DNA of 64,000 nucleotides from positions 50,294-114,293 of the forward strand of contig CACGGX010000001.1 of NCBI GenBank assembly GCA_902572735.1. Direction: 5' to 3'. A program made the translations under genes and the position numbers. The notes below the pieces were generated by a model that saw only the letters and a list, made by a program, of their open reading frames with translations, did not search any database and was not told the DNA's origin. Positions 1 through 64,000 of this stretch are shown one piece after another (the first letter of the stretch is position 1; every line of letters starts with the position of its first letter). Source of the DNA: an uncultured Alphaproteobacteria bacterium. Lineage in GTDB: Bacteria > Pseudomonadota > Alphaproteobacteria > HIMB59 > GCA-002718135.

Positions 1-626
1 TCTGTTACAGTTTGTTTCCAAAATAAACCTGTTTCCATTACATTTGATTTTTCTACTGATGTAACTTTATTATTACGCAACTTTGCTAAATCAAATGCCA
101 CTCGTGAAACTCTATTAACTTCTGATGTGGTATACAGTTGAGTATCAACTGCCTTACTTTCAGTCTCACTAATTTTTGATATACCTCTTGGTTGTCCAAA
201 ATATACTCCACTTGTTAACTCTCTTATTATCAAAATATCTAATCCTTTTACAAGATCAGATTTTAAAGATGATGAATCTGAAAGAGCATCTAAAACAACC
301 GCTGGTCTTAGATTGGCAAAGAGATCAAGGTCCTTTCTTAATCTTAATAAGGCTGCTTCAGGTCTTTTATCTCTTTCTACGTTATCCCATTTAGCACCTC
401 CTACCGCACCAAATAATACTGCATCACAATCCATAGCTACTTGCATTGTTTCATCACTTATAGAATTACCTTCTTTATCGTATGCCGTACCACCAACTAA
501 TCTTTCAGAAATATCAAAAGATAAAGATTTAGTTTTTTCCATCCAATCAATGATTTTTAATACCTCAGCCATAACTTCATTGCCAATTCCATCACCAGGT
601 AAAATTAAAATTTTTTTATTACTCAT
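1..626 (-). CDS. leuB: 3-isopropylmalate dehydrogenase (3' end runs off the window)
   Basis: Manual translation from ATG at 626: MSNKKILILPGDGIGNEVMAE...LFGAVGG...LRKDLDLFANLRP...IIRELTSGVYFG...VEKSNV; follows leuD. Confidence 0.95.
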   Translation of the reverse strand, partial: MSNKKILILPGDGIGNEVMAEVLKIIDWMEKTKSLSFDISERLVGGTAYDKEGNSISDETMQVAMDCDAVLFGAVGGAKWDNVERDKRPEAALLRLRKDLDLFANLRPAVVLDALSDSSSLKSDLVKGLDILIIRELTSGVYFGQPRGISKISETESKAVDTQLYTTSEVNRVSRVAFDLAKLRNNKVTSVEKSNVMETGLFWKQTVT

Positions 627-632
627 TTTTGA

Positions 633-1235
633 CTACACTATCCAAGGTTGGATACTGTGTATTTTTTCTTCGTGAACATCAATTTTTTTATTTTTTTGGA
701 GCGTCAAACCAATATCATCCAAACCCTCTAGCAAACATTTTTTTCGAAATGCATCAATTTCAAATTCTATTGTTTTATCATTTTGATAAGTGATTTTTTG
801 ATTTTCTAAATCAACTGAAACATCATTTTTATTTTCTGCTTCGTTCATTAATATATCTACCTTTTGTTGATCTAACTTAATTGGCAGTATTCCATTTTTA
901 AAACAATTATTATAGAAAATATCTGCGAAACTTGGTGCAATTATTGACTTAAAACCAAAATCTAAAAGTGACCATGGTGCATGCTCTCTACTTGATCCAC
1001 AACCAAAATTTGCCCCAGCAATTAAAATTTTTGAAGTTTTATAAGGGTCCCAGTTTAGAACAAAATCATTCTTTATGTTACCTTGAATATCGTATCTTAA
1101 TTCATGAAATAAGTTTTTTCCTAAGCCAGATCTCTTTATTGTTTTCAAAAATTGTTTTGGAATAATCATATCAGTGTCGACATTAATCATTGGTAGTGGT
1201 GCAGGGATTCCAATTATTGCTTTAAATGATTCCAT
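633..1235 (-). CDS. leuD: 3-isopropylmalate dehydratase small subunit
   Basis: NVDTDMIIPKQFL and NFGCGSSREHAPW motifs. Confidence 0.97.
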   Translation of the reverse strand: MESFKAIIGIPAPLPMINVDTDMIIPKQFLKTIKRSGLGKNLFHELRYDIQGNIKNDFVLNWDPYKTSKILIAGANFGCGSSREHAPWSLLDFGFKSIIAPSFADIFYNNCFKNGILPIKLDQQKVDILMNEAENKNDVSVDLENQKITYQNDKTIEFEIDAFRKKCLLEGLDDIGLTLQKNKKIDVHEEKIHSIQPWIV

Positions 1236-2639
1236 TTATAAATCCTCTACTGTTGCAAAAGAACCTTTGATTGCAGAGGCAGCAGCTATTGCAGGACTAA
1301 CAAGATGTGTTCTACCTTCTCTACCTTGTCTGCCTTCAAAATTTCTATTTGATGTTGATGCACATCTTTCTTGCGGTTTTAATTGATCTGGATTCATAGC
1401 TAAACACATGGAACAACCTGGCTCTCTCCAATCAAATCCTGCTTCAATAAAAATTTTATCTAAACCTTCTTCTTCAGCTTGTTTTTTAACTAGACCTGAA
1501 CCAGGAACGATCATTGAGTCTACAGAAACTTTTTTGCCTTCTACAACTTTAGCAACTTCTCTTAAATCCTCAATTCTTCCATTGGTGCAAGAGCCAATAA
1601 ACACTTTATCAATTTTAATTTTTTGTATTTCTTGTTTGGGTTCTAAACCCATATATTCAAGAGAACGCTCCATAGCCTTCTTTCTATTTGGATTACTCTC
1701 TTCTTGTGGGTTTGGCACTATACCATTTATAGCAACAACGTCTTGTGGGCTTGTGCCCCAAGTAATTTGTGGTGAAATATCTTCAGCATTAATTAAAATT
1801 TCTTCATCATATTTTGCACCCTCATCAGAAGGAAGAGAATTCCAAAATTCTACCGCTTTGTCCCAATTATCTCCTGATGGAGCGTACGGTCTACCTTTAA
1901 TATATTCAAAAGTTTTTTCGTCAGGAGCGATTAAACCAGCTCTAGCACCTGCTTCAATACTCATATTACAGATTGTCATTCTTCCTTCCATAGAAAGAGA
2001 GGAAATTGCACTACCACCATATTCAATAACATAACCAGTTCCACCAGCTGTTCCTATCTTTCCTATGATATGAAGGATAATATCTTTTGCTGTAACACCT
2101 AAGTTTAATTTACCTTCAACAGAAATTCGCATATTCTTTGCAGGTTTTTGAATCAAGGTCTGAGTAGCTAATACATGTTCAACTTCACTTGTGCCGATAC
2201 CAAAAGCTAAGGCACCAAATGCTCCGTGTGTTGCTGTATGACTATCACCACAAACTATTGTCATACCTGGCTGAGTAATACCCTGTTCTGGTCCAACTAT
2301 ATGAACTATACCTTGTCTACTATCTAATAATGGAAAAAGTGTAACATCAAAATCTTTGCAATTTTTTTCTAGTGTTTCAACCTGAATTCTACTTTCTTTA
2401 TTTTCTATACCCTTAGATCTATCTGAAGTTGGGACATTATGATCAGCTACGGCAAAAGTACTTTCGGGTCTTCTAACTTTACGATTATTATTTCTCAAAC
2501 CTTCAAATGCTTGAGGACTTGTAACTTCATGAACAAGGTGTCTATCAATATATATAAGACAAGTTCCATCTTCTTGTCTATCGACAAGATGATGTTCCCA
2601 AATTTTATCGAAAAGTGTTTTAGGATTATTTATTGTCAT
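1236..2639 (-). CDS. leuC: 3-isopropylmalate dehydratase large subunit
   Basis: [41 protein letters not shown]; likely start ATG 2639 ([14 protein letters not shown]), overlapping the rplS end. Confidence 0.97.
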
Positions 2640-3231
2640 CCGATTTATTTTCGGCTGCTTTTTCCTCTTCTTTACTAGATTCATCTGCAGCTTCTGCTTT
2701 AGATTCTTCTGCTGGTTTGGCTTCTGCTTCTTCTACTTTTGTCTCTGCTTGTTTTGCTTCTGCCTCTTCAGCTTTTGGTTCATCTGCAGCATTTGTATCT
2801 GTATCTGCAGTTTTTGTTTCTTCTACTGGAGGAGCCTCCTCTATATATTCATATTGATCAGCTTCATCGCCCCTATCTTTATCTGCGATCCTTGCTTTCT
2901 TTCCAGATAATTCTCTCAGATAATATAGCTTAGCTCTTCTTACATCGCCTTTTCTAACAACTTCAATTTTTTCTACTAATGGACTGAATAAAGGAAATAC
3001 TCTTTCAACACCCTCGCCATGAGATATTTTTCTCACAGTAAAGTTAGAGTTTACTGAATTATTTTTTCTTGCAATACAAATACCTTCAAATGCTTGGAGT
3101 CTCGACTTACTTCCCTCTGTAATTCTTACAGTAACTTTTAAAGTATCACCTGGACGAAAAGCAGGAACTCTTTTTTTTGAAGTTAACTTTTCAATCTGTT
3201 GTTTTTCAAATGTCTCTAATAAATTACTCAT
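2626..3231 (-). CDS. rplS: 50S ribosomal protein L19 with long acidic Ala/Glu C-terminal tail
   Basis: [33 protein letters not shown]. Confidence 0.97.
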
Positions 3232-3232
3232 T

Positions 3233-3931
3233 TTATATTTCCTTTTTATAAAGATCTGGTCTTAATTCTTTAGTTTTTTCAACCGATTTTTCTTTTCTCC
3301 ATTTATCAATTTTTTCATGATGACCTGATGTTAAAACATCTGGAACTTCATGTTTATTTCCGTGAATATCTTCCCAGGTTTGTGGTCTGGTATAATGAGG
3401 ATATTCAAGAAGATTATTAGAAAAAGATTCTTCTAATAAACTTTGTGGCTGCCCTAATACTCCAGGAATGAGACGAATACAACCTTCAACTAACACCTGG
3501 GCAGCAATCTCACCACCAGATAGGACGTAATCACCGATACTTATTTCCTGAAAATCAAGAATTTCTATAGCTCTTTGGTCAACTCCTTCAAATCTACCGC
3601 ATAAAATAAGCATTTCATCATGTTTTGATAAATTATTAAGTTTGGCTTGAGATAATTTCTGACCTGACGGTGTTAGAAAAATTTTGCAGTAATTATCGGT
3701 TTTGAAAGTGATTGAATTTAATGCTTTTTCAATCACATCTGGACGAATAACCATTCCAGGGCCTCCCCCAAAAGGTTCGTCATCAACACTTCCTCTTTTG
3801 TCAATTCCAAAATTATGTAGATTGACTATCTCGAGAGAAAATTTTTTATTGTTTAATGCATTTCCGATTATAGAATATCCTAGTGAACCAGGGAACATCT
3901 CAGGATAACAAGTTAAAATTACTACTCTCAT
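3233..3931 (-). CDS. trmD: tRNA (guanine37-N1)-methyltransferase
   Basis: [44 protein letters not shown]; likely ATG 3931. Confidence 0.97.
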
Positions 3932-3932
3932 T

Positions 3933-4439
3933 TTAATCAAGAATACCAGGTATTGGATCAGCTATAATTTCTTTTTTATTAATATTAACTGATAAAATAT
4001 TTGTTTTATCAAAAGGTATAAGAATAAGTTTGGTATTATATTTGACTTCTAATAAATCACCTGCCCCAAAATTTTGAACACTTAAAACTTTTCCAATTCT
4101 AGTATTGTCTTTCAAGAAAATCATGCATTCGATTAGATCATTTATGTAAAACTCATTATTTTTTGTTTTTGGAAAAAATTTCTTATTTGAAAAAATTTTT
4201 TGACCTTTAAGCTCTAAAACATCTTCTCTAGAAAAGTATTTTTCAACTTGAACAACACACTTATTATTTTTGAATAAAATATTTTTAAAATTCCAAGCAA
4301 CTGAACCATCAAAATTATAATAGTTTTTTAAATTTTTAAAAACTTCAAACGAGGTAGTCATCATATTAACTTTTATTTCACCTTTTAATCCTACAGGAGA
4401 TCCAAACTGACCAACAAGAATAATATCTTTATTACTCAA
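3933..4439 (-). CDS. rimM: 16S rRNA processing protein RimM
   Basis: VGQFGSPVGLKGEIK, EFYINDLI, NFGAGDLLEV; lies between rpsP and trmD. Confidence 0.92.
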   Translation of the reverse strand: MSNKDIILVGQFGSPVGLKGEIKVNMMTTSFEVFKNLKNYYNFDGSVAWNFKNILFKNNKCVVQVEKYFSREDVLELKGQKIFSNKKFFPKTKNNEFYINDLIECMIFLKDNTRIGKVLSVQNFGAGDLLEVKYNTKLILIPFDKTNILSVNINKKEIIADPIPGILD

Positions 4440-4453
4440 AGCAAAAATTGATT

Positions 4454-4909
4454 TTATTCTTTTTTAGCTTCTGCTTCTTCTGCTTTTGGTTCTTCAGCAG
4501 GTTGCGCTTCTTCAGCTGGTTTAGCTTCTGCTTCTTCTGCTTTTGGTTCTTCTGCTGCAGTTTTCGCAGCTTCTTCTTTTTCTTTAGCAGCAGCCAAACG
4601 TTCCTGTGCTTTTTTCTTAGGTAGATGTTTTTTTGTTTTTTCAGTAATAACTGGTTTTTCCATCACACCAAGATTGCTAAGAAAAATAGAAATTCTATCT
4701 GATGGCTTTGCTCCTTTTGCAATCCATTCCTTAGCTTTATCTAAATCCATTTTAACTCTATCAGCGCTATCCTTTGGAAGCATCGGGTTATAAGTTCCGA
4801 TTTGATCTATAAATTTTCCATCTCTAGCTCTTCTAGAATCAGCAACTACTATTCTATAAAATGGTCTTTTCTTTGCACCACCTCTTGATAATCTTATTCT
4901 TACTGGCAT
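4454..4909 (-). CDS. rpsP: 30S ribosomal protein S16 with acidic repeat tail
   Basis: [22 protein letters not shown]...GTYNP. Confidence 0.97.
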
Positions 4910-4921
4910 TTTATTTCCTTT

Positions 4922-6286
4922 CTAATTTATGTTTGGAGGAAGATTTCCTTGTAATTTTTGCATTAAATCACTGGGAATTCCTCCTTTGCCCATTGATTTC
5001 ATTCTCTTCATCATTTTTTGTGATTGGAGAAACTGTTTTAATAACCTGTTAACGTCTTGAACTTTTGTTCCAGATCCTTTTGAAATTCTAATTTTACGTG
5101 AAGCCTTTATAATATCTGGATCAGCTCTTTCTTTTTTTGTCATTGAACTGATTATAGCTATTTGTTTATCAATCATTGAATTAGAAATTTTATTTTCTGC
5201 CATTAACTTCTGTGCCTTTGAAACACCTGGCATCATAGAAAGTAAACCGGAGACTCCACCCATTTTACCCATTTGCTTTAATTGATTGGCAAAATCTTCA
5301 AGATCAAATTTTCCTTTAGCGATCTTTTTTGCCATATCTTGCATTTCTTCTTTATCAATATTTTCAGCAGCCTTTTCGACGAGAGATACAATATCTCCCA
5401 TACCTAAAATTCTTTGTGCAATTCTTTCAGGATGGAAAGGTTCAAAATTTTCTACTTTTTCACCTAGTCCTATAAATTTTATAGGAGAGTTTGTTATTGA
5501 TTTAATTGATAGTGCTGCACCACCTCTGCTATCACCATCTATTCGAGTTAAAATTGATCCAGTAATATTTATTGCATCACTAAAACTTTTAGCTACATTT
5601 GCAGCGTCTTGTCCTGTTAGAGCATCTGCTACTAATAATGTTTCATCAGGTTTAAACTTATTTTCAATTTCTATTAATTCACTCATTAACTTTTTATCTA
5701 CAACTTGTCGTCCAGCAGTATCTAAAATAAGAATATCAAATAAATTTTTTTGAGCATAGTCTATGGAATCATCAACAATCTTACTGGCTGATGATAGATT
5801 GTGATTAAAGAAATCTGAGCCGGTTTCTTCAGCTAATACTTTTAATTGTTCTTGTGCTGCTGGTCTATAAATGTCTGCTGATGCTAGTAAAATTTTTTTC
5901 TTTGAAGACTTCTTTAACAAATAGGAAAGTTTGGCAATTGTTGTTGTTTTTCCAGATCCCTGTAATCCACAAAACAATATTTTAGTTAATTGAGACGAAG
6001 ATAAATTTAGAGATTTATTTTCTGATCCAAGAATTTTTACAAGCTCATCTTGCACAAGCTTTATGATCATTTGATCTGGCTTAACAGATTTGAGAATTTC
6101 TTTTCCTAAAATGTTTGACTTGATGGAATTTATAAATTCTTTTACTACAACTAATGAAACGTCTGCCTCTAACAGAGCAATTCTAATTTCACGTAATGTA
6201 ACTTCAAGATCTGTTTCTGATATAACAGCCTTACCACGAATACTTTGAACAATTTTTTCAAATTTTGTGTTCAGTGTATCAAACAT
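4922..6286 (-). CDS. ffh: signal recognition particle protein Ffh
   Basis: ALLEADV, GLQGSGKTTT, DTAGR, FHPERIAQRILGMGD, Met-rich M domain; likely start ATG 6286 (MFDTLN) with GGAG RBS. Confidence 0.97.
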   Translation of the reverse strand: MFDTLNTKFEKIVQSIRGKAVISETDLEVTLREIRIALLEADVSLVVVKEFINSIKSNILGKEILKSVKPDQMIIKLVQDELVKILGSENKSLNLSSSQLTKILFCGLQGSGKTTTIAKLSYLLKKSSKKKILLASADIYRPAAQEQLKVLAEETGSDFFNHNLSSASKIVDDSIDYAQKNLFDILILDTAGRQVVDKKLMSELIEIENKFKPDETLLVADALTGQDAANVAKSFSDAINITGSILTRIDGDSRGGAALSIKSITNSPIKFIGLGEKVENFEPFHPERIAQRILGMGDIVSLVEKAAENIDKEEMQDMAKKIAKGKFDLEDFANQLKQMGKMGGVSGLLSMMPGVSKAQKLMAENKISNSMIDKQIAIISSMTKKERADPDIIKASRKIRISKGSGTKVQDVNRLLKQFLQSQKMMKRMKSMGKGGIPSDLMQKLQGNLPPNIN

Positions 6287-6395
6287 AAATCTCCAATAGC
6301 CTTTTAACTCCAGGGCACGAAACTCGTGGGCTAGAGTACCTATCACAATTGTAACAAGCTCAATTCATTTACAAATATAGGATTTCTTGATGACC
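6287..6395 (-). ncRNA. structured 5' leader of ffh (probable alphaproteobacterial ffh RNA motif)
   Basis: Minus-strand bulged hairpin ACUCUAG-cc-CACGA-guu-UCGUG-cc-CUGGAGU (6337-6307), GC-rich in an AT-rich genome, upstream of the ffh RBS; boundaries approximate. Confidence 0.6.
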
Positions 6396-6423
6396 CTCTA
6401 TTAGCTGAATAATTGAAAGTCAA
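6395..6423 (-). promoter_or_regulatory. putative sigma70 promoter of the ffh operon
   Basis: TTGACT (6423-6418) followed at suitable spacing by GCTAATAG, an alphaproteobacterial-type -10. Confidence 0.45.
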
Positions 6424-6483
6424 GTATTCTTAAATTTCCCATATTTACTGAGATTTATCGATAAATTAGGTTATAAAACAAAT

Positions 6484-7302
6484 ATGCAAAAAGTAGACTT
6501 TATAAAGATGCATGGACTTGGGAATGATTTTGTTATCATAGATAAAAGGTCTAACAATATAGCAATTACTGAAGATATTATTAAAAGACTCAGTGACAGA
6601 AGAACTGGGGCAGGATGTGATCAATTAATCACAATTAATAATACAAGTAATCAAAGTGCTGATGCTGAAATTGAAATTTTTAATCCTGGTGGTGATAGAG
6701 CCGAAGCTTGTGGTAATGGAACACGCTGTGTGGCAAAAATACTATTTGATGAAGATTCAAATAAAGAGATTTTAAAAATTCAATCTGATGCAGGTATATT
6801 AGAAGCAAAAAAAATAGATAACAATATAAGTGTCAACATGGGTTCAATAAAAAATACTTGGGATAAAATTCCTTTAAGTAAAGAAGTCGATACAATGAAT
6901 ATACCAATTTCAATTGATGGATATAGTAATGGGGTTGCTGTTAATGTAGGTAATCCACATGTAGTTTTTTTTGGGAAATCGATCAAAGATACAGATCTTG
7001 AAAATATAGGTCCTAAAATAGAAAATAATGAGCTCTTTCCAAAAAAAACTAATGTTGAAATAGTTGAAGTTATTAATTCAAAATTAATTGAAATGAGAGT
7101 TTGGGAACGTGGAGTTGGAATCACGTTAGCTTGTGGTAGTGGTGCCTGTGCGGCTGTATATGCGGCATGGAAAAAAGGGTTGATTGAAAATAACGCTGAA
7201 GTTAAACTTGAAAAAGGTTCACTGTACATAAATATAATTAATAATGAATCTATTATGATAGGACCTGCAGAAATAAGTTATCGGGGTAGTTTAGAAATAT
7301 AA
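6484..7302 (+). CDS. dapF: diaminopimelate epimerase
   Basis: KMHGLGNDF, EACGNGTRC, VGNPH, ERGVGITLACGSGAC. Confidence 0.97.
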   Translation: MQKVDFIKMHGLGNDFVIIDKRSNNIAITEDIIKRLSDRRTGAGCDQLITINNTSNQSADAEIEIFNPGGDRAEACGNGTRCVAKILFDEDSNKEILKIQSDAGILEAKKIDNNISVNMGSIKNTWDKIPLSKEVDTMNIPISIDGYSNGVAVNVGNPHVVFFGKSIKDTDLENIGPKIENNELFPKKTNVEIVEVINSKLIEMRVWERGVGITLACGSGACAAVYAAWKKGLIENNAEVKLEKGSLYINIINNESIMIGPAEISYRGSLEI

Positions 7303-7305
7303 TTT

Positions 7306-8565
7306 ATGAAAAATAAAAATTACGTAGTCAATCTAGGTTGTAGATTGAATATTTATGAAGGTGAAATTATTAAAAACCATATTAAAACAAATAATTTAAA
7401 TAATGTTACAGTCATAAACTCATGTGCAGTAACTGAAGAAGCTGAGAAAAAAGTTTCTTATGAAATTAGAAAGGCAAAAAAAAATTTTCCTAATAATAAA
7501 ATAGTAGTTACAGGATGTGCGGCTCAAATCAATCCATTAAAATATAAAGACTTAAAAGAAGTAGACTCAGTAATTGGGAACACAGAAAAATTAGAAACTT
7601 TAACATGGAAAAATATCGATCAGTCTAAAAATCTTAAAGTAGGAAATATATTAGAAGAAAGTAAAACAGTACCTAATTCAATTGAAAAATTTGAAGGAAA
7701 ATCGAGAGCTTATATTGAAATACAACAAGGTTGTAACCATCGCTGTACTTTTTGTATTATTCCATTTGGCAGAGGCAATAATAGAAGTGTACCTGCTGGA
7801 GAGATAGTAAATAAAATAAAAAAAATTGTTAGCAATGGATATAATGAAGTAGTCTTAACAGGAGTAGATATAACTGATTATGGAAAAGATCTTCCAGCAA
7901 AACCTACTTTTTCTAATTTAATTAAAAGAATTCTAAAATTAGTACCTGAATTAAGACAGCTGCGTTTGTCTTCAATTGACTGCGCTGAAATAGACGAAAA
8001 TTTTTGGGATGTTTTAAAGGACGAAAGATTGATGCCTCATTTTCATATAAGTTTGCAGGCTGGAAACAATTTAATTTTAAAAAGAATGAAAAGAAGACAT
8101 TCAAGAGAAATGGCAATTAATTTTTGTAAAAAAGTTTTATCCATAAGGAAAGATGCAACATTTGGTGCTGATATAATTGCCGGTTTTCCAACAGAGACAG
8201 AAACAATGTTTCAAGATTCAATTAAACTAGTTGATGAGTGTAATTTAACTCATCTTCATATTTTTCCATATTCACCAAGAGAAAACACTCCTGCATCTAG
8301 AATGCCTCAAGTTCAAAAAAATATTATCAAAGATAGAGCAAGAAGACTTAGAGAAAGAGGTATGGAAAAACTAAAACAACATTTAAAAAAAAATATTGGA
8401 AAGAAGGAACAAATTTTAATTGAAAGTAGAAAAGAAAATTTTTCACTTGGAAAAGATCAGCATTTTTTAAAAGTAAAACTTGAAGAAGAGTTTAAAGAGG
8501 GGAATATAATTTCCTGTATATACACAGGCGTAGAAAATGATACGTTATTAGCAAGAATAGCATGA
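7306..8565 (+). CDS. mtaB: tRNA t6A37 methylthiotransferase (MiaB-like radical SAM)
   Basis: LGCRLN, NSCAVT, VTGCAAQ, GCNHRCTFC; dapF-mtaB-ftsY synteny. Confidence 0.9.
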   Translation: MKNKNYVVNLGCRLNIYEGEIIKNHIKTNNLNNVTVINSCAVTEEAEKKVSYEIRKAKKNFPNNKIVVTGCAAQINPLKYKDLKEVDSVIGNTEKLETLTWKNIDQSKNLKVGNILEESKTVPNSIEKFEGKSRAYIEIQQGCNHRCTFCIIPFGRGNNRSVPAGEIVNKIKKIVSNGYNEVVLTGVDITDYGKDLPAKPTFSNLIKRILKLVPELRQLRLSSIDCAEIDENFWDVLKDERLMPHFHISLQAGNNLILKRMKRRHSREMAINFCKKVLSIRKDATFGADIIAGFPTETETMFQDSIKLVDECNLTHLHIFPYSPRENTPASRMPQVQKNIIKDRARRLRERGMEKLKQHLKKNIGKKEQILIESRKENFSLGKDQHFLKVKLEEEFKEGNIISCIYTGVENDTLLARIA

Positions 8566-9482
8566 GTTTGTTCTCAATATTTAAAGATAAGTTAAGTAAA
8601 ACTTCAAATAAACTTTCTTTTAATATTTTAGAGATTTTAAAAAACAAAAAAATAGACGATTTAACTTTAGAAGAATTAGAAAATGTTCTTATTTCATCTG
8701 ATATTAGTTTGGATGTTGTAAATCAGCTAATAGATTCAATAAAAAAAATAAGAATTTCAAATGATGATGGAATAAAAAATGTATTAGAAATCTTAGCTCA
8801 AAATATAGAAAGTATATTACTTCCAAGAGAACATGTTCTGATAAATGAAAAAAATGATGAAAAAAAAATATTAATATTCATTGGAGTAAACGGAAGTGGA
8901 AAGACAACTACTATTGGTAAAATTGCAAATAAAATTTTATCAAATAAAAAAATTCTGATTGCGGCTTGTGATACATTTAGAGCAGCAGCTGTTGAGCAGT
9001 TGGAAAATTGGGCGAAAAAAAATAATAATGGTTTTATCGCTGGAAAAAGTAATCAAGATCCAGCAAGTGTAGCGTATCAGGCAACTGAAGAATTTGAAAA
9101 AGAAAATTATGATTTTTTACTTATTGATACTGCTGGAAGATTATCAAATAATACTAACCTCATTAATCAGCTAATTAAATTGAAGAATGTTATCTCAAAA
9201 TTTAATTCCTCTTTTAATATTGAAACTGTGTTAGTTTTAGATGGAACAAATGGTTCGAACATGATTAAGCAAGTGGAAATCTTTGGAAATGAACTTGATG
9301 TATCAAGTCTTATAATAACTAAATTGGATGGAACAGCAAAAGGTGGCGCATTAATTTCAATTGCAAATAAATTTGAAATCCCTATAAGTTATGTTGGTCT
9401 TGGAGAAAGTATTGAGGATCTTGTAACCTTTAATTCTCAAAACTTTGCTAGATCTATTTTAAATCTAGAAGAACAAAAATGA
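8562..9482 (+). CDS. ftsY: SRP receptor FtsY (NG domains only)
   Basis: GVNGSGKTTTIGK, DTFRAAA, DTAGR, TKLDGTAKGG. Confidence 0.96.
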   Translation: MSLFSIFKDKLSKTSNKLSFNILEILKNKKIDDLTLEELENVLISSDISLDVVNQLIDSIKKIRISNDDGIKNVLEILAQNIESILLPREHVLINEKNDEKKILIFIGVNGSGKTTTIGKIANKILSNKKILIAACDTFRAAAVEQLENWAKKNNNGFIAGKSNQDPASVAYQATEEFEKENYDFLLIDTAGRLSNNTNLINQLIKLKNVISKFNSSFNIETVLVLDGTNGSNMIKQVEIFGNELDVSSLIITKLDGTAKGGALISIANKFEIPISYVGLGESIEDLVTFNSQNFARSILNLEEQK

Positions 9483-10018
9483 AGTCAGTTTATAAATTAT
9501 TAATTGATATAGGACCGCTTGCAGTATTCTTTATTTTTTATACAAGAAGTGGGCTTAAAGAAGCAATACTTCCTCTTATGATTGCAACTGTAATTTCAGT
9601 AATCATTTCATATATACTTGAGAAAAAAATACCAATTATGCCAACTCTCGGGGCTTCGATTGTATTAATATTTGGAGGTCTAACAATTTATTTTGACAAT
9701 GAAATTTTTATTAAAATGAAACCAACAATAATAAATATGGTCTTCGCACTAATTTTATATGGAGGAGTGATTGTTAAAAAACCTCTTTTAAAGTATCTTT
9801 TAGGTGCTGCACTTAAACTAGAAGAAGATGGATGGAGAATATTAACTCAAAGGTGGATTGCTTTTTTTGTTGCACTTGCTGTTTTAAATGAAATTGTTTG
9901 GAGAACACAAAGTACTGATGTTTGGGTAAATTTTAAAGTTTTTGGTATATTGCCAATTACGTTTATTTTTACGATGACACAATTCCCTTTAATTAAAAAA
10001 TATCAAATTGAAGATTAA
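9479..10018 (+). CDS. ispZ: intracellular septation protein A (YciB/IspZ)
   Basis: DIGPLAVFF, FIKMKPT, LNEIVWR, WVNFKVFG. Confidence 0.92.
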   Translation: MKSVYKLLIDIGPLAVFFIFYTRSGLKEAILPLMIATVISVIISYILEKKIPIMPTLGASIVLIFGGLTIYFDNEIFIKMKPTIINMVFALILYGGVIVKKPLLKYLLGAALKLEEDGWRILTQRWIAFFVALAVLNEIVWRTQSTDVWVNFKVFGILPITFIFTMTQFPLIKKYQIED

Positions 10019-10019
10019 G

Positions 10020-11216
10020 TTAAAAATTGTTTTCTCTTAATGCTATAAATCCTGGTGATTTATTTCCCTCAAGCCACTCTAAAAATGCACCCCCAGCTGT
10101 AGATAAATATTTAAATGCATCATTGGCTTTAGCTTTTTTTATTGCCGCAAGTGTATCTCCTCCTCCTGCTAAAGCATCTAATTGAGACTTACTTGAATAA
10201 TTTTGTATAATATTTGCAACTGAAATTGTACTTTTATCAAATGGACTATACTCGAATGCTCCTAAAGGCCCATTCCACAATAGTGATTTAGATTTTAATA
10301 TTTCATCTGAAATTAATTTTGTAGTTTGTTCACCAACATCTAATATCATTTGGTTATTTGGAATATTATTGATTGAATAAGTCTCAACATTTACTGTTTC
10401 TTCTATTTTTTTTGAGCAAACAGCATCAATTGGCAAAAGTATTTTGCAATTTTTTGATTCTGCTTTTTTTTGTATCTTTTTTGATAGTTCAATAAAATCA
10501 TTTTCTACTAGAGAAGAACCAACGTTATAGTTATTTGATAATAAAAAGGTGTTAGCCATTGCACCTCCAATTACTAGAGAATCAAAAATTTCAACTAAAT
10601 TTTCTAAAACTTTTATTTTTGTTGAAACCTTTGAGCCACCTATAATTGCTAGATTTGGTTTATTTGAATTTTCTAAAAATTTATCTAAATTTTCAATTTC
10701 TTTTGAGAAACTTAATCCAGCGTATGAAGGTAAGTATTTAGTAATACCTGTTATAGATGCATGATTACGATGAGATGCAGAAAAGGCGTCATTAATATAT
10801 ATGTCAAAACTAGAAGCTAATAGTTTTGAAAAATTAAGATCATTTTTTTCTTCTTCAGCATTAAAACGAATATTTTCTAATAGACAAATTTCCCCTAAGT
10901 CCATTTCAGCAATTTTTGTCTCAATTATTTTTTTCTCACAATTAGCTAAAAAATGAATTGTGTTTAGATTTAAAAATTTTTTTAATTCTGAACATAAAAA
11001 ATCAATAGAATATTTTTTATTAACTTCACCTTTAGGTCGGCCAAAATGAGCAATTAAGAATACCTTATTTTTGTTTTTAATTAGTTTTTCTAATGTTGGC
11101 AAAATAGCATGAATTCTTGAATGATCTGTAATTGTCCCTTCCAAAACTGGTACGTTTAAATCAACTCGAACAATTATTTTTTTATTTTTACAGTCTAGAT
11201 CTCTTAATTCTTTCAT
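10020..11216 (-). CDS. pgk: phosphoglycerate kinase
   Basis: RVDLNVP, HFGRP, LLENIRF, GGSKVSTK, WNGPLGAFE, STAGGAFLE. Confidence 0.97.
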   Translation of the reverse strand: MKELRDLDCKNKKIIVRVDLNVPVLEGTITDHSRIHAILPTLEKLIKNKNKVFLIAHFGRPKGEVNKKYSIDFLCSELKKFLNLNTIHFLANCEKKIIETKIAEMDLGEICLLENIRFNAEEEKNDLNFSKLLASSFDIYINDAFSASHRNHASITGITKYLPSYAGLSFSKEIENLDKFLENSNKPNLAIIGGSKVSTKIKVLENLVEIFDSLVIGGAMANTFLLSNNYNVGSSLVENDFIELSKKIQKKAESKNCKILLPIDAVCSKKIEETVNVETYSINNIPNNQMILDVGEQTTKLISDEILKSKSLLWNGPLGAFEYSPFDKSTISVANIIQNYSSKSQLDALAGGGDTLAAIKKAKANDAFKYLSTAGGAFLEWLEGNKSPGFIALRENNF

Positions 11217-11354
11217 TTCTATTCACATTTATATAAAAAAAATGCTGGAAATCATTGATTTTTTTTAAAAATTTACAGTTTTATCTTTTTTAATACATAT
11301 ATTTAGTATATTAAACCTTTTTTGAGCTACTAAATGTAGTAATGGAGTTTGATT

Positions 11355-11825
11355 ATGCCTTGGGATGATAGTAATGTAGCAAAACTTAGAGATTTATGGG
11401 ACCAAGGTCTACCAACAGCTCAAATTGGAAAATTATTAGGTTTCACCAAAAACGCAGTGGTTGGAAAAGCTCATAGAATTGGACTCGAGAGAAGACCGTC
11501 ACCTATAAGAAGAACAGCTGTTAAGCCTGATCGAAAAAAAGCTAGAACTCCAGTAATGCCGAAATTAAATTTTGAAAACAATAAAGAACCAGAGATTGTC
11601 TCTGATGAGCCCGCTGTTTTCCAACCAGTGGTTAAAAATTTATTCTCTGGAGCTCCAAAGAGAGGTTGTGAATGGCCTGAGGGTCATCCTGATGAAGCTG
11701 ACTTTCGTTTTTGTGGTAAAGATAGATTTGAAGATAAGCCTTATTGCTTAGATCATTGTGCTGTTGCATATGTTGTTCCTGAAAAAGAAGATAACGAAAA
11801 GTCAGAATTAAATAATACGATCTAA
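11355..11825 (+). CDS. gcrA: GcrA cell-cycle regulator
   Basis: W..LRDLWDQGL...TKNAVVGKAHRIGL, CEWPEGHP, FCG, YCLDH; GGAG RBS before ATG 11355. Confidence 0.93.
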   Translation: MPWDDSNVAKLRDLWDQGLPTAQIGKLLGFTKNAVVGKAHRIGLERRPSPIRRTAVKPDRKKARTPVMPKLNFENNKEPEIVSDEPAVFQPVVKNLFSGAPKRGCEWPEGHPDEADFRFCGKDRFEDKPYCLDHCAVAYVVPEKEDNEKSELNNTI

Positions 11826-11875
11826 AAATAATTAAAATTCTAGAAATAAAAATTCTTCCTGCTATCAATTAAAAT

Positions 11876-13126
11876 ATGAAAGATGAGAGAATTAATTCTG
11901 TATTAACTCCTATTCTAATTGGAGGAAGTTTAATTCTTTTAATAAGTTTTGCAATTCGTTCAACATTTGGACTATTTCAAATTCCTATTGCGTCTGATTT
12001 TTTATGGAACCGTTCGGAATTTTCTCTTGCTATTGCTATTCAAAATTTAGCCTGGGGTGTAGGCACTCCACTATTTAGTGCTTTTGCCGAAAAATATGGC
12101 GATAGAAAAGCAATAGCGATAGGCTTAATTCTTTATGCAATTGGAATTTTTATAAGTAGTACTGCTACAACTCCAGAGGCGCATCAAACTTTAAACTTTT
12201 TAATTGGTTTTGGGATAGCTGGTAGTGGTTTTGGTCCAATTTTAGCAGTAGTTGGAAGAGCCACGTCTCCAGAAAAAAGATCTTTAGCACTAGGTATTAC
12301 AACTGCTTCAGGATCAGCTGGACAAGTGGTTGGGCCACCACTTGCTTCTATTCTATTATCATTTTTACCTTGGTCTTCAGTGTTTGAAATCTTTTCAATT
12401 ATATTATTAATAACACTGATCCTTGTTCCAATTTTAAAAACAGAATCAAATACAAATATTAATAATGAAAATGAAAAAATTTCTAATGTTGTATTTGTTG
12501 CATTAAAAGATCCAACATATTCAATGTTGTTCTTTGGTTTTTTTTCTTGCGGTTTTCAGTTAGCATTTATCACTGCACATTTTCCAGCATTTATTGTTGA
12601 ATCTAGTAGTCCAATTATAGAAGGAAGTTTAATAAGTTTGGTTTGTAGTTCTGTTGAAGGTTTAGGGGCATTATCTATGGCTCTTATAGGTTTGTTTAAT
12701 ATAATTGGTTGTTTGATTGCTGGAGCCTTAGGAAAGGGACATTATAAGAAATATCTTTTATCTTTAATTTATACCGGAAGGACTGTTGCGGCAATTTTAT
12801 TTATCTTACTACCTATTACACCAACATCTATTGCAATATTTTCAATAGTTATGGGTGCTTTATGGTTAGCAACAGTTCCTTTAACTTCAGGAATTATAGG
12901 TCATATTTATGGATTAAAATTTATGGGTACATTATATGGAATTGTATTTTTTTCTCATCAACTAGGATCTTTTGTAGGTGTTTGGTTAGGCGGTCTATTT
13001 TATGATATGTATGGAAGTTATGATATTGTATGGTGGGTTGGTATAGGGGTAGGTGCCTTTTCTGCAATAATCCATTTACCAATTAGAGAAAAACCATTAT
13101 CTAATACAAATATACAAACAGCATAA
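11876..13126 (+). CDS. MFS transporter
   Basis: About 12 hydrophobic segments; AIAIQNLAWG, GFFSCGFQLAFI, HQLGSFVG. Confidence 0.9.
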   Translation: MKDERINSVLTPILIGGSLILLISFAIRSTFGLFQIPIASDFLWNRSEFSLAIAIQNLAWGVGTPLFSAFAEKYGDRKAIAIGLILYAIGIFISSTATTPEAHQTLNFLIGFGIAGSGFGPILAVVGRATSPEKRSLALGITTASGSAGQVVGPPLASILLSFLPWSSVFEIFSIILLITLILVPILKTESNTNINNENEKISNVVFVALKDPTYSMLFFGFFSCGFQLAFITAHFPAFIVESSSPIIEGSLISLVCSSVEGLGALSMALIGLFNIIGCLIAGALGKGHYKKYLLSLIYTGRTVAAILFILLPITPTSIAIFSIVMGALWLATVPLTSGIIGHIYGLKFMGTLYGIVFFSHQLGSFVGVWLGGLFYDMYGSYDIVWWVGIGVGAFSAIIHLPIREKPLSNTNIQTA

Positions 13127-13130
13127 TTAT

Positions 13131-13253
13131 ATGGATGAAAAAAAAATTATACGAAACTTAATTATAGTAATTTTTTTCTTAGTGATTATTTATTCATTAG
13201 CTAGAGTTGGTGTAGGTTTAGATCTTAGCTTTGGACCTTATTTAAAAGAATAG
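13131..13253 (+). CDS. small single-pass membrane protein (40 aa), not in the ORF track
   Basis: MDEKKIIRNLIIVIFFLVIIYSLARVGVGLDLSFGPYLKE; fills the gap between the MFS stop and the convergent aminopeptidase. Confidence 0.6.
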   Translation: MDEKKIIRNLIIVIFFLVIIYSLARVGVGLDLSFGPYLKE

Positions 13254-13258
13254 TAGAT

Positions 13259-14497
13259 TTAGTTACACCATTCTCCTTGTTTAAATATTGGCGTTACAGC
13301 TCCATCCTTATCAACACCGTCAACATCAATTTTACCTGAGCCAATCATCCAATCAATGTGTATCATACTTGAATTGCCACCTCTTTGAGTGATTTCATCT
13401 TTCGATAAATCTTTTTTCGATTTGAAACATTTTGAGTAACATTGACCCAAAGCTATATGAGAAGCAGCATTCTCGTCAAATAAAGTGTTATAGAAAGTTA
13501 TTCCTAATTGCGAGATAGGTGAACTATTTGGAACTAAAGCTACTTCACCAAGTCTTCTTGAGCCCTCATCTGAATCGAGAACTTTTAATAAAACATCTTG
13601 TCCTTTAGAAGATTTTGCTTCAACAATTTTGCCTTCTTCAAAGCGAACATTAATATCTTCAATTAGTGTTCCTTGATACGATAGAGGTTTGGTTGAGCAA
13701 ACTTCCCCACTAACGCGACTAGCATGAGGAGTAGTGAATACTTCTTCAGATGGGATATTTGGATTACAAATAATACCATTTTGGGCTTCTGACGCGCCTC
13801 CCATCCACTCATGGTCATCAGCAAGACCTACAGTTAAAGATGTTCCAGGACCAGAGTATTTTAAAGAATGAAAATTTTTAGCATTTAACCAATCTGTTTT
13901 ATCTCTTAAATTTTTATTATGTTGGTCCCATTCAGCTACAGGATCATCATTGCTAACTCTTGAAGCATGAAATATTGCATCTCCTAATTTTTTAATTGCT
14001 TCACTATCATCAAGATCTGGGAAGACTCTTTTTGCCCATGCTTTTCCTGGCCACGAAATTATATTCCAGTTAATTTTAAATTCAGTAATTCTTTCTCTAG
14101 CTGGTTTGTATGCAACAGCATTAGCTTTATTTGCGCGCGAAACTTTATTAGGATCAATTTCAGATAGTAGCATAGGATCATCACCAGCAATAGCCATTCT
14201 AGCTGTATTATTATCAAAAGCTTCACCCATCCCATTATAGAGCCAATTTGCTGCAATATTGAAAGATTCATCATTTCCAAACTTAAATCGAGATAATGTA
14301 ATATCAGAATCATTGAAAAGTGGGGTCACAAGTCCAGCTCCTTCTTTATAAGCATATTCAGCTATTTTTCTAACTAGAGGTAAAGATTCTAACGGTGCTG
14401 TTATTAAAAGGTTTTGACCTTTTTGAAGTGCAACTCCTCTTTTAATAGAGAGATGAGCAAGTTTATCAATATTTTTTGTATCTACATCGTAAAACAT
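13259..14497 (-). CDS. aminopeptidase, M29 family (AmpS/PepS/AmpT)
   Basis: NIPSEEVFTTP, LGEVAL, LFDENAASHIALG, IHIDWM; start at 14497 or 14506. Confidence 0.92.
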   Translation of the reverse strand: MFYDVDTKNIDKLAHLSIKRGVALQKGQNLLITAPLESLPLVRKIAEYAYKEGAGLVTPLFNDSDITLSRFKFGNDESFNIAANWLYNGMGEAFDNNTARMAIAGDDPMLLSEIDPNKVSRANKANAVAYKPARERITEFKINWNIISWPGKAWAKRVFPDLDDSEAIKKLGDAIFHASRVSNDDPVAEWDQHNKNLRDKTDWLNAKNFHSLKYSGPGTSLTVGLADDHEWMGGASEAQNGIICNPNIPSEEVFTTPHASRVSGEVCSTKPLSYQGTLIEDINVRFEEGKIVEAKSSKGQDVLLKVLDSDEGSRRLGEVALVPNSSPISQLGITFYNTLFDENAASHIALGQCYSKCFKSKKDLSKDEITQRGGNSSMIHIDWMIGSGKIDVDGVDKDGAVTPIFKQGEWCN

Positions 14498-14636
14498 TAA
14501 TATCATAATTAGTTTTTAAATTCTAAAAAGTCTAGAGATTTTAACTTTAAAATTTATTTTTAAAATCTTTCCACAAACACTTGTTTTTTTTCAGATATAA
14601 AAATATCAAATCTAAGCAAAAATAGTAAAATAAATT

Positions 14637-16553
14637 ATGGATTATGATCTTTTAGATAAAATTAATTTTCCATCAGACTTAAGAGAATTTAACAAGAAAG
14701 ATCTAAAGCAAATCTCAGAGGAATTAAGAGCTAAAACAATTGAAACTGTTTCAAAAACTGGCGGTCATCTTGGTGCAGGACTTGGTGTTGTTGAATTAAC
14801 TGTTGCAATTCATTATGTTTTTAATACCCCTCATGATAAATTAATTTGGGATGTTGGGCACCAAGCGTATCCTCACAAAATTATAACAGGTAGAAAAAAA
14901 AATATCGAGACACTGAGAAAAAAAGACGGTGTGTATGGTTTTGTTAGAAGATCAGAAAGTGAATATGATCCATTTGGTACTGCCCATAGTTCAACAGCAG
15001 TTTCAGCAGGATTGGGAATTAAAGCTGCAAAAGATATAAATAAAGATAACTCAAAAGTTATATGTGTTGTTGGAGATGGTGCATTAAGTGCAGGTTTAGC
15101 TTTTGAAGGATTAAATAATGCGGGTGCACAAAAAAAAGGTTTAATTGTCATTTTAAATGATAACAAAATGTCAATAGACAAACCAGTTGGTGCTATGAGT
15201 ACTTATCTAACTAGGTTACTATCATCTAAATCTTACTCAAGTTTAAGAAATATTATTAAAAAAATATCTAAAACCTTACCATCAAATCTATCAAAGACTC
15301 TCTATAGAACAGAAGAATATTCTAAAGGACTTATCACTGGTGGAACTCTATTTGAAGAATTAGGTTTTTATTATCTTGGTCCTATAGATGGGCATAATAT
15401 AGATGATATGGTTTCAGTTTTAGAAAATATAAGAGATAACAAATTTGATAAACCAGTTTTTCTCCATTGTATAACCAAAAAAGGTAAAGGATATAGTCCT
15501 GCAGAAAAATCAGAAGATAAATTTCACGGAGTTGAAAAGTTTGATATTAACACTGGCAACTCAGTTAAAAAAACAAATTTAAAATCCTATTCAAATGTTT
15601 TTGGTGAAACACTATCAAAACTTGCCGAAAATGATGAAAAAATTGTAGCAATAACAGCCGCTATGATGTCTGGAACAGGATTAAAATTATTCCAAAAAAA
15701 TTTTGAAAAAAGATTTTTTGATGTTGGTATTGCTGAACAACATGCTGTTACAATGGCAGCTGGATTGGCGACAGAGGGTTTCAAACCATTTGTTGCAATT
15801 TATTCAACATTTTTGCAAAGAGCTTATGATCAAATCGTACATGATGTGGCTATTCAAAAATTACCAGTTAGATTTGCAATTGATAGAGCGGGGCTAGTAG
15901 GATCAGATGGTCCTACTCATGCCGGTTCTTTTGATATTACTTATTTAGCCACATTACCAAATTTTATAGTTATGGCGCCTAGCAACCAAAGAGAGTTGTC
16001 TAATATGATAGAGTTGTCTTGTGAGATTAATGAAACACCATCTGCATTTAGATTTCCAAGAGGAACGGGATCAGATGAACTATTCAATAATCAACCTGCT
16101 AAAATAAATATAGGCAAAGGCTATATTCTAATTGAAGGAAACGATGTTGCTATCTTAAATTTAGGCACAAGACTTGAAAAATGTATTGAGGCAAGTAAGT
16201 TTCTTAATCAAAATAATATTTATCCTACTATTGCCGATGCAAGATTTGCAAAACCATTAGACACAAATTTAATAGATAACTTATTAAACAATCATAAGTA
16301 TATTCTAACAATTGAAGAAGGTTCTATAGGTGGATTTTCATCACATGTTTTACATTATATTCATAATATAAGATCAAAAAAGGACAATGTGGTTATAAAA
16401 AATTTAATCTTTCCAGATCGGTTTGTTGAACATATGACGCCAGATGAACAATATAAAGATATTAAAATGGATACAGAATCAATAATAAAAAAAATTAATA
16501 ATTTTTATGAAAATAAAATTGTTGATATAAAGAATTTTAAATTAAAAATTTAA
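14637..16553 (+). CDS. dxs: 1-deoxy-D-xylulose-5-phosphate synthase
   Basis: GGHLGAGLG, WDVGHQAYPHK, GDGA...LNDN, DVGIAEQHAV, DGPTHAG. Confidence 0.97.
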   Translation: MDYDLLDKINFPSDLREFNKKDLKQISEELRAKTIETVSKTGGHLGAGLGVVELTVAIHYVFNTPHDKLIWDVGHQAYPHKIITGRKKNIETLRKKDGVYGFVRRSESEYDPFGTAHSSTAVSAGLGIKAAKDINKDNSKVICVVGDGALSAGLAFEGLNNAGAQKKGLIVILNDNKMSIDKPVGAMSTYLTRLLSSKSYSSLRNIIKKISKTLPSNLSKTLYRTEEYSKGLITGGTLFEELGFYYLGPIDGHNIDDMVSVLENIRDNKFDKPVFLHCITKKGKGYSPAEKSEDKFHGVEKFDINTGNSVKKTNLKSYSNVFGETLSKLAENDEKIVAITAAMMSGTGLKLFQKNFEKRFFDVGIAEQHAVTMAAGLATEGFKPFVAIYSTFLQRAYDQIVHDVAIQKLPVRFAIDRAGLVGSDGPTHAGSFDITYLATLPNFIVMAPSNQRELSNMIELSCEINETPSAFRFPRGTGSDELFNNQPAKINIGKGYILIEGNDVAILNLGTRLEKCIEASKFLNQNNIYPTIADARFAKPLDTNLIDNLLNNHKYILTIEEGSIGGFSSHVLHYIHNIRSKKDNVVIKNLIFPDRFVEHMTPDEQYKDIKMDTESIIKKINNFYENKIVDIKNFKLKI

Positions 16554-16583
16554 TTCTTAATAAAAATTAATTGAAATTTAGAA

Positions 16584-17369
16584 ATGAAGAAAATTAAAAT
16601 TTTAAATAAAAGTTTTTGTAGACCTATAAGCTGTTTGACTGCATATTCTCCATCAATTGCAAAGATTTTAGATGGAAAAATTGATTTAATACTAGTTGGA
16701 GACTCTTTAGGCTCAACACTCTATGGTATGAAGAATACTCAAGGAGTTACTATGGATATGATGAAAAATCATGGGGCGGTTGTAAATAAAGAAGTTAAGA
16801 GAAGTTTAAAAGTTTTAGATATGCCATATAAAACATATGATAATAAAATTGATGCATACAAAAATGCTAAATTACTTTTAAATCACTGCAAACCTGATTT
16901 ATTAAAGATTGAAATTAATAAAAAAAAATTAGTTGTTTTAAAACACTTAGTAGATAAAAAAATAAATGTCATTTCTCATATAGGAGTAACACCACAGAGT
17001 TATAGGAATTTTAATAAAATTAAAGTTTTAGGAAGAACAAACATAGAAAAACAAAATTTATTAAAATTAGCAAAAGAGTCTGAAAAGCTTGGAGCTAAAG
17101 CTGTATTGTTAGAATGTATAACAGCCGATACAGCTAAACTAATTACAGAAAATATTTCGATACCTACAATAGGTATAGGTGCTTCAAGATATTGTGATGG
17201 TCAAGTTTTAGTATTTGATGATTTAATAAATCTAAGCACAAATGATAAAAAACCGAAATTTGTAAAAAATTATTTTAATTTTAATAGGATTGCTAGCAAT
17301 ATAGTTAAAAAATATAATAGAGAAGTTAAGCTTAAAAAATTTCCTAATTCTAAATTTACTTATATTTAA
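16584..17369 (+). CDS. panB: 3-methyl-2-oxobutanoate hydroxymethyltransferase
   Basis: LVGDSLG, DMPY, HIGVTPQ, PTIGIGA, DGQVLV. Confidence 0.93.
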   Translation: MKKIKILNKSFCRPISCLTAYSPSIAKILDGKIDLILVGDSLGSTLYGMKNTQGVTMDMMKNHGAVVNKEVKRSLKVLDMPYKTYDNKIDAYKNAKLLLNHCKPDLLKIEINKKKLVVLKHLVDKKINVISHIGVTPQSYRNFNKIKVLGRTNIEKQNLLKLAKESEKLGAKAVLLECITADTAKLITENISIPTIGIGASRYCDGQVLVFDDLINLSTNDKKPKFVKNYFNFNRIASNIVKKYNREVKLKKFPNSKFTYI

Positions 17370-17998
17370 TCTAAATCTATAAAACTGTTGTTATTATCTA
17401 AAAACTTTATTAAACCAGAATCTATTTGGTACCACAAACCAATTACATTAAGTTTATTTGCATTTATTAATTTATCTATAAAATCATATTCATTTAAATT
17501 TTTAATTGATTGTTTTATATTTTCCTGCTCAAAAAAAGTTATTTTTTCAGTTTCTGAAAAATCATTAGGGATATTGTTGTAAGAATTTTGTAAACAACCT
17601 ACCCATTTATTTATGTATTCAAAATCATTAATATTTTCTTTATCTGATAATGTTTTGTAAGAATACTCAACCCCACCACAATTAGAATGGCCTAAAATAA
17701 TTAAGTTTGGAATTTTTAGAACTTTTAATGCGTATTCTATAGCAGATAATGTTTGTATATTTTGATCGTTATTATTTTTGGAAGGTACTATATTTGCAAT
17801 ATTTCTATGTACAAAATAATCACCAACATCTCCACCAAATATAGTATTTTCAAGAATTCTTGAATCACAACAAGTAATAATCATAGCAATAGGTTTTTGT
17901 GGAGTTTTAGAAGCTTGCTGGTAAATGTCTTTGTAATCTTCAAAGGTATTCTTTTTCCAGAATTGATATCTTTCAATTAAAAATTTTGGTATTTCCAT
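17366..17998 (-). CDS. beta-class carbonic anhydrase
   Basis: CCDSR, RNIAN and GHSNCGG zinc-ligand motifs. Confidence 0.92.
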   Translation of the reverse strand: MEIPKFLIERYQFWKKNTFEDYKDIYQQASKTPQKPIAMIITCCDSRILENTIFGGDVGDYFVHRNIANIVPSKNNNDQNIQTLSAIEYALKVLKIPNLIILGHSNCGGVEYSYKTLSDKENINDFEYINKWVGCLQNSYNNIPNDFSETEKITFFEQENIKQSIKNLNEYDFIDKLINANKLNVIGLWYQIDSGLIKFLDNNNSFIDLD

Positions 17999-18038
17999 AA
18001 TGTTATTATTTTAGTATTTATTTATATATCAAAATTAA

Positions 18039-19013
18039 ATGAAAAAGGAAATTAGTAGAAAATTCTGCGTAGCTCCAATGATGGGTTATACAACTCCGTA
18101 TGCTAGAAAACTTTACAGAATTTTATCTAGTAATAGTTTTTTATTTAGTGAAATGATAGCAACAAAATCACTGATTTATTCAAAGAGTAGAGAAAATATT
18201 ATTGATAATGACTTTAATAACCCTGTTGCTCTTCAGGTAGGTGGTTCTGAAATAGACGAATTAACAAAAGCTTCAAAAATAGCAATAGATTACAATTATG
18301 ATGAAATTAATTTAAATGTTGGTTGTCCAAGCAAAGCAGTACAAAAAGGAAGTTTTGGTGCATGTCTTATGAGAGATAAAATTCTTGTTAGAAATTGTAT
18401 GGAAGCTTTACAAAATAATAAGATTGAAGCTACATTAAAATGCAGATTGGGATTAGGTAAAGAGTTAAACTATGAATTTTTTGAAGAGTTTATTGATGAG
18501 ATATCAAAAACTGGAATTAAATTTATTTATGTGCATGCTAGAAATGCAATTCTAAATGGTATTAGCCCACAGGGTAATAGAACGATACCCCCGCTTAGTT
18601 ATGACTTTGTAAAAAAGATTAAAAAAAAGTATCCCAGTATAACATTTATCCTAAATGGAGGTATTAATAACCTTGATCAAGCAGAGAGTCTATTAAATGA
18701 ATTCGATGGAGTAATGATTGGAAGATTAATTAAGAATAATCCTTTTGTATTAAAAGAGGTTGATAAAAAAATTTTTAAAGAAAAAGAAAAATTAATTGAT
18801 GAATCAATAATTAATAATTATTTTGAATACATAAAACCAAAATTAGGTTTTGAGTCAATATTTAGATTATTAAGTCCTCTGCTTAATATCTTTTTTTCAG
18901 TTCCTCATAGTAAAAATTATAAATCTAAAATTAACGATTATATGAAAGATAAAAAGATAAATTTAATTGAAGATTTATTAATAAAATTTGTTAGTGAGAA
19001 AAATCTAAGTTAA
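18039..19013 (+). CDS. dusA: tRNA dihydrouridine synthase
   Basis: VAPMMG, EINLNVGCPS, VHARNAIL, NRTIPPL, GVMIGR. Confidence 0.88.
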   Translation: MKKEISRKFCVAPMMGYTTPYARKLYRILSSNSFLFSEMIATKSLIYSKSRENIIDNDFNNPVALQVGGSEIDELTKASKIAIDYNYDEINLNVGCPSKAVQKGSFGACLMRDKILVRNCMEALQNNKIEATLKCRLGLGKELNYEFFEEFIDEISKTGIKFIYVHARNAILNGISPQGNRTIPPLSYDFVKKIKKKYPSITFILNGGINNLDQAESLLNEFDGVMIGRLIKNNPFVLKEVDKKIFKEKEKLIDESIINNYFEYIKPKLGFESIFRLLSPLLNIFFSVPHSKNYKSKINDYMKDKKINLIEDLLIKFVSEKNLS

Positions 19014-19018
19014 ATTTT

Positions 19019-19549
19019 TTAGTAAGGTATATGATAAGAAAAAGTTAAAATTTCAGCTCCAGGATTTTTATCACCTAAATTTGCGTTTGAAATGTGACTG
19101 AATGAAATACCAATTCTATTTTTATTCTTTAATTCATAACTCACTTCAAATGAAGTTCTAAACTGCAGATCATTCCCTAATTTTTTTCCAGAACCATCAT
19201 CGTAAATACCAGCTCCAAAACTTGGTGTAAAAAAAAATTTACTTTTATCTCCCTCAAATAATTCGCCTAGATTATCCTCAAAATAGATACCAGTTAAAAA
19301 ATAAGAAGCAGAGTCGTTAGTATATTCAACACCAAAAAAAGGTTTCAAGAAAAAAAAATTGTCTTCTTCTGGCCCGATATCTAGAAACGATTTATCACTT
19401 CTATATTCATACCTAAAATCTAGAGCTTGATTTTTTTCTGAACCATCAAATTTTACATCATATAAACCTAGCCCAAATACGTTTGAACCTTTACTAGCTA
19501 AAGAGTTTGAAAAAAAAATGATTATTATTGAGATAAAAATTCTCATCAT
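19019..19549 (-). CDS. PagL-like lipid A 3-O-deacylase / acyloxyacyl hydrolase beta-barrel
   Basis: Signal peptide, HISNA motif, NPG.E, aromatic C-terminus. Confidence 0.8.
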   Translation of the reverse strand: MMRIFISIIIIFFSNSLASKGSNVFGLGLYDVKFDGSEKNQALDFRYEYRSDKSFLDIGPEEDNFFFLKPFFGVEYTNDSASYFLTGIYFEDNLGELFEGDKSKFFFTPSFGAGIYDDGSGKKLGNDLQFRTSFEVSYELKNKNRIGISFSHISNANLGDKNPGAEILTFSYHIPY

Positions 19550-19580
19550 ATAATTATATTATAATTATTTTATTAAGCTA

Positions 19581-20447
19581 TCAAATGAAAAATTCTCTAT
19601 TTTGTTGAGATATGTCTAATAAAGCTTTTTTTAATTTTTCTAGTGCTTTAGTCTCAATTTGTCTTACTCTTTCTTTACTTATTTTTAATTTTTGCCCAAG
19701 TTCGTCTAAGGTAATGCTTTTCTCTCGGAACTTTCTAAGACGAATAATTATTTTCTCTCTATCATTTAAAGTATTAATTGCTTGGTTGATAAAATCTTTT
19801 TTTATATTTTTATCATTGAAATCTTCATATGTTTCTTCAGGATTTTGGCGTTCATCTGCTAACAAACTCATTAAATCATTTTCTGTTTCGTTGTCAACTT
19901 TTTGATTTAGATGTAAATCTCCACCTGTAAGTCTTGATTCCATATTTTGTACTTCTAAAGATTTTACATTAAGGATATTAGAAACTTTATTTATTTCTTC
20001 TTGACCCATAAACTCCCTAGAAACATCATTAATTTGTTGTTTAATTTTTTTAAGATTAAAAAACAGAGCTTTTTGAGATGCAGTTGAACCAGTTCTAACT
20101 ACAGACCAGTTTTTTAAAATGTAATCTTGTATAGATGCTCTTATCCACCAAGATGCATAGGTGGAAAGTCTAAAATCTTTGGAGGTATCAAATTTTTCGA
20201 GAGCATGCATTATGCCTAGAACGCCCTCGTGAATAAGATCGTCTATTGGTAAACCATAGCTAGAGTATTTTCTAGCGTAAGAAACTGCAAGCCGTAGATA
20301 CGAATTAAGAATTTTTTGAAGTGATTTTGGAGTTTTATTATCTCTCCAATCATTAATAAGAAAAAATTCTTCATCTTTTTCAAGGATTGCGGCTTTTTTT
20401 GATAATTCTATAAGATTATTAGAGAAAAAATGATTTTTTGATAACAT
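19581..20447 (-). CDS. rpoH: RNA polymerase sigma-32 family factor (RpoH2-like)
   Basis: FRLSTYASWWIRA, RpoH box QKALFFNLK, ISKERVRQIE; downstream of carD/fdxA like alphaproteobacterial rpoH2. Confidence 0.9.
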   Translation of the reverse strand: MLSKNHFFSNNLIELSKKAAILEKDEEFFLINDWRDNKTPKSLQKILNSYLRLAVSYARKYSSYGLPIDDLIHEGVLGIMHALEKFDTSKDFRLSTYASWWIRASIQDYILKNWSVVRTGSTASQKALFFNLKKIKQQINDVSREFMGQEEINKVSNILNVKSLEVQNMESRLTGGDLHLNQKVDNETENDLMSLLADERQNPEETYEDFNDKNIKKDFINQAINTLNDREKIIIRLRKFREKSITLDELGQKLKISKERVRQIETKALEKLKKALLDISQQNREFFI

Positions 20448-20456
20448 ATATTATTA

Positions 20457-20481
20457 TACGTAAAATTATTAGATTGGATCA
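20457..20481 (-). promoter_or_regulatory. sigma-E (RpoE/ChrR-type) promoter of rpoH2
   Basis: Minus strand TGATCC-aatctaataatttta(15)-CGTA, 9 nt before the rpoH ATG; matches the Rhodobacter sphaeroides sigma-E consensus. Confidence 0.75.
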
Positions 20482-21291
20482 GTTATTTTCAAATAAATCT
20501 AAAATTTCACCATTTTCTGCGAAAATTCCACATAGAATACTTTTATTTGATAATGGCTGTTTAAATAAAGTACAGACTACATTATTTTTTGATATTTCTA
20601 ATTGATTTGAATGTTCTGATTGATATCCTCTCACAATTCTTAAAAAAGTTTTATAAGGTTTTTCTATTTTAGAAAAATTTTGAAAACCCCACCAAAAGCA
20701 ATCATTTTGAGCTGATAGAGGTCTAGTTATATCAACACCTCTGTTAACAAATAATATTTTTTTTGTATGAGAATACGCAGCATGCTTTAAATTTAGAAAA
20801 TATTCAGTATGACCTGGATTTTTTTGTAAAACTTTATTCAAATTAGAAGTCCATTTTGAAATATTAATTGTTCCGGATGAGGCTATATGTTTTACCTCTT
20901 GTTCTGAAAAACCATATGATTCAATTGTTTTATTTACTCCATGATCAAACATCCAGTCTATGATTTCAGTAGGATTTGGGGCAAGTTGTAATTGTAACAA
21001 TTTACTAAACATTTCTTCCTGAGCTCCTCTTAGAAAAATAATTGAATCAGGTTTAAGTTTAAATTTTGACATTAAATTAAATCTTAAATCAATAACACTA
21101 GTTAATGTTTCCTTTGAATTATCGCCAAGTCCTATTATGTTTCCAAGAAAAATAAGTTTGTCACCTAATTCAAAATTATTTAAAATAAATTTTTTTATTG
21201 AAGTAAAGGATTTTAAGTTTGAATGAATTGAGCCTATAGCCCATATTTTGTTAAATTTTTTTAATTCTATAAAATTACTACTGGTTTCCAA
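20479..21291 (-). CDS. calcineurin-like metallophosphoesterase fold protein with degenerate metal ligands
   Basis: GSIHS, LGNIIGLG, LRGAQE and FVNRG at the positions of GDIHG, GDxVDRG, GNHE and VHAG. Confidence 0.7.
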   Translation of the reverse strand: METSSNFIELKKFNKIWAIGSIHSNLKSFTSIKKFILNNFELGDKLIFLGNIIGLGDNSKETLTSVIDLRFNLMSKFKLKPDSIIFLRGAQEEMFSKLLQLQLAPNPTEIIDWMFDHGVNKTIESYGFSEQEVKHIASSGTINISKWTSNLNKVLQKNPGHTEYFLNLKHAAYSHTKKILFVNRGVDITRPLSAQNDCFWWGFQNFSKIEKPYKTFLRIVRGYQSEHSNQLEISKNNVVCTLFKQPLSNKSILCGIFAENGEILDLFENN

Positions 21292-21295
21292 AATA

Positions 21296-21799
21296 TTATT
21301 TATTACTCAATATTTGTTCTATTTTTTCTGTTGATTGAAAATAATCAGTTTTTTCAACAGCAGCTATTTCGCGAGCTAGACGCTCAATTGCAATTTGAAA
21401 CATTTGTCTTTCACTATAAGATTGTTCCGCTTGACTACTTTTTCTAAACAAATCTCTTACAACTTCAGAAATTTTTATAGGGTCGCCAGAAAAGATCTTT
21501 GTTTCATATTCTTGCGCTCTTCTACTCCACATAATTCTTCTTATCTTTGGTTTAAGTTTTAAAGTAGAATAAACTTGTTCTATAATTTTTTTTGAGGAAA
21601 TTTTTCTTAACCCAACCTCATCTTTTTTATCGAGAGGTACTCTAATTATTAGTTTAGATTGCTCCATTTTAACAACATAAAAGGTCGTCTTAATATTTGA
21701 TATTTCCATATTTTCAATTTTTGCAATCTCTCCAACACCATGCTTGGGATAAACTACAGTTTCACCTATTTTAAAATCAGAATTTTTTTTTGTTTTCAT
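21296..21799 (-). CDS. carD: CarD/CdnL transcription factor
   Basis: VVYPKHGVG, MWSRRAQEYE, EVVRDL, QSYSERQ. Confidence 0.95.
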   Translation of the reverse strand: MKTKKNSDFKIGETVVYPKHGVGEIAKIENMEISNIKTTFYVVKMEQSKLIIRVPLDKKDEVGLRKISSKKIIEQVYSTLKLKPKIRRIMWSRRAQEYETKIFSGDPIKISEVVRDLFRKSSQAEQSYSERQMFQIAIERLAREIAAVEKTDYFQSTEKIEQILSNK

Positions 21800-22132
21800 T
21801 TATCTTCCTGGTTTTTCACTAAAATGTTTATTAAATTTATCTTCAACATTTTGCCATTTTTCTGCATCAGAAGGTGGGTCCTTTTTTTCACTTATATTTG
21901 GCCATATTTCTGAATATTTTCTATTAATTTCAGCCCACTTTTCTATTCCATCTTCTGTATCTGAGAAAATAGCATCTACTGGGCACTCTGGCTCACAAAC
22001 TCCACAATCGATACACTCGTCTGGGTGGATTACAAGCATATTTTCACCTTCGTAAAAACAATCTACTGGGCAGACTTCTACGCAGTCCATATGTTTACAT
22101 TTTATACATTTTTCATCGACTATGTAGGTCAT
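21800..22132 (-). CDS. fdxA: 7Fe ferredoxin FdxA
   Basis: [17 protein letters not shown] and [12 protein letters not shown]. Confidence 0.96.
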
Positions 22133-22133
22133 A

Positions 22134-22583
22134 TTATTTAAATATTTTATTTAGAGCCCTTTTCTTAGCATTTCCAGAACTCACATCATTTATATACAGT
22201 AATCCAGCAAGTCTTCTAATCAAATTTGACTCAAAATCATGTATTTCTCCATCAGATAATACAATTTCCCATAAAGCTTCAATAAGAAGCAATTTTTTAT
22301 CATCAGTGAAATTTTTATTAATAAATGAGGTATAGTGGTGAAGAGATCTAGAATTATTTTTATTCTTTATAGCTTCATCCAAAACAAAATTTACTTCATT
22401 TGGATCTTCTTCAAAAATATTTATTAAACTTAATTTAATTTTATTTAATTCATTTTCATCAATTTTTCCGTCAGTATATGCTGCCTCAATCATCAATCCG
22501 CATAATAATTCAAGATTTTTATTATCTCCTTTTTCTTCTATAGAATTTTGATTATTTAAAATATTTTTTAATAAATTTATCAA
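22134..22583 (-). CDS. TerB-family (tellurite resistance / DjlA-N-like) protein
   Basis: [30 protein letters not shown]. Confidence 0.85.
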
Positions 22584-22601
22584 TTTTTACCTATTATTCA
22601 T

Positions 22602-25154
22602 TTAAAGAAGTTTTTCTAAGACTGCAAACGGAGAATTAGGATCTCTTTTAGTTTCATTTATTTTAGTTTCTTTATTATTAATTTTTACTTTATTTTTTTT
22701 TGTAATTTTTTTAATTTCTTTTTTATTATTTTTTAAAAAATATAATTTTTTTTCATCATATGTAGTTAAATAATCGTAACCGCAAAAAACCATGATATCT
22801 TTAAGTTGATCACTATTACATCCAATTGGGTTCATCAAATCGGAAGACTCCAAAAAAGGACCTTTTTTTATTTTTTGCCTTGCTAAGAAAAAAATTTTTT
22901 CAAATACATCGATTCTAAAAACGAAATCTTTAATATTGATATAACCAATAGATTGCCAATAATTCTCTGGCATTTTAAACTCTGATTTAAAAGATACTCT
23001 TCCATTTTGTGGTAATGGTAAAAAATTATCTAATGCATTTTTGTAAAAAGTTTTCCATAAAATGGCACAAAACTCCAAAGGTTTTTTTTTCAATAAATTT
23101 GGTATAAAAAAATATTTTGCTCCAATCCTAATACCAAGTTTCGAAAGTTGAAGTTTACTCTCTTGTGAAATTGTTTTTAAGTTGTGTTTAAATGTTTCAA
23201 CTGGATAGTTTCCAAAATTCTCTAAACAATTAAAAACAATTGCTCTTATTTCTGAATTAATTTCTTCATCTAAGTTTTTTGTAAGAGGATGAATTGTATC
23301 ATTTATTTCATTTTCTAACCATTTTTGAAGTTTTGCAGATATCAATAATTTATTTTCTGAAGATAAATATTCAGAATTTAAGGCTTCGGCAATTGGTTTA
23401 TAAATTGATCTACCTTTTTTTATTTTTCCAATTGCTTCTTCTCCCCAACAAATTAAAGTTTCATTTTTAATTTTTGATTTACTAATATCCTCAAATCTAA
23501 TCGATTCTAATGGTGCATCCAAAAAATTATTTACTTTTTCATCAATCATTTTTCTTACAGATTTTTTTATATTACTAATCGAAAAAAGAGATTGTGAAAA
23601 TATTTTTTTATCCTCAATAAGATCAAAACCCACAATAATTCCATATTTTGTATTATCGAGATAAATTTTATTGTCATTTTTAATGAGAATATCTTCAGTA
23701 TCTTGAAAAATAGGTTTGCTAATGAAATATTTAGATGAGTAGTCTATAAATTTTTTTGTAAGACTTTCATGCAATTGGTCTGATAGTTTATTTTCTATTT
23801 GATGTGTTTTTTCTTTCCAAAAATATTTCTTTTTGAGCCAATTATGATTATTAGAAATATAAGTCCATGTTCTTATTTGTGAAATTTTTATTGATAACTC
23901 TGGTATACCTCCGCCAAAGTTATCAAGTCTACTTACTTTTTTATCTATCCATTCTTCAGGTAGTTTGTAATTATTTTCTATTAATGTAAGAAATATATCT
24001 TTTAACAATAATAAGTAATTATCATTAAATAATTTTTCAAAATCTGGTATTTGGCAAATATCCCAAAGTAATTTTAAATTTAATTTTGATTCTAAATTAT
24101 TTCTTATTTCTTTATCATCAATTAAATTACGAAAATTAATTTCATCCAAAGCATTTTTTTTATGAATAAAATGACTCTGTATTGGGTATTTTTTTAATGA
24201 TAATAATAATAAATCAATAGATTCAAAATTAAGATCGCTATTTCTCCAATAAATCTTTTGAATACTATCAAAGTTATGATTTTCTATTTGCTGTATTATC
24301 AATGGATCTAAATTACCTGCTTCTTTTGTGTAACTAAAAGTTCCATTTTTTTTATACCTACCTGCTCTACCTGCTATTTGACCAATTTCGTTAGGAGCAA
24401 GATTTCGATTATATCTGCCATCAAATTTTTCTAATGATGAAAAACTTACATGATTTATATTTAGATTCAAACCCATACCAATAGCATCCGTAGCTACCAA
24501 GTAATCAACATTATTATTTTCATATACCTCTACTTGAGCATTTCTGGTTCTTGGGCTAAGTGAGCCTAAAACAACTGCGGCTCCACCTTTGTGGGTTCTA
24601 ATATTTTCAGCAATTTCATAAACTTTGTTTATATTGAATGCAATTATTGCAGATCTAGGTTCAAGTTTAGAAAAATTTTGCTTCCTTAAAAATGTAAGTT
24701 GTGAAAATCTACTTTTTTTTTCAATAATAATATTAGGGTAGATTTTTTTTAATATATTTTCTATGTTTAAAGATCCTAAAAATATAGTTTGAAAATTACC
24801 TTTTTGATTTAAAATTCTATCTGTAAAAATATGCCCTCTTTCATAATCAGCTGCTAGCTGAACTTCATCAATTATTAAACAATCTACAGAAATATTGTCA
24901 GGCATTGACTCCACGGTGCAAAAAAAATATTTGGCTTCTTTAGGAATAATTTTCTCTTCTCCAGTTATTAATGCTACCTTGCTGATCCCAATTCTTTGTA
25001 CCGCTTTGTCATAATTTTCTCTAGCAAGTAATCTTAATGGAAAGCCAAAAACTCCTGAAGAATATGTGAACAGTTTTTCAAACGCTGTATAAGTTTTTCC
25101 AGTATTGGTAGGCCCAAGTATTGCTAATAAATTTTCGTCTGCATTAGACATCAA
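22602..25154 (-). CDS. SUV3-like SF2 RNA helicase (MgpS-type)
   Basis: GPTNTGKT, PLRLLARE, DEVQL, LVATDAIGMGLN, QIAGRAGR, C-terminal DPNSPFAVL. Confidence 0.9.
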   Translation of the reverse strand: MMSNADENLLAILGPTNTGKTYTAFEKLFTYSSGVFGFPLRLLARENYDKAVQRIGISKVALITGEEKIIPKEAKYFFCTVESMPDNISVDCLIIDEVQLAADYERGHIFTDRILNQKGNFQTIFLGSLNIENILKKIYPNIIIEKKSRFSQLTFLRKQNFSKLEPRSAIIAFNINKVYEIAENIRTHKGGAAVVLGSLSPRTRNAQVEVYENNNVDYLVATDAIGMGLNLNINHVSFSSLEKFDGRYNRNLAPNEIGQIAGRAGRYKKNGTFSYTKEAGNLDPLIIQQIENHNFDSIQKIYWRNSDLNFESIDLLLLSLKKYPIQSHFIHKKNALDEINFRNLIDDKEIRNNLESKLNLKLLWDICQIPDFEKLFNDNYLLLLKDIFLTLIENNYKLPEEWIDKKVSRLDNFGGGIPELSIKISQIRTWTYISNNHNWLKKKYFWKEKTHQIENKLSDQLHESLTKKFIDYSSKYFISKPIFQDTEDILIKNDNKIYLDNTKYGIIVGFDLIEDKKIFSQSLFSISNIKKSVRKMIDEKVNNFLDAPLESIRFEDISKSKIKNETLICWGEEAIGKIKKGRSIYKPIAEALNSEYLSSENKLLISAKLQKWLENEINDTIHPLTKNLDEEINSEIRAIVFNCLENFGNYPVETFKHNLKTISQESKLQLSKLGIRIGAKYFFIPNLLKKKPLEFCAILWKTFYKNALDNFLPLPQNGRVSFKSEFKMPENYWQSIGYINIKDFVFRIDVFEKIFFLARQKIKKGPFLESSDLMNPIGCNSDQLKDIMVFCGYDYLTTYDEKKLYFLKNNKKEIKKITKKNKVKINNKETKINETKRDPNSPFAVLEKLL

Positions 25155-25155
25155 A

Positions 25156-27798
25156 TTATGCAGCTTCTGATATTATTTCATTTAAAACGTAATTTAAAAT
25201 TCCTCCTGCTTTATAATATTCAAGTTCTTTATTAGTATCTATTCTACACTTTAAATGTATTTTTTTAGTCTCTTTAGAATAAATTTCACAATTAAGAATA
25301 GCTCCTGGTTTTATTTTAGACAAACCAAGAATAGAAATGATTTCGTCACCTAAAATATTAAGATTTTTTTTGTTTTCATTATTAATAAATTCAAGAGGTA
25401 AAACTCCCATTCCTATTAAATTTGATCTATGAATTCTCTCAAAACTTTCAGCAATTACTGCCTTAACACCTAAAAGTCTTGTTCCTTTAGCTGCCCAGTC
25501 CCTAGAAGAACCTGTGCCATATTCTTTACCTGCTACTATAACTGTATCAATATTATTCTTAATATATTCTTGAGCCGCATCATATATTGACATTTGTCTA
25601 TTTGAAACAAAGGATTTTGTGTAGCCTCCTTCCACATTATTTAGAATCTGGTTTTTAATTCTTATGTTCGCAAATGTACCACGCATCATAATTTCGTGAT
25701 TACCGCGTCTTGATCCATACGAATTAAAATTTCTAGAATTAATTTGTCTATCTGTTAAATAAAGACCAGCTGGACTATCTTCCTTAATATTTCCGGCAGG
25801 TGAAATATGGTCTGTTGTTACACTATCTCCTAGTAAAGCTAATATTCTCGCTTTTTTTATATCTTTTAACTCAAATTTATTTTGTGTGTCAAAAAAAGGA
25901 GGGTGTTTTATATAAGTACTAGTATCATTCCAATCATATGTAGTATCTTTGGAATTGTTAATTGATTTCCAATTATGATCACCTTTGTAAATTTCTTTAT
26001 ATCTTTCTTTAAACATTTCTGGTGTCAAACATAAACTTAGTGTTTGATTAATTTCTTTATTTGTTGGCCATAAGTCTTTTAAAAATATCTCTTTTCCAAA
26101 TTTAGATTTACCTAAAGAGTCAGTAGTAAGATTAATATTAATATTACCTGCAATTGCATAAGCAACGACAAGGGGTGGTGAAGCTAGAAAATTAGCTTTC
26201 ACTTCTTGGTGAACTCTTCCCTCAAAGTTTCTGTTTCCAGATAAAACGGAACAAACAGTCAAATTATTTTTTTTAATTTCATTAGATACCCATTCATCTA
26301 AAGGGCCAGAATTGCCAATACAAGTTGTACATCCGTAACCAACAGTATTGAAACCAAGCATATCTAAAAAAGTAGTTAAATCAGCTTTATCTAGATAATC
26401 ACTAACAACTTTACTACCTGGTGCTAAACTTGTTTTAACCCAAGGCTTAACTTCTAAGCCCAAATTAATCGCCTTTTTAGCAACCAAGCCAGCAGCAATC
26501 ATTACATTTGGATTTGAAGTATTTGTACAACTAGTAATTGCAGCTATTACAATATCACCTGTATTTAAATTATTTTTAGTTTTATTTGAGCTATTATCTA
26601 TCTTACTAAATTCAATCGGAACCTCTTTCAAAAGTATTTTATCTTGTGGCCTTTTTGGTCCAGCTAAACTTGGTTCAATTAAATTTAATTCTAATAATAT
26701 TTTATCTGAATATTCAGGCGCATAATTTGCATCTACCCATAGAGTTTGTTTTTTTGAATATTGTTCAACAATATTTAGATGATCATTATCTTTGCCAGTT
26801 AACTTAAGATAATCAATAGTTTCTTCATCAGTCGGGAAAAAACCACAAGTTGCCCCATACTCTGGAGCCATGTTTGAAATTGTAGCTCTGTCAGCTAATG
26901 ATAAACTTTTTAGACCTGTTCCATAAAATTCTACAAACTTTCCAACCACTCCTTTATCTCTAAGAATTTTAGTTATAGATAAAACTAGATCAGTTGCAGT
27001 AATTCCCTCATTCAATGACCCTTTTAATTCAAAACCAATAACGTCTGGAATATTCATAGAGATTGCTTGACCTAGCATTGCAGCCTCTGCCTCTATGCCT
27101 CCAACACCCCATCCTAAAACAGAGAGTGAATTAACCATAGTTGTGTGACTATCTGTTCCTACAACTGAATCTGGAAATAAATAATTTTGATTTTCAATTT
27201 GTTTAATCCATATTGTTTTAGCGATATTTTCTAGATTAACTTGATGACAAATTCCAGCTCCTGGAGGCACAAGATAGAAGTTATCAAAAGAACTTTGTCC
27301 CCATTTTAGAAATTCGTATCTTTCTTTATTTCTATCAAATTCTTTTTTTACATTTTCTTTTAAGGCATTTTTATCTTTATAATTATCAACCATAACTGAA
27401 TGGTCTATAACTAGGTCTACTCTAGAAAGTGGATTTATTTTTTTTGGATCAATTCCTTTTAATTTTAATGCATTTCGCATTGCTGCAAGATCAGCAACGG
27501 CTGGGACACCTGTAAAGTCCTGCATTAAAACTCGTGTTGGGAAAAAAGCTATTTCAATTTTTTCATCTTTTTTATTCTTTTCTTTTAAGTAAGAGATCAA
27601 ATTAGAAATCATCTCTTTACTAATGTTCTCTCCATCTTCATTCCTTAAAAGATTTTCAATTATTATTTTAATTGATATTGGAATTTTATTAAGATCTATA
27701 TCAAAGTATTCCGCTAATTTATTCAAATCAAAATATTTAAAAGTTTGATTATTTATCTCAATTATATTTTCAGAATTAAAAGAATTTATATTTTTCAT
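25156..27798 (-). CDS. acnA: aconitate hydratase A
   Basis: MQDFTGVPA, GTDSHT, AAITSCTNTSNP, GYGCTTCIGNSG, GSSRDWAAKG; likely ATG 27798. Confidence 0.97.
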   Translation of the reverse strand: MKNINSFNSENIIEINNQTFKYFDLNKLAEYFDIDLNKIPISIKIIIENLLRNEDGENISKEMISNLISYLKEKNKKDEKIEIAFFPTRVLMQDFTGVPAVADLAAMRNALKLKGIDPKKINPLSRVDLVIDHSVMVDNYKDKNALKENVKKEFDRNKERYEFLKWGQSSFDNFYLVPPGAGICHQVNLENIAKTIWIKQIENQNYLFPDSVVGTDSHTTMVNSLSVLGWGVGGIEAEAAMLGQAISMNIPDVIGFELKGSLNEGITATDLVLSITKILRDKGVVGKFVEFYGTGLKSLSLADRATISNMAPEYGATCGFFPTDEETIDYLKLTGKDNDHLNIVEQYSKKQTLWVDANYAPEYSDKILLELNLIEPSLAGPKRPQDKILLKEVPIEFSKIDNSSNKTKNNLNTGDIVIAAITSCTNTSNPNVMIAAGLVAKKAINLGLEVKPWVKTSLAPGSKVVSDYLDKADLTTFLDMLGFNTVGYGCTTCIGNSGPLDEWVSNEIKKNNLTVCSVLSGNRNFEGRVHQEVKANFLASPPLVVAYAIAGNININLTTDSLGKSKFGKEIFLKDLWPTNKEINQTLSLCLTPEMFKERYKEIYKGDHNWKSINNSKDTTYDWNDTSTYIKHPPFFDTQNKFELKDIKKARILALLGDSVTTDHISPAGNIKEDSPAGLYLTDRQINSRNFNSYGSRRGNHEIMMRGTFANIRIKNQILNNVEGGYTKSFVSNRQMSIYDAAQEYIKNNIDTVIVAGKEYGTGSSRDWAAKGTRLLGVKAVIAESFERIHRSNLIGMGVLPLEFINNENKKNLNILGDEIISILGLSKIKPGAILNCEIYSKETKKIHLKCRIDTNKELEYYKAGGILNYVLNEIISEAA

Positions 27799-28020
27799 GT
27801 TAAATTGATTAATAATTATAATATTTAAATAGTATGAAGATAAATTTTTGTATAGCAAAATGTTTATTTATTATTAGTTTTCTGCCAAAAATATAAAATT
27901 TAGTTCGTAATTTTTTTTCTTAATTTTTAAAAAGATGTTTTACCAAACTTAAATTAAATTAATTTTAAAATATTGGTATATTGTTGACTTTAACCGTAAG
28001 TTTTGGGAATAAATACACAG

Positions 28021-28086
28021 CCTTTTATAATTATCGCTTAGGCGATAATGGAGGGAGGTTCCTCCGGGGTAACAAAATACAAGGAG
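28021..28086 (+). promoter_or_regulatory. GC-rich structured 5' leader and RBS of the Lys-rich gene
   Basis: Hairpins ATTATCGC-ttag-GCGATAAT (28030-28049) and GGAGG-gaggtt-CCTCC (28050-28065); AAGGAG RBS 28081-28086; TTGACT -35-like element near 27984. Confidence 0.6.
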
Positions 28087-28092
28087 TATTTT

Positions 28093-28269
28093 ATGGCTAA
28101 GAAGAAAAAGAAAGCTGCTCCAAAGAAGAAGAAGAAAGCAGCTCCTAAGAAAAAGAAAAAAGCAGCTCCTAAAAAGAAAAAGAAAAAAGCTGCGCCTAAG
28201 AAAAAGAAAAAAGCAGCTCCTAAAAAGAAAAAGAAAAAAGCTGCTAAAAAGAAGAAAAAGAGAAGATAG
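28093..28269 (+). CDS. 58-aa Lys/Ala/Pro repeat, histone-H1-like basic protein
   Basis: MAK5(AAP-K5-6)x5-AA-K5-RR, 37 of 58 residues Lys; strong RBS, own terminator. Confidence 0.8.
   Translation: MAKKKKKAAPKKKKKAAPKKKKKAAPKKKKKKAAPKKKKKAAPKKKKKKAAKKKKKRR
28144..28244 (+). repeat. 51-bp-period tandem repeat inside the Lys-rich gene
   Basis: cctaagaaaaagaaaaaagcagctcctaaaaagaaaaagaaaaaagctgc at 28144-28193 and 28195-28244. Confidence 0.9.
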
Positions 28270-28336
28270 TAATATCTCAATTTTTCAAGAAAACTTTAAT
28301 TTAAAGTTTTCTTTTTCTTATCTTTTTCAAAAAGAT

Positions 28337-28362
28337 AAAACGGGGTTCTGCCCCGTTTTTTT
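28337..28362 (+). terminator. intrinsic terminator
   Basis: aaaaCGGGG-ttctg-CCCCG-T7, preceded by two AT-rich inverted repeats (28287-28313, 28318-28338). Confidence 0.85.
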
Positions 28363-28397
28363 ATTGTTTTAAATTAAAAAGTAATTAGATTTTAATA

Positions 28398-29003
28398 ATG
28401 ATAATTGTTAAGGATTTATCAGTGGAAAGATTAGATAAAAGAATATTTGAAAATATTAATTTATCTCTAGCATCTAGCGATATTACTATCTTAAAAGGCA
28501 ATAATGGTTCTGGCAAAACTACCTTACTAAAAACAATATTAAATATAATTGAACCATCTGTTGGGTCAATATATTGGAAAGGAAAATTATTAAAAAAAAA
28601 CTTATATGATTTCTATAGTAATGTTACATATATTGCTGATAGGACTTCAAGCTTAACTAGATTAACAGTCAAAGATAATATCAATATTTGGAAAAAAATA
28701 TTTCTATCAAATATTAATGATTCTCAAATTGAAACTGCATTAAAGACTCTAAGATTAGAAAACTATTTGAATCAAAAAGTTGGAAGATTATCTTTAGGAG
28801 AAACTAAAAAATTGGAATTATTAAGATTAATAATAGAAAATAAAAAATTATGGATTTTAGATGAGCCTCTTTCAAATTTAGATGAACATTCAATAGAGTT
28901 AATAAAACAAACTTTTGAAGATCATTGTTCGAAGGATGGGTCTATAATTTTTAGCTCACATCAAAATCCAGGAATTTATGTGACTGAAGAAATTAACTTA
29001 TAA
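28398..29003 (+). CDS. ccmA: heme ABC exporter ATPase CcmA
   Basis: GNNGSGKTT, WILDEP, SSHQ; first gene of the ccm cluster. Confidence 0.92.
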   Translation: MIIVKDLSVERLDKRIFENINLSLASSDITILKGNNGSGKTTLLKTILNIIEPSVGSIYWKGKLLKKNLYDFYSNVTYIADRTSSLTRLTVKDNINIWKKIFLSNINDSQIETALKTLRLENYLNQKVGRLSLGETKKLELLRLIIENKKLWILDEPLSNLDEHSIELIKQTFEDHCSKDGSIIFSSHQNPGIYVTEEINL

Positions 29004-29008
29004 AAATT

Positions 29009-29680
29009 ATGAAATTTTTAAATAAAATAATTTTCTTTTTTTACAGAGAGTACAAATTAAATCTAAGTGGCTTTCAAGATATTTTAACAAATATAATTTT
29101 CTTTTTCGTTTCAATATTAATATTCATATTCTCTATTGGACCAGATGAGGAGGTAATTTCTCTTATTGGAGTGGGTATAGTATGGGCATTATTATTACTA
29201 AGCTCCACATTGTCTTTAAAGAAATTTTATCAGGATGACTTTGAGAATGGTAATCTATTGATTATACATTTAAATGGGTTTAGTTTTGGATTTATTGCTA
29301 TTCTAAAAACTATTTCGCATTTTTTGTTTGTACAAATACCTTTTCTATTATCAATACCAATTGCTTGTATCATACTAAATATTTCTGATGATAAATTCTT
29401 CTACTTACTTACAAGTTTTAGCATGGGATCACTTACTCTATCTTGTTTAGGTTCAATTTCATCATCAATGAATCTAATGAATCATCGAAATTATTTACTG
29501 GGTAGCGTCATAGTTATGATATTTAGTGTTCCAATAATTATTTTTTCAATAGGTATAATTAATATAGAACAGAACTTTAATTCTCTTATAAATATATTAT
29601 TTGGAATACTATTAATTGTTTTTGCCATAAATCCCTGGGCAAGCGGATTGTGTCTTAAACTTTCATTAGAAAATAATTAA
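29009..29680 (+). CDS. ccmB: heme exporter permease CcmB
   Basis: Hydrophobic; FYQDDFENG, PIIIF; lies between ccmA and ccmC. Confidence 0.88.
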   Translation: MKFLNKIIFFFYREYKLNLSGFQDILTNIIFFFVSILIFIFSIGPDEEVISLIGVGIVWALLLLSSTLSLKKFYQDDFENGNLLIIHLNGFSFGFIAILKTISHFLFVQIPFLLSIPIACIILNISDDKFFYLLTSFSMGSLTLSCLGSISSSMNLMNHRNYLLGSVIVMIFSVPIIIFSIGIINIEQNFNSLINILFGILLIVFAINPWASGLCLKLSLENN

Positions 29681-29681
29681 T

Positions 29682-30380
29682 ATGAAGTTCTTAGTTAATC
29701 CCAGTAAATTTAATGAGATAGCTGATTATATATTTAAGCCAGTACTGATCTTATCAGTCATATTATTCGCTTTAGGATTATTATTTTCCTTCTATCTTTC
29801 ACCAGATGATTATCAGCAAGGATCAACTGTCAGAATAATGTATGTACATGTTCCAAGTGCATGGTTAGCTCTACTAACTTATGCAGTAATGACTCTTTAT
29901 AGCATTGCAGCGCTTGCTTTTCGAATACCTTTTGGTTTTATTTTTAATACAGCAGTAGCTCCAATAGGAGCAGTTTTTACTTTAATATGTATAATCAGTG
30001 GATCTTTGTGGGGAAAACCAATGTGGGGAACTTGGTGGGTGTGGGATGCACGTTTAACTTCTGTTGCAATTCTTTTTATTATCTATCTAATTATTATTTT
30101 TATGAATTTATCATTTGAAAATAGGATTGTAAGAGAAAAAGTCGTTGCAATATTTATTCTTGTTGGATCAGTAAACCTACCAATAGTTAAATTTTCTGTA
30201 GATTGGTGGAATACACTACATCAACCAGCAACAATAAGTAAATTATCAAAACCCAGTATTGATCCTTCTATGTTGACACCTTTAATTATTATGACATTTG
30301 CATTTATGATGATTGGAATAGCAATAGCTATTTTAAGAATAAAAACAGAGATAATTTCAAGAAAATCTAATTTAAGTTAA
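29682..30380 (+). CDS. ccmC: heme exporter CcmC
   Basis: YVHVPSAW, WGKPMWGTWWVWDARLT, WWNTLHQ. Confidence 0.97.
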   Translation: MKFLVNPSKFNEIADYIFKPVLILSVILFALGLLFSFYLSPDDYQQGSTVRIMYVHVPSAWLALLTYAVMTLYSIAALAFRIPFGFIFNTAVAPIGAVFTLICIISGSLWGKPMWGTWWVWDARLTSVAILFIIYLIIIFMNLSFENRIVREKVVAIFILVGSVNLPIVKFSVDWWNTLHQPATISKLSKPSIDPSMLTPLIIMTFAFMMIGIAIAILRIKTEIISRKSNLS

Positions 30381-30441
30381 TTTGTGACTTTTAGTCCATT
30401 GGATTAAGTATCATTCCTAAGTATTTTTGTTATTAGACAGT

Positions 30442-30546
30442 ATGTATTTTTGGTATATTTTAGGATCTTATATTGCAGCCTTTCTTTTAATTTTTTTGTT
30501 ATTATTTTTTAGTTACTTAAAACTTAAAAGAATAAAAAATAAATGA
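30442..30546 (+). CDS. ccmD: CcmD-like small membrane protein (34 aa), not in the ORF track
   Basis: MYFWYILGSYIAAFLLIFLLLFFSYLKLKRIKNK; one TM plus basic tail, lies between ccmC and ccmE, ATGA overlap with ccmE. Confidence 0.75.
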   Translation: MYFWYILGSYIAAFLLIFLLLFFSYLKLKRIKNK

Positions 30547-30983
30547 GCTTACGCTTTCAAAGATTACTACTTATATTTCTTACTTTGGTAATTATACTAA
30601 GTGCAGTCCTACTTATTTTATATAATACAAGAGAAAATGTGTCGTATTTCTATACACCATCTGAAATTGATAAATCAGATATCATAATAAATAAAATAAT
30701 AAGAATAGGAGGTTTTGTTGAAAATAATAGTTTTAATAAAATTTCTTCAAGTTCATTTAAATTTAAAATTACTGATGAAAAAGCATCTATACTTGTTACT
30801 TTCAAAGGCATTCTTCCTGATTTATTTAGAGAAGGGCAAGGTGCAGTGATAGAGGGTGCTTTTGTTGATAAAAATATTTTTAATGCAACTAACGTTTTTG
30901 CAAAACATGATGAAAATTATATGCCAGCATCAATAAAAGAAGATCTGAAAGATACAGGTTATTGGAATAAAGAATATAAATGA
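30543..30983 (+). CDS. ccmE: heme chaperone CcmE
   Basis: YFYTPSE, RIGG, LPDLFREGQG, AKHDENYMP. Confidence 0.97.
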   Translation: MSLRFQRLLLIFLTLVIILSAVLLILYNTRENVSYFYTPSEIDKSDIIINKIIRIGGFVENNSFNKISSSSFKFKITDEKASILVTFKGILPDLFREGQGAVIEGAFVDKNIFNATNVFAKHDENYMPASIKEDLKDTGYWNKEYK

Positions 30984-32842
30984 GTTCATTAGTTGGTTTT
31001 TTTAGCTTAGTTTTTGCCATAGGTATTAATTTTTACTTATTTTTATCTAGATACATATTTAAATTTCAAAAACAGAAATTTAATTTATTCATCCGCTTTT
31101 CATCCTTATTAACTTTGTTGTCTTTTTTTTCATTAATGTATGCCTATGTGGTATCTGATTTCTCAAATTATAATGTCTTTCAAAACTCTCACTCAAATAA
31201 ACCGCTAATATATAAAATTTCAGGTACTTGGGGGAATCATGAAGGTTCGATGCTTCTGTGGCTTTGTATATTATCTATCTTTAGCTTATTTTTTTCTTTT
31301 ACTAGAAATATAGAGGATAATTTTCAAAAATTAACTTTGATTATTCAGGCTTTTCTTCATACTTTGTTTGGTCTATTTATAGTTTTTACCTCTAATCCTT
31401 TTCTCGTTAATTCAATATTAGTAAACGAGGGTTTAGGTTTAAATCCTATTTTACAAGATCCTGGGTTGGCTGTTCATCCTCCAATTTTATATGCTGGTTA
31501 TGTTGGTTATTCTATAGTTTTCAGTATTGCAATAGCTGGTTTATTTCAAAATACAGATGATGAATGGATATATGTTGCTAAAAAATGGTCATTAATTAGT
31601 TGGACTTTTTTAACTGGAGGAATAGCTCTTGGTTCTTATTGGGCATATTATGAATTAGGATGGGGTGGTTGGTGGTTTTGGGATCCAGTTGAAAATATTT
31701 CACTAATGCCTTGGATTGCTGGACTTGCATTAGTTCATTCACTCATGATGGTAAGAGGTGAGCAAGCTATTAAAAAATGGATAGTTTTTTTATCAATTCT
31801 TTGCTTTTCATTAAGTGTTTTTGGAACATTTTTGGTAAGATCTGGAATCTTAACAAGCGTACATTCATTTGCAGCAGACGCATCCAGAGGCATATTTATA
31901 TTACTAATTTTTTTTATTGTAACTGGATTTGGTTTTTTAGTTTTTTTGTTAAAAGAACCAAAAAAATCAAATGCTTTAAACTTATTATTTATCAATAAGG
32001 TTTCAGCGCTTGTAATAAATAATATTTTAATGATTATAGCTACCTTAACTATTCTTTTAGGAACTATATACCCAATTATAATTGAAGTTTTGTATAATAA
32101 GAGAATATCAGTTGGAGGCCCTTATTTTAATGCAACAGTAATTCCTATAATGGTCCCTGGTTTTTTATTAATGAGTATTGCACCAATTTTATCCTGGCAA
32201 ACAAATAAGATACGAAATTCAAAAAAATATGTACTAGGTTTTATTACCTTAAGTATTTTAGTTTTAATTCAATCATATTTTTTGGATTTTAATACATGGG
32301 GTTTTGTAGGGCTACTTTTAGGTTTTTGGATAGTATTGGCTTCAATTATTGCTATATTTTCTTCGTATAAAATTAAAATTAACATTAAGTTTTTTAAAAT
32401 AATTAATCCTCATGTAGCGCATATTGGTGTTGGTATTGCTATAATTGGTATCACTTGTTCTAGTGTTTTTCAAAATGAGTTAGATTTTAACCTTAATGAG
32501 GGAGATAAGTTTAATGTAAATGGAAAAACAGTTTTGTTTGAAAAAATAGAAATAATTAATGAGACTAATTTTCAATCTTTAAGAGGAAAATTTTTGTTTG
32601 ATATTGAAAAAAATCAATCAAAAGAAATAGAGGCTGGAAAAAATTATTATCCAGTGTCAAAGATGATTACATCTGAAGCTGGTATTTTACATCAGTGGAA
32701 TAAGGACATATATTTTATCCTTGGTGATCAAAAAAATAATGAGTGGTTTGTAAAAGTTTTAATTAATCCATTTGTTAGCTTTATATGGCTTGGAGTGATA
32801 ATAATGATGTATTCAGGTTTAATAGCAGTTTCTAGAAGATGA
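30980..32842 (+). CDS. ccmF: cytochrome c heme lyase CcmF
   Basis: WGNHEGS, HPPILY, WAYYELGWGGWWFWDPVEN, SVHSFA. Confidence 0.97.
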   Translation: MSSLVGFFSLVFAIGINFYLFLSRYIFKFQKQKFNLFIRFSSLLTLLSFFSLMYAYVVSDFSNYNVFQNSHSNKPLIYKISGTWGNHEGSMLLWLCILSIFSLFFSFTRNIEDNFQKLTLIIQAFLHTLFGLFIVFTSNPFLVNSILVNEGLGLNPILQDPGLAVHPPILYAGYVGYSIVFSIAIAGLFQNTDDEWIYVAKKWSLISWTFLTGGIALGSYWAYYELGWGGWWFWDPVENISLMPWIAGLALVHSLMMVRGEQAIKKWIVFLSILCFSLSVFGTFLVRSGILTSVHSFAADASRGIFILLIFFIVTGFGFLVFLLKEPKKSNALNLLFINKVSALVINNILMIIATLTILLGTIYPIIIEVLYNKRISVGGPYFNATVIPIMVPGFLLMSIAPILSWQTNKIRNSKKYVLGFITLSILVLIQSYFLDFNTWGFVGLLLGFWIVLASIIAIFSSYKIKINIKFFKIINPHVAHIGVGIAIIGITCSSVFQNELDFNLNEGDKFNVNGKTVLFEKIEIINETNFQSLRGKFLFDIEKNQSKEIEAGKNYYPVSKMITSEAGILHQWNKDIYFILGDQKNNEWFVKVLINPFVSFIWLGVIIMMYSGLIAVSRR

Positions 32843-33363
32843 ACAGGATATTTATTTTAACACCATTAATAGTACTTTTAATCATATGTATTTTTTCACT
32901 AGTTTATTTATTAAGTGGTAAAGATCCTAATAAACCACCGAGTGCACTCTTAAATAAAGATGTTCCTATTTTTGAAAGTAGTTCTTTGTATAATGCAAAG
33001 GATATAATCAAAACAAAAGATATAAAAAATAAGAAGACCTTAATTAATTTTTTTGCTTCTTGGTGTAGTCCTTGTAAAATAGAGCATCCACTTTTTTTTG
33101 AAATACGTAAAAAATATCCTGAACTATATTTGTTGGGATTTAACCACAAAGATCCAACTTCTGATGCAAAAAAATATTTAAAGGATGATGGAAACCCATA
33201 CGATTTTGTTGGTGTAGACTCTGATGGTTTAATTGCATTAGAATTTGGTGTTTTTGGTCTACCAGAAACGTATTTAATTAATGAGGATGGGAAGATTATC
33301 TATAAATTTATGGGTCCGATAACAATGGATATTTTAAAAAATGAAATTGAGCCGCTTCTATAA
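32839..33363 (+). CDS. ccmG: thiol:disulfide oxidoreductase CcmG/DsbE
   Basis: FASWCSPC, GVFGLPETY. Confidence 0.93.
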   Translation: MNRIFILTPLIVLLIICIFSLVYLLSGKDPNKPPSALLNKDVPIFESSSLYNAKDIIKTKDIKNKKTLINFFASWCSPCKIEHPLFFEIRKKYPELYLLGFNHKDPTSDAKKYLKDDGNPYDFVGVDSDGLIALEFGVFGLPETYLINEDGKIIYKFMGPITMDILKNEIEPLL

Positions 33364-33727
33364 TTTTTTATATATAATAATCTTAAGTTTTGTGTTTTTT
33401 ACTTTAAAAATATTTGCAGTTGAAAATATTGATGAGAGAGTAAAAAAAATAACTTTAGAGTTGCGATGCATGACGTGTCAAAATCAAAGCATTTATGACT
33501 CAGATGCAGAATTCTCAAATGATATTAAAAAAATAGTTAAAAATAAGTTGAAAGCTGGAGAAAGTGAACGAGATATTAAGAAATTTTTAGTTGAAAGATA
33601 TGGTGAATACATTCTTTTTAGACCATTAATGAATTATAATAATATTTTTCTTTGGAGTTTTCCTTTTATATTACTAATAATTGGCTTGTTTTTTGTATTA
33701 ATTAAGAGCAAACGAAACAAGGTCTGA
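33341..33727 (+). CDS. ccmH: cytochrome c biogenesis protein CcmH (CycL)
   Basis: LRCMTCQNQSI, ERYGEYIL. Confidence 0.93.
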   Translation: MKLSRFYNFLYIIILSFVFFTLKIFAVENIDERVKKITLELRCMTCQNQSIYDSDAEFSNDIKKIVKNKLKAGESERDIKKFLVERYGEYILFRPLMNYNNIFLWSFPFILLIIGLFFVLIKSKRNKV

Positions 33728-33804
33728 AACAATTTATTTTGTTTTTTTTTATTTAGCTTATATGGTTTCCCTATAATTTAGAAATACTTCTTCAAGGAGG
33801 AAAC

Positions 33805-34638
33805 GTGAAAAAAATTTTAATATACTTATTATCAATTGGTATTTTTGGAGTTGCTTCAATTGCAAATTCACAAACAATAAGAATTGGTACAGAAGGTGCT
33901 TACCCACCATGGAATAATCTTAATTCTGCAGGTGAACTAGAAGGTGCTGAAATAGACTTTGGTAATGAAGCTTGCAAGCGCATGGGTGTTACTTGTGAAT
34001 GGGTAACTCAGGATTGGGATGGTATAATACCTGCCCTTCTTCAAGGTAAATATGACATAATTATTGCTGGAATGTCGATCACCGAAGAGAGAAAAGAAAA
34101 AGTTAATTTTACTACTGGATATATGACAGATGGCGCAAGATTTGCTGTTTTAAAAAATAGTGGTTTAGCAAATTTAAATATTTCAGGAATGGCTAAAGTT
34201 AATCTTAATAATGCAGGTGGAAAAGAACAAGCTGCAATAGGTCAATTAATTGCTGCAATGGATGGTAAAACTGTCTGTGTTCAATCTTCAACAATTCATC
34301 AAAATTTCTTAGAAAAACACATGTCTGGTGCAGTCGATGTTAAACTGTATCAAGCAGTTGATGATCACAATTTAGATTTAGCTGCCGGAAGATGTGATGC
34401 GATTCTAGCTGACGTTGGATCAATTATTGACTTTATGGAATCTGATGGTGGTGTTGATGTTGCATTTACTGGCCCAACTTTTTCTGGTGGTGTTTTCGGT
34501 GATGGTGTTGGCGGAGCTGTTAGAAAAGAAGATACAGAAATCTTAGAGATGTGGAATGCTGCAATTGCTGAAATGTCAAAAGATGGAACTACTGCAGAAA
34601 TTACAAAAGAGTGGTTTGGTAGAGATATTTCTATGTAA
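33805..34638 (+). CDS. polar amino-acid/opine ABC substrate-binding protein (family 3), orphan
   Basis: Signal peptide, IGTEGAYPPWN, QDWDGIIPAL, MSITEERK; AAGGAGG RBS and GTG start. Confidence 0.92.
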   Translation: MKKILIYLLSIGIFGVASIANSQTIRIGTEGAYPPWNNLNSAGELEGAEIDFGNEACKRMGVTCEWVTQDWDGIIPALLQGKYDIIIAGMSITEERKEKVNFTTGYMTDGARFAVLKNSGLANLNISGMAKVNLNNAGGKEQAAIGQLIAAMDGKTVCVQSSTIHQNFLEKHMSGAVDVKLYQAVDDHNLDLAAGRCDAILADVGSIIDFMESDGGVDVAFTGPTFSGGVFGDGVGGAVRKEDTEILEMWNAAIAEMSKDGTTAEITKEWFGRDISM

Positions 34639-34657
34639 TTTAAATAACATTTAATTT

Positions 34658-34687
34658 AAAAAGCGGTCTAACAAGACCGCTTTTTTT
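34658..34687 (+). terminator. intrinsic terminator (potentially bidirectional)
   Basis: aaaaaGCGGTCT-aaca-AGACCGC-T7. Confidence 0.85.
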
Positions 34688-35347
34688 ATGACTAAAAATT
34701 ATCCCTCAGAAAATTATTACAAAAATTTAAATTATTACAAAGATATGCATATAAATGGCTATCATTTAATTGATGGAAGAAAAAGAGATGCAAAAAATGC
34801 ATATGATGGAAAAAGTACTTTAGCTTTTGCACCAATTATTAAGAAAATTATTACTTATGAAAATATTAACAACATGATTGATTACGGCTGCGGAAAAGGA
34901 AATTTTTATAGAAATGATTTTAATCTTGGAAATAAAAAAATACCAGCTCTAAGTAAATTTTGGAATATTGATATAAAATTATATGATCCGTGTTATGAAA
35001 AATATTCAAAATTTTCAAAAGATGAAACTTTTGATTTAACAATTTGCATAGATGTCCTCGAGCATATTCCTGAAACTGATATAGAATGGATACTTGAAAG
35101 ATTTTTAAAAATATCAAAAAAATTTATTTTTATTAATGTAGCATGTTATGAAGCGATTGCTTTGTTACCTGATGGTAAAAATGCTCACATAAATATTCAA
35201 AAACCAAACTGGTGGTCAAATAAAATTGAAAATTTACTAGAAAATCAAAAAGAAGTAAAAGTAATTTGTATTTGTACTATTAAAGATGATGGTAAAGTAA
35301 AACATATTCCTTTAGAATATGGATGCAAAATCAAAGACTATTTATAA
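34688..35347 (+). CDS. class I SAM-dependent methyltransferase
   Basis: IDYGCGKG, LYDP, ICIDVLEHIPE, NAHI...WW. Confidence 0.8.
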   Translation: MTKNYPSENYYKNLNYYKDMHINGYHLIDGRKRDAKNAYDGKSTLAFAPIIKKIITYENINNMIDYGCGKGNFYRNDFNLGNKKIPALSKFWNIDIKLYDPCYEKYSKFSKDETFDLTICIDVLEHIPETDIEWILERFLKISKKFIFINVACYEAIALLPDGKNAHINIQKPNWWSNKIENLLENQKEVKVICICTIKDDGKVKHIPLEYGCKIKDYL

Positions 35348-35629
35348 ATGAATTCACTATTATATTTAATTATTCAAATTATTAACTTATTTCAGTTTAT
35401 TTTGATTGTTTACGTTATTTTAACTTGGTTAGTAAACTTTAATGTAATTAATACTGGTAATCGATTTGTTTATAGCATCCTTGACACTTTATATAGATTG
35501 TGTGAACCAAGTTTAAATTTAGTTAGAAGATACTTACCTAATTTTGGAGCATTAGATTTATCTCCTATTGTTGTTTATCTAGGTTTGTGGTTTATTAAAA
35601 GTTTGCTAATTGAGTATTGGCCAAGATAA
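35348..35629 (+). CDS. YggT-family membrane protein
   Basis: LYRLCEP...RRYLPNFGALDLSP. Confidence 0.9.
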   Translation: MNSLLYLIIQIINLFQFILIVYVILTWLVNFNVINTGNRFVYSILDTLYRLCEPSLNLVRRYLPNFGALDLSPIVVYLGLWFIKSLLIEYWPR

Positions 35630-35631
35630 TT

Positions 35632-36510
35632 ATGTCACATATTTTAGATGGAAAAAAAGTAGCACAAAAATTAAAAGATAGGCTTAAAATAGAAATTGAA
35701 AATATAAAATCTAAATTTGATTGTGTTCCCGGATTGGCTGTAGTTCAAGTAGGAAATGTTGCTGCAAGTAGTGTGTATGTTAAAGCTAAAACAAAAGCTG
35801 CGAAGGAAGTAGGAATTAACGTCTTTGATCATCATTTAGAGGCGACAACTAATCAAGATGAATTAATCAATTTAATTAATCAATTAAATAATAGTGAAGA
35901 TGTTGATGGTATCCTTGTTCAGCTACCTCTACCCAAAACAATAAATGAAGAAGTTGTATTAAATAGTATATTACCAGAAAAAGATGCTGATGGTTTTCAT
36001 CCTCTAAATGTAGGAAAGCTCTCAATTAGCCCGAAGAATGATGAAAATTTAATGATACCTTGTACCCCTTATGGCTGTCTACTACTTCTGAGAGAGCTTG
36101 ATATAGAGTTCGCTGGTAAAAATGCCGTTGTAATAGGAAGATCAAATATAGTTGGAAAACCTATGGCTCAATTATTATTAAAAGAATCTTGTACTGTTAC
36201 AACAGTACATTCTAAAACTCAGAATATTGAAGACATTTGCAAAAAAGCAGACATTCTAATTGCCGCTGTAGGAAAACCTGAATTTGTAAACAAAGATTGG
36301 GTAAAGGAAGGGGCAATTATTATTGATGTTGGTATAAATAGAGTCAAAATAAATGAAGAAAAATCAAAGCTAGTTGGAGATGTTTTATTTAGCGACGTAG
36401 AAAATAGGGTAAGTGCAATATCTCCGGTACCTGGAGGTGTAGGACCGATGACAATTGCATGCCTTTTAAGAAACACAACTATTTCATGCAAAAATCGATT
36501 AATTAATTAA
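35632..36510 (+). CDS. folD: methylenetetrahydrofolate dehydrogenase/cyclohydrolase
   Basis: ILDGK, GILVQLPLP, KDADGFHP, PCTP, GRSNIVGKP, PVPGGVGPMT. Confidence 0.97.
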   Translation: MSHILDGKKVAQKLKDRLKIEIENIKSKFDCVPGLAVVQVGNVAASSVYVKAKTKAAKEVGINVFDHHLEATTNQDELINLINQLNNSEDVDGILVQLPLPKTINEEVVLNSILPEKDADGFHPLNVGKLSISPKNDENLMIPCTPYGCLLLLRELDIEFAGKNAVVIGRSNIVGKPMAQLLLKESCTVTTVHSKTQNIEDICKKADILIAAVGKPEFVNKDWVKEGAIIIDVGINRVKINEEKSKLVGDVLFSDVENRVSAISPVPGGVGPMTIACLLRNTTISCKNRLIN

Positions 36511-37352
36511 CTAATCTTATTAATATATTTCAAAAATACATCTACTGAGATTGCTTTTCTAGCTTCCTCACAATGACTACACAATTTTTTATACTCTCCA
36601 CACGGAGATAAATTATGATCATAATATATATTCTCATGGAAATCATAACCAATTGCTTCAGGGGTTATCCAACCTCCAAAATATAAAACTGCTTTTTTAT
36701 TTAAAGCTGCGGCTACGTGCCCAAATCCTCCTTCAGGACCAACGTAAAAATCTGCTTCATTTAAAACAGCACATGCTAGACGAAAATCCATATCATTAGG
36801 AGAAAAAACTGATAAGTTTTTTTTACTTTCCTTGTGAACCGATTGAATTACTAAAAAATCTTTTGTTAGTACATCAATTAGTTTTTGCCAATTTTTTGCT
36901 CCCCAATCTTTATTTTGATGCTTGATACTAAATTGCCGATTATGAATTTTTGTAGATGAAGTTTCTAAAAAAATAATTTTTTTATAATTCTTTTTATTTG
37001 TTCTTCTCCAAAATTTTATTGCTTCTAGAATTATTTTCTTTGCTTCTACTTTTTCTTTCTTAGTAAAATAAATTTCTCCAGGATTAGGTTTAAATTTTTT
37101 CCAAACATAATTTGTATTAGTGCTTTTTTCATAATCAATATAGGGTCTATTGTATGGATGATAATCAATAATATGTGTGGGTTTACTTTTCTCTAGATTT
37201 CTACAATCAGATATATTTGGATTATTATCGTATACTATAGAATGATAGGCGCTTTGCTTTTTTGCTTCACCGATTACAATTTGTCTATCTGGAAATTGTT
37301 TTTTAAGTTTTGACGCTAATTTTGTTATTAGTAAATCGTCACCGTAACCCAT
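36507..37352 (-). CDS. GT9 (heptosyltransferase)-like glycosyltransferase
   Basis: N-terminal MGYGDD, KDWG..NW, YVGPEGGFGHVAAAL, LYFGG. Confidence 0.65.
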   Translation of the reverse strand: MGYGDDLLITKLASKLKKQFPDRQIVIGEAKKQSAYHSIVYDNNPNISDCRNLEKSKPTHIIDYHPYNRPYIDYEKSTNTNYVWKKFKPNPGEIYFTKKEKVEAKKIILEAIKFWRRTNKKNYKKIIFLETSSTKIHNRQFSIKHQNKDWGAKNWQKLIDVLTKDFLVIQSVHKESKKNLSVFSPNDMDFRLACAVLNEADFYVGPEGGFGHVAAALNKKAVLYFGGWITPEAIGYDFHENIYYDHNLSPCGEYKKLCSHCEEARKAISVDVFLKYINKIS

Positions 37353-37355
37353 TTA

Positions 37356-38546
37356 CTAACGATTGTTTTTTTTAAGTCTAACTGAATTTACTTTTATAAA
37401 TCCTTCTGCATCTTTCTGATTGTAATCTCCAACCTCATCAAATGAAACAAGGGAATTATCATACAAACTATTATTAGATTTTCTTCCTAAAATAATTACG
37501 TTACCCTTAAATACCTTAAGTTTAACTTCCCCATTTACTTTTTTTTGAGTTGAATCAATAAGGCTTTGCATTGCTATTCTTTCTGATGAAAACCAAAATC
37601 CATTATAAATTGTTTCTGCATATTTAGGCATTATCTCATCTTTAAGATGAGCCTCTCCTTTATCTAATGTTATGCTCTCAATTGCTTTTCTTGCATTAAT
37701 TAATATTGTTCCTCCAGGAGTTTCATAGATTCCCCTTGATTTCATTCCAACAAATCTATTTTCCACAAGGTCCACTCTTCCGACACCATGCTTGCCGGCT
37801 ATAAAATTTAATTTTGCTAAAATCTCATGTGGCTTTAAATTATCATTATTTATTAAGACAGGATCGCCATTTTTAAATTCAATTATTAGTTCTTCTGCTT
37901 TATCTGGAGAATCTTCGATACTACTAGTTCTTGAAAAAATATACTCGGGTGGCTCAATCCAAGGATCCTCAAGAAGCTTACCTTCTGAGGAAGTATGTAA
38001 AAGATTTGCATCTGTACTGAATGGAGGTTCGCCCATCTTATCTTTTGGAACTGTGATCTGATTTTTTTCTGCATATTCAATTAGATCTTTTCTGCTTTGG
38101 AATTCCCAATCCCTCCAAGGTGCTATAACTTCGATTTTAGGATTATTTGCATAATAACCTAATTCAAATCTAACTTGATCATTACCTTTGCCAGTAGCGC
38201 CATGAGCTACGGCATCAGCTCCAACGATTTTTGCAATTTCAATTTGTCTTTTTGCTATCAAGGGTCTTGCTATAGCTGTACCCAATAAATATGTTCCTTC
38301 GTAAAGAGTATTTGCTCTGAACATTGGAAAAACGTAATCCCTAACGAACTCTTCTTGTAAATCTTCAATGAATATTTCTTCTACACCTAAATTTTTTGCT
38401 TTAGCCTCAATTGGAGAAAGTTCATCTCCTTGACCTATGTCAGCTGTGAATGTAACTACTGGGCATTCATATTTATTTTGAAGCCACTTAAGAATTACAC
38501 TAGTATCTAATCCGCCAGAATATGCTAAAACAATTTTTTTAGGCAT
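37356..38546 (-). CDS. argG: argininosuccinate synthase
   Basis: [33 protein letters not shown]. Confidence 0.98.
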
Positions 38547-39020
38547 TTAGCAATCTTTAGTTAATTTATTATAAGCTGAAGTAAATCCATTAAGTGTGTA
38601 TGTGTCATTTGTTATTGTGCCTCTAGAAGATTCACCACTAACTATAAGCTCAAGTCCTTTTTTCATTGCAAAAATAACTTTATTATCTTCTTCTGTCCAA
38701 GCGGCAGTAGGCACATCTTCAGTTGTATAAAATATGTATTCCCCATTATCAATATTTACAATTATATCAGATGGAACTTTATAATTATAACCTGCTTCTA
38801 TCTGTACTACGGTTTCTGGGTTGCCAATATTTTTATAAACCAGAACGTAGAAGTTTCCTCTCTTCTTATCACTGGGTAAATCTGTCTCTGTAGCTAAGCT
38901 GCCAATATAACAGTACTCATCAGCTTTCTCAAAAGACCATTTACCAACTTCTAGAGCCATTAAAGAACTTGGAAGTGCTACATATAGCGCTATTAAAAAC
39001 TTAAGAATAATTTTCATCAA
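38547..39020 (-). CDS. invasion-associated locus B (IalB)-like secreted protein
   Basis: Signal peptide, W..C, AMKKG..., SSRGT...DTYTLNGFT.AY...C. Confidence 0.75.
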   Translation of the reverse strand: MMKIILKFLIALYVALPSSLMALEVGKWSFEKADEYCYIGSLATETDLPSDKKRGNFYVLVYKNIGNPETVVQIEAGYNYKVPSDIIVNIDNGEYIFYTTEDVPTAAWTEEDNKVIFAMKKGLELIVSGESSRGTITNDTYTLNGFTSAYNKLTKDC

Positions 39021-39089
39021 TTTCTTCTTTTAGTATATCTTATGCAATTAGTTAAGAGCGTTTAATCAATGTTAGAGTCTTTTTAAATT

Positions 39090-39626
39090 ATGGAAAAATC
39101 AAAATTAAATAACTTGATGAAACGAATTCAGAAAGACCGCGACGAAATGGCTTTTTCACAAATTTTTGATTTTTTTGCCCCTAAAGTTAATGCCTATTTT
39201 ATTCAAAATAGGATCAAATTTGAAAGCTCTGAAGAGCTCACGCAAGAGGTCTTAAGTACTGTTTGGGTAAAATCAAACCTATATGATTCAACAAAATCAG
39301 CAGTTTCAACATGGATATTTACTATTGCGAGAAACAAAAAAATAGACTTTTTAAGGAAAAATTCAAAAATTAACTTTAAAGAAGAAGATATAAGAGAATT
39401 TTTGTACCAAGATAGAGAAAGTGACATCAATGAAGAAAATGAGGCAAAAAAACAAATAGAAAGAATAAATAATGAGCTCGATGAACAGCAAAAAATAATG
39501 ATAAAAATGAACTTTTTTGAAAACAAAAGTCATAAAAAAATTGCAGATGAGCTTGAAATTCCATTAGGGACAGTTAAATCAAGAATAAGGCATATTTTAA
39601 CGAAAATGCAGGAATTTTTAAGATGA
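39090..39626 (+). CDS. rpoE: ECF sigma factor (RpoE, ChrR-associated ECF11 type)
   Basis: FAPKV, STWIFTIARNKKID, IPLGTVKSR; ATGA-coupled to the ChrR-like gene. Confidence 0.85.
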   Translation: MEKSKLNNLMKRIQKDRDEMAFSQIFDFFAPKVNAYFIQNRIKFESSEELTQEVLSTVWVKSNLYDSTKSAVSTWIFTIARNKKIDFLRKNSKINFKEEDIREFLYQDRESDINEENEAKKQIERINNELDEQQKIMIKMNFFENKSHKKIADELEIPLGTVKSRIRHILTKMQEFLR

Positions 39627-40252
39627 ACGGTACAGTAATAAGAAACCAGCTAATATTTGATTTTGCTTCTGGAATATTGGGTCCAGCAAAGTCGCTATTT
39701 GCATCAGCATATTTAGAATTAAATTCAGATGCCTCTAAAATCGGAAGTACATTTGAAAATATGTTGGGTGAAAACTTAAAGGATAACGAAAACATTCATC
39801 CTAAAAATTTGAAATACACAGATTGTATGAATAATGAAAATACTAAATCTGCTTCAAATCTTAAAGATCCGGTAACTAGTTTTTTTGGAAACTTAAATAA
39901 TTTAAAATGGAAACAAGTTTATAAGGGTTTCAAAGAGTATACTGCATCTATCAATGATAAAGACGAATTGAAGTTAATAAAAATGGACCCTGGAGTATCC
40001 GTACCGTTGCACTCACATGGTGGAAAAGAGTACATATTAGTCTTAGAAGGTAGTTTCTGCGATGAATATGGTAAGTATTTAAGAGGTGATATTCAGATAA
40101 ATGACCAAAAAATAAAACATACACCAATAGCATCAAAAGACACAGGCTGTGTATGCTTAAGTATTACAGAAAAAGACGTAATATTCTTTGGTAAGTACGG
40201 ATCTTTCTTAAACTTATTTACATTTATTAAATCTTTTTTTAAGCAAAAATAA
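39623..40252 (+). CDS. chrR: ChrR-like anti-sigma factor with C-terminal cupin
   Basis: N-terminal DFASG.L; cupin VPLHSHGGKE...LEGSF.DE...HTP...CVCL. Confidence 0.8.
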   Translation: MNGTVIRNQLIFDFASGILGPAKSLFASAYLELNSDASKIGSTFENMLGENLKDNENIHPKNLKYTDCMNNENTKSASNLKDPVTSFFGNLNNLKWKQVYKGFKEYTASINDKDELKLIKMDPGVSVPLHSHGGKEYILVLEGSFCDEYGKYLRGDIQINDQKIKHTPIASKDTGCVCLSITEKDVIFFGKYGSFLNLFTFIKSFFKQK

Positions 40253-40276
40253 ACTCATTATTGTATAACCTCATAC

Positions 40277-41272
40277 GTGTCTAAGATTCACGTAAATTTT
40301 GTTAGGGGTAAAAGAGTTGAAAGCACCCATCAAGTTAAGGCGTTGGTAACAAATGTCGATGGTAAAATTTTATTATCTACAAACAATGATAATGAATATT
40401 TTTTTCCCAGATCATCAATTAAAATATTTCAAGCAATTCCTTTTGCAATGTCAAATGCAATCAAAAATTATAAATTAAATAATAAACATATAGCTTTAGC
40501 TTGTGCTTCACACAAAGGAGAAAAATTTCATATAAAAGAGTTAAAAAAATGGATTTCAAAAATAAACATAAAAACAAAAAATTTACAATGTGGTATTCAT
40601 GCTCCGTTAGATAAAAATGCCTCTGAAAAAATAATATATTCTAGAAAAAAATTTAACGAACTACATAACAATTGTGCAGGCAAACACTTAGGTATGTTAA
40701 CAAGCTGTTTGATCAATAATCAAAGCATTACAAACTATCTTGATTACAATCACGCGCATCAAAAATACATTAGAAAAATTTTTAATAAATTTACAGAAAG
40801 CAAATTATCAAAGAAAAATTTCTCTCTAGATGGTTGTAGTGCGCCACAATACTCATTTAAAATTAAATCTATATCAAAAGCATTAAATAATTTGATTAAG
40901 ACTTATAAAAATAATTATGAGTATACTGATCAAGTAAGAACTTTGGTTAATTCAATTTTAGAAAATCCTGAATTTATTGGAGGGAGTGTAAGTTTTGATA
41001 CAAAAGTAATAAAAGCTTCAAAAGGAAAAATATTTTGTAAAAGTGGGGCTGAAGGTGTTTTTTTATTTGTTGATTTCCAAAAGGAAATTAGCGGGGTAAT
41101 TAAAATTACAGACGGAAATGAAAGAGCTATTCCAATTGCTATACTAAATATATTTAAAAAATTTAAAGTTATGAGTAAAGTAGAATTAAAAAATCTAGAA
41201 AAAAAAGAAAAGTTTGAATTAAAAAATCATGCAGGTAGAAATATTGGTCGTATCAGCCTCACAATGAAATAA
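40277..41272 (+). CDS. L-asparaginase II (Rhizobium-type) family protein
   Basis: VRG..VES.H, RSSIK, ASH.GE, NNCAGKH, DGCSAP, KSGAEG. Confidence 0.88.
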   Translation: MSKIHVNFVRGKRVESTHQVKALVTNVDGKILLSTNNDNEYFFPRSSIKIFQAIPFAMSNAIKNYKLNNKHIALACASHKGEKFHIKELKKWISKINIKTKNLQCGIHAPLDKNASEKIIYSRKKFNELHNNCAGKHLGMLTSCLINNQSITNYLDYNHAHQKYIRKIFNKFTESKLSKKNFSLDGCSAPQYSFKIKSISKALNNLIKTYKNNYEYTDQVRTLVNSILENPEFIGGSVSFDTKVIKASKGKIFCKSGAEGVFLFVDFQKEISGVIKITDGNERAIPIAILNIFKKFKVMSKVELKNLEKKEKFELKNHAGRNIGRISLTMK

Positions 41273-41690
41273 AAAATAAAAATAGGATAATCAAAATCGT
41301 TAAAGGAAGCCTGAGATAGTAAAATACCTTTTTATTTGTTTCGTTTGCAAATAATATAATATAGTCAAAAAATAACTGAGTTAACAAAAGTAAAATTATT
41401 AAGATAAAAATTATTAAATTATTAATGTTAAGAAGGCTTAAAATAATAATTATAACAGCAAATAAGCTAGGCAAAAAACCGTATATTACTATATGAGTGG
41501 GCGGATTATTTTTTAAATTCCAGTTTATTGATCCAATAAAAACAATTATAATTAGACTATAATAAGTAACAAAATTAAGTAGATCTTCTTCCTCAACTAC
41601 TAAAAAATAGTATTTATCTAAAAAAGTTAAAACATATGGTATTAATCCGAAATATGAAATTAGAAACTGAAAATTAATTTTTTTGGACAT
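41259..41690 (-). CDS. DUF3429-like membrane protein
   Basis: YFGLIPY, Y..II..FIGSINW, YYLRLPLT; four TM segments. Confidence 0.7.
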   Translation of the reverse strand: MSKKINFQFLISYFGLIPYVLTFLDKYYFLVVEEEDLLNFVTYYSLIIIVFIGSINWNLKNNPPTHIVIYGFLPSLFAVIIIILSLLNINNLIIFILIILLLLTQLFFDYIILFANETNKKVFYYLRLPLTILIILFLFFISL

Positions 41691-41695
41691 TTTGT

Positions 41696-42571
41696 ATGAT
41701 TGATAAAAGTATCATTATAGAAATTGAAAAACTTTTAGATAATAAAAAAATTATAGATAGCAAGTTATTATCAGACTCTTTTGGTATTAATTGTTTAAAA
41801 ATTATTACAAATGACAGTAAGGAGTTTATTGTTAAATATTATTACAAAAATAATGATAAATTTAATGCTATAAAATCTGAAAAGGATAATCTTGTATTTT
41901 TTAATAAACAAAAGTTTAATTATTTTCCAAATATTATTAACTATAATGATAGATTTCTAATCATGTCATTCATAAGTAATAATGATGATCAACCAGAAAA
42001 AACAAATGTTGATTTGTTAAATTCCATAATTTCTATTCATTCAATAAAGAATCAATATTATGGTTTTGATTTTGATACACAGATTGGTGGTTTAAAGCAG
42101 ATTAATTCTAAATCTAAAAATTGGAAAGAGTTCTATGCAGATAAAAGACTATCTTACATTTTTGATTTAGTTAACAAAAATAAGCCTATGGATAAATCAA
42201 TTAATACTAAAATTGATTTATTGATTAAAAAAATGGATAATTTTATTCCAACCAATCCAAGACCATCTTTATTACACGGTGATTTATGGGAAGGAAATAT
42301 ACTTTTTAAAAATAAAAAATTCGTAGGTTTTATTGACCCGGGATCATTTTATGGTCACAATGAATTAGAAGTTTCTTATTTGAGGTGGTTTAACCCAAAA
42401 TTTATTGATAATAATTTTTTAAATAAATACAACGATCATATCAAGGTTGATAAATATTATTTAGAATATGAACCAGTTTATCAATTGTATTATTCATTAT
42501 TAAATGTTTATTTATGGGATAGAAGATATGTTGAGGATGTTCGTAGGTTATTAGATAAAATTAAAATATAA
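41696..42571 (+). CDS. fructosamine/ketosamine-3-kinase family protein
   Basis: YGFDFDTQIG, PSLLHGDLWEGN, IDP..FYGHNE. Confidence 0.9.
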   Translation: MIDKSIIIEIEKLLDNKKIIDSKLLSDSFGINCLKIITNDSKEFIVKYYYKNNDKFNAIKSEKDNLVFFNKQKFNYFPNIINYNDRFLIMSFISNNDDQPEKTNVDLLNSIISIHSIKNQYYGFDFDTQIGGLKQINSKSKNWKEFYADKRLSYIFDLVNKNKPMDKSINTKIDLLIKKMDNFIPTNPRPSLLHGDLWEGNILFKNKKFVGFIDPGSFYGHNELEVSYLRWFNPKFIDNNFLNKYNDHIKVDKYYLEYEPVYQLYYSLLNVYLWDRRYVEDVRRLLDKIKI

Positions 42572-42574
42572 AGA

Positions 42575-43627
42575 TTAAACACAAGGATTAGGATCAGATA
42601 AGTGTATGTCCTCAATTTCTTTTAATATTTCTTTTGAAAGAGTTATATCAATGCTATCTATATTTTCTTTAAGTTGGTCCATAGTTGTAGCACCAATTAT
42701 ATTACTTGTAACAAATGGACGATCATTCACAAAAGCGTTAGCAAATGTAGATGGTGAAATTTCATATTTTTGAGCAAGTTTAAAATATTTTTCTATTGCA
42801 CTTTCGCCTCTTTCAGTATGGTGTCTGGAAAAACGTCTTGGCCAAAGAGTATACCTTGCTTTTTCTGGATTTTTACCACCAATATATTTACCACTTAATC
42901 TTCCTCCGGCTAAAGGGGAGTAAGCGAGTAAACCACAATTCTCTCTTATTGATACTTCAGAGTTATGAATATCAAATACGCGGTTAACTAAACTATAAAC
43001 ATTCTGTATTGACATCATCCGTGGAAGATTTTTTTCTTTTGAAATTTGAAGGTATTTCATGACACCCCAAGGCGTTTCGTTAGATAAACCAGCGTATCTA
43101 ATTTTACCTGCTTTAACAAGTTGATGTAGATTATATAAAACTTCCTCTACTGTAGTCCAATCATTATCACTTGCATCATATTCAAAGTCTAAAATTCCAA
43201 ATTTTGGTACTTTTCTCTCTGGCCAGTGTAATTGATATAAATCAATATAATCAGTTTTTAATCTTTTAAGACTCTCATCTATTGCAGCGTTCATATTTTT
43301 TTTATCAAAACCTAGACTTTTTGAACCTTCTCTTATCCACTCAAGGCCATCTGATTTTGAAGCTATTTTCGAAGCTAAAATGATTTTGTCTCTACTTTTC
43401 CTTTCTTGGAACCAATTGCCAACTATTTCTTCTGTTTTTCCATAAGTTTCTTTTCTAGGCATGACAGCATATAACTCAGCAGTGTCAAAAAAATTGATAC
43501 CTCTTTCAACTGCATAATCCATTTGATCAAAACCTTCTTGTTGACTATTTTGCTCACCAAAAGTCATTGTGCCTAAACAAATGACACTTACATCAATATC
43601 TGTATTACCTAGTTTTCTATATTTCAT
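42575..43627 (-). CDS. aldo/keto reductase, Tas-like (copy B)
   Basis: LGTMTFG, FFDTAELY, DYIDLYQLHWP, GLSNETPWG, AYSPLAGG. Confidence 0.92.
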   Translation of the reverse strand: MKYRKLGNTDIDVSVICLGTMTFGEQNSQQEGFDQMDYAVERGINFFDTAELYAVMPRKETYGKTEEIVGNWFQERKSRDKIILASKIASKSDGLEWIREGSKSLGFDKKNMNAAIDESLKRLKTDYIDLYQLHWPERKVPKFGILDFEYDASDNDWTTVEEVLYNLHQLVKAGKIRYAGLSNETPWGVMKYLQISKEKNLPRMMSIQNVYSLVNRVFDIHNSEVSIRENCGLLAYSPLAGGRLSGKYIGGKNPEKARYTLWPRRFSRHHTERGESAIEKYFKLAQKYEISPSTFANAFVNDRPFVTSNIIGATTMDQLKENIDSIDITLSKEILKEIEDIHLSDPNPCV

Positions 43628-44042
43628 TTTTTTTTAATTATTACACGCAAGGGTTTGGATCATAAAGATGAATATCTTCAATCTCTTGTAAAATATCATC
43701 AGTTAAAGTTATATCAATGCTATCTACATTTTCTTTAAGTTGCTCCATTGTTGTTGCTCCAATAATGTTACTGGTAACAAAAGGACGATCGTTTACAAAT
43801 GCATTAGCAAAAGTTGAGGGTGCTATGCCATGCTTGTTAGCAAGATTGACATACTTCTCAATAGCATTTTCTCCTCTCATAGTGTTGTGTCTATCAAAGC
43901 GATTAGCCCATAATGTAAACCTTGTATTAGGTGGATTTTTACCACCAATATATTTACCACTTAATCTTCCTCCGGCTAAAGGGGAGTAAGCGAGTAAACC
44001 ACAATTCTCTCTTATTGATACTTCAGAGTTATGAATATCAAA
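42866..44042. repeat. 111-bp perfect direct repeat shared by the two AKR paralogs
   Basis: 42866-42976 is identical to 43932-44042; a second 42-bp identity links 43232-43273 and 44295-44336. Confidence 0.9.
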
Positions 44043-44690
44043 AATTCTATTTACTAAACTATAAACATTCTGAATGGACATCATACGAGGAAGATTTTTT
44101 TCTTCTGATAATTTCATATATTTCATAACTCCCCAAGGAGTTTCATTTGAGACACCAATATGTCTTACTTTTCCTTGCTTAATCAAATCTTGAAGACAAG
44201 ATAACACCTCTTCTAACTCAACCCATGAGTCTTCAGGATCATATTCAAAATCCAGTTTTCCAAACTTTGGTACTTTTCTCTCTGGTGCATGAAGTTGATA
44301 TAAATCAATATAATCAGTTTTTAATCTTTTAAGACTTCCATCTATTGCAGCATTAATATTTTTTTTATCAAAAATGAGATTTGGCCCCCCTTCTCTAATC
44401 CAACTATTTCCTTCACTTTTTGCACAAATTTTAGTTGCTAAAATTACATCTTTTCGTTTATTGTTTTGAGCAAACCAATTACCAATTATTTCCTCTGTTT
44501 TTCCATATGTTTCCGCTCTAGTTGGTATAGAGTAAACCTCAGCTGTATCAAAAAAATTTACACCTCTTTCAAAAGCATAGTCCATCTGTTTAAAGCCATC
44601 GTCTTGGTTGTTCTGTTCTCCCCAAGTCATTGTCCCTAAACAAATAACACTTACTTCTAAATCTGTAGTCCCTAGTTTTCTATACTTCAT
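43641..44690 (-). CDS. aldo/keto reductase, Tas-like (copy A)
   Basis: LGTMTWG, FFDTAEVY, DYIDLYQLHAP, GVSNETPWG, AYSPLAGG. Confidence 0.92.
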   Translation of the reverse strand: MKYRKLGTTDLEVSVICLGTMTWGEQNNQDDGFKQMDYAFERGVNFFDTAEVYSIPTRAETYGKTEEIIGNWFAQNNKRKDVILATKICAKSEGNSWIREGGPNLIFDKKNINAAIDGSLKRLKTDYIDLYQLHAPERKVPKFGKLDFEYDPEDSWVELEEVLSCLQDLIKQGKVRHIGVSNETPWGVMKYMKLSEEKNLPRMMSIQNVYSLVNRIFDIHNSEVSIRENCGLLAYSPLAGGRLSGKYIGGKNPPNTRFTLWANRFDRHNTMRGENAIEKYVNLANKHGIAPSTFANAFVNDRPFVTSNIIGATTMEQLKENVDSIDITLTDDILQEIEDIHLYDPNPCV

Positions 44691-44708
44691 ACTATTTTTA
44701 CAAAATGC

Positions 44709-44736
44709 CTTGAAATTGTCGGATTTATAGCGATAT
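44709..44736 (+). promoter_or_regulatory. possible sigma-32 (RpoH) promoter of the Bax-inhibitor gene
   Basis: CTTGAA-N16-CGATAT upstream of the AGGAG RBS. Confidence 0.45.
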
Positions 44737-44760
44737 TATTAATAATTAAAAGGAGAAATT

Positions 44761-45513
44761 ATGGCTTTAGACTTTAATCAACGATCTTATACTAAATCAG
44801 TAGATCAGACGGCAATTGATGAAGGCTTGAGAGCGTATATGCTTAAAGTCTACAATTATATGACTACAGGGTTGGTGTTAACTGGATTTATTGCTTATTT
44901 TTTTGGTAAAGCATCAATCGTAACTGGAGATAACGGACAAATCCTCGGATATACTGATCTTGGGATGCTACTTTTTGGATCACCTCTTGCTTGGGTAATA
45001 ATGTTAGCCCCTTTAGGATTTGTATTTTATCTGAGCGCAAGAATTAATAAAATTTCAACAAGCGCAGCTCAAATCACATTCTGGTTGTTTGCCTCAATAA
45101 TGGGTCTATCAATGGCATCAATATTTATTCAATTTACTGGAACCTCCATAGCAAGAGTATTTTTTATTACTGCGGGTACATTTGGAGCAATGAGTTTATA
45201 TGGATATACCACTAAAAGAGATCTTACTAAACTTGGTGGTTTCTTATTTATGGGTTTAATTGGAATTATAATTGCAAGTATTGCAAATTTTTGGTTTCAA
45301 AGTGGTCCATTAGCTTTTGCTATATCAGTTATTGGGGTCTTAGTTTTTGTAGGACTAACAGCATATGATACTCAAAACATCAAAAATATGTATTATGGTG
45401 GTGACAGTGAAGAAATAGGATCAAAAAAAGCATTGATGGGTGCATTAAAACTGTATTTAGACTTCATCAATCTATTCATTTTATTACTACAATTATTTGG
45501 TCAAAGAAGATAA
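44761..45513 (+). CDS. Bax inhibitor-1/YccA family membrane protein
   Basis: DEGLRAYMLKVYNYM, YGYTTKRDL, LTAYDTQ, GALKLYLDFINLF. Confidence 0.95.
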   Translation: MALDFNQRSYTKSVDQTAIDEGLRAYMLKVYNYMTTGLVLTGFIAYFFGKASIVTGDNGQILGYTDLGMLLFGSPLAWVIMLAPLGFVFYLSARINKISTSAAQITFWLFASIMGLSMASIFIQFTGTSIARVFFITAGTFGAMSLYGYTTKRDLTKLGGFLFMGLIGIIIASIANFWFQSGPLAFAISVIGVLVFVGLTAYDTQNIKNMYYGGDSEEIGSKKALMGALKLYLDFINLFILLLQLFGQRR

Positions 45514-45544
45514 TTCTTTTAAAAACTAAATATCTTTTTATTAT

Positions 45545-45573
45545 ACCCAGTCTTTTAAAGGCTGGGTTTTTTT
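45545..45573 (+). terminator. intrinsic terminator
   Basis: ACCCAGTCT-tttaa-AGGCTGGG-T7. Confidence 0.85.
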
Positions 45574-47379
45574 ATGTCTAAGTTAGAAAATAAACTTAAA
45601 AAAATAATTAATTCTTTTAACAACATAGATAGAAATATTGCCTACGAAGATATTAAAAAATTATCAATAAAATATCATAAAAATATTAAAGTTCTAAGTG
45701 TACTATCACAGATAGCACAAAAAATGGGTGACGTAGATACAACAATAAATACTTTAAAAAGAATTTTGTTAATAGATAATAATAATATCGAATGTCTTTC
45801 TAAAATTTATAAATTATTCTTAACCAAATCCTTATTAGATGAATCATTAGCAAATATTAATTTAATTCTCAGATTAGATAAAGATCATTATGAGGCAAAA
45901 CGTGATAAGGCTTATATTTATTTTTTAAAAAATAGTTTTGACAGTGCAAAAAAATATATTGATGATATTTCAAAATTAAAAGAAGATGATTTCTTTGGCT
46001 ATAATATTAAAGGCTTAATATATTTAAAAAATAATAACTTGCATGAAGCAAAAAATTATTTTGAACAAGCAATTAAGATAAATAATAAATATATTGATAG
46101 TTATAATAATTTAGGTGTTTGTTTACTTGAATTAGAAAAATTAAATGAAGCATACACAGTATTTAAAAATGCTCACAAAATTCACCCTGATAATCCTAAA
46201 ACTCTAATAAATTTGGGTAATATATTAAGTCTCCAAGATAATATTTTAGAAGCTATAAAAATTTACAATAAAGCATTGTTACTAGATCCAAAAAATCAAG
46301 AAATTTTATCTAATATAGCAATATGTTATTGTAGAGAAAATAGAGAAAAAGAAGCTAAAGTTTACTATGATAAAGCAATTAAAATTAATCCATTCGATTA
46401 TAAATTAAAATATGCGTATTGTACTTTACAGTTAAAATTAAATAATTTTTCCAATTCGTGGGACTTGTTTGACTCAAGATTATTGATTGAAAAAAATAGA
46501 GTAAAATTAAATAATCTTGAATTTGTTAAGGATAACCTTTTTGAAAATTTGAAGGTAAATCCAAAAAATAAATTGCTTATATTAAGAGAACAAGGAATTG
46601 GTGAAGAGATTTTGTTTAGCACTGTATATAAAGATATCATTGACAATTTTAAAAAAGTTAAAATTGAAGCTGATAAAAGACTACTATCAGTTTTTAGTCG
46701 ATCTTTTCAAAATGATATTTTTGTTGAAGATGGATATTATTCAAAAGACTCAAAAATATCTGAATTTGACAATGTCATATACGCTGGAAGTATGCTCCAA
46801 TTTTTTAGAAAAAGAAAAACTGACTTTAATAATAGTAATTATTTATTAGCCAGAAAAGATATTGTTGATAAATACAAAGAAAAGTTATCTAATTCTAAAA
46901 ATAGACTAAAAGTAGGCATTTCATGGAAAAGTATTATAAATATTTATGGAAACTTAAAGTCATTATCTATTAAAGATTTTGAGCCATTATTTACTAATGA
47001 TAGACTTATTATAAACTTACAATATGGAAACATTGAAAATGATAAGAGATATTTATCAAGTCAAAAAAAATACCTAAAAATATTTAATGATTTAGATTTA
47101 TTCAATGATATTGAATCTTGTATGGGTTTGCTAAAAAACTTAGATTTGTTCATAACAGTTAGTAATTCAACAGCTCATTTTGCAGGAGCTCTTGGTATTC
47201 CTACAATATTAATATGTCCCAAAAAATCATCAACGTATTACTATTGGGATACTAGTAGTGGATCATCAATATGGTATAAAAATATAAAAGTTTTAGGAAT
47301 AGAAGATTCAATAAGTAATACTATAAAGAAAATAAATAGCATCGTAGAAAAAAATAATGAATTTAATTTCTCAAATTAA
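45574..47379 (+). CDS. TPR repeat protein with C-terminal glycosyltransferase-like domain (paralog 1)
   Basis: TPR helices (YNNLG, LINLG), then EQGIGEE, GISWKS, NLQYG, DLFITVSNSTAHFAGALG. Confidence 0.8.
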   Translation: MSKLENKLKKIINSFNNIDRNIAYEDIKKLSIKYHKNIKVLSVLSQIAQKMGDVDTTINTLKRILLIDNNNIECLSKIYKLFLTKSLLDESLANINLILRLDKDHYEAKRDKAYIYFLKNSFDSAKKYIDDISKLKEDDFFGYNIKGLIYLKNNNLHEAKNYFEQAIKINNKYIDSYNNLGVCLLELEKLNEAYTVFKNAHKIHPDNPKTLINLGNILSLQDNILEAIKIYNKALLLDPKNQEILSNIAICYCRENREKEAKVYYDKAIKINPFDYKLKYAYCTLQLKLNNFSNSWDLFDSRLLIEKNRVKLNNLEFVKDNLFENLKVNPKNKLLILREQGIGEEILFSTVYKDIIDNFKKVKIEADKRLLSVFSRSFQNDIFVEDGYYSKDSKISEFDNVIYAGSMLQFFRKRKTDFNNSNYLLARKDIVDKYKEKLSNSKNRLKVGISWKSIINIYGNLKSLSIKDFEPLFTNDRLIINLQYGNIENDKRYLSSQKKYLKIFNDLDLFNDIESCMGLLKNLDLFITVSNSTAHFAGALGIPTILICPKKSSTYYYWDTSSGSSIWYKNIKVLGIEDSISNTIKKINSIVEKNNEFNFSN

Positions 47380-49144
47380 TAATATTCTTAAAAGATTTGA
47401 AACAGGTGATAAATTAAAAAGTTACAATGACCTTCAAAGAATTTTTAAAAAAAATAAAGGTAATAATTTATTACGTTATAACTTAGCAGTTATTCAGCAA
47501 AATTTAAATCTAAATGAAGAGGCTAGGACAAATTATATTTATTTAATAAAAGTTGAAAAAAATTTGAAGGCAATGATTAATCTTTACAATATGGATATTG
47601 TAGAATCAAATTATTATGAAGCACTTAATACAATAGAAAATATTTTAAAAATACAGAGAATTGAAAATGTAGATAAAGATAAAGCTTTCGTTTTATATAA
47701 ATTAAATAGAATTGAAGAGGCTAAAAAAATTTGCATGTTTTATCTTAAAGAAAATAATGCAGACTTAAGTTGCCTGAGCGTAATAGGACAATGCTTGGCA
47801 CATGAAGGCAATTACGATGAAGCAATTAAAATATTTAAAAATATATTACAAATAGACTCAAAAAATCTCTCTGCATTAAATTCTTTAGCAAAAACTTATC
47901 ATGAAAAAGGTGAAAAGATAAAAGCAGAAGAATATTATTTAAGAGCTTTAAAGATTAATAAATTATCTTTCTATTTATTAAATAATATTGCTGGTTTTTA
48001 TAGGGAAGAATCATCTTATAATAAAGCTATCAATTATTACAAACTGGCACTTTCTGTAAATCCAAATAATGCTTATATCTATAACAATTTAGCTAAAATT
48101 TATTTTGATTTAAACAATCATAAGGAAGCTTTAGAAAGTAGCTTTAAAGCTTTAGAAATGAAAAAAAATGATGGTGATATTAAAAAAACAATTTCTTTTA
48201 TATATTTAAAGGATCATGATTTTAAAAATGGTTGGAATTATTTTGATGGCAGATTGGATTTAGAAGATTTTAAAGAAAAAAATAATTACGTAAAAAAATT
48301 AAACAGCAAATTATATAGGTCAAGCAATCTGAAGAATAAAAAAGGTAAATTTATAATTGTGCGGGAACAAGGTATTGGAGATGAAATACTTTATAGTTCT
48401 ATGTATGGAGATCTTTTAAGTGATATCGATAATACGATTATTGAGTGTGATCCTCGTTTATTAAATCTCTACAAAAGATCATTTCCTGAATATAGAGAAA
48501 AATTTGTTGGTCATGGCACTATTACAAATCATGAAGAGAAATTTAAAGAAATTGATAATGTAATTTATGCGGGAAGTTTAGGAAGATATTATCGTAAGAA
48601 TTTTAAAGATTTTAAAAAAAATTCTTATTTAAAAGTAGACAAAAAGAAATTTGAGGAAATACAAAAAAAATTGTCAATTTATAAAAAAGAATACAAAATC
48701 GGATTATCATGGAAAAGTTTTAATAACCAATTTGCTAAAGACAAATCACTAAATCTTAAAGATCTCAATAATATTTTTAATCTTACTAACTGTGATATCT
48801 TTAACCTACAATATGGCGATGTTAAAAATGAAATTAATAGTTTTAATAGTATAAATAAGAATAAACTTCTAAGTATAGAAGGATTAGATTTATTTAATGA
48901 TTTTGAGGGTATTGCTTCATTATTAAAGTCACTTGATGTTTTTGTTAGTATTAGTAACAGCACTGCTCATCTTGCTGGAGCATTAGGTGTAAAAACAATT
49001 TTAATTAAGCCAGAAAATTTTGCTGTTTTTCATTACTGGAATCAAAAGACAGATGTTACTCCTTGGTATGATTCTGTTAAACTAATTGATAAGAAAGATT
49101 TCTTACAAAATTCTAAATTTTTAAAAAACTTTTTAAGAATTTGA
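47357..49144 (+). CDS. TPR repeat protein with C-terminal glycosyltransferase-like domain (paralog 2)
   Basis: TPRs, then EQGIGDE, CDPRL, GLSWKS, NLQYG, SNSTAHLAGALG, TPWY. Confidence 0.8.
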   Translation: MNLISQINNILKRFETGDKLKSYNDLQRIFKKNKGNNLLRYNLAVIQQNLNLNEEARTNYIYLIKVEKNLKAMINLYNMDIVESNYYEALNTIENILKIQRIENVDKDKAFVLYKLNRIEEAKKICMFYLKENNADLSCLSVIGQCLAHEGNYDEAIKIFKNILQIDSKNLSALNSLAKTYHEKGEKIKAEEYYLRALKINKLSFYLLNNIAGFYREESSYNKAINYYKLALSVNPNNAYIYNNLAKIYFDLNNHKEALESSFKALEMKKNDGDIKKTISFIYLKDHDFKNGWNYFDGRLDLEDFKEKNNYVKKLNSKLYRSSNLKNKKGKFIIVREQGIGDEILYSSMYGDLLSDIDNTIIECDPRLLNLYKRSFPEYREKFVGHGTITNHEEKFKEIDNVIYAGSLGRYYRKNFKDFKKNSYLKVDKKKFEEIQKKLSIYKKEYKIGLSWKSFNNQFAKDKSLNLKDLNNIFNLTNCDIFNLQYGDVKNEINSFNSINKNKLLSIEGLDLFNDFEGIASLLKSLDVFVSISNSTAHLAGALGVKTILIKPENFAVFHYWNQKTDVTPWYDSVKLIDKKDFLQNSKFLKNFLRI

Positions 49145-49834
49145 TTTAAATTTTTTAGAGAGATATTCGTCTCTTTCCAATAGCCATTCTTTCGCAAATT
49201 CAACATCTTGCCATTCAGAAAACCAAGGCCCACCCCGTGTATAATGAACTGCATAAGGTTTTAGATTATTGTGACCTGAGGTCCAACCCTCTAGCCAGTT
49301 CCATCTTTCATCTAGTGAGCCAATTTCATCATCTTTGCACCATTTAAATTGATGGAGATATGCTCCTGATTCATTATTGACTTTTTCTACAGTTAGATTC
49401 TTTGAACTTGGATGAGAACAATTATATAGAATAAAACTAGACCAATTTTTTCTTGGATATATAGTCTGCTTTTGCCCATCCATCTTATGTTTTTCTTTAG
49501 GGGTATAATCATGCTGTACACAATATACTGCTTTAGATTCATCAAGATTATTTAATAATTTTGAAACATCTCCTAAAAAAATAAAATCGCAGTCACAAAA
49601 GACTGCCCACCCTTGATAATTCATAAGTTTAGGCACTAAAAATCGTGAATAAGTAAATTGTGTAGAAGCAAGTGGATCAACATTTCTAGTATATAGATTT
49701 TTGGCTATAAGTTCGTCTAATTTTAAAGACACAACATCAACATCAATAGTTGAATGTTTTAAAAGTGAATGTTTACAAACTCTATAAGCAATGTCCTCTT
49801 TTGAGTCATAGCCAATAAAGAAATGAAGTTTCAT
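49133..49834 (-). CDS. GT-A fold nucleotide-sugar transferase (plant CDI-like / phage-type)
   Basis: FIGYDS.E, STQFTYSRFLVP, DCD (DxD), YPRKNWSS, WNWL, HYTRGGPW. Confidence 0.8.
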   Translation of the reverse strand: MKLHFFIGYDSKEDIAYRVCKHSLLKHSTIDVDVVSLKLDELIAKNLYTRNVDPLASTQFTYSRFLVPKLMNYQGWAVFCDCDFIFLGDVSKLLNNLDESKAVYCVQHDYTPKEKHKMDGQKQTIYPRKNWSSFILYNCSHPSSKNLTVEKVNNESGAYLHQFKWCKDDEIGSLDERWNWLEGWTSGHNNLKPYAVHYTRGGPWFSEWQDVEFAKEWLLERDEYLSKKFKSNS

Positions 49835-49835
49835 A

Positions 49836-51137
49836 TTATATTTTATTTTGTCTTAGCATTTTATAGGATGTCCAAACAAGTGAATTATAATATCCTGAAT
49901 TAGATAATGTGCTCCATTCCTCTTGTGACTGATTTGTAATTCCACAAATCCAAGTATATTCTGTGCTAGCATTTTCAGCCCTCAAAATCCAAGCATCACT
50001 TTTTTGCTTATCATTATTTTCTCCAAGTTCAATATCAGACATAAAATAACAGATTTCTTTTGAAGGATTAGGACCGATCATACCAGCTATATTTTTTCTT
50101 GCTATATCCCAATCTAAGTTTTTTATAGCAAAATAAATTAAAAGTTTTTTTGATTCTTCTAAATTTAGATTATTTTTAACTAATTCATTTATAAACTTAA
50201 TATCACTTAAATTATTTTGAATTATTATTTTAGTTATAATGGATCGAAGTAAATAATCTGGAGCTAGATTCCAATATTTCTTGATTAATTTAAATAAACT
50301 TCTTTGATCTTTGAAATTAGCAACTATTTCTAAATGAAGTTTTATATATGGAGGAAAGTTTTTCTTCAAATCAATTGCTTTATGAATATTGTTTAGAGCA
50401 TCTTTTATATCGCTATCAAATTTTATTTTAGCAATTTCATAAAATCCTATAGATTTATTTTCATTAAGATCGTTTTTGCTTATAAGTTTATTTGAGAAAG
50501 CTTTTTTTGATAATGATATTAGTTGGTTCCAATTTTTAGTTTTAGCAGCTATGAATATTAGTGTTTGATAAAGTTTTTCAATATTTGGGTTAATGGAAAA
50601 CAATTTTTCTCCATATAAAAAAGCATGATGATAATCTTGATTTTTCAAATTCTGTTCCATTAAGCCCCTATAGCCAAGACTTTCTGTCTTTTTTGATTTA
50701 ATCATATCTTCATAAACATTGTTTAGTTCTGGAAATTTTTTTTCTATCTTTAAAACTTCAGACTTTAGTAGAAGAGATAATGATGGATCATCATTTAGGT
50801 ATTGTGACATTTTTTTGTGAGATTTTATGGCAGTTTTATTATCCTTATTAGCAATCGCTATCATTGCATTAACAAAGTGCAAATACCCTTTTTCAATTTT
50901 TTTATATTTATTTTTTAACAAGTATTGTCCAAAGTATAATCTTGAGCGGAAAAATAAATAAAACACTAAGTATAGAAGAAAAATAAATGATATCAGAATA
51001 ACTGCAAATAAATTTGATGAAAAAGAATATTTAATGCTTCTAATATCTAAAGAAATGATAAATGGATTGGTAAAAATAAATGTTAACACTACAATTAATA
51101 GTAATAACTGCACTACAAAAACTAAAAATCTATACAT
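49836..51137 (-). CDS. HemY-like membrane-anchored TPR protein
   Basis: Two N-terminal TMs, LGYRGL, helical repeats, C-terminal W.C...W...SG..NSL.W. Confidence 0.7.
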   Translation of the reverse strand: MYRFLVFVVQLLLLIVVLTFIFTNPFIISLDIRSIKYSFSSNLFAVILISFIFLLYLVFYLFFRSRLYFGQYLLKNKYKKIEKGYLHFVNAMIAIANKDNKTAIKSHKKMSQYLNDDPSLSLLLKSEVLKIEKKFPELNNVYEDMIKSKKTESLGYRGLMEQNLKNQDYHHAFLYGEKLFSINPNIEKLYQTLIFIAAKTKNWNQLISLSKKAFSNKLISKNDLNENKSIGFYEIAKIKFDSDIKDALNNIHKAIDLKKNFPPYIKLHLEIVANFKDQRSLFKLIKKYWNLAPDYLLRSIITKIIIQNNLSDIKFINELVKNNLNLEESKKLLIYFAIKNLDWDIARKNIAGMIGPNPSKEICYFMSDIELGENNDKQKSDAWILRAENASTEYTWICGITNQSQEEWSTLSNSGYYNSLVWTSYKMLRQNKI

Positions 51138-52015
51138 TACCTAATCCTTGATATTTCCTTTATAAAGGTATCATAATTTTTCATTTCATTTGAAGAAATT
51201 TTAAAAAACTCTTCATACTTTTTGATTCTGCTTAAATTGTTATAAGCTTTAATTATATTTCTATTTTTTATATGAGATTTAATTTGTTCTAATATTAAAA
51301 TTTTTTCATTATCAATAATATTTTCAGAAGAAGGAGAAAGGTTTATATAAGGTAAAATAATTTTGTTAAGAAAACTATTATTTTGTTTTATCATACTCTT
51401 TAGATATGAATTAACCTCATTATTAAATTGATTTTCTAAAAATATGTGACCTTTATATGGATTAATTTTCAAGATTGATAATTTTTCTAAAACAGGAATA
51501 TTCTCTTTATCTAAGATAGTTTGGAGATACTTAAGTTCTTTATCAAAATTCATATTATTTTCATATTTAATTTTTATTAACTCAACTATCTCATCTATAG
51601 ATTGATTTATTAATTTAGGATTTTTATTTTTTTGATTTTCAATATTTTTATTTTTTATTAAAGATATTTCAGAATTTAAATTATTAAAATTTTTATTTAA
51701 TAAAGTAATACTTTTATTGATTTCTGCTAGATCAACTTTTGTTTCTTTGTTAGCATTCTCTTTGATAATTTTTTCTATATTTATTAAAGATTTTTTTGTT
51801 TCTAATATTTCATTAGATATATCTTTTATATATTCAGAATTTTCATTAATATTTGCCCTAAGTTCATTTTCTAATTCAAACTGATTTTTAGTAATCTTAT
51901 CTTCATTTTGATAATTTATATAAAGTAGATATGTTAAAAAAAGGACACAAGACAAAAGAAAAAAGCTTAAGAAAAATTTAGAGAAAATATAAAAACTATC
52001 AAATATCTTTTTCAT
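51137..52015 (-). CDS. membrane-anchored coiled-coil protein, probable alphaproteobacterial Mic60/mitofilin-like
   Basis: N-terminal TM and long coiled coil; directly upstream of hemY and divergent from tsaD. Confidence 0.5.
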   Translation of the reverse strand: MKKIFDSFYIFSKFFLSFFLLSCVLFLTYLLYINYQNEDKITKNQFELENELRANINENSEYIKDISNEILETKKSLINIEKIIKENANKETKVDLAEINKSITLLNKNFNNLNSEISLIKNKNIENQKNKNPKLINQSIDEIVELIKIKYENNMNFDKELKYLQTILDKENIPVLEKLSILKINPYKGHIFLENQFNNEVNSYLKSMIKQNNSFLNKIILPYINLSPSSENIIDNEKILILEQIKSHIKNRNIIKAYNNLSRIKKYEEFFKISSNEMKNYDTFIKEISRIR

Positions 52016-52076
52016 TACCTTTTTTTAGCATTATTAGATTGTTGTTTAACAGTGTAAAATATTGTACCAAAACATT

Positions 52077-53087
52077 ATGCTTGTATTTGCTGCCGAAACC
52101 TCATGCGACGAAACATCAATATGTCTCATGCAAAATAAAACTATTTTAGAGCATGTTACTTTTTCCCAAGAAATTCATAAAAAACATGGGGGGGTTGTAC
52201 CTGAATTAGCTTCTAGATCACACTTGGAAAAAATTCAAAATATTACAAGTGATTTGTTTTTAAAGACAAATATCGAACCTAGTAAAATAGATGTATTTGC
52301 AGCTACTTGTGGACCAGGACTCATAGGGAGTTTATTAGTTGGTTCAACATTCACTAAATCTTTAGCAATTTCTTTTCAAAAACCATTTATTCCAATTAAT
52401 CATTTAGAAGGTCATATTCTGTCTACAAGTTTTAATAACAATATCAAATTTCCAAATCTTATTTTGTTATTAACAGGTGGTCATACTCAAGTTTATCTTA
52501 TGAAAAATGAAAAGGATATAGAGCTTTTAGGACAAAGTGTAGATGATGCAATTGGAGAAGCATTTGATAAAACTGCAAAATTAATTGGGTTACCTTATCC
52601 TGGAGGTGCACAAATAGAAATAGAGGCTGTTGATGGTAACGAGGATAAATTTATTTTACCAAAACCACTAATTAAAGAAGATAACTTTAATTTTTCATTT
52701 TCTGGCATTAAAACACATATAAATATATTAACAAAAAAAAATAAAATTGATAAAAAATTTGTTAAAGATTTATCAGCATCATTTCAAAGGAATATAAGTG
52801 AAATATTAATTGAAAAGCTGGAAATAGGGCTAAAGAGATTAAGTCATGACAGAATAAATATAAATTCGATATCTATAGTAGGCGGTGTGTCAAATAATAA
52901 ATATATTCAAAAAAAAATAGAAAGTTTTTTTACAAAGAAAAATGTTGAGATATATTATCCCTTGAAAGAGATGATGGGAGATAATGCAGCTATGATAGCT
53001 TGGGCATGTTTAAAGTTTTATGATAAAAGTAGGTCTGACTTATTTTTTAAACCTAAACCTAGATTAAGCGTTAGAAGTATATTATAG
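52077..53087 (+). CDS. tsaD: tRNA N6-threonylcarbamoyltransferase TsaD
   Basis: ETSCDET, GGVVPELASRSH, NHLEGH, GGHT, DDAIGEAFDK, FSFSG, DNAAMIA. Confidence 0.97.
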   Translation: MLVFAAETSCDETSICLMQNKTILEHVTFSQEIHKKHGGVVPELASRSHLEKIQNITSDLFLKTNIEPSKIDVFAATCGPGLIGSLLVGSTFTKSLAISFQKPFIPINHLEGHILSTSFNNNIKFPNLILLLTGGHTQVYLMKNEKDIELLGQSVDDAIGEAFDKTAKLIGLPYPGGAQIEIEAVDGNEDKFILPKPLIKEDNFNFSFSGIKTHINILTKKNKIDKKFVKDLSASFQRNISEILIEKLEIGLKRLSHDRININSISIVGGVSNNKYIQKKIESFFTKKNVEIYYPLKEMMGDNAAMIAWACLKFYDKSRSDLFFKPKPRLSVRSIL

Positions 53088-53128
53088 TTTTGTCATATAG
53101 TAATTTATTAAATTAAAAATATAATATA

Positions 53129-53536
53129 ATGCAATATTGGTTATTAAAGTCCGAACCTGAAACTTGGTCATGGAGCAATCAGGTTAAAGAAGGTCCTTCA
53201 ATGTGGGATGGTGTAAGAAATTATCAAGCCAGAAATAATTTAATGAAAATGAAGAGAAAAGATCTTTGTTTTTTTTATCATTCAGTATCTGAAAAAAAAA
53301 TTATTGGTATTGTAGAAGTAGTTAAAGAATTTTATCCAGACCCGACAGATACAAGTGGTAAATTCGTAGTTGTAGATGTTAAAGCAAAAAATAAACTTAA
53401 AAAACCGGTTTCTCTTGAAGAAATAAAATCTAAAAAAACATTATCTAAGATTTCGCTTGTTAAACAAAGCCGACTGTCTGTTATGCCTATATTAAAATCA
53501 GAATGGCTTGAAATATTAAAAATATCAAATAGCTAA
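53129..53536 (+). CDS. EVE domain protein
   Basis: YWLLKSEP, WDGVRNYQARN, FFYHS, SRLSV. Confidence 0.95.
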   Translation: MQYWLLKSEPETWSWSNQVKEGPSMWDGVRNYQARNNLMKMKRKDLCFFYHSVSEKKIIGIVEVVKEFYPDPTDTSGKFVVVDVKAKNKLKKPVSLEEIKSKKTLSKISLVKQSRLSVMPILKSEWLEILKISNS

Positions 53537-54420
53537 TGGATAAGCATATTTTTTGGTTAGCATCTTATCCAAAAAGTGGGAACACGCTTATAAGAGCAAT
53601 ATTATCAGCACTTTTTTTTACTCCTGATGGAATATTCAACTTAAAGTTCTTAGAGTATATTAGACAATTTGAAAGCACTTATAATGTTTACAAAGCCAAA
53701 AAGCTTATAGGAAATGATTTATATAATTTAAATGAGGTATCGATTTTCTATAAGTACTTATTAAAGATTCAACAAAAAAAAATTTTAGATTTTAAAGAAG
53801 ATTTTAAATTTTTTAAAACTCATTCAGGTAATTTTAAAATTAACAATAATGCGTTTACTGCAGAAGAAAATATTAGGGGTGTAATATATATAATTAGGGA
53901 CCCTAGGGATGTTTGTATTTCATGGTCAAATCACACTGGCTGCTCATATGATGAGAGTGTAGATTTTATGACTAATGAATTACAATCATTATTATGGGTG
54001 AAAGGGAAGAATAATCTTTTTGAAAAAAATAATACACCTGTCTCATTTATATCAAGTTGGGATAAGCATGTAATTTCATGGACCTCTAATAATTGGAAAT
54101 TTCCATTATTAATACTTAAGTTTGAAGATTTAGTTTACAAAAAAGAAGATATTGTAAGAACAATAGCTAATTTCTTTACCAATAATTATGGTTTTAAATT
54201 TCATAACTTGGATCAAAAAATTATTAATATTTTAAAAACTACAAGTTTTAGTAATTTGAAAAAAAAAGAAACAAACGAAGGTTTTATTGAAGCACAAGAG
54301 GGTAGGAAATTTTTTAAAAAGGGCACAAAAGATCAATGGAAAAACCAATTAAATAAAGACCAGATATTAAAGATAGAAGAAAAATTTAAAGTGGTTATGA
54401 ACAAATTTAATTATAAATAA
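53536..54420 (+). CDS. PAPS-dependent sulfotransferase
   Basis: WLASYPKSGNT (5'-PSB), KTH, RDPRDVCIS (3'-PB), FFKKG...W. Confidence 0.9.
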   Translation: MDKHIFWLASYPKSGNTLIRAILSALFFTPDGIFNLKFLEYIRQFESTYNVYKAKKLIGNDLYNLNEVSIFYKYLLKIQQKKILDFKEDFKFFKTHSGNFKINNNAFTAEENIRGVIYIIRDPRDVCISWSNHTGCSYDESVDFMTNELQSLLWVKGKNNLFEKNNTPVSFISSWDKHVISWTSNNWKFPLLILKFEDLVYKKEDIVRTIANFFTNNYGFKFHNLDQKIINILKTTSFSNLKKKETNEGFIEAQEGRKFFKKGTKDQWKNQLNKDQILKIEEKFKVVMNKFNYK

Positions 54421-54457
54421 GTTGAATTTTTATATTTTTAGAAATAATCTCAATTGA

Positions 54458-56383
54458 ATGATGGAAATTAAAAAAAATTGGATTGAAGAAGGGAAAATTG
54501 ACTCAGAGACATATTCTTCACTCTATAACTACTCGATAGAAAACAATGAGAATTTTTGGAAAACACAAGGGGAGAGAATAGACTGGTACAAGAAATATAC
54601 AAAGACAAAAAATGTAAAATATTCAGCTAAGGATGTCAGTATAAAATGGTTTGAAGATGGTGAACTTAACGTATCATATAATTGTATCGATAGGCACGCA
54701 AAAAAAAATCCTGATAGAATTGCAATAATTTGGGAAGGCGATGATCCAAAAGAAACAAAAAAAATAACTTATAATGAATTATTATTAAATGTATCTAAGG
54801 CAGCTAATGTTCTAAAAAAGATTGGGGTTCAAAAGGGTGATAGAGTAACAATTTATCTTACGATGATACCTGAACTTGCATATATAATGTTAGCGTGTTC
54901 AAGAATTGGTGCTGTTCACTCCATTATTTTTGGAGGTTTTTCCGCAGATTCAATTGCGGGAAGAATCCAAGATTGTGGATCAGAATTTGTTGTTACTGCT
55001 AATGAAGGTATTAGAGGAGGGAAAAAAATTCCTTTAAAATTAATCACTGACCAAGCATTAGAGACATGTCCAGAAGTTAAAAAATGTTTAATTATAAAAA
55101 GAACAAATGAAAATTTAAAACTTAAAAATGGTAGAGATGTTTTTTACGATGACCTTGTTAAAGATGTTGAGGATTATTGCGAACCAGAGGTTCTAAATGC
55201 AGAGGATCCTTTATTTATCTTATATACATCTGGTTCTACAGGTAAGCCTAAAGGGGTAATGCATACAACTGGTGGATACATAGTCTACGCTTCAATGACT
55301 CATGAGTATATATTTAATTATAAACCAAAAGATATTTATTGGTGTACTGCTGACATTGGTTGGATTACCGGACATAGTTATATTATTTATGGACCTCTTG
55401 CTAATGGAGCGACAACTCTTATGTTCGAAGGTGTTCCAAATTATCCTGATTTTTCCAGATTTTGGGAGATAGTTGATAAACATCAGGTTAATATATTCTA
55501 TACTGCTCCTACTGCTATAAGAGCGTTAATGCGAGAGGGTGATGAATATGTTGAGAAAACTAAAAGAACATCATTAAAGCTTTTAGGTAGTGTTGGTGAA
55601 CCTATTAATCCAGAAGCATGGAAGTGGTACTTTGAGGTGCCTGGTAAATCAAAATGTCCTATTGTTGACACATGGTGGCAAACTGAAACTGGGGGAATTA
55701 TGATTTCTCCGCAAACAGGAGCAATGCAATTGAAACCTGGTTCAGCTTCAAAACCTTTTTTTGGTATAGAACCGTGTGTAGTAAACAAAGAAGGTAGAGA
55801 ATTGGAAGGTGAATGCGAAGGGATGCTATGTTTAAAAAGCTCATGGCCTGGTCAGATGCGAACTGTTTATGGTGATCATGACAGATTTATTAAAACTTAT
55901 TTTTCACAATTTGATGGTAAATATTTCACTGGAGATGGGTGCAGAAGAGATAAAGATGGTTATTACTGGATAACAGGGAGAGTTGATGATGTTATCATTG
56001 TCTCAGGTCACAATTTAGGTACCGCTGAAATAGAAAGTGCCTTTGTATCACATAAAGATGTATCAGAAGCAGCTGTTGTTGGCTATCCTCACGAAATAAA
56101 AGGTAATGGTTTATATTGCTATGTATCTCTTAAGGCTGGCATCGAAGAATCAGATGGTTTAGTCAATGACTTAAAAAAAACAATAAGAGAAAAAATTGGA
56201 CCAATTGCTACTCCTGATTTCATACATATAACTTCTGGATTGCCTAAAACTCGATCAGGTAAGATTATGAGAAGGATTTTAAGAAAAATTGCTTGCAACG
56301 ATTTTGAAAACTTGGGTGATACATCAACTTTGGCAGACCCATCAGTTGTAAATAATTTAATAGAAAATAGAAAAAATAAATAG
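54458..56383 (+). CDS. acs: acetyl-CoA synthetase
   Basis: [45 protein letters not shown]. Confidence 0.97.
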
Positions 56384-56386
56384 AGA

Positions 56387-56938
56387 TTATCTGGGCTCCC
56401 AATGCTTAAGACATCGGGGTTCATAAATATTTGCTGCGCCCACTTGAGTCCTTTCTCCGCCTACAGTTTTTCTATAAGTTTTGGTTGCCTCAACTCCACA
56501 AACATTACAAAAACCATATATTTTAACAATCTTATCTGATAAACCCAGAAGCATTGAAGATGTTTCCCAAGGTTTTCCTCTTGAATCTTGATCAAGACCA
56601 GCACAAACAACGTCTATTCCTTTATTCAATAAACTCTCAACATTTTTTAGGGTTTCGTGTGTATCCATAAATTGGATTTCATCCAGAAAAACCATATCGA
56701 CATATTTTTTATTAAAATTAAATTTAGTTAATGTCGTTTCCCAATTATTCATTGCATAACATTCGTGACTAAGATCATTGTGAGTTATAATTTTCTCATT
56801 AGAGTATCTATTATCAATACTAGGTTTAATAACTATAATTTTTTTATTTTGGTGCTTTGCCCAAAGAATTCTTTTTAATAATTCACTTGTTTTGCCTGCA
56901 AACATTGCACCAACGATAGTTTCAAGATTACCTCGCAT
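56387..56938 (-). CDS. tdk: thymidine kinase
   Basis: GAMFAGKT, DEIQF, AGLDQD, CNVC, YEPRC..H. Confidence 0.93.
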   Translation of the reverse strand: MRGNLETIVGAMFAGKTSELLKRILWAKHQNKKIIVIKPSIDNRYSNEKIITHNDLSHECYAMNNWETTLTKFNFNKKYVDMVFLDEIQFMDTHETLKNVESLLNKGIDVVCAGLDQDSRGKPWETSSMLLGLSDKIVKIYGFCNVCGVEATKTYRKTVGGERTQVGAANIYEPRCLKHWEPR

Positions 56939-57008
56939 AACTCAATATATTTTATTTTTATTTTTTATTATATAACTAATTTTGATAAATTATGAATTAT
57001 TTATAATA

Positions 57009-58289
57009 ATGATAAAGGGTGAAAAAGTAAGATTTGATATTCATAATATACTATTTTCAATTTATAAATTAAATCTAACTTTAAATAATAACTTTATAAA
57101 AAAAATTATTAATAGGCAAAAAAGAGAAGATATTGCTTTATTGCATAGTGTAACGTTAAACTCTATGAGATATCATTTACACTGTCTTAAGATAATAGAT
57201 AAATATATCAAAAAAAAAATTAGAGATCATGAAAAAATATTATTAATAAGCGCCATTACTCAAATTGTTTTTTTAGAATTTAAAGAATATGCCGTTATAA
57301 ATTGCTCTGTAGAAATAGCTAAAAAATTAAAATTATATTCTGGACTTATTAATGCTTGTTTGAAAAATATAGCTAAAGATAAAATTGAGTTAAAAAAAAT
57401 AAATATAAATTTTGATAATTTTCCATCATGGTTTCAAAAAGAAACTAATTATTTTTCTGATAATGAAAAAAGTCAATTTTTAAAATATTTTCACAATGAA
57501 CCAAATATTCATATAGTATTTAAAGATGAAAATAAATTGGAGAATTTCGAAGAAAAATTAATTAAAACATCAAAAGTATCAGGGTTTTTGTTGAATAAAA
57601 AAGATATTACAAAAAAAAAATCTTTTGCTAGAGGTGATTGGTGGGTTCAAGATTTTAGCTCTTTTTTTCCATTACATAATTTTCTAGAAAAAAATAAAAA
57701 TAAAAAATTTCTTGATGCTTGTGCTGCTCCTGGTGGAAAAGCATTTCAGCTTCTTTCTAAAAATCTTAGTGTTACTCTAAATGATAAAAGTAGAGCGAGA
57801 ATTGAAATCCTTAAATCTAATTTAAAACGTTTAAAATATAATCCTCAAATATTAAACAAGGACTTTACAAAATTTAGTGAAGTAGAAAAATACGATTGTA
57901 TTATAATTGATGCTCCTTGCTCATCTGTAGGAACAATAAGGAAAAATCCAGAAATACTATTTAAAAAAAAAGGACCAAATTTTAAGGAGCTAAATTTTTT
58001 ACAGAAAAATATGCTAGATAAAGCATCAGTTTTAGTAAATCAGAATGGATGCATAATATATATGGCTTGTTCTTTTTTTAAAAATGAAACTATCGATCAA
58101 ATAAACACTTTTCTCAAAAAAAATAGTAATTTCTTACTTTTAAATTTTAAATTAATTAAAGAAAACATTAACTACTCTAAACTTATAAAAGAAAACTTCA
58201 TGATAACCTTACCTGACAATATATTGAATAACAGTACAGATGGATATTTTGCAGCATACTTAAAGAAAAAAGACAATGATAGTATTTAG
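57009..58289 (+). CDS. rsmB: RsmB/NOP2-family RNA m5C methyltransferase
   Basis: NusB-like N-terminus, WWVQD, DACAAPGGK, DAPCS, Y..CS, DGYF. Confidence 0.85.
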   Translation: MIKGEKVRFDIHNILFSIYKLNLTLNNNFIKKIINRQKREDIALLHSVTLNSMRYHLHCLKIIDKYIKKKIRDHEKILLISAITQIVFLEFKEYAVINCSVEIAKKLKLYSGLINACLKNIAKDKIELKKININFDNFPSWFQKETNYFSDNEKSQFLKYFHNEPNIHIVFKDENKLENFEEKLIKTSKVSGFLLNKKDITKKKSFARGDWWVQDFSSFFPLHNFLEKNKNKKFLDACAAPGGKAFQLLSKNLSVTLNDKSRARIEILKSNLKRLKYNPQILNKDFTKFSEVEKYDCIIIDAPCSSVGTIRKNPEILFKKKGPNFKELNFLQKNMLDKASVLVNQNGCIIYMACSFFKNETIDQINTFLKKNSNFLLLNFKLIKENINYSKLIKENFMITLPDNILNNSTDGYFAAYLKKKDNDSI

Positions 58290-59805
58290 AAAGATAATAT
58301 TAATATTTATAGTTTTAAAATTTAGATCAATAAAAAACTTATCCTATCTTGATCTTAATTTTAGAAAAATAGATTTTACTAATTACAAGCTGATAAAATC
58401 ATTTATCTTTAAAAACAATTTTTATTTGAATAAAAATAAAAATATTCATAGTTTTGATTTTTTAAATTTCTCTAATAAACTTGGAGGAAAAATAGGAATA
58501 AATTTATCTAAAAATTCAATTTTTGGGTGGTTTAAATTTTATAGAAATAAATTAGGCTTCCCTTGGTCTGAAGATTTATCATCTAAAAGATTAGTTAATC
58601 TTTTGTATAATTATGAATACATAAATTCTTCAGCATCTTTAAGTGATAAGAAAAAACTAGATTTAATTATTTATTTTCATATCCAAAGAATATTATTTGA
58701 TTTTAATTACAAAAAAATAACAGAAATTACATCATTTGATTTAATTGCATATTTATTATCATGCTCAATTATAAAGAAAATTAATAGAAAAAATATTGCG
58801 TATGTTAAATTTATTGTAGAAAATCAGATTGACAAACTAGGAATGCATAAAAGTTATAATATACTAGAGCATTCTAAATTTATAAATAATCTTAATGAAA
58901 TAAAAAATATTTTACTTTTTTTTAAGTTTAGGGAATCAAAAATATTTGATGAAGTAATTTTAAAAATGACATCAATCTTAAACGAGTACTTTCACACAGA
59001 TGGCACAATACCATTATTTAATGGATCAAATAATATTTATACAAAAAGTGTATATGAGTCTTTAAATAAAGATCATTATTTAAAAAAAAGAAAATTTTTA
59101 AATGTAGAAAATGGAATTGCTTTTTATTCAGATAAAAATAAGAGGATTTTTTTTGATGTAGTTCAGCCAAATAAAGATATGACAAGTACTAACTTAAGCG
59201 CTGGAACTTTATCAATTGAAGTAAGTGGTTTTGGGGAAAAAATACTTTCTAATTGTGGCAGTACAGAAAGTTTTGGTAAAAATCCAGAATATTTAAGATA
59301 TAGCGCTGCACACTCAACAATAATTTTACAGAATACTAATATAAGTGAGATAAAAGAAGGTAATCCACATATAAAATTTCCACAATCTGTAGTCTTTAGA
59401 AAAGAAACAAATAATAAACAAGAGATATTTGAAGGATCGCATAATGGATACTTAAAAAAATTTAATAAAATAATTAAAAGAAAACTAATTATAAATAAAA
59501 ATATAGATAAAATAGAAGGTGAGGACAGTTTAATATCTTACAAAGAAAGCAATAATAAATTAATTTATCACATTAGATTCCACTTAGTGGACGAGATGAC
59601 ACTTAATTTTACAAATAATAAGAAAAATATAATTTTGAAAACAAAAAAAAATAATATTTGGTTGTTTAAAAGTAATACAGAATTAATAATCGAGGACAGC
59701 ATATTGGTTGATAATAATCTTACAAAACCTACTAAACAAATTGTTATTAAAGGTATATTGTCAGACAAGAAAATTTTAGAAAAATGGTCGTTAGAAAAAA
59801 TTTAA
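58276..59805 (+). CDS. heparinase II/III-like protein
   Basis: DGTIPLFNG, AGTLSIE, NCG, AAHST, HNGY, IRFHL; rsmB-hepII/III-purH synteny. Confidence 0.75.
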   Translation: MIVFRKIILIFIVLKFRSIKNLSYLDLNFRKIDFTNYKLIKSFIFKNNFYLNKNKNIHSFDFLNFSNKLGGKIGINLSKNSIFGWFKFYRNKLGFPWSEDLSSKRLVNLLYNYEYINSSASLSDKKKLDLIIYFHIQRILFDFNYKKITEITSFDLIAYLLSCSIIKKINRKNIAYVKFIVENQIDKLGMHKSYNILEHSKFINNLNEIKNILLFFKFRESKIFDEVILKMTSILNEYFHTDGTIPLFNGSNNIYTKSVYESLNKDHYLKKRKFLNVENGIAFYSDKNKRIFFDVVQPNKDMTSTNLSAGTLSIEVSGFGEKILSNCGSTESFGKNPEYLRYSAAHSTIILQNTNISEIKEGNPHIKFPQSVVFRKETNNKQEIFEGSHNGYLKKFNKIIKRKLIINKNIDKIEGEDSLISYKESNNKLIYHIRFHLVDEMTLNFTNNKKNIILKTKKNNIWLFKSNTELIIEDSILVDNNLTKPTKQIVIKGILSDKKILEKWSLEKI

Positions 59806-60383
59806 AAAATAAATTTGCATTAATATCAGTGTTTAATAAGAACAATTTAAATTATCTTTGTACTAATTTAAATAAACAAGGATATAGGTTTATATCTAGT
59901 GGTGCTACAGGTAATAAAATACGAGATATGGGATTTAAATGCCAAGATATTTCAAAAATAACTAAATTTAAAGAAATGTTTGAGGGAAGAGTTAAGACGC
60001 TAAACCCATTAATATATAGCTCTATACTTTATAAAAGAGAAAATAAATTTCATATAAAAGATTTTCTATCATTAAAAATACCTGAAATAGATATAGTTGT
60101 TGTCAACTTGTATCCTTTCAAAAAATATTCAAAAGAAAAAAATTATGATCAAATAATTGAGATGATAGATATAGGGGGGCCAAGTCTATTAAGAGCTGCA
60201 GGAAAAAATTATAAATATATCACTGCAATATTGAATACAAAAGACTATAAAAAATTGATTCAAAATTTAAAAAAAAATAATGGAGTGACTGATCTAAATT
60301 TTAGAAAAAAAATGGCAATTAAGGTTTTTAAAGAAACTTCTAATTATGATAAAGTTATTTCTAATTGGTTGGATGAAAACTAA
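59784..60383 (+). CDS. purH: PurH N-terminal part (IMP cyclohydrolase, MGS-like)
   Basis: ALISV, GRVKTLNP, VVVNLYPF, IDIGGPSLLRAAGKN; ends WLDEN*. Confidence 0.85.
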   Translation: MVVRKNLKNKFALISVFNKNNLNYLCTNLNKQGYRFISSGATGNKIRDMGFKCQDISKITKFKEMFEGRVKTLNPLIYSSILYKRENKFHIKDFLSLKIPEIDIVVVNLYPFKKYSKEKNYDQIIEMIDIGGPSLLRAAGKNYKYITAILNTKDYKKLIQNLKKNNGVTDLNFRKKMAIKVFKETSNYDKVISNWLDEN

Positions 60384-61290
60384 GATTAATAAAATTAAAT
60401 TAAGATATGGAGAAAACCCAAATCAAAGTGCGTATCTAATTAATAATGTAAAAAAATCTATTTTTAGTTATCAAATTAGTGGAAAAAAAATAAGTTATAA
60501 TAATTTAATTGATGTTGATAGTGGTTTGAGGTGTTTGGAAGAGTTCAAGGAACCTACTTCGATAATTATAAAACACACAAATCCTTGTGGTGTAGCTTCT
60601 TCAAAAAATATTGAAAGTGCTTTTGTTAAGTCTTTTCAAAGTGATCCTAAGAGCGCTTTTGGAGGGATAATTTTTTTAAATAGAAAAGTGAGCTATAGTC
60701 TAGCGAAAATAATAATTAAAAGTTTTTTTGAGATGGTTGTTGCAAGTAGTTTTGAAGAAGATGCTATAAAAATATTAAAAAAGAAAAGAAATTTAATTTT
60801 ATTAAAAATACCAAGTTCAAAAAAGAAGATTATAGAATATAAATCAACCCTTTTTGGTGATCTTTATCAGACTAAAGATGTTACACCAATTAACAAAAAA
60901 TTCTTGAAGTTAGTCTCAAAAAAAGCTGGTTCAACTAAATCAATATCTGACTTAATTTTTTCTTTAAAAGTTGCAAAACATTTAAAATCAAATGCTGTTG
61001 TGTTATCTAGAAATAAACAAACTTTAGGTTTAGGTCATGGTCAAACAAATAGAGTTGATGCATTAAATTTTGCGATAAAAAATATGAATAAGCACTTTAA
61101 AAAAAAATTCTTCGTTTGTGCATCAGATGGTTTTTTTCCATTTACTGATAGTATAAAATTATTAGAGAAAAATGGATGTAATGTTGTTGCTCAACCAAGT
61201 GGATCAATTAATGATAAAAAAATAATATCCTTTTCTATTAAAAAAAATATATCTCTATATTTTATTAAAAATAGACTTTTTAAACATTGA
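60373..61290 (+). CDS. purH: PurH C-terminal part (AICAR transformylase)
   Basis: MKTKINKIKLRYGENP, SYNN..D, KHTNPCG, SAFGG, KSNA, GQTNRVD, ASDGFFPFTD, QPSGSIND, RLFKH. Confidence 0.85.
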   Translation: MKTKINKIKLRYGENPNQSAYLINNVKKSIFSYQISGKKISYNNLIDVDSGLRCLEEFKEPTSIIIKHTNPCGVASSKNIESAFVKSFQSDPKSAFGGIIFLNRKVSYSLAKIIIKSFFEMVVASSFEEDAIKILKKKRNLILLKIPSSKKKIIEYKSTLFGDLYQTKDVTPINKKFLKLVSKKAGSTKSISDLIFSLKVAKHLKSNAVVLSRNKQTLGLGHGQTNRVDALNFAIKNMNKHFKKKFFVCASDGFFPFTDSIKLLEKNGCNVVAQPSGSINDKKIISFSIKKNISLYFIKNRLFKH

Positions 61291-61454
61291 ATAAAAAAAC
61301 TAAGATACCAAAATATATTAAAATTCTAATAGAAAAATATCCTAAAATTTTTTCAGGTAGAAAAAATTTTCAATATCATAATGATAGAATTCTCAAATCA
61401 ATTAAAATAATAAAAAAATATTTTAATAAAAATAATTCATTAAAAAATGATTAA
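61287..61454 (+). CDS. small basic hypothetical protein (55 aa), not in the ORF track
   Basis: TTG start overlaps the purH stop (TTGA): MNKKTKIPKYIKILIEKYPKIFSGRKNFQYHNDRILKSIKIIKKYFNKNNSLKND. Confidence 0.45.
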   Translation: MNKKTKIPKYIKILIEKYPKIFSGRKNFQYHNDRILKSIKIIKKYFNKNNSLKND

Positions 61455-61513
61455 TTGTTTAAGTTATTTCTTGTTTTGTTTACTGAAAGTATATTTTGAT
61501 ATAGATACAAAAT

Positions 61514-62107
61514 ATGAGCAAACCTAATCTTCTTTTTCCAACCCCTGTTTGGACTTTACAATTAGATAATTACAAAACTATAAATGAAAAAATGTATACT
61601 TATATTAAAGGAAATCAGATTAAAGATCAAAAAGGAATAACTAAGAGTAATGTGAAGGGATGGCATTCTCAAAACTTTGATTTAAAAGAAAATGAACCTA
61701 AAGACTTTATAAATTTCATTTCTCCATCTATAGAAAAAGTAATGACAGACATGAATTGGGAAAAAGAAAAACAATCTGTTAAAATAACTAATATGTGGTC
61801 TATTATAAACACAGGGGGTTCGACAAATTCAAGACATCAGCACGGTAACAGCAGTATTAGTGGAGCATACTATGTGAGAGCACCAAAAAACTGCGGTGAT
61901 ATTGTATTTTACGATCCAAGACCTGCTGCTGTTTTTAGTTATCCAACGGCAATAAGTTCTAATTTTCTTAATGCACAAGTTAATGGAATAAGTCCTAAAG
62001 AAGGTGGATTAATATTATTTCCAAGTTATGTTGATCACTCAGTAAATGAAAATTTATCTAAAAATGAAAGAATAGTTATAAGTTTCAATATTACAATACA
62101 AGCATAA
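61514..62107 (+). CDS. putative 2OG-Fe(II) oxygenase (TIGR02466-like)
   Basis: LFPTP, SNVKGWHS, HQH, SGAYYV, FYDPR, LFPSYVDHSV, RIVISFN. Confidence 0.85.
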   Translation: MSKPNLLFPTPVWTLQLDNYKTINEKMYTYIKGNQIKDQKGITKSNVKGWHSQNFDLKENEPKDFINFISPSIEKVMTDMNWEKEKQSVKITNMWSIINTGGSTNSRHQHGNSSISGAYYVRAPKNCGDIVFYDPRPAAVFSYPTAISSNFLNAQVNGISPKEGGLILFPSYVDHSVNENLSKNERIVISFNITIQA

Positions 62108-62115
62108 ACATATAG

Positions 62116-62880
62116 TTATTTAGAGTTATTTTTTGAAATACTTTCCCAAGCTTCTCCTGATTCAATTTCTTTGAGTGTCCATTGACTGTAAGCTAGATTA
62201 TTAAAAATATTATAATTTATTTTAGGATTTTCAATATTTTGAATTTTACCAATATGATTCAAACTTATTTCTGTAAAATATGCTGGGACTCCTTTTGACA
62301 TTGCTATAAAACCAGCAGTAGATTGTAAACTTACAAAAGCCCAGGCATCTCTAAGTAAATTTTCTAAAGGTTCTTTAGAAAACTTATTATGAATAATAAT
62401 TTTTCTGTCAGTATATTTTTTTACTTTATTAATAGTGTCTTCAGTCCAATTAGGTGAATTGTATAATTTTTTCATTGTTTCTGATGGCTCAGAAAGAATT
62501 ATATTTTTTCCAGATTTATTTTGATCTAAAATTTCAATATTAAGTTTTTTCAATCTATCGTTTGGAAAGTTGCCTCTACCATCATGTATAAAATTATTAA
62601 AAACTATTCTAAAATAGCCATCTAAATTTATTACATTCGTTCTATTATTATTAAACAATCTTTTTGATTGATTAAAATATCCATGATCCATATAAAAAAA
62701 ATTTTTTACTTTTTTAATAATTTCTAAAGTTCCCCTTAAGACCCCATAAGTTGCAATTGTTTTGTCATACTCTCTAAAATTTTTTACGTGACATAGAAGT
62801 GAATCTGAGCCTCTTGCAAAATTATAGCACAGTGTTCTATTAATTATATGATCAGTATAAATAACGATAGGTTTTTCCAT
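62116..62880 (-). CDS. hypothetical protein, GT-B/capsule-modification-like
   Basis: YGVLRG, YMDHGYF, KKYTDRKI, SLQSTAG...GVP, LAYSQWT..E; family inferred. Confidence 0.5.
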   Translation of the reverse strand: MEKPIVIYTDHIINRTLCYNFARGSDSLLCHVKNFREYDKTIATYGVLRGTLEIIKKVKNFFYMDHGYFNQSKRLFNNNRTNVINLDGYFRIVFNNFIHDGRGNFPNDRLKKLNIEILDQNKSGKNIILSEPSETMKKLYNSPNWTEDTINKVKKYTDRKIIIHNKFSKEPLENLLRDAWAFVSLQSTAGFIAMSKGVPAYFTEISLNHIGKIQNIENPKINYNIFNNLAYSQWTLKEIESGEAWESISKNNSK

Positions 62881-62959
62881 TAGTCAATATTATAAACTAA
62901 TAAGTTACTTTATAAATATAATCATTTCTGTTATTTAGTCATAATAATATATAAGTTAT

Positions 62960-63721
62960 ATGTACAGTGTTTTACAAAATAAAAAAAATATCAAATTTAA
63001 GTTTGAAAAATTCCCTTATTTAATTATTGATGATGCTTTACCTGCTGACCTTTATAAGAAATTAAGTAATAGTTTTCCTAAATATGAAAAAATAATTGCG
63101 GGAAATGAATATAAAGAAAACTTTGCTTACAGATATAATGCTTTTAATTCACTTAGAGATAACGAAATAAGTTCGGACTGGAAAGAGTTTATAAAATTCC
63201 ATACAAGTTATGAATTTTTGGAAGAATTTTATAGTATTTTTGGAGACTCAATTAAAAAAATTTATAATGTTGAAAAAGAGAGATTATTTAAAAAAGATAA
63301 TATTGGTGTGAGATTTGACGGCAAAAATCACTTCAATCTAGACTGCCAATTTGTCATAAATACTCCTACAAGTGGTGAAACAAAAGTGATTGAGCCACAT
63401 TTAGATAATCCTGTAGAATTTTATGCAGCACTTTTATATATGAAAGATCATAATGATAACTCAGAGGGTGGAAATTTAACTACATATGACTTTAAAGGTA
63501 ATCCAAGTTTTTATGGAAAGTCTAGAGTTAGAGAAGAAAAAGTGAATTTAATAGAAGAGATTGAATATAAACAAAATAGATTGGTGATGTTTTTAAACTC
63601 ACCATATTCAATTCACGGGGTAACAAAAAGAACAAAAACAAATTTCTATAGAAAATATATCAACATAATAGGTGAGTTTAATTTTGAATTATTCAACTAT
63701 AGAAATTTTCTAGAGAAGTAA
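62960..63721 (+). CDS. 2OG-Fe(II) oxygenase
   Basis: FPY.IIDDALP, PHLD (HxD), LLYM, GGNL, N..VMFLN...HGV...R. Confidence 0.75.
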   Translation: MYSVLQNKKNIKFKFEKFPYLIIDDALPADLYKKLSNSFPKYEKIIAGNEYKENFAYRYNAFNSLRDNEISSDWKEFIKFHTSYEFLEEFYSIFGDSIKKIYNVEKERLFKKDNIGVRFDGKNHFNLDCQFVINTPTSGETKVIEPHLDNPVEFYAALLYMKDHNDNSEGGNLTTYDFKGNPSFYGKSRVREEKVNLIEEIEYKQNRLVMFLNSPYSIHGVTKRTKTNFYRKYINIIGEFNFELFNYRNFLEK

Positions 63722-63725
63722 AAAT

Positions 63726-64000
63726 TTATTTTTTTCTTTTATTATTATCTGAAACTTGGTTTTCCGCATTTGCACTTCCCAGATTTTGTGAATTATAATC
63801 AGTTTTAAAGTTTGAAATATCATTCAGATATTTTCCTTGAAGAGGAATTTTGAAAATTTCATCAGAAAGTTTTTGAGTTATAACAACTAATAGAATATTT
63901 TTACCTATTTTATCTTTTGCAATTTCAATCATTTTTTGAAATTTGGAATTATTTTTGTAAGGCTTTATTTGCTCAAATAATACAGAAAAGTTATTTCCAT
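63726..64000 (-). CDS. hypothetical protein, C-terminal part (frame open to the window edge)
   Basis: Frame reads GNNFSVLFEQIKPYKNNSKFQK-MIEIAK... with no stop up to the edge. Confidence 0.6.
   Translation of the reverse strand, partial: GNNFSVLFEQIKPYKNNSKFQKMIEIAKDKIGKNILLVVITQKLSDEIFKIPLQGKYLNDISNFKTDYNSQNLGSANAENQVSDNNKRKK

What the first reader, a model, noticed from the sequence alone, without database searches (positions are those of the whole stretch)
27984..28362. Self-contained K5-6AAP polylysine (histone-H1-like) gene with structured RNA on both sides
Seen: a 58-aa protein (37 Lys, no acidic or aromatic residues) made of AAP-K5/6 units, with its own -35-like element, strong AAGGAG RBS and terminator, inserted in the acnA/ccmA divergent gap. 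Known: Lys/Ala/Pro repeat proteins (Chlamydia Hc2, Pseudomonas AlgP, Bordetella BpH1, histone H1 tails) bind and condense DNA. Inference: a minimal protamine-like nucleoid-condensing or polyanion-binding peptide in a tiny-celled oligotroph, expressed as a dedicated, highly structured mRNA. Trypsin proteomics and low-complexity filters would tend to miss it. This is the best candidate for an undescribed system in the window.
Basis: partly seen in the sequence, partly recalled or inferred. Interest (0 to 1): 0.8.

Follow-up and report, generated by a model that had tools for sequence, protein, structure and literature searches.

The report
Tiny polylysine protein gene, marine bacteria
A real gene for a 58-residue protein that is two-thirds lysine sits before the cytochrome c maturation genes in a whole order of small marine bacteria; it most likely makes a histone-tail-like polycation that coats DNA or RNA, and protein catalogues largely lack it.

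Summary
Window 28093-28269 (+) encodes a 58-aa protein (37 K, 13 A, 5 P, 2 R, 1 M) with an AAGGAG ribosome-binding site, a TTGACT -35 box, two 5' hairpins, three 3' hairpins and an intrinsic terminator.

It is a selected coding gene:
- 12 of 13 variable sites among 10 equal-length copies fall at codon position 3.
- 99 of 99 complete genome copies and 47 of 47 complete metagenome copies keep the frame, while repeat number varies (35-92 aa).
- K/R swaps are common.
- Lys codons are arranged so that no A-run exceeds 6, against a simulated mean of 17.9.

The gene was not "inserted". It is ancestral to the whole order, probably HIMB59/AEGEAN-169 (my inference). A longer form (55-144 aa) occurs in the sister family, which my profile search missed. 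It always lies directly upstream of ccmA (149 of 149 loci).

Contigs from marine RNA libraries of four studies cover its unique UTRs. No Pfam, NCBIfam, Rfam or PDB family matches, and five exact variants are absent from a 15-billion-protein collection.

Function is inferred from composition only: a disordered polycation like the histone H1 tail or a protamine, binding DNA or RNA. Polyphosphate partnership and a leader-peptide role are less likely. I file it as a new variant of a known kind.

The parts
27984..27989 (+). -35-like hexamer TTGACT
   Evidence: Read. Conserved in all 17 protein-selected loci and in other genera as TTGAC[AT].
27990..28018 (+). Conserved spacer CGTAAGTTTTGGGAA, an A-rich -10-like stretch (G)AATAA(A), and a variable discriminator
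   Evidence: The spacer is far more conserved than a normal promoter spacer, and this is unexplained. The block is single copy in the genome.
28019..28092 (+). Inferred 5' UTR starting with the conserved AGCCTTTTAT
   Evidence: Alignment A2 of 29 leaders from 8 genera. The start point is inferred and was not mapped.
28031..28048 (+). 5' hairpin 1 (TTATCGC / GCGATAA, loop 3-9 nt in relatives)
   Evidence: 88% of cells paired, 4 of 7 pairs change on both sides. U-G wobbles (GTGGTA variants) fit RNA on the + strand.
28050..28065 (+). 5' hairpin 2 (GGAGG / CCTCC)
   Evidence: 95% paired and nearly invariant. One genus has a different palindrome in its place (L127) and one genus lacks it (L130).
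28081..28086 (+). Shine-Dalgarno AAGGAG, 6 nt before the ATG
   Evidence: Invariant columns in A2.
28093..28269 (+). CDS, 58 aa Lys/Ala/Pro repeat protein (stop included)
28287..28313 (+). 3' UTR hairpin A
   Evidence: Kept in relatives with changes in the 5' arm.
28306..28327 (+). Conserved pyrimidine tract GTTTTCTTTTTCTTATCTTTTT, complementary to the Lys-codon runs
   Evidence: Conserved across genera of the family. It pairs with the CDS in the whole-mRNA fold. Single copy.
28318..28338 (+). 3' UTR hairpin B
28337..28366 (+). Intrinsic terminator (CGGGG..CCCCG stem, T-run)
   Evidence: Conserved in all loci read.
28398..29003 (+). ccmA, the invariant downstream neighbour, probably reached by read-through
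   Evidence: TIGR01189, 146.8 bits, cut-off 131.6; 149 of 149 loci; contig X1 record 3 spans 28225-28475.
25156..27798 (-). acnA, the divergent upstream neighbour in this family
   Evidence: 110 of 140 loci.

Best explanation
The gene is translated into an abundant, intrinsically disordered polycation: net charge about +39 in 58 residues, and 35-144 residues in relatives. The protein has no folded domain and resembles the C-terminal tail of linker histone H1 or a lysine-type protamine. It most likely works by non-specific electrostatic binding to nucleic acid. DNA is the first candidate (charge neutralisation and compaction of the nucleoid in a very small cell). RNA and ribosomes are the second. 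What selection keeps is charge and length, not a precise sequence. The mRNA is a dedicated unit: a promoter, a 5' UTR of about 74 nt with two hairpins, a strong SD, and a 3' UTR with two hairpins plus a terminator. Leakage through that terminator probably supplies the transcript for ccmABC.

Shown here: the coding status, the conservation, the architecture, and the presence of the gene in RNA libraries.

Inferred: the protein's abundance, what it binds, the transcription start, and read-through into ccm.
For: Coding status:
- Among 10 equal-length copies, 12 of 13 variable sites are at codon position 3, and 11 of 12 variable codons are synonymous. The two other sense frames give 1 synonymous against 12 non-synonymous and 0 against 13.
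- 99 of 102 genome loci carrying the leader have a complete ORF, and the other 3 are cut by contig or locus ends. There are 32 distinct peptides of 40-82 aa. All begin MAKK and end in a K/R run.
- 47 of 47 complete copies on metagenome contigs are intact, 35-92 aa, and 45 distinct peptides occur among the 46 typical ones.
- The sister family has 27 complete ORFs among 30 loci. 25 are typical, 1 looks frameshifted and 1 carries an N-run.
- K to R swaps are frequent. The composition over 98 unique CDS is K 54.6%, A 26.4%, P 8.0%, R 7.5%.

Codon arrangement:
- The genome uses AAA for 87% of Lys codons. This gene uses AAG for 18 of 37.
- Its longest A-run is 6. Simulations reached 6 or less in 0 of 10,000 draws with genome codon usage (mean 17.9, minimum 11) and in 0 of 10,000 shuffles of its own Lys codons (mean 12.6).
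- Across 98 CDS the longest A-run is 5-9.

Expression signals:
- The SD and ATG are invariant in 29 leaders.
- Hairpin 1 is supported by double changes and U-G wobbles.
- The terminator is present in every locus read.

RNA: 14 RNA-library runs from 10 coded studies hold 0.40-0.45 of the sampled words. Contigs from 4 studies cover the non-repetitive 5' UTR (X1, 28053-28124, 0 mismatches) and 3' UTR (X2, 28256-28332; X8, 28249-28345).

Analogy, from abstracts seen: lysine-rich low-complexity repeats or tails bind or compact DNA in M. smegmatis Ku (PMC3553676), in MDP1 (PMC5974015, PMC10810275) and in Hc2 (PMC2848022).
Against: No binding or localisation data exist, and function rests on composition. 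No sequence family matches: Pfam and NCBIfam gave 0 families for the 58-aa protein. The best match for the 144-aa form is NF038053 at 11.2 bits against a cut-off of 80. HU/IHF are present in 181 of 187 genomes of the order, so no gap in nucleoid proteins needs filling. Translation itself was not observed. The RNA evidence comes from contigs only, which cannot show strand, ends or level, and RNA libraries can hold DNA. The invariant link to ccmA has no explanation under a pure nucleoid-protein reading except a shared promoter.
Confidence: 0.6

Rival explanations
1. The polycation acts mainly on RNA or ribosomes, as an RNA chaperone, translation activator or ribosome-associated counter-ion, rather than on the chromosome.
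For: The histone H1-like disordered region of PhaF is reported to be an RNA-binding translation activator (PMC12818456, abstract seen). The conserved structured leader resembles the autoregulated leaders of ribosomal and RNA-binding proteins (established knowledge). The conserved 3' UTR pyrimidine tract complementary to the CDS suggests RNA-level feedback.
Against: No ribosomal-protein or RNA-binding family matches, and no Rfam leader family matches. Repeat number varies from 35 to 144 aa, which fits a non-specific coat better than a fixed ribosomal site.
Confidence: 0.2
2. It is a polyphosphate-granule protein of the AlgP type, binding polyP rather than nucleic acid.
For: AlgP, a histone H1-like protein, spaces polyP granules (PMC9239181, abstract seen). 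The window's own genome has PPK1.
Against: PPK1 was found in only 2 of 5 genomes that carry the gene. It was not found in the complete 99% genome G025, nor in G071 (92% complete) or G128 (90%). PPK2 was found in 0 of 5. So the gene is core while polyP synthesis is not.
Confidence: 0.06
3. The ORF is chiefly a cis-acting leader of the ccm operon. Its translation tunes read-through of the terminator, and the peptide itself is unimportant.
For: ccmA follows on the same strand in 149 of 149 loci. In the sister family the ccmA ATG directly follows the terminator T-run, leaving no room for a promoter. One RNA-library contig spans the terminator into ccmA (X1 record 3).
Against: No terminator/antiterminator alternative is visible in the folds. 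The codon arrangement avoids the A-runs that stall ribosomes, the opposite of what a stalling sensor would need. K to R swaps and a four-fold length range preserve charge, not a Lys-codon count. The SD is strong and the unit has its own terminator.
Confidence: 0.08
4. It is not a protein gene at all: a purine-rich non-coding RNA, or the antisense poly-Phe ORF (28038-28280, minus strand), is the real product.
For: The antisense frame is open (80 aa) and shows 9 synonymous against 4 non-synonymous variable codons. The +1 sense frame is also open.
Against: The sense frame scores 11 synonymous against 1 non-synonymous. The K to R changes in divergent copies would be radical changes in the antisense frame (my reading of the CDS). 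The SD and ATG are invariant on the + strand. U-G wobbles in hairpin 1 fit the + strand only. All indels are multiples of 3.
Confidence: 0.03

Closest known systems
Chlamydial histone-like protein Hc2 (HctB; Pfam PF07382)
   Same: A stand-alone protein made almost entirely of lysine/alanine-rich short repeats, with natural variation in repeat number (PMC2848022, abstract seen). The nearest ESM-Atlas feature clusters include one in which 15% of members carry PF07382.
   Different: No PF07382 match at E up to 10. It is 35-144 aa against 165-237 aa. The host is a free-living marine oligotroph, not an intracellular pathogen with a developmental cycle. DNA binding is untested here.
C-terminal domain of eukaryotic linker histone H1, and protamines
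   Same: Lys/Ala/Pro low-complexity composition, extreme positive charge, presumably disordered.
   Different: No globular winged-helix domain (no Pfam hit, and the protein is too short). It is lysine-based rather than arginine-based, unlike protamines. This is similarity of composition and shows no homology.
AlgP and PhaF of Pseudomonas (histone H1-like tails)
   Same: Lys/Ala/Pro repeat region that binds polyanions: polyP granule spacing for AlgP (PMC9239181) and RNA binding for PhaF (PMC12818456).
   Different: Both carry an additional non-repeat domain (recalled, not checked here). This protein is repeats only. PPK1 was found in only 2 of 5 carrier genomes.
Lysine-rich tails of actinobacterial DNA-binding proteins (MDP1/HupB, HupS, Ku)
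   Same: Lys/Ala/Pro repeats that raise DNA affinity and compact DNA (PMC5974015, PMC10810275, PMC11229371, PMC3553676; abstracts seen).
   Different: Those are tails on folded HU or Ku domains. Here HU/IHF genes are separate and ordinary, and the repeat protein stands alone.
NCBIfam NF038053, histone H1-like DNA-binding protein (Burkholderia type)
   Same: The only curated family that registers at all, and only for the 144-aa form.
   Different: 11.2 bits against a cut-off of 80, E 0.34. Not a member.

Membership tests
Hc2 / PF07382 | Match to the Pfam HC2 profile | tested here: not met
   0 Pfam families at E up to 10 for the 58-, 81- and 144-aa forms. HMMER bias filters may suppress low-complexity matches.
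Hc2 / PF07382 | Protein built of short Lys/Ala-rich repeats with natural repeat-number variation | tested here: met
   32 distinct peptides of 40-82 aa, 55-144 aa in the sister family, 35-92 aa in metagenomes.
Hc2 / PF07382 | Binds and condenses DNA or RNA | not testable with these tools
   Needs EMSA, condensation assays or in vivo expression.
NF038053 histone H1-like DNA-binding protein | Score over the curated cut-off (80 bits) | tested here: not met
   11.2 bits, E 0.34 for the 144-aa form. No hit for the 58- and 81-aa forms.
Linker histone H1 | Globular winged-helix domain | tested here: not met
   No Pfam hit. The whole protein is repeats.
Linker histone H1 | Lys/Ala/Pro-rich basic tail | tested here: met
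   K 64%, A 22%, P 9% in the window protein. K 54.6%, A 26.4%, P 8.0%, R 7.5% over 98 CDS.
AlgP-type polyP granule protein | Co-occurrence with polyphosphate synthesis | tested here: not met
   PPK1 in 2 of 5 carrier genomes, PPK2 in 0 of 5.
Attenuator leader peptide | Mutually exclusive terminator and antiterminator hairpins overlapping the end of the ORF | tested here: inconclusive
   The folds show three independent hairpins and no alternative pairing. Only MFE and centroid structures were examined.
Ribosomal protein | Match to a curated ribosomal protein family | tested here: not met
   0 NCBIfam and 0 Pfam families. No PDB sequence match for the 144-aa form.
Known cis-regulatory RNA (Rfam) | Score at or above the gathering threshold | tested here: not met
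   The best of 11 weak matches is 25.1 bits against a gathering score of 79. All lie on the terminator region.

The most novel reading that the evidence does not exclude
Stand-alone polylysine mini-proteins may form a convergent, largely unannotated class of 'bacterial protamines' in ultra-small, streamlined cells. They occur here in an abundant marine alphaproteobacterial order, and other windows of this scan noted them in CPR/Patescibacteria. In this reading they are among the most highly expressed genes and serve as the main macromolecular counter-ion for DNA and RNA. Their charge would be tuned by the small SET-domain lysine methyltransferase that is core to this order (5 of 5 genomes), in parallel with the chlamydial SET enzyme and Hc1/Hc2.
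Probability: 0.2. Interest if true: 0.8.

Novelty: new variant of a known kind. Interest (0 to 1): 0.55.

Why it matters
The carriers are abundant ocean bacterioplankton. A core gene present in RNA libraries of many studies is missing from most protein catalogues, because it is short and low-complexity and breaks assemblies: 32 of 80 metagenome contigs end inside it. Tryptic proteomics would cut the product to pieces.

If the product is a major nucleic-acid counter-ion, models of nucleoid organisation, nitrogen budgets and gene regulation in streamlined cells lack a component.

The gene is also a clean natural example of codon choice that breaks up poly(A) runs in a polylysine ORF.

Tried and rejected
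- **Rfam** on 27000-29500 found nothing near a gathering score.
- **Pfam, NCBIfam, PDB sequences and phage tblastn** gave no usable match.
- **The search for homologous proteins** was swamped by 8000 low-complexity candidates. Its one hit, P0003, is a frameshift fusion of this gene.
- **The representatives search with profile A1** gave 4 hits. Two are fusions of this gene to unrelated sequence (P0004, P0007) and two are unrelated repeat proteins.
- **Profile and single-protein searches** gave 0/16 and 0/71 for the sister family, and 0 for genera g4 and g9. This was a false negative. Synteny found the gene in 5 of 5 of those genomes examined, and a start-region pattern found it in 46 of 71.
- **Replacement of HU/IHF** is rejected.
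- **PolyP partnership** is weakened.
- **The in-frame upstream ATG at 28048** (73-aa form) is not conserved as a start (ATG, GTG, TTG, ACG or shifted) and has no SD. Rejected.
- **The SD-sequestering hairpin 3** is only 76% paired and is lost in divergent copies.
- **The alternative promoter TTGGGA-N17-TATAAT** would start inside hairpin 1, whose U-G wobbles argue that it is RNA. I consider it less likely, but the start is unmapped.
- **A hairpin in the TTGACTTT..AAGTT block**, proposed by RNAalifold, is broken in other genera.
- **RNA contigs**. There was no cover on acnA, ccmA or 27970-28016 in X2, X3 and X8. Summed word depths over the repeats were very large, and the repeats also match other organisms. 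A loose end at 28021 in X3 reads as the reverse complement of the CDS start. None of these is usable as evidence for level or ends.
- **The search of earlier findings** by place and by sequence returned nothing.
- **Structure prediction and complex prediction** were not run, because a repeat polycation would give no informative model.
- **One look-up entry** had wrong coordinates and is disregarded.

Full report
**What is there**

Window 28093-28269 (+) translates to a 58-residue protein: 37 Lys, 13 Ala, 5 Pro, 2 Arg and the initiator Met. It consists of five AAP-K5/6 units and a final AA-K5-RR.

- AAGGAG sits at 28081-28086, 6 nt before the ATG, and TTGACT at 27984-27989.
- A terminator stem-loop at 28337-28359 is followed by a T-run.
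- The 5' stretch folds into hairpins at 28031-28048 and 28050-28065 (z -3.7).
- The 3' stretch folds into three hairpins (z -6.4).
- The neighbours are AcnA on the minus strand and CcmA, CcmB and CcmC on the plus strand.

**Is it a gene?**

The sequence is purine-rich, so two other frames are also open: the +1 sense frame and an antisense poly-Phe frame. Openness alone therefore proves nothing. Substitution pattern and frame conservation decide the matter.

- *Substitution pattern.* Among 10 copies of identical length there are 13 variable sites. 12 are at codon position 3, and 11 of 12 variable codons are synonymous in the annotated frame. The other frames give 1 synonymous to 12 non-synonymous, 0 to 13, 0 to 12, 9 to 4 and 0 to 13.
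- *Genome loci.* Of 102 loci holding the leader, 99 carry a complete ORF and 3 are cut by contig or locus ends. There are 32 distinct peptides of 40-82 aa. All begin MAKK and end in a Lys/Arg run, and every length difference is a multiple of three. These loci come from two overlapping fetches, so they are not all independent.
- *Metagenome contigs.* Of 80 contigs fetched (at least 114 matched), 47 hold a complete ORF and all 47 are intact. They are 35-92 aa, with 45 distinct peptides among the 46 typical ones. One further copy has a single Gln.
- *Conservative change.* Lys to Arg replacement is common in divergent copies.

**Codon arrangement**

The genome uses AAA for 87% of Lys codons (673 long ORFs). 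This gene uses AAG for 18 of 37, placed so that the longest A-run is 6. With genome codon usage the simulated longest run averages 17.9 and is never below 11. Shuffling the gene's own Lys codons gives a mean of 12.6. In both tests 0 of 10,000 trials reached 6 or less. Over 98 unique CDS of the order the longest run is 5-9. Long A-runs are known to cause ribosome sliding and polymerase slippage (established knowledge, recalled), so this pattern is what selection on faithful expression of a polylysine ORF would produce.

**Distribution**

- A single-protein search found the gene in 73 of 116 genomes of the family, counting the window's own genome (7 of 11 high-quality genomes).
- A 16-sequence profile (A1) raised this to 79 of 115 in the family and found 0 of 71 in the sister family.
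- That zero was a method failure. Searching for CcmA and reading upstream showed the gene in all 5 previously negative genomes examined: two further genera of the family and three of the sister family.
- The sister-family form is longer (55-144 aa, starting MAVKKKK or MAKKRK). A pattern from its start region is present in 46 of 71 genomes (9 of 11 high-quality), and the reversed-pattern control gave 0.
- Many misses are explained by assembly. 32 of 80 metagenome contigs end within 256 nt of the promoter, inside the gene, and several genome hits sit at contig ends.
- Outside the order, a codon pattern for KKAAPKK[K/R]K hit 1 of 397 sampled alphaproteobacterial genomes, against 4 of 4 in the order.
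- Record titles name marine Alphaproteobacteria or Pelagibacterales single-cell and metagenome genomes. That the order is HIMB59/AEGEAN-169 is my inference.

**Context**

ccmA follows on the same strand in 149 of 149 loci with enough downstream sequence. The divergent upstream gene is acnA in 110 of 140 and a helicase-like gene in 28 of 140; the other 2 loci, with identical helicase-like hits (probably one genome), have it in the other orientation. In the sister family the ccmA ATG directly follows the terminator T-run. One RNA-library contig spans 28225-28475. I therefore infer that ccmABC is transcribed by leakage through this gene's terminator, which would also explain the fixed linkage. 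The gene is thus not an insertion and not entirely self-contained.

**The mRNA**

In 29 leaders from 8 genera (A2) the invariant or nearly invariant parts are AGCCTTT at the inferred 5' end, the SD and the start codon.

- *Hairpin 1* is 88% paired, with changes on both sides in 4 of 7 pairs. Its loops vary from 3 to 9 nt. It shows U-G wobbles that fit only the + strand RNA.
- *Hairpin 2* (GGAGG/CCTCC) is 95% paired but almost invariant. One genus has a different palindrome in its place and one lacks it.
- *Overall pairing* is 85.6%, against 34-62% for slid controls, and 0 of 500 shuffles reach that value.
- *The sister family* has its own hairpin before the SD, with compensatory variants.
- *The 3' UTR* keeps a pyrimidine tract (28306-28327) complementary to the Lys-codon runs. 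This tract pairs with the CDS in the whole-mRNA fold (z -4.9). Whether that pairing matters is open.
- *No Rfam family* fits.
- *The promoter spacer* CGTAAGTTTTGGGAA is unusually conserved, and I cannot explain it.

**Expression**

14 RNA-library runs from 10 coded studies hold 0.40-0.45 of the sampled words. In four studies, contigs cover the non-repetitive 5' UTR and 3' UTR with few or no mismatches. Contigs cannot give strand, ends or level, and depths over the repeats are inflated by other organisms. I claim only that the unit occurs in marine RNA libraries.

**Databases**

- Pfam and NCBIfam give nothing for the 58-aa protein.
- The 144-aa form scores 11.2 bits against NF038053 (cut-off 80).
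- Five correctly specified variants are absent from the 15-billion-protein collection.
- The only relatives among 1.84 billion representatives, and the only hit of the word-indexed search, are three fusions of the gene to unrelated sequence by frameshift or read-through.
- The ESM Atlas does hold the 144-aa form. Its feature neighbours are 'hypothetical', and one cluster carries PF07382 in 15% of members.
- Searches for Pelagibacter with lysine-rich, for SAR11 with histone H1, and for HIMB59 or AEGEAN-169 with histone found no paper describing it. Supplements could not be seen.

**Function**

Nothing here tests binding. By composition the protein is a disordered polycation like the H1 tail, Hc2, or the Lys/Ala/Pro tails of MDP1, HupS and Ku. 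For those, DNA binding or compaction is reported (abstracts seen). PhaF shows that such a region can instead bind RNA and activate translation.

- I put nucleic-acid binding at 0.6, with DNA the first candidate.
- PolyP partnership is weakened by PPK1 in only 2 of 5 carriers and PPK2 in 0 of 5.
- Replacement of HU/IHF is excluded.
- A pure leader-peptide role is unlikely, given codon choice that avoids stalling, K/R swaps and the four-fold length range.

**A lead**

Earlier unchecked notes of this scan describe similar mini-genes in CPR bacteria, three of them next to SET methyltransferases. A SET-domain gene is present over cut-off in 5 of 5 genomes of this order, against 29 of 149 other sampled alphaproteobacterial genomes and 1 of 14 control genomes. 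It is not adjacent to the polylysine gene. Its translation shows NHSCNPN and a Cys-rich end; that these are SET signatures is recalled. This is suggestive only.

**Verdict**

This is a real, order-wide, largely uncatalogued gene. It is a new variant of the bacterial H1-like polycation kind, and its function remains to be shown.

Noticed in passing
Own genome contig C11, locus L299 1118-1888 (minus strand); not in the window: A small SET-domain protein gene (PF00856, 82.6 bits) is present in 5 of 5 genomes of the order examined, against 29 of 149 other sampled alphaproteobacterial genomes. It is a candidate lysine methyltransferase for the polylysine protein. In two genomes it lies about 4.5 kb from PPK1.
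   Followed up: partly
window 27990-28013: The promoter spacer CGTAAGTTTTGGGAA is nearly invariant across genera, far more than a sigma-70 spacer should be. It could be a regulator site or an unusual promoter type.
   Followed up: partly
window 28306-28327: The conserved 3' UTR pyrimidine tract is the complement of the Lys-codon runs and pairs with the CDS in the whole-mRNA fold.
   Followed up: partly
L132-L134 and L135-L164 (sister family): The ccmA start codon directly follows the terminator T-run of the polylysine gene, with no visible SD or promoter. This implies read-through transcription of ccmABC.
   Followed up: partly
window 22602-25154 (minus strand): An 850-aa helicase-like ORF (GPTNTGKT motif) has no NCBIfam family at E up to 1e-10. 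It is the divergent neighbour of the polylysine gene in the sister family.
   Followed up: no
L140 (G136) and P0003, P0004, P0007: Occasional frameshifted or read-through versions of the gene occur in assemblies. They are probably errors at A-runs, and they are the only forms that reached the protein libraries searched.
   Followed up: partly
window 28093-28269: Alternating GCA-GCT and GCT-GCT alanine codon pairs make neighbouring AAP units complementary, giving small hairpins around each Lys run in the fold. I did not test this against chance.
   Followed up: no
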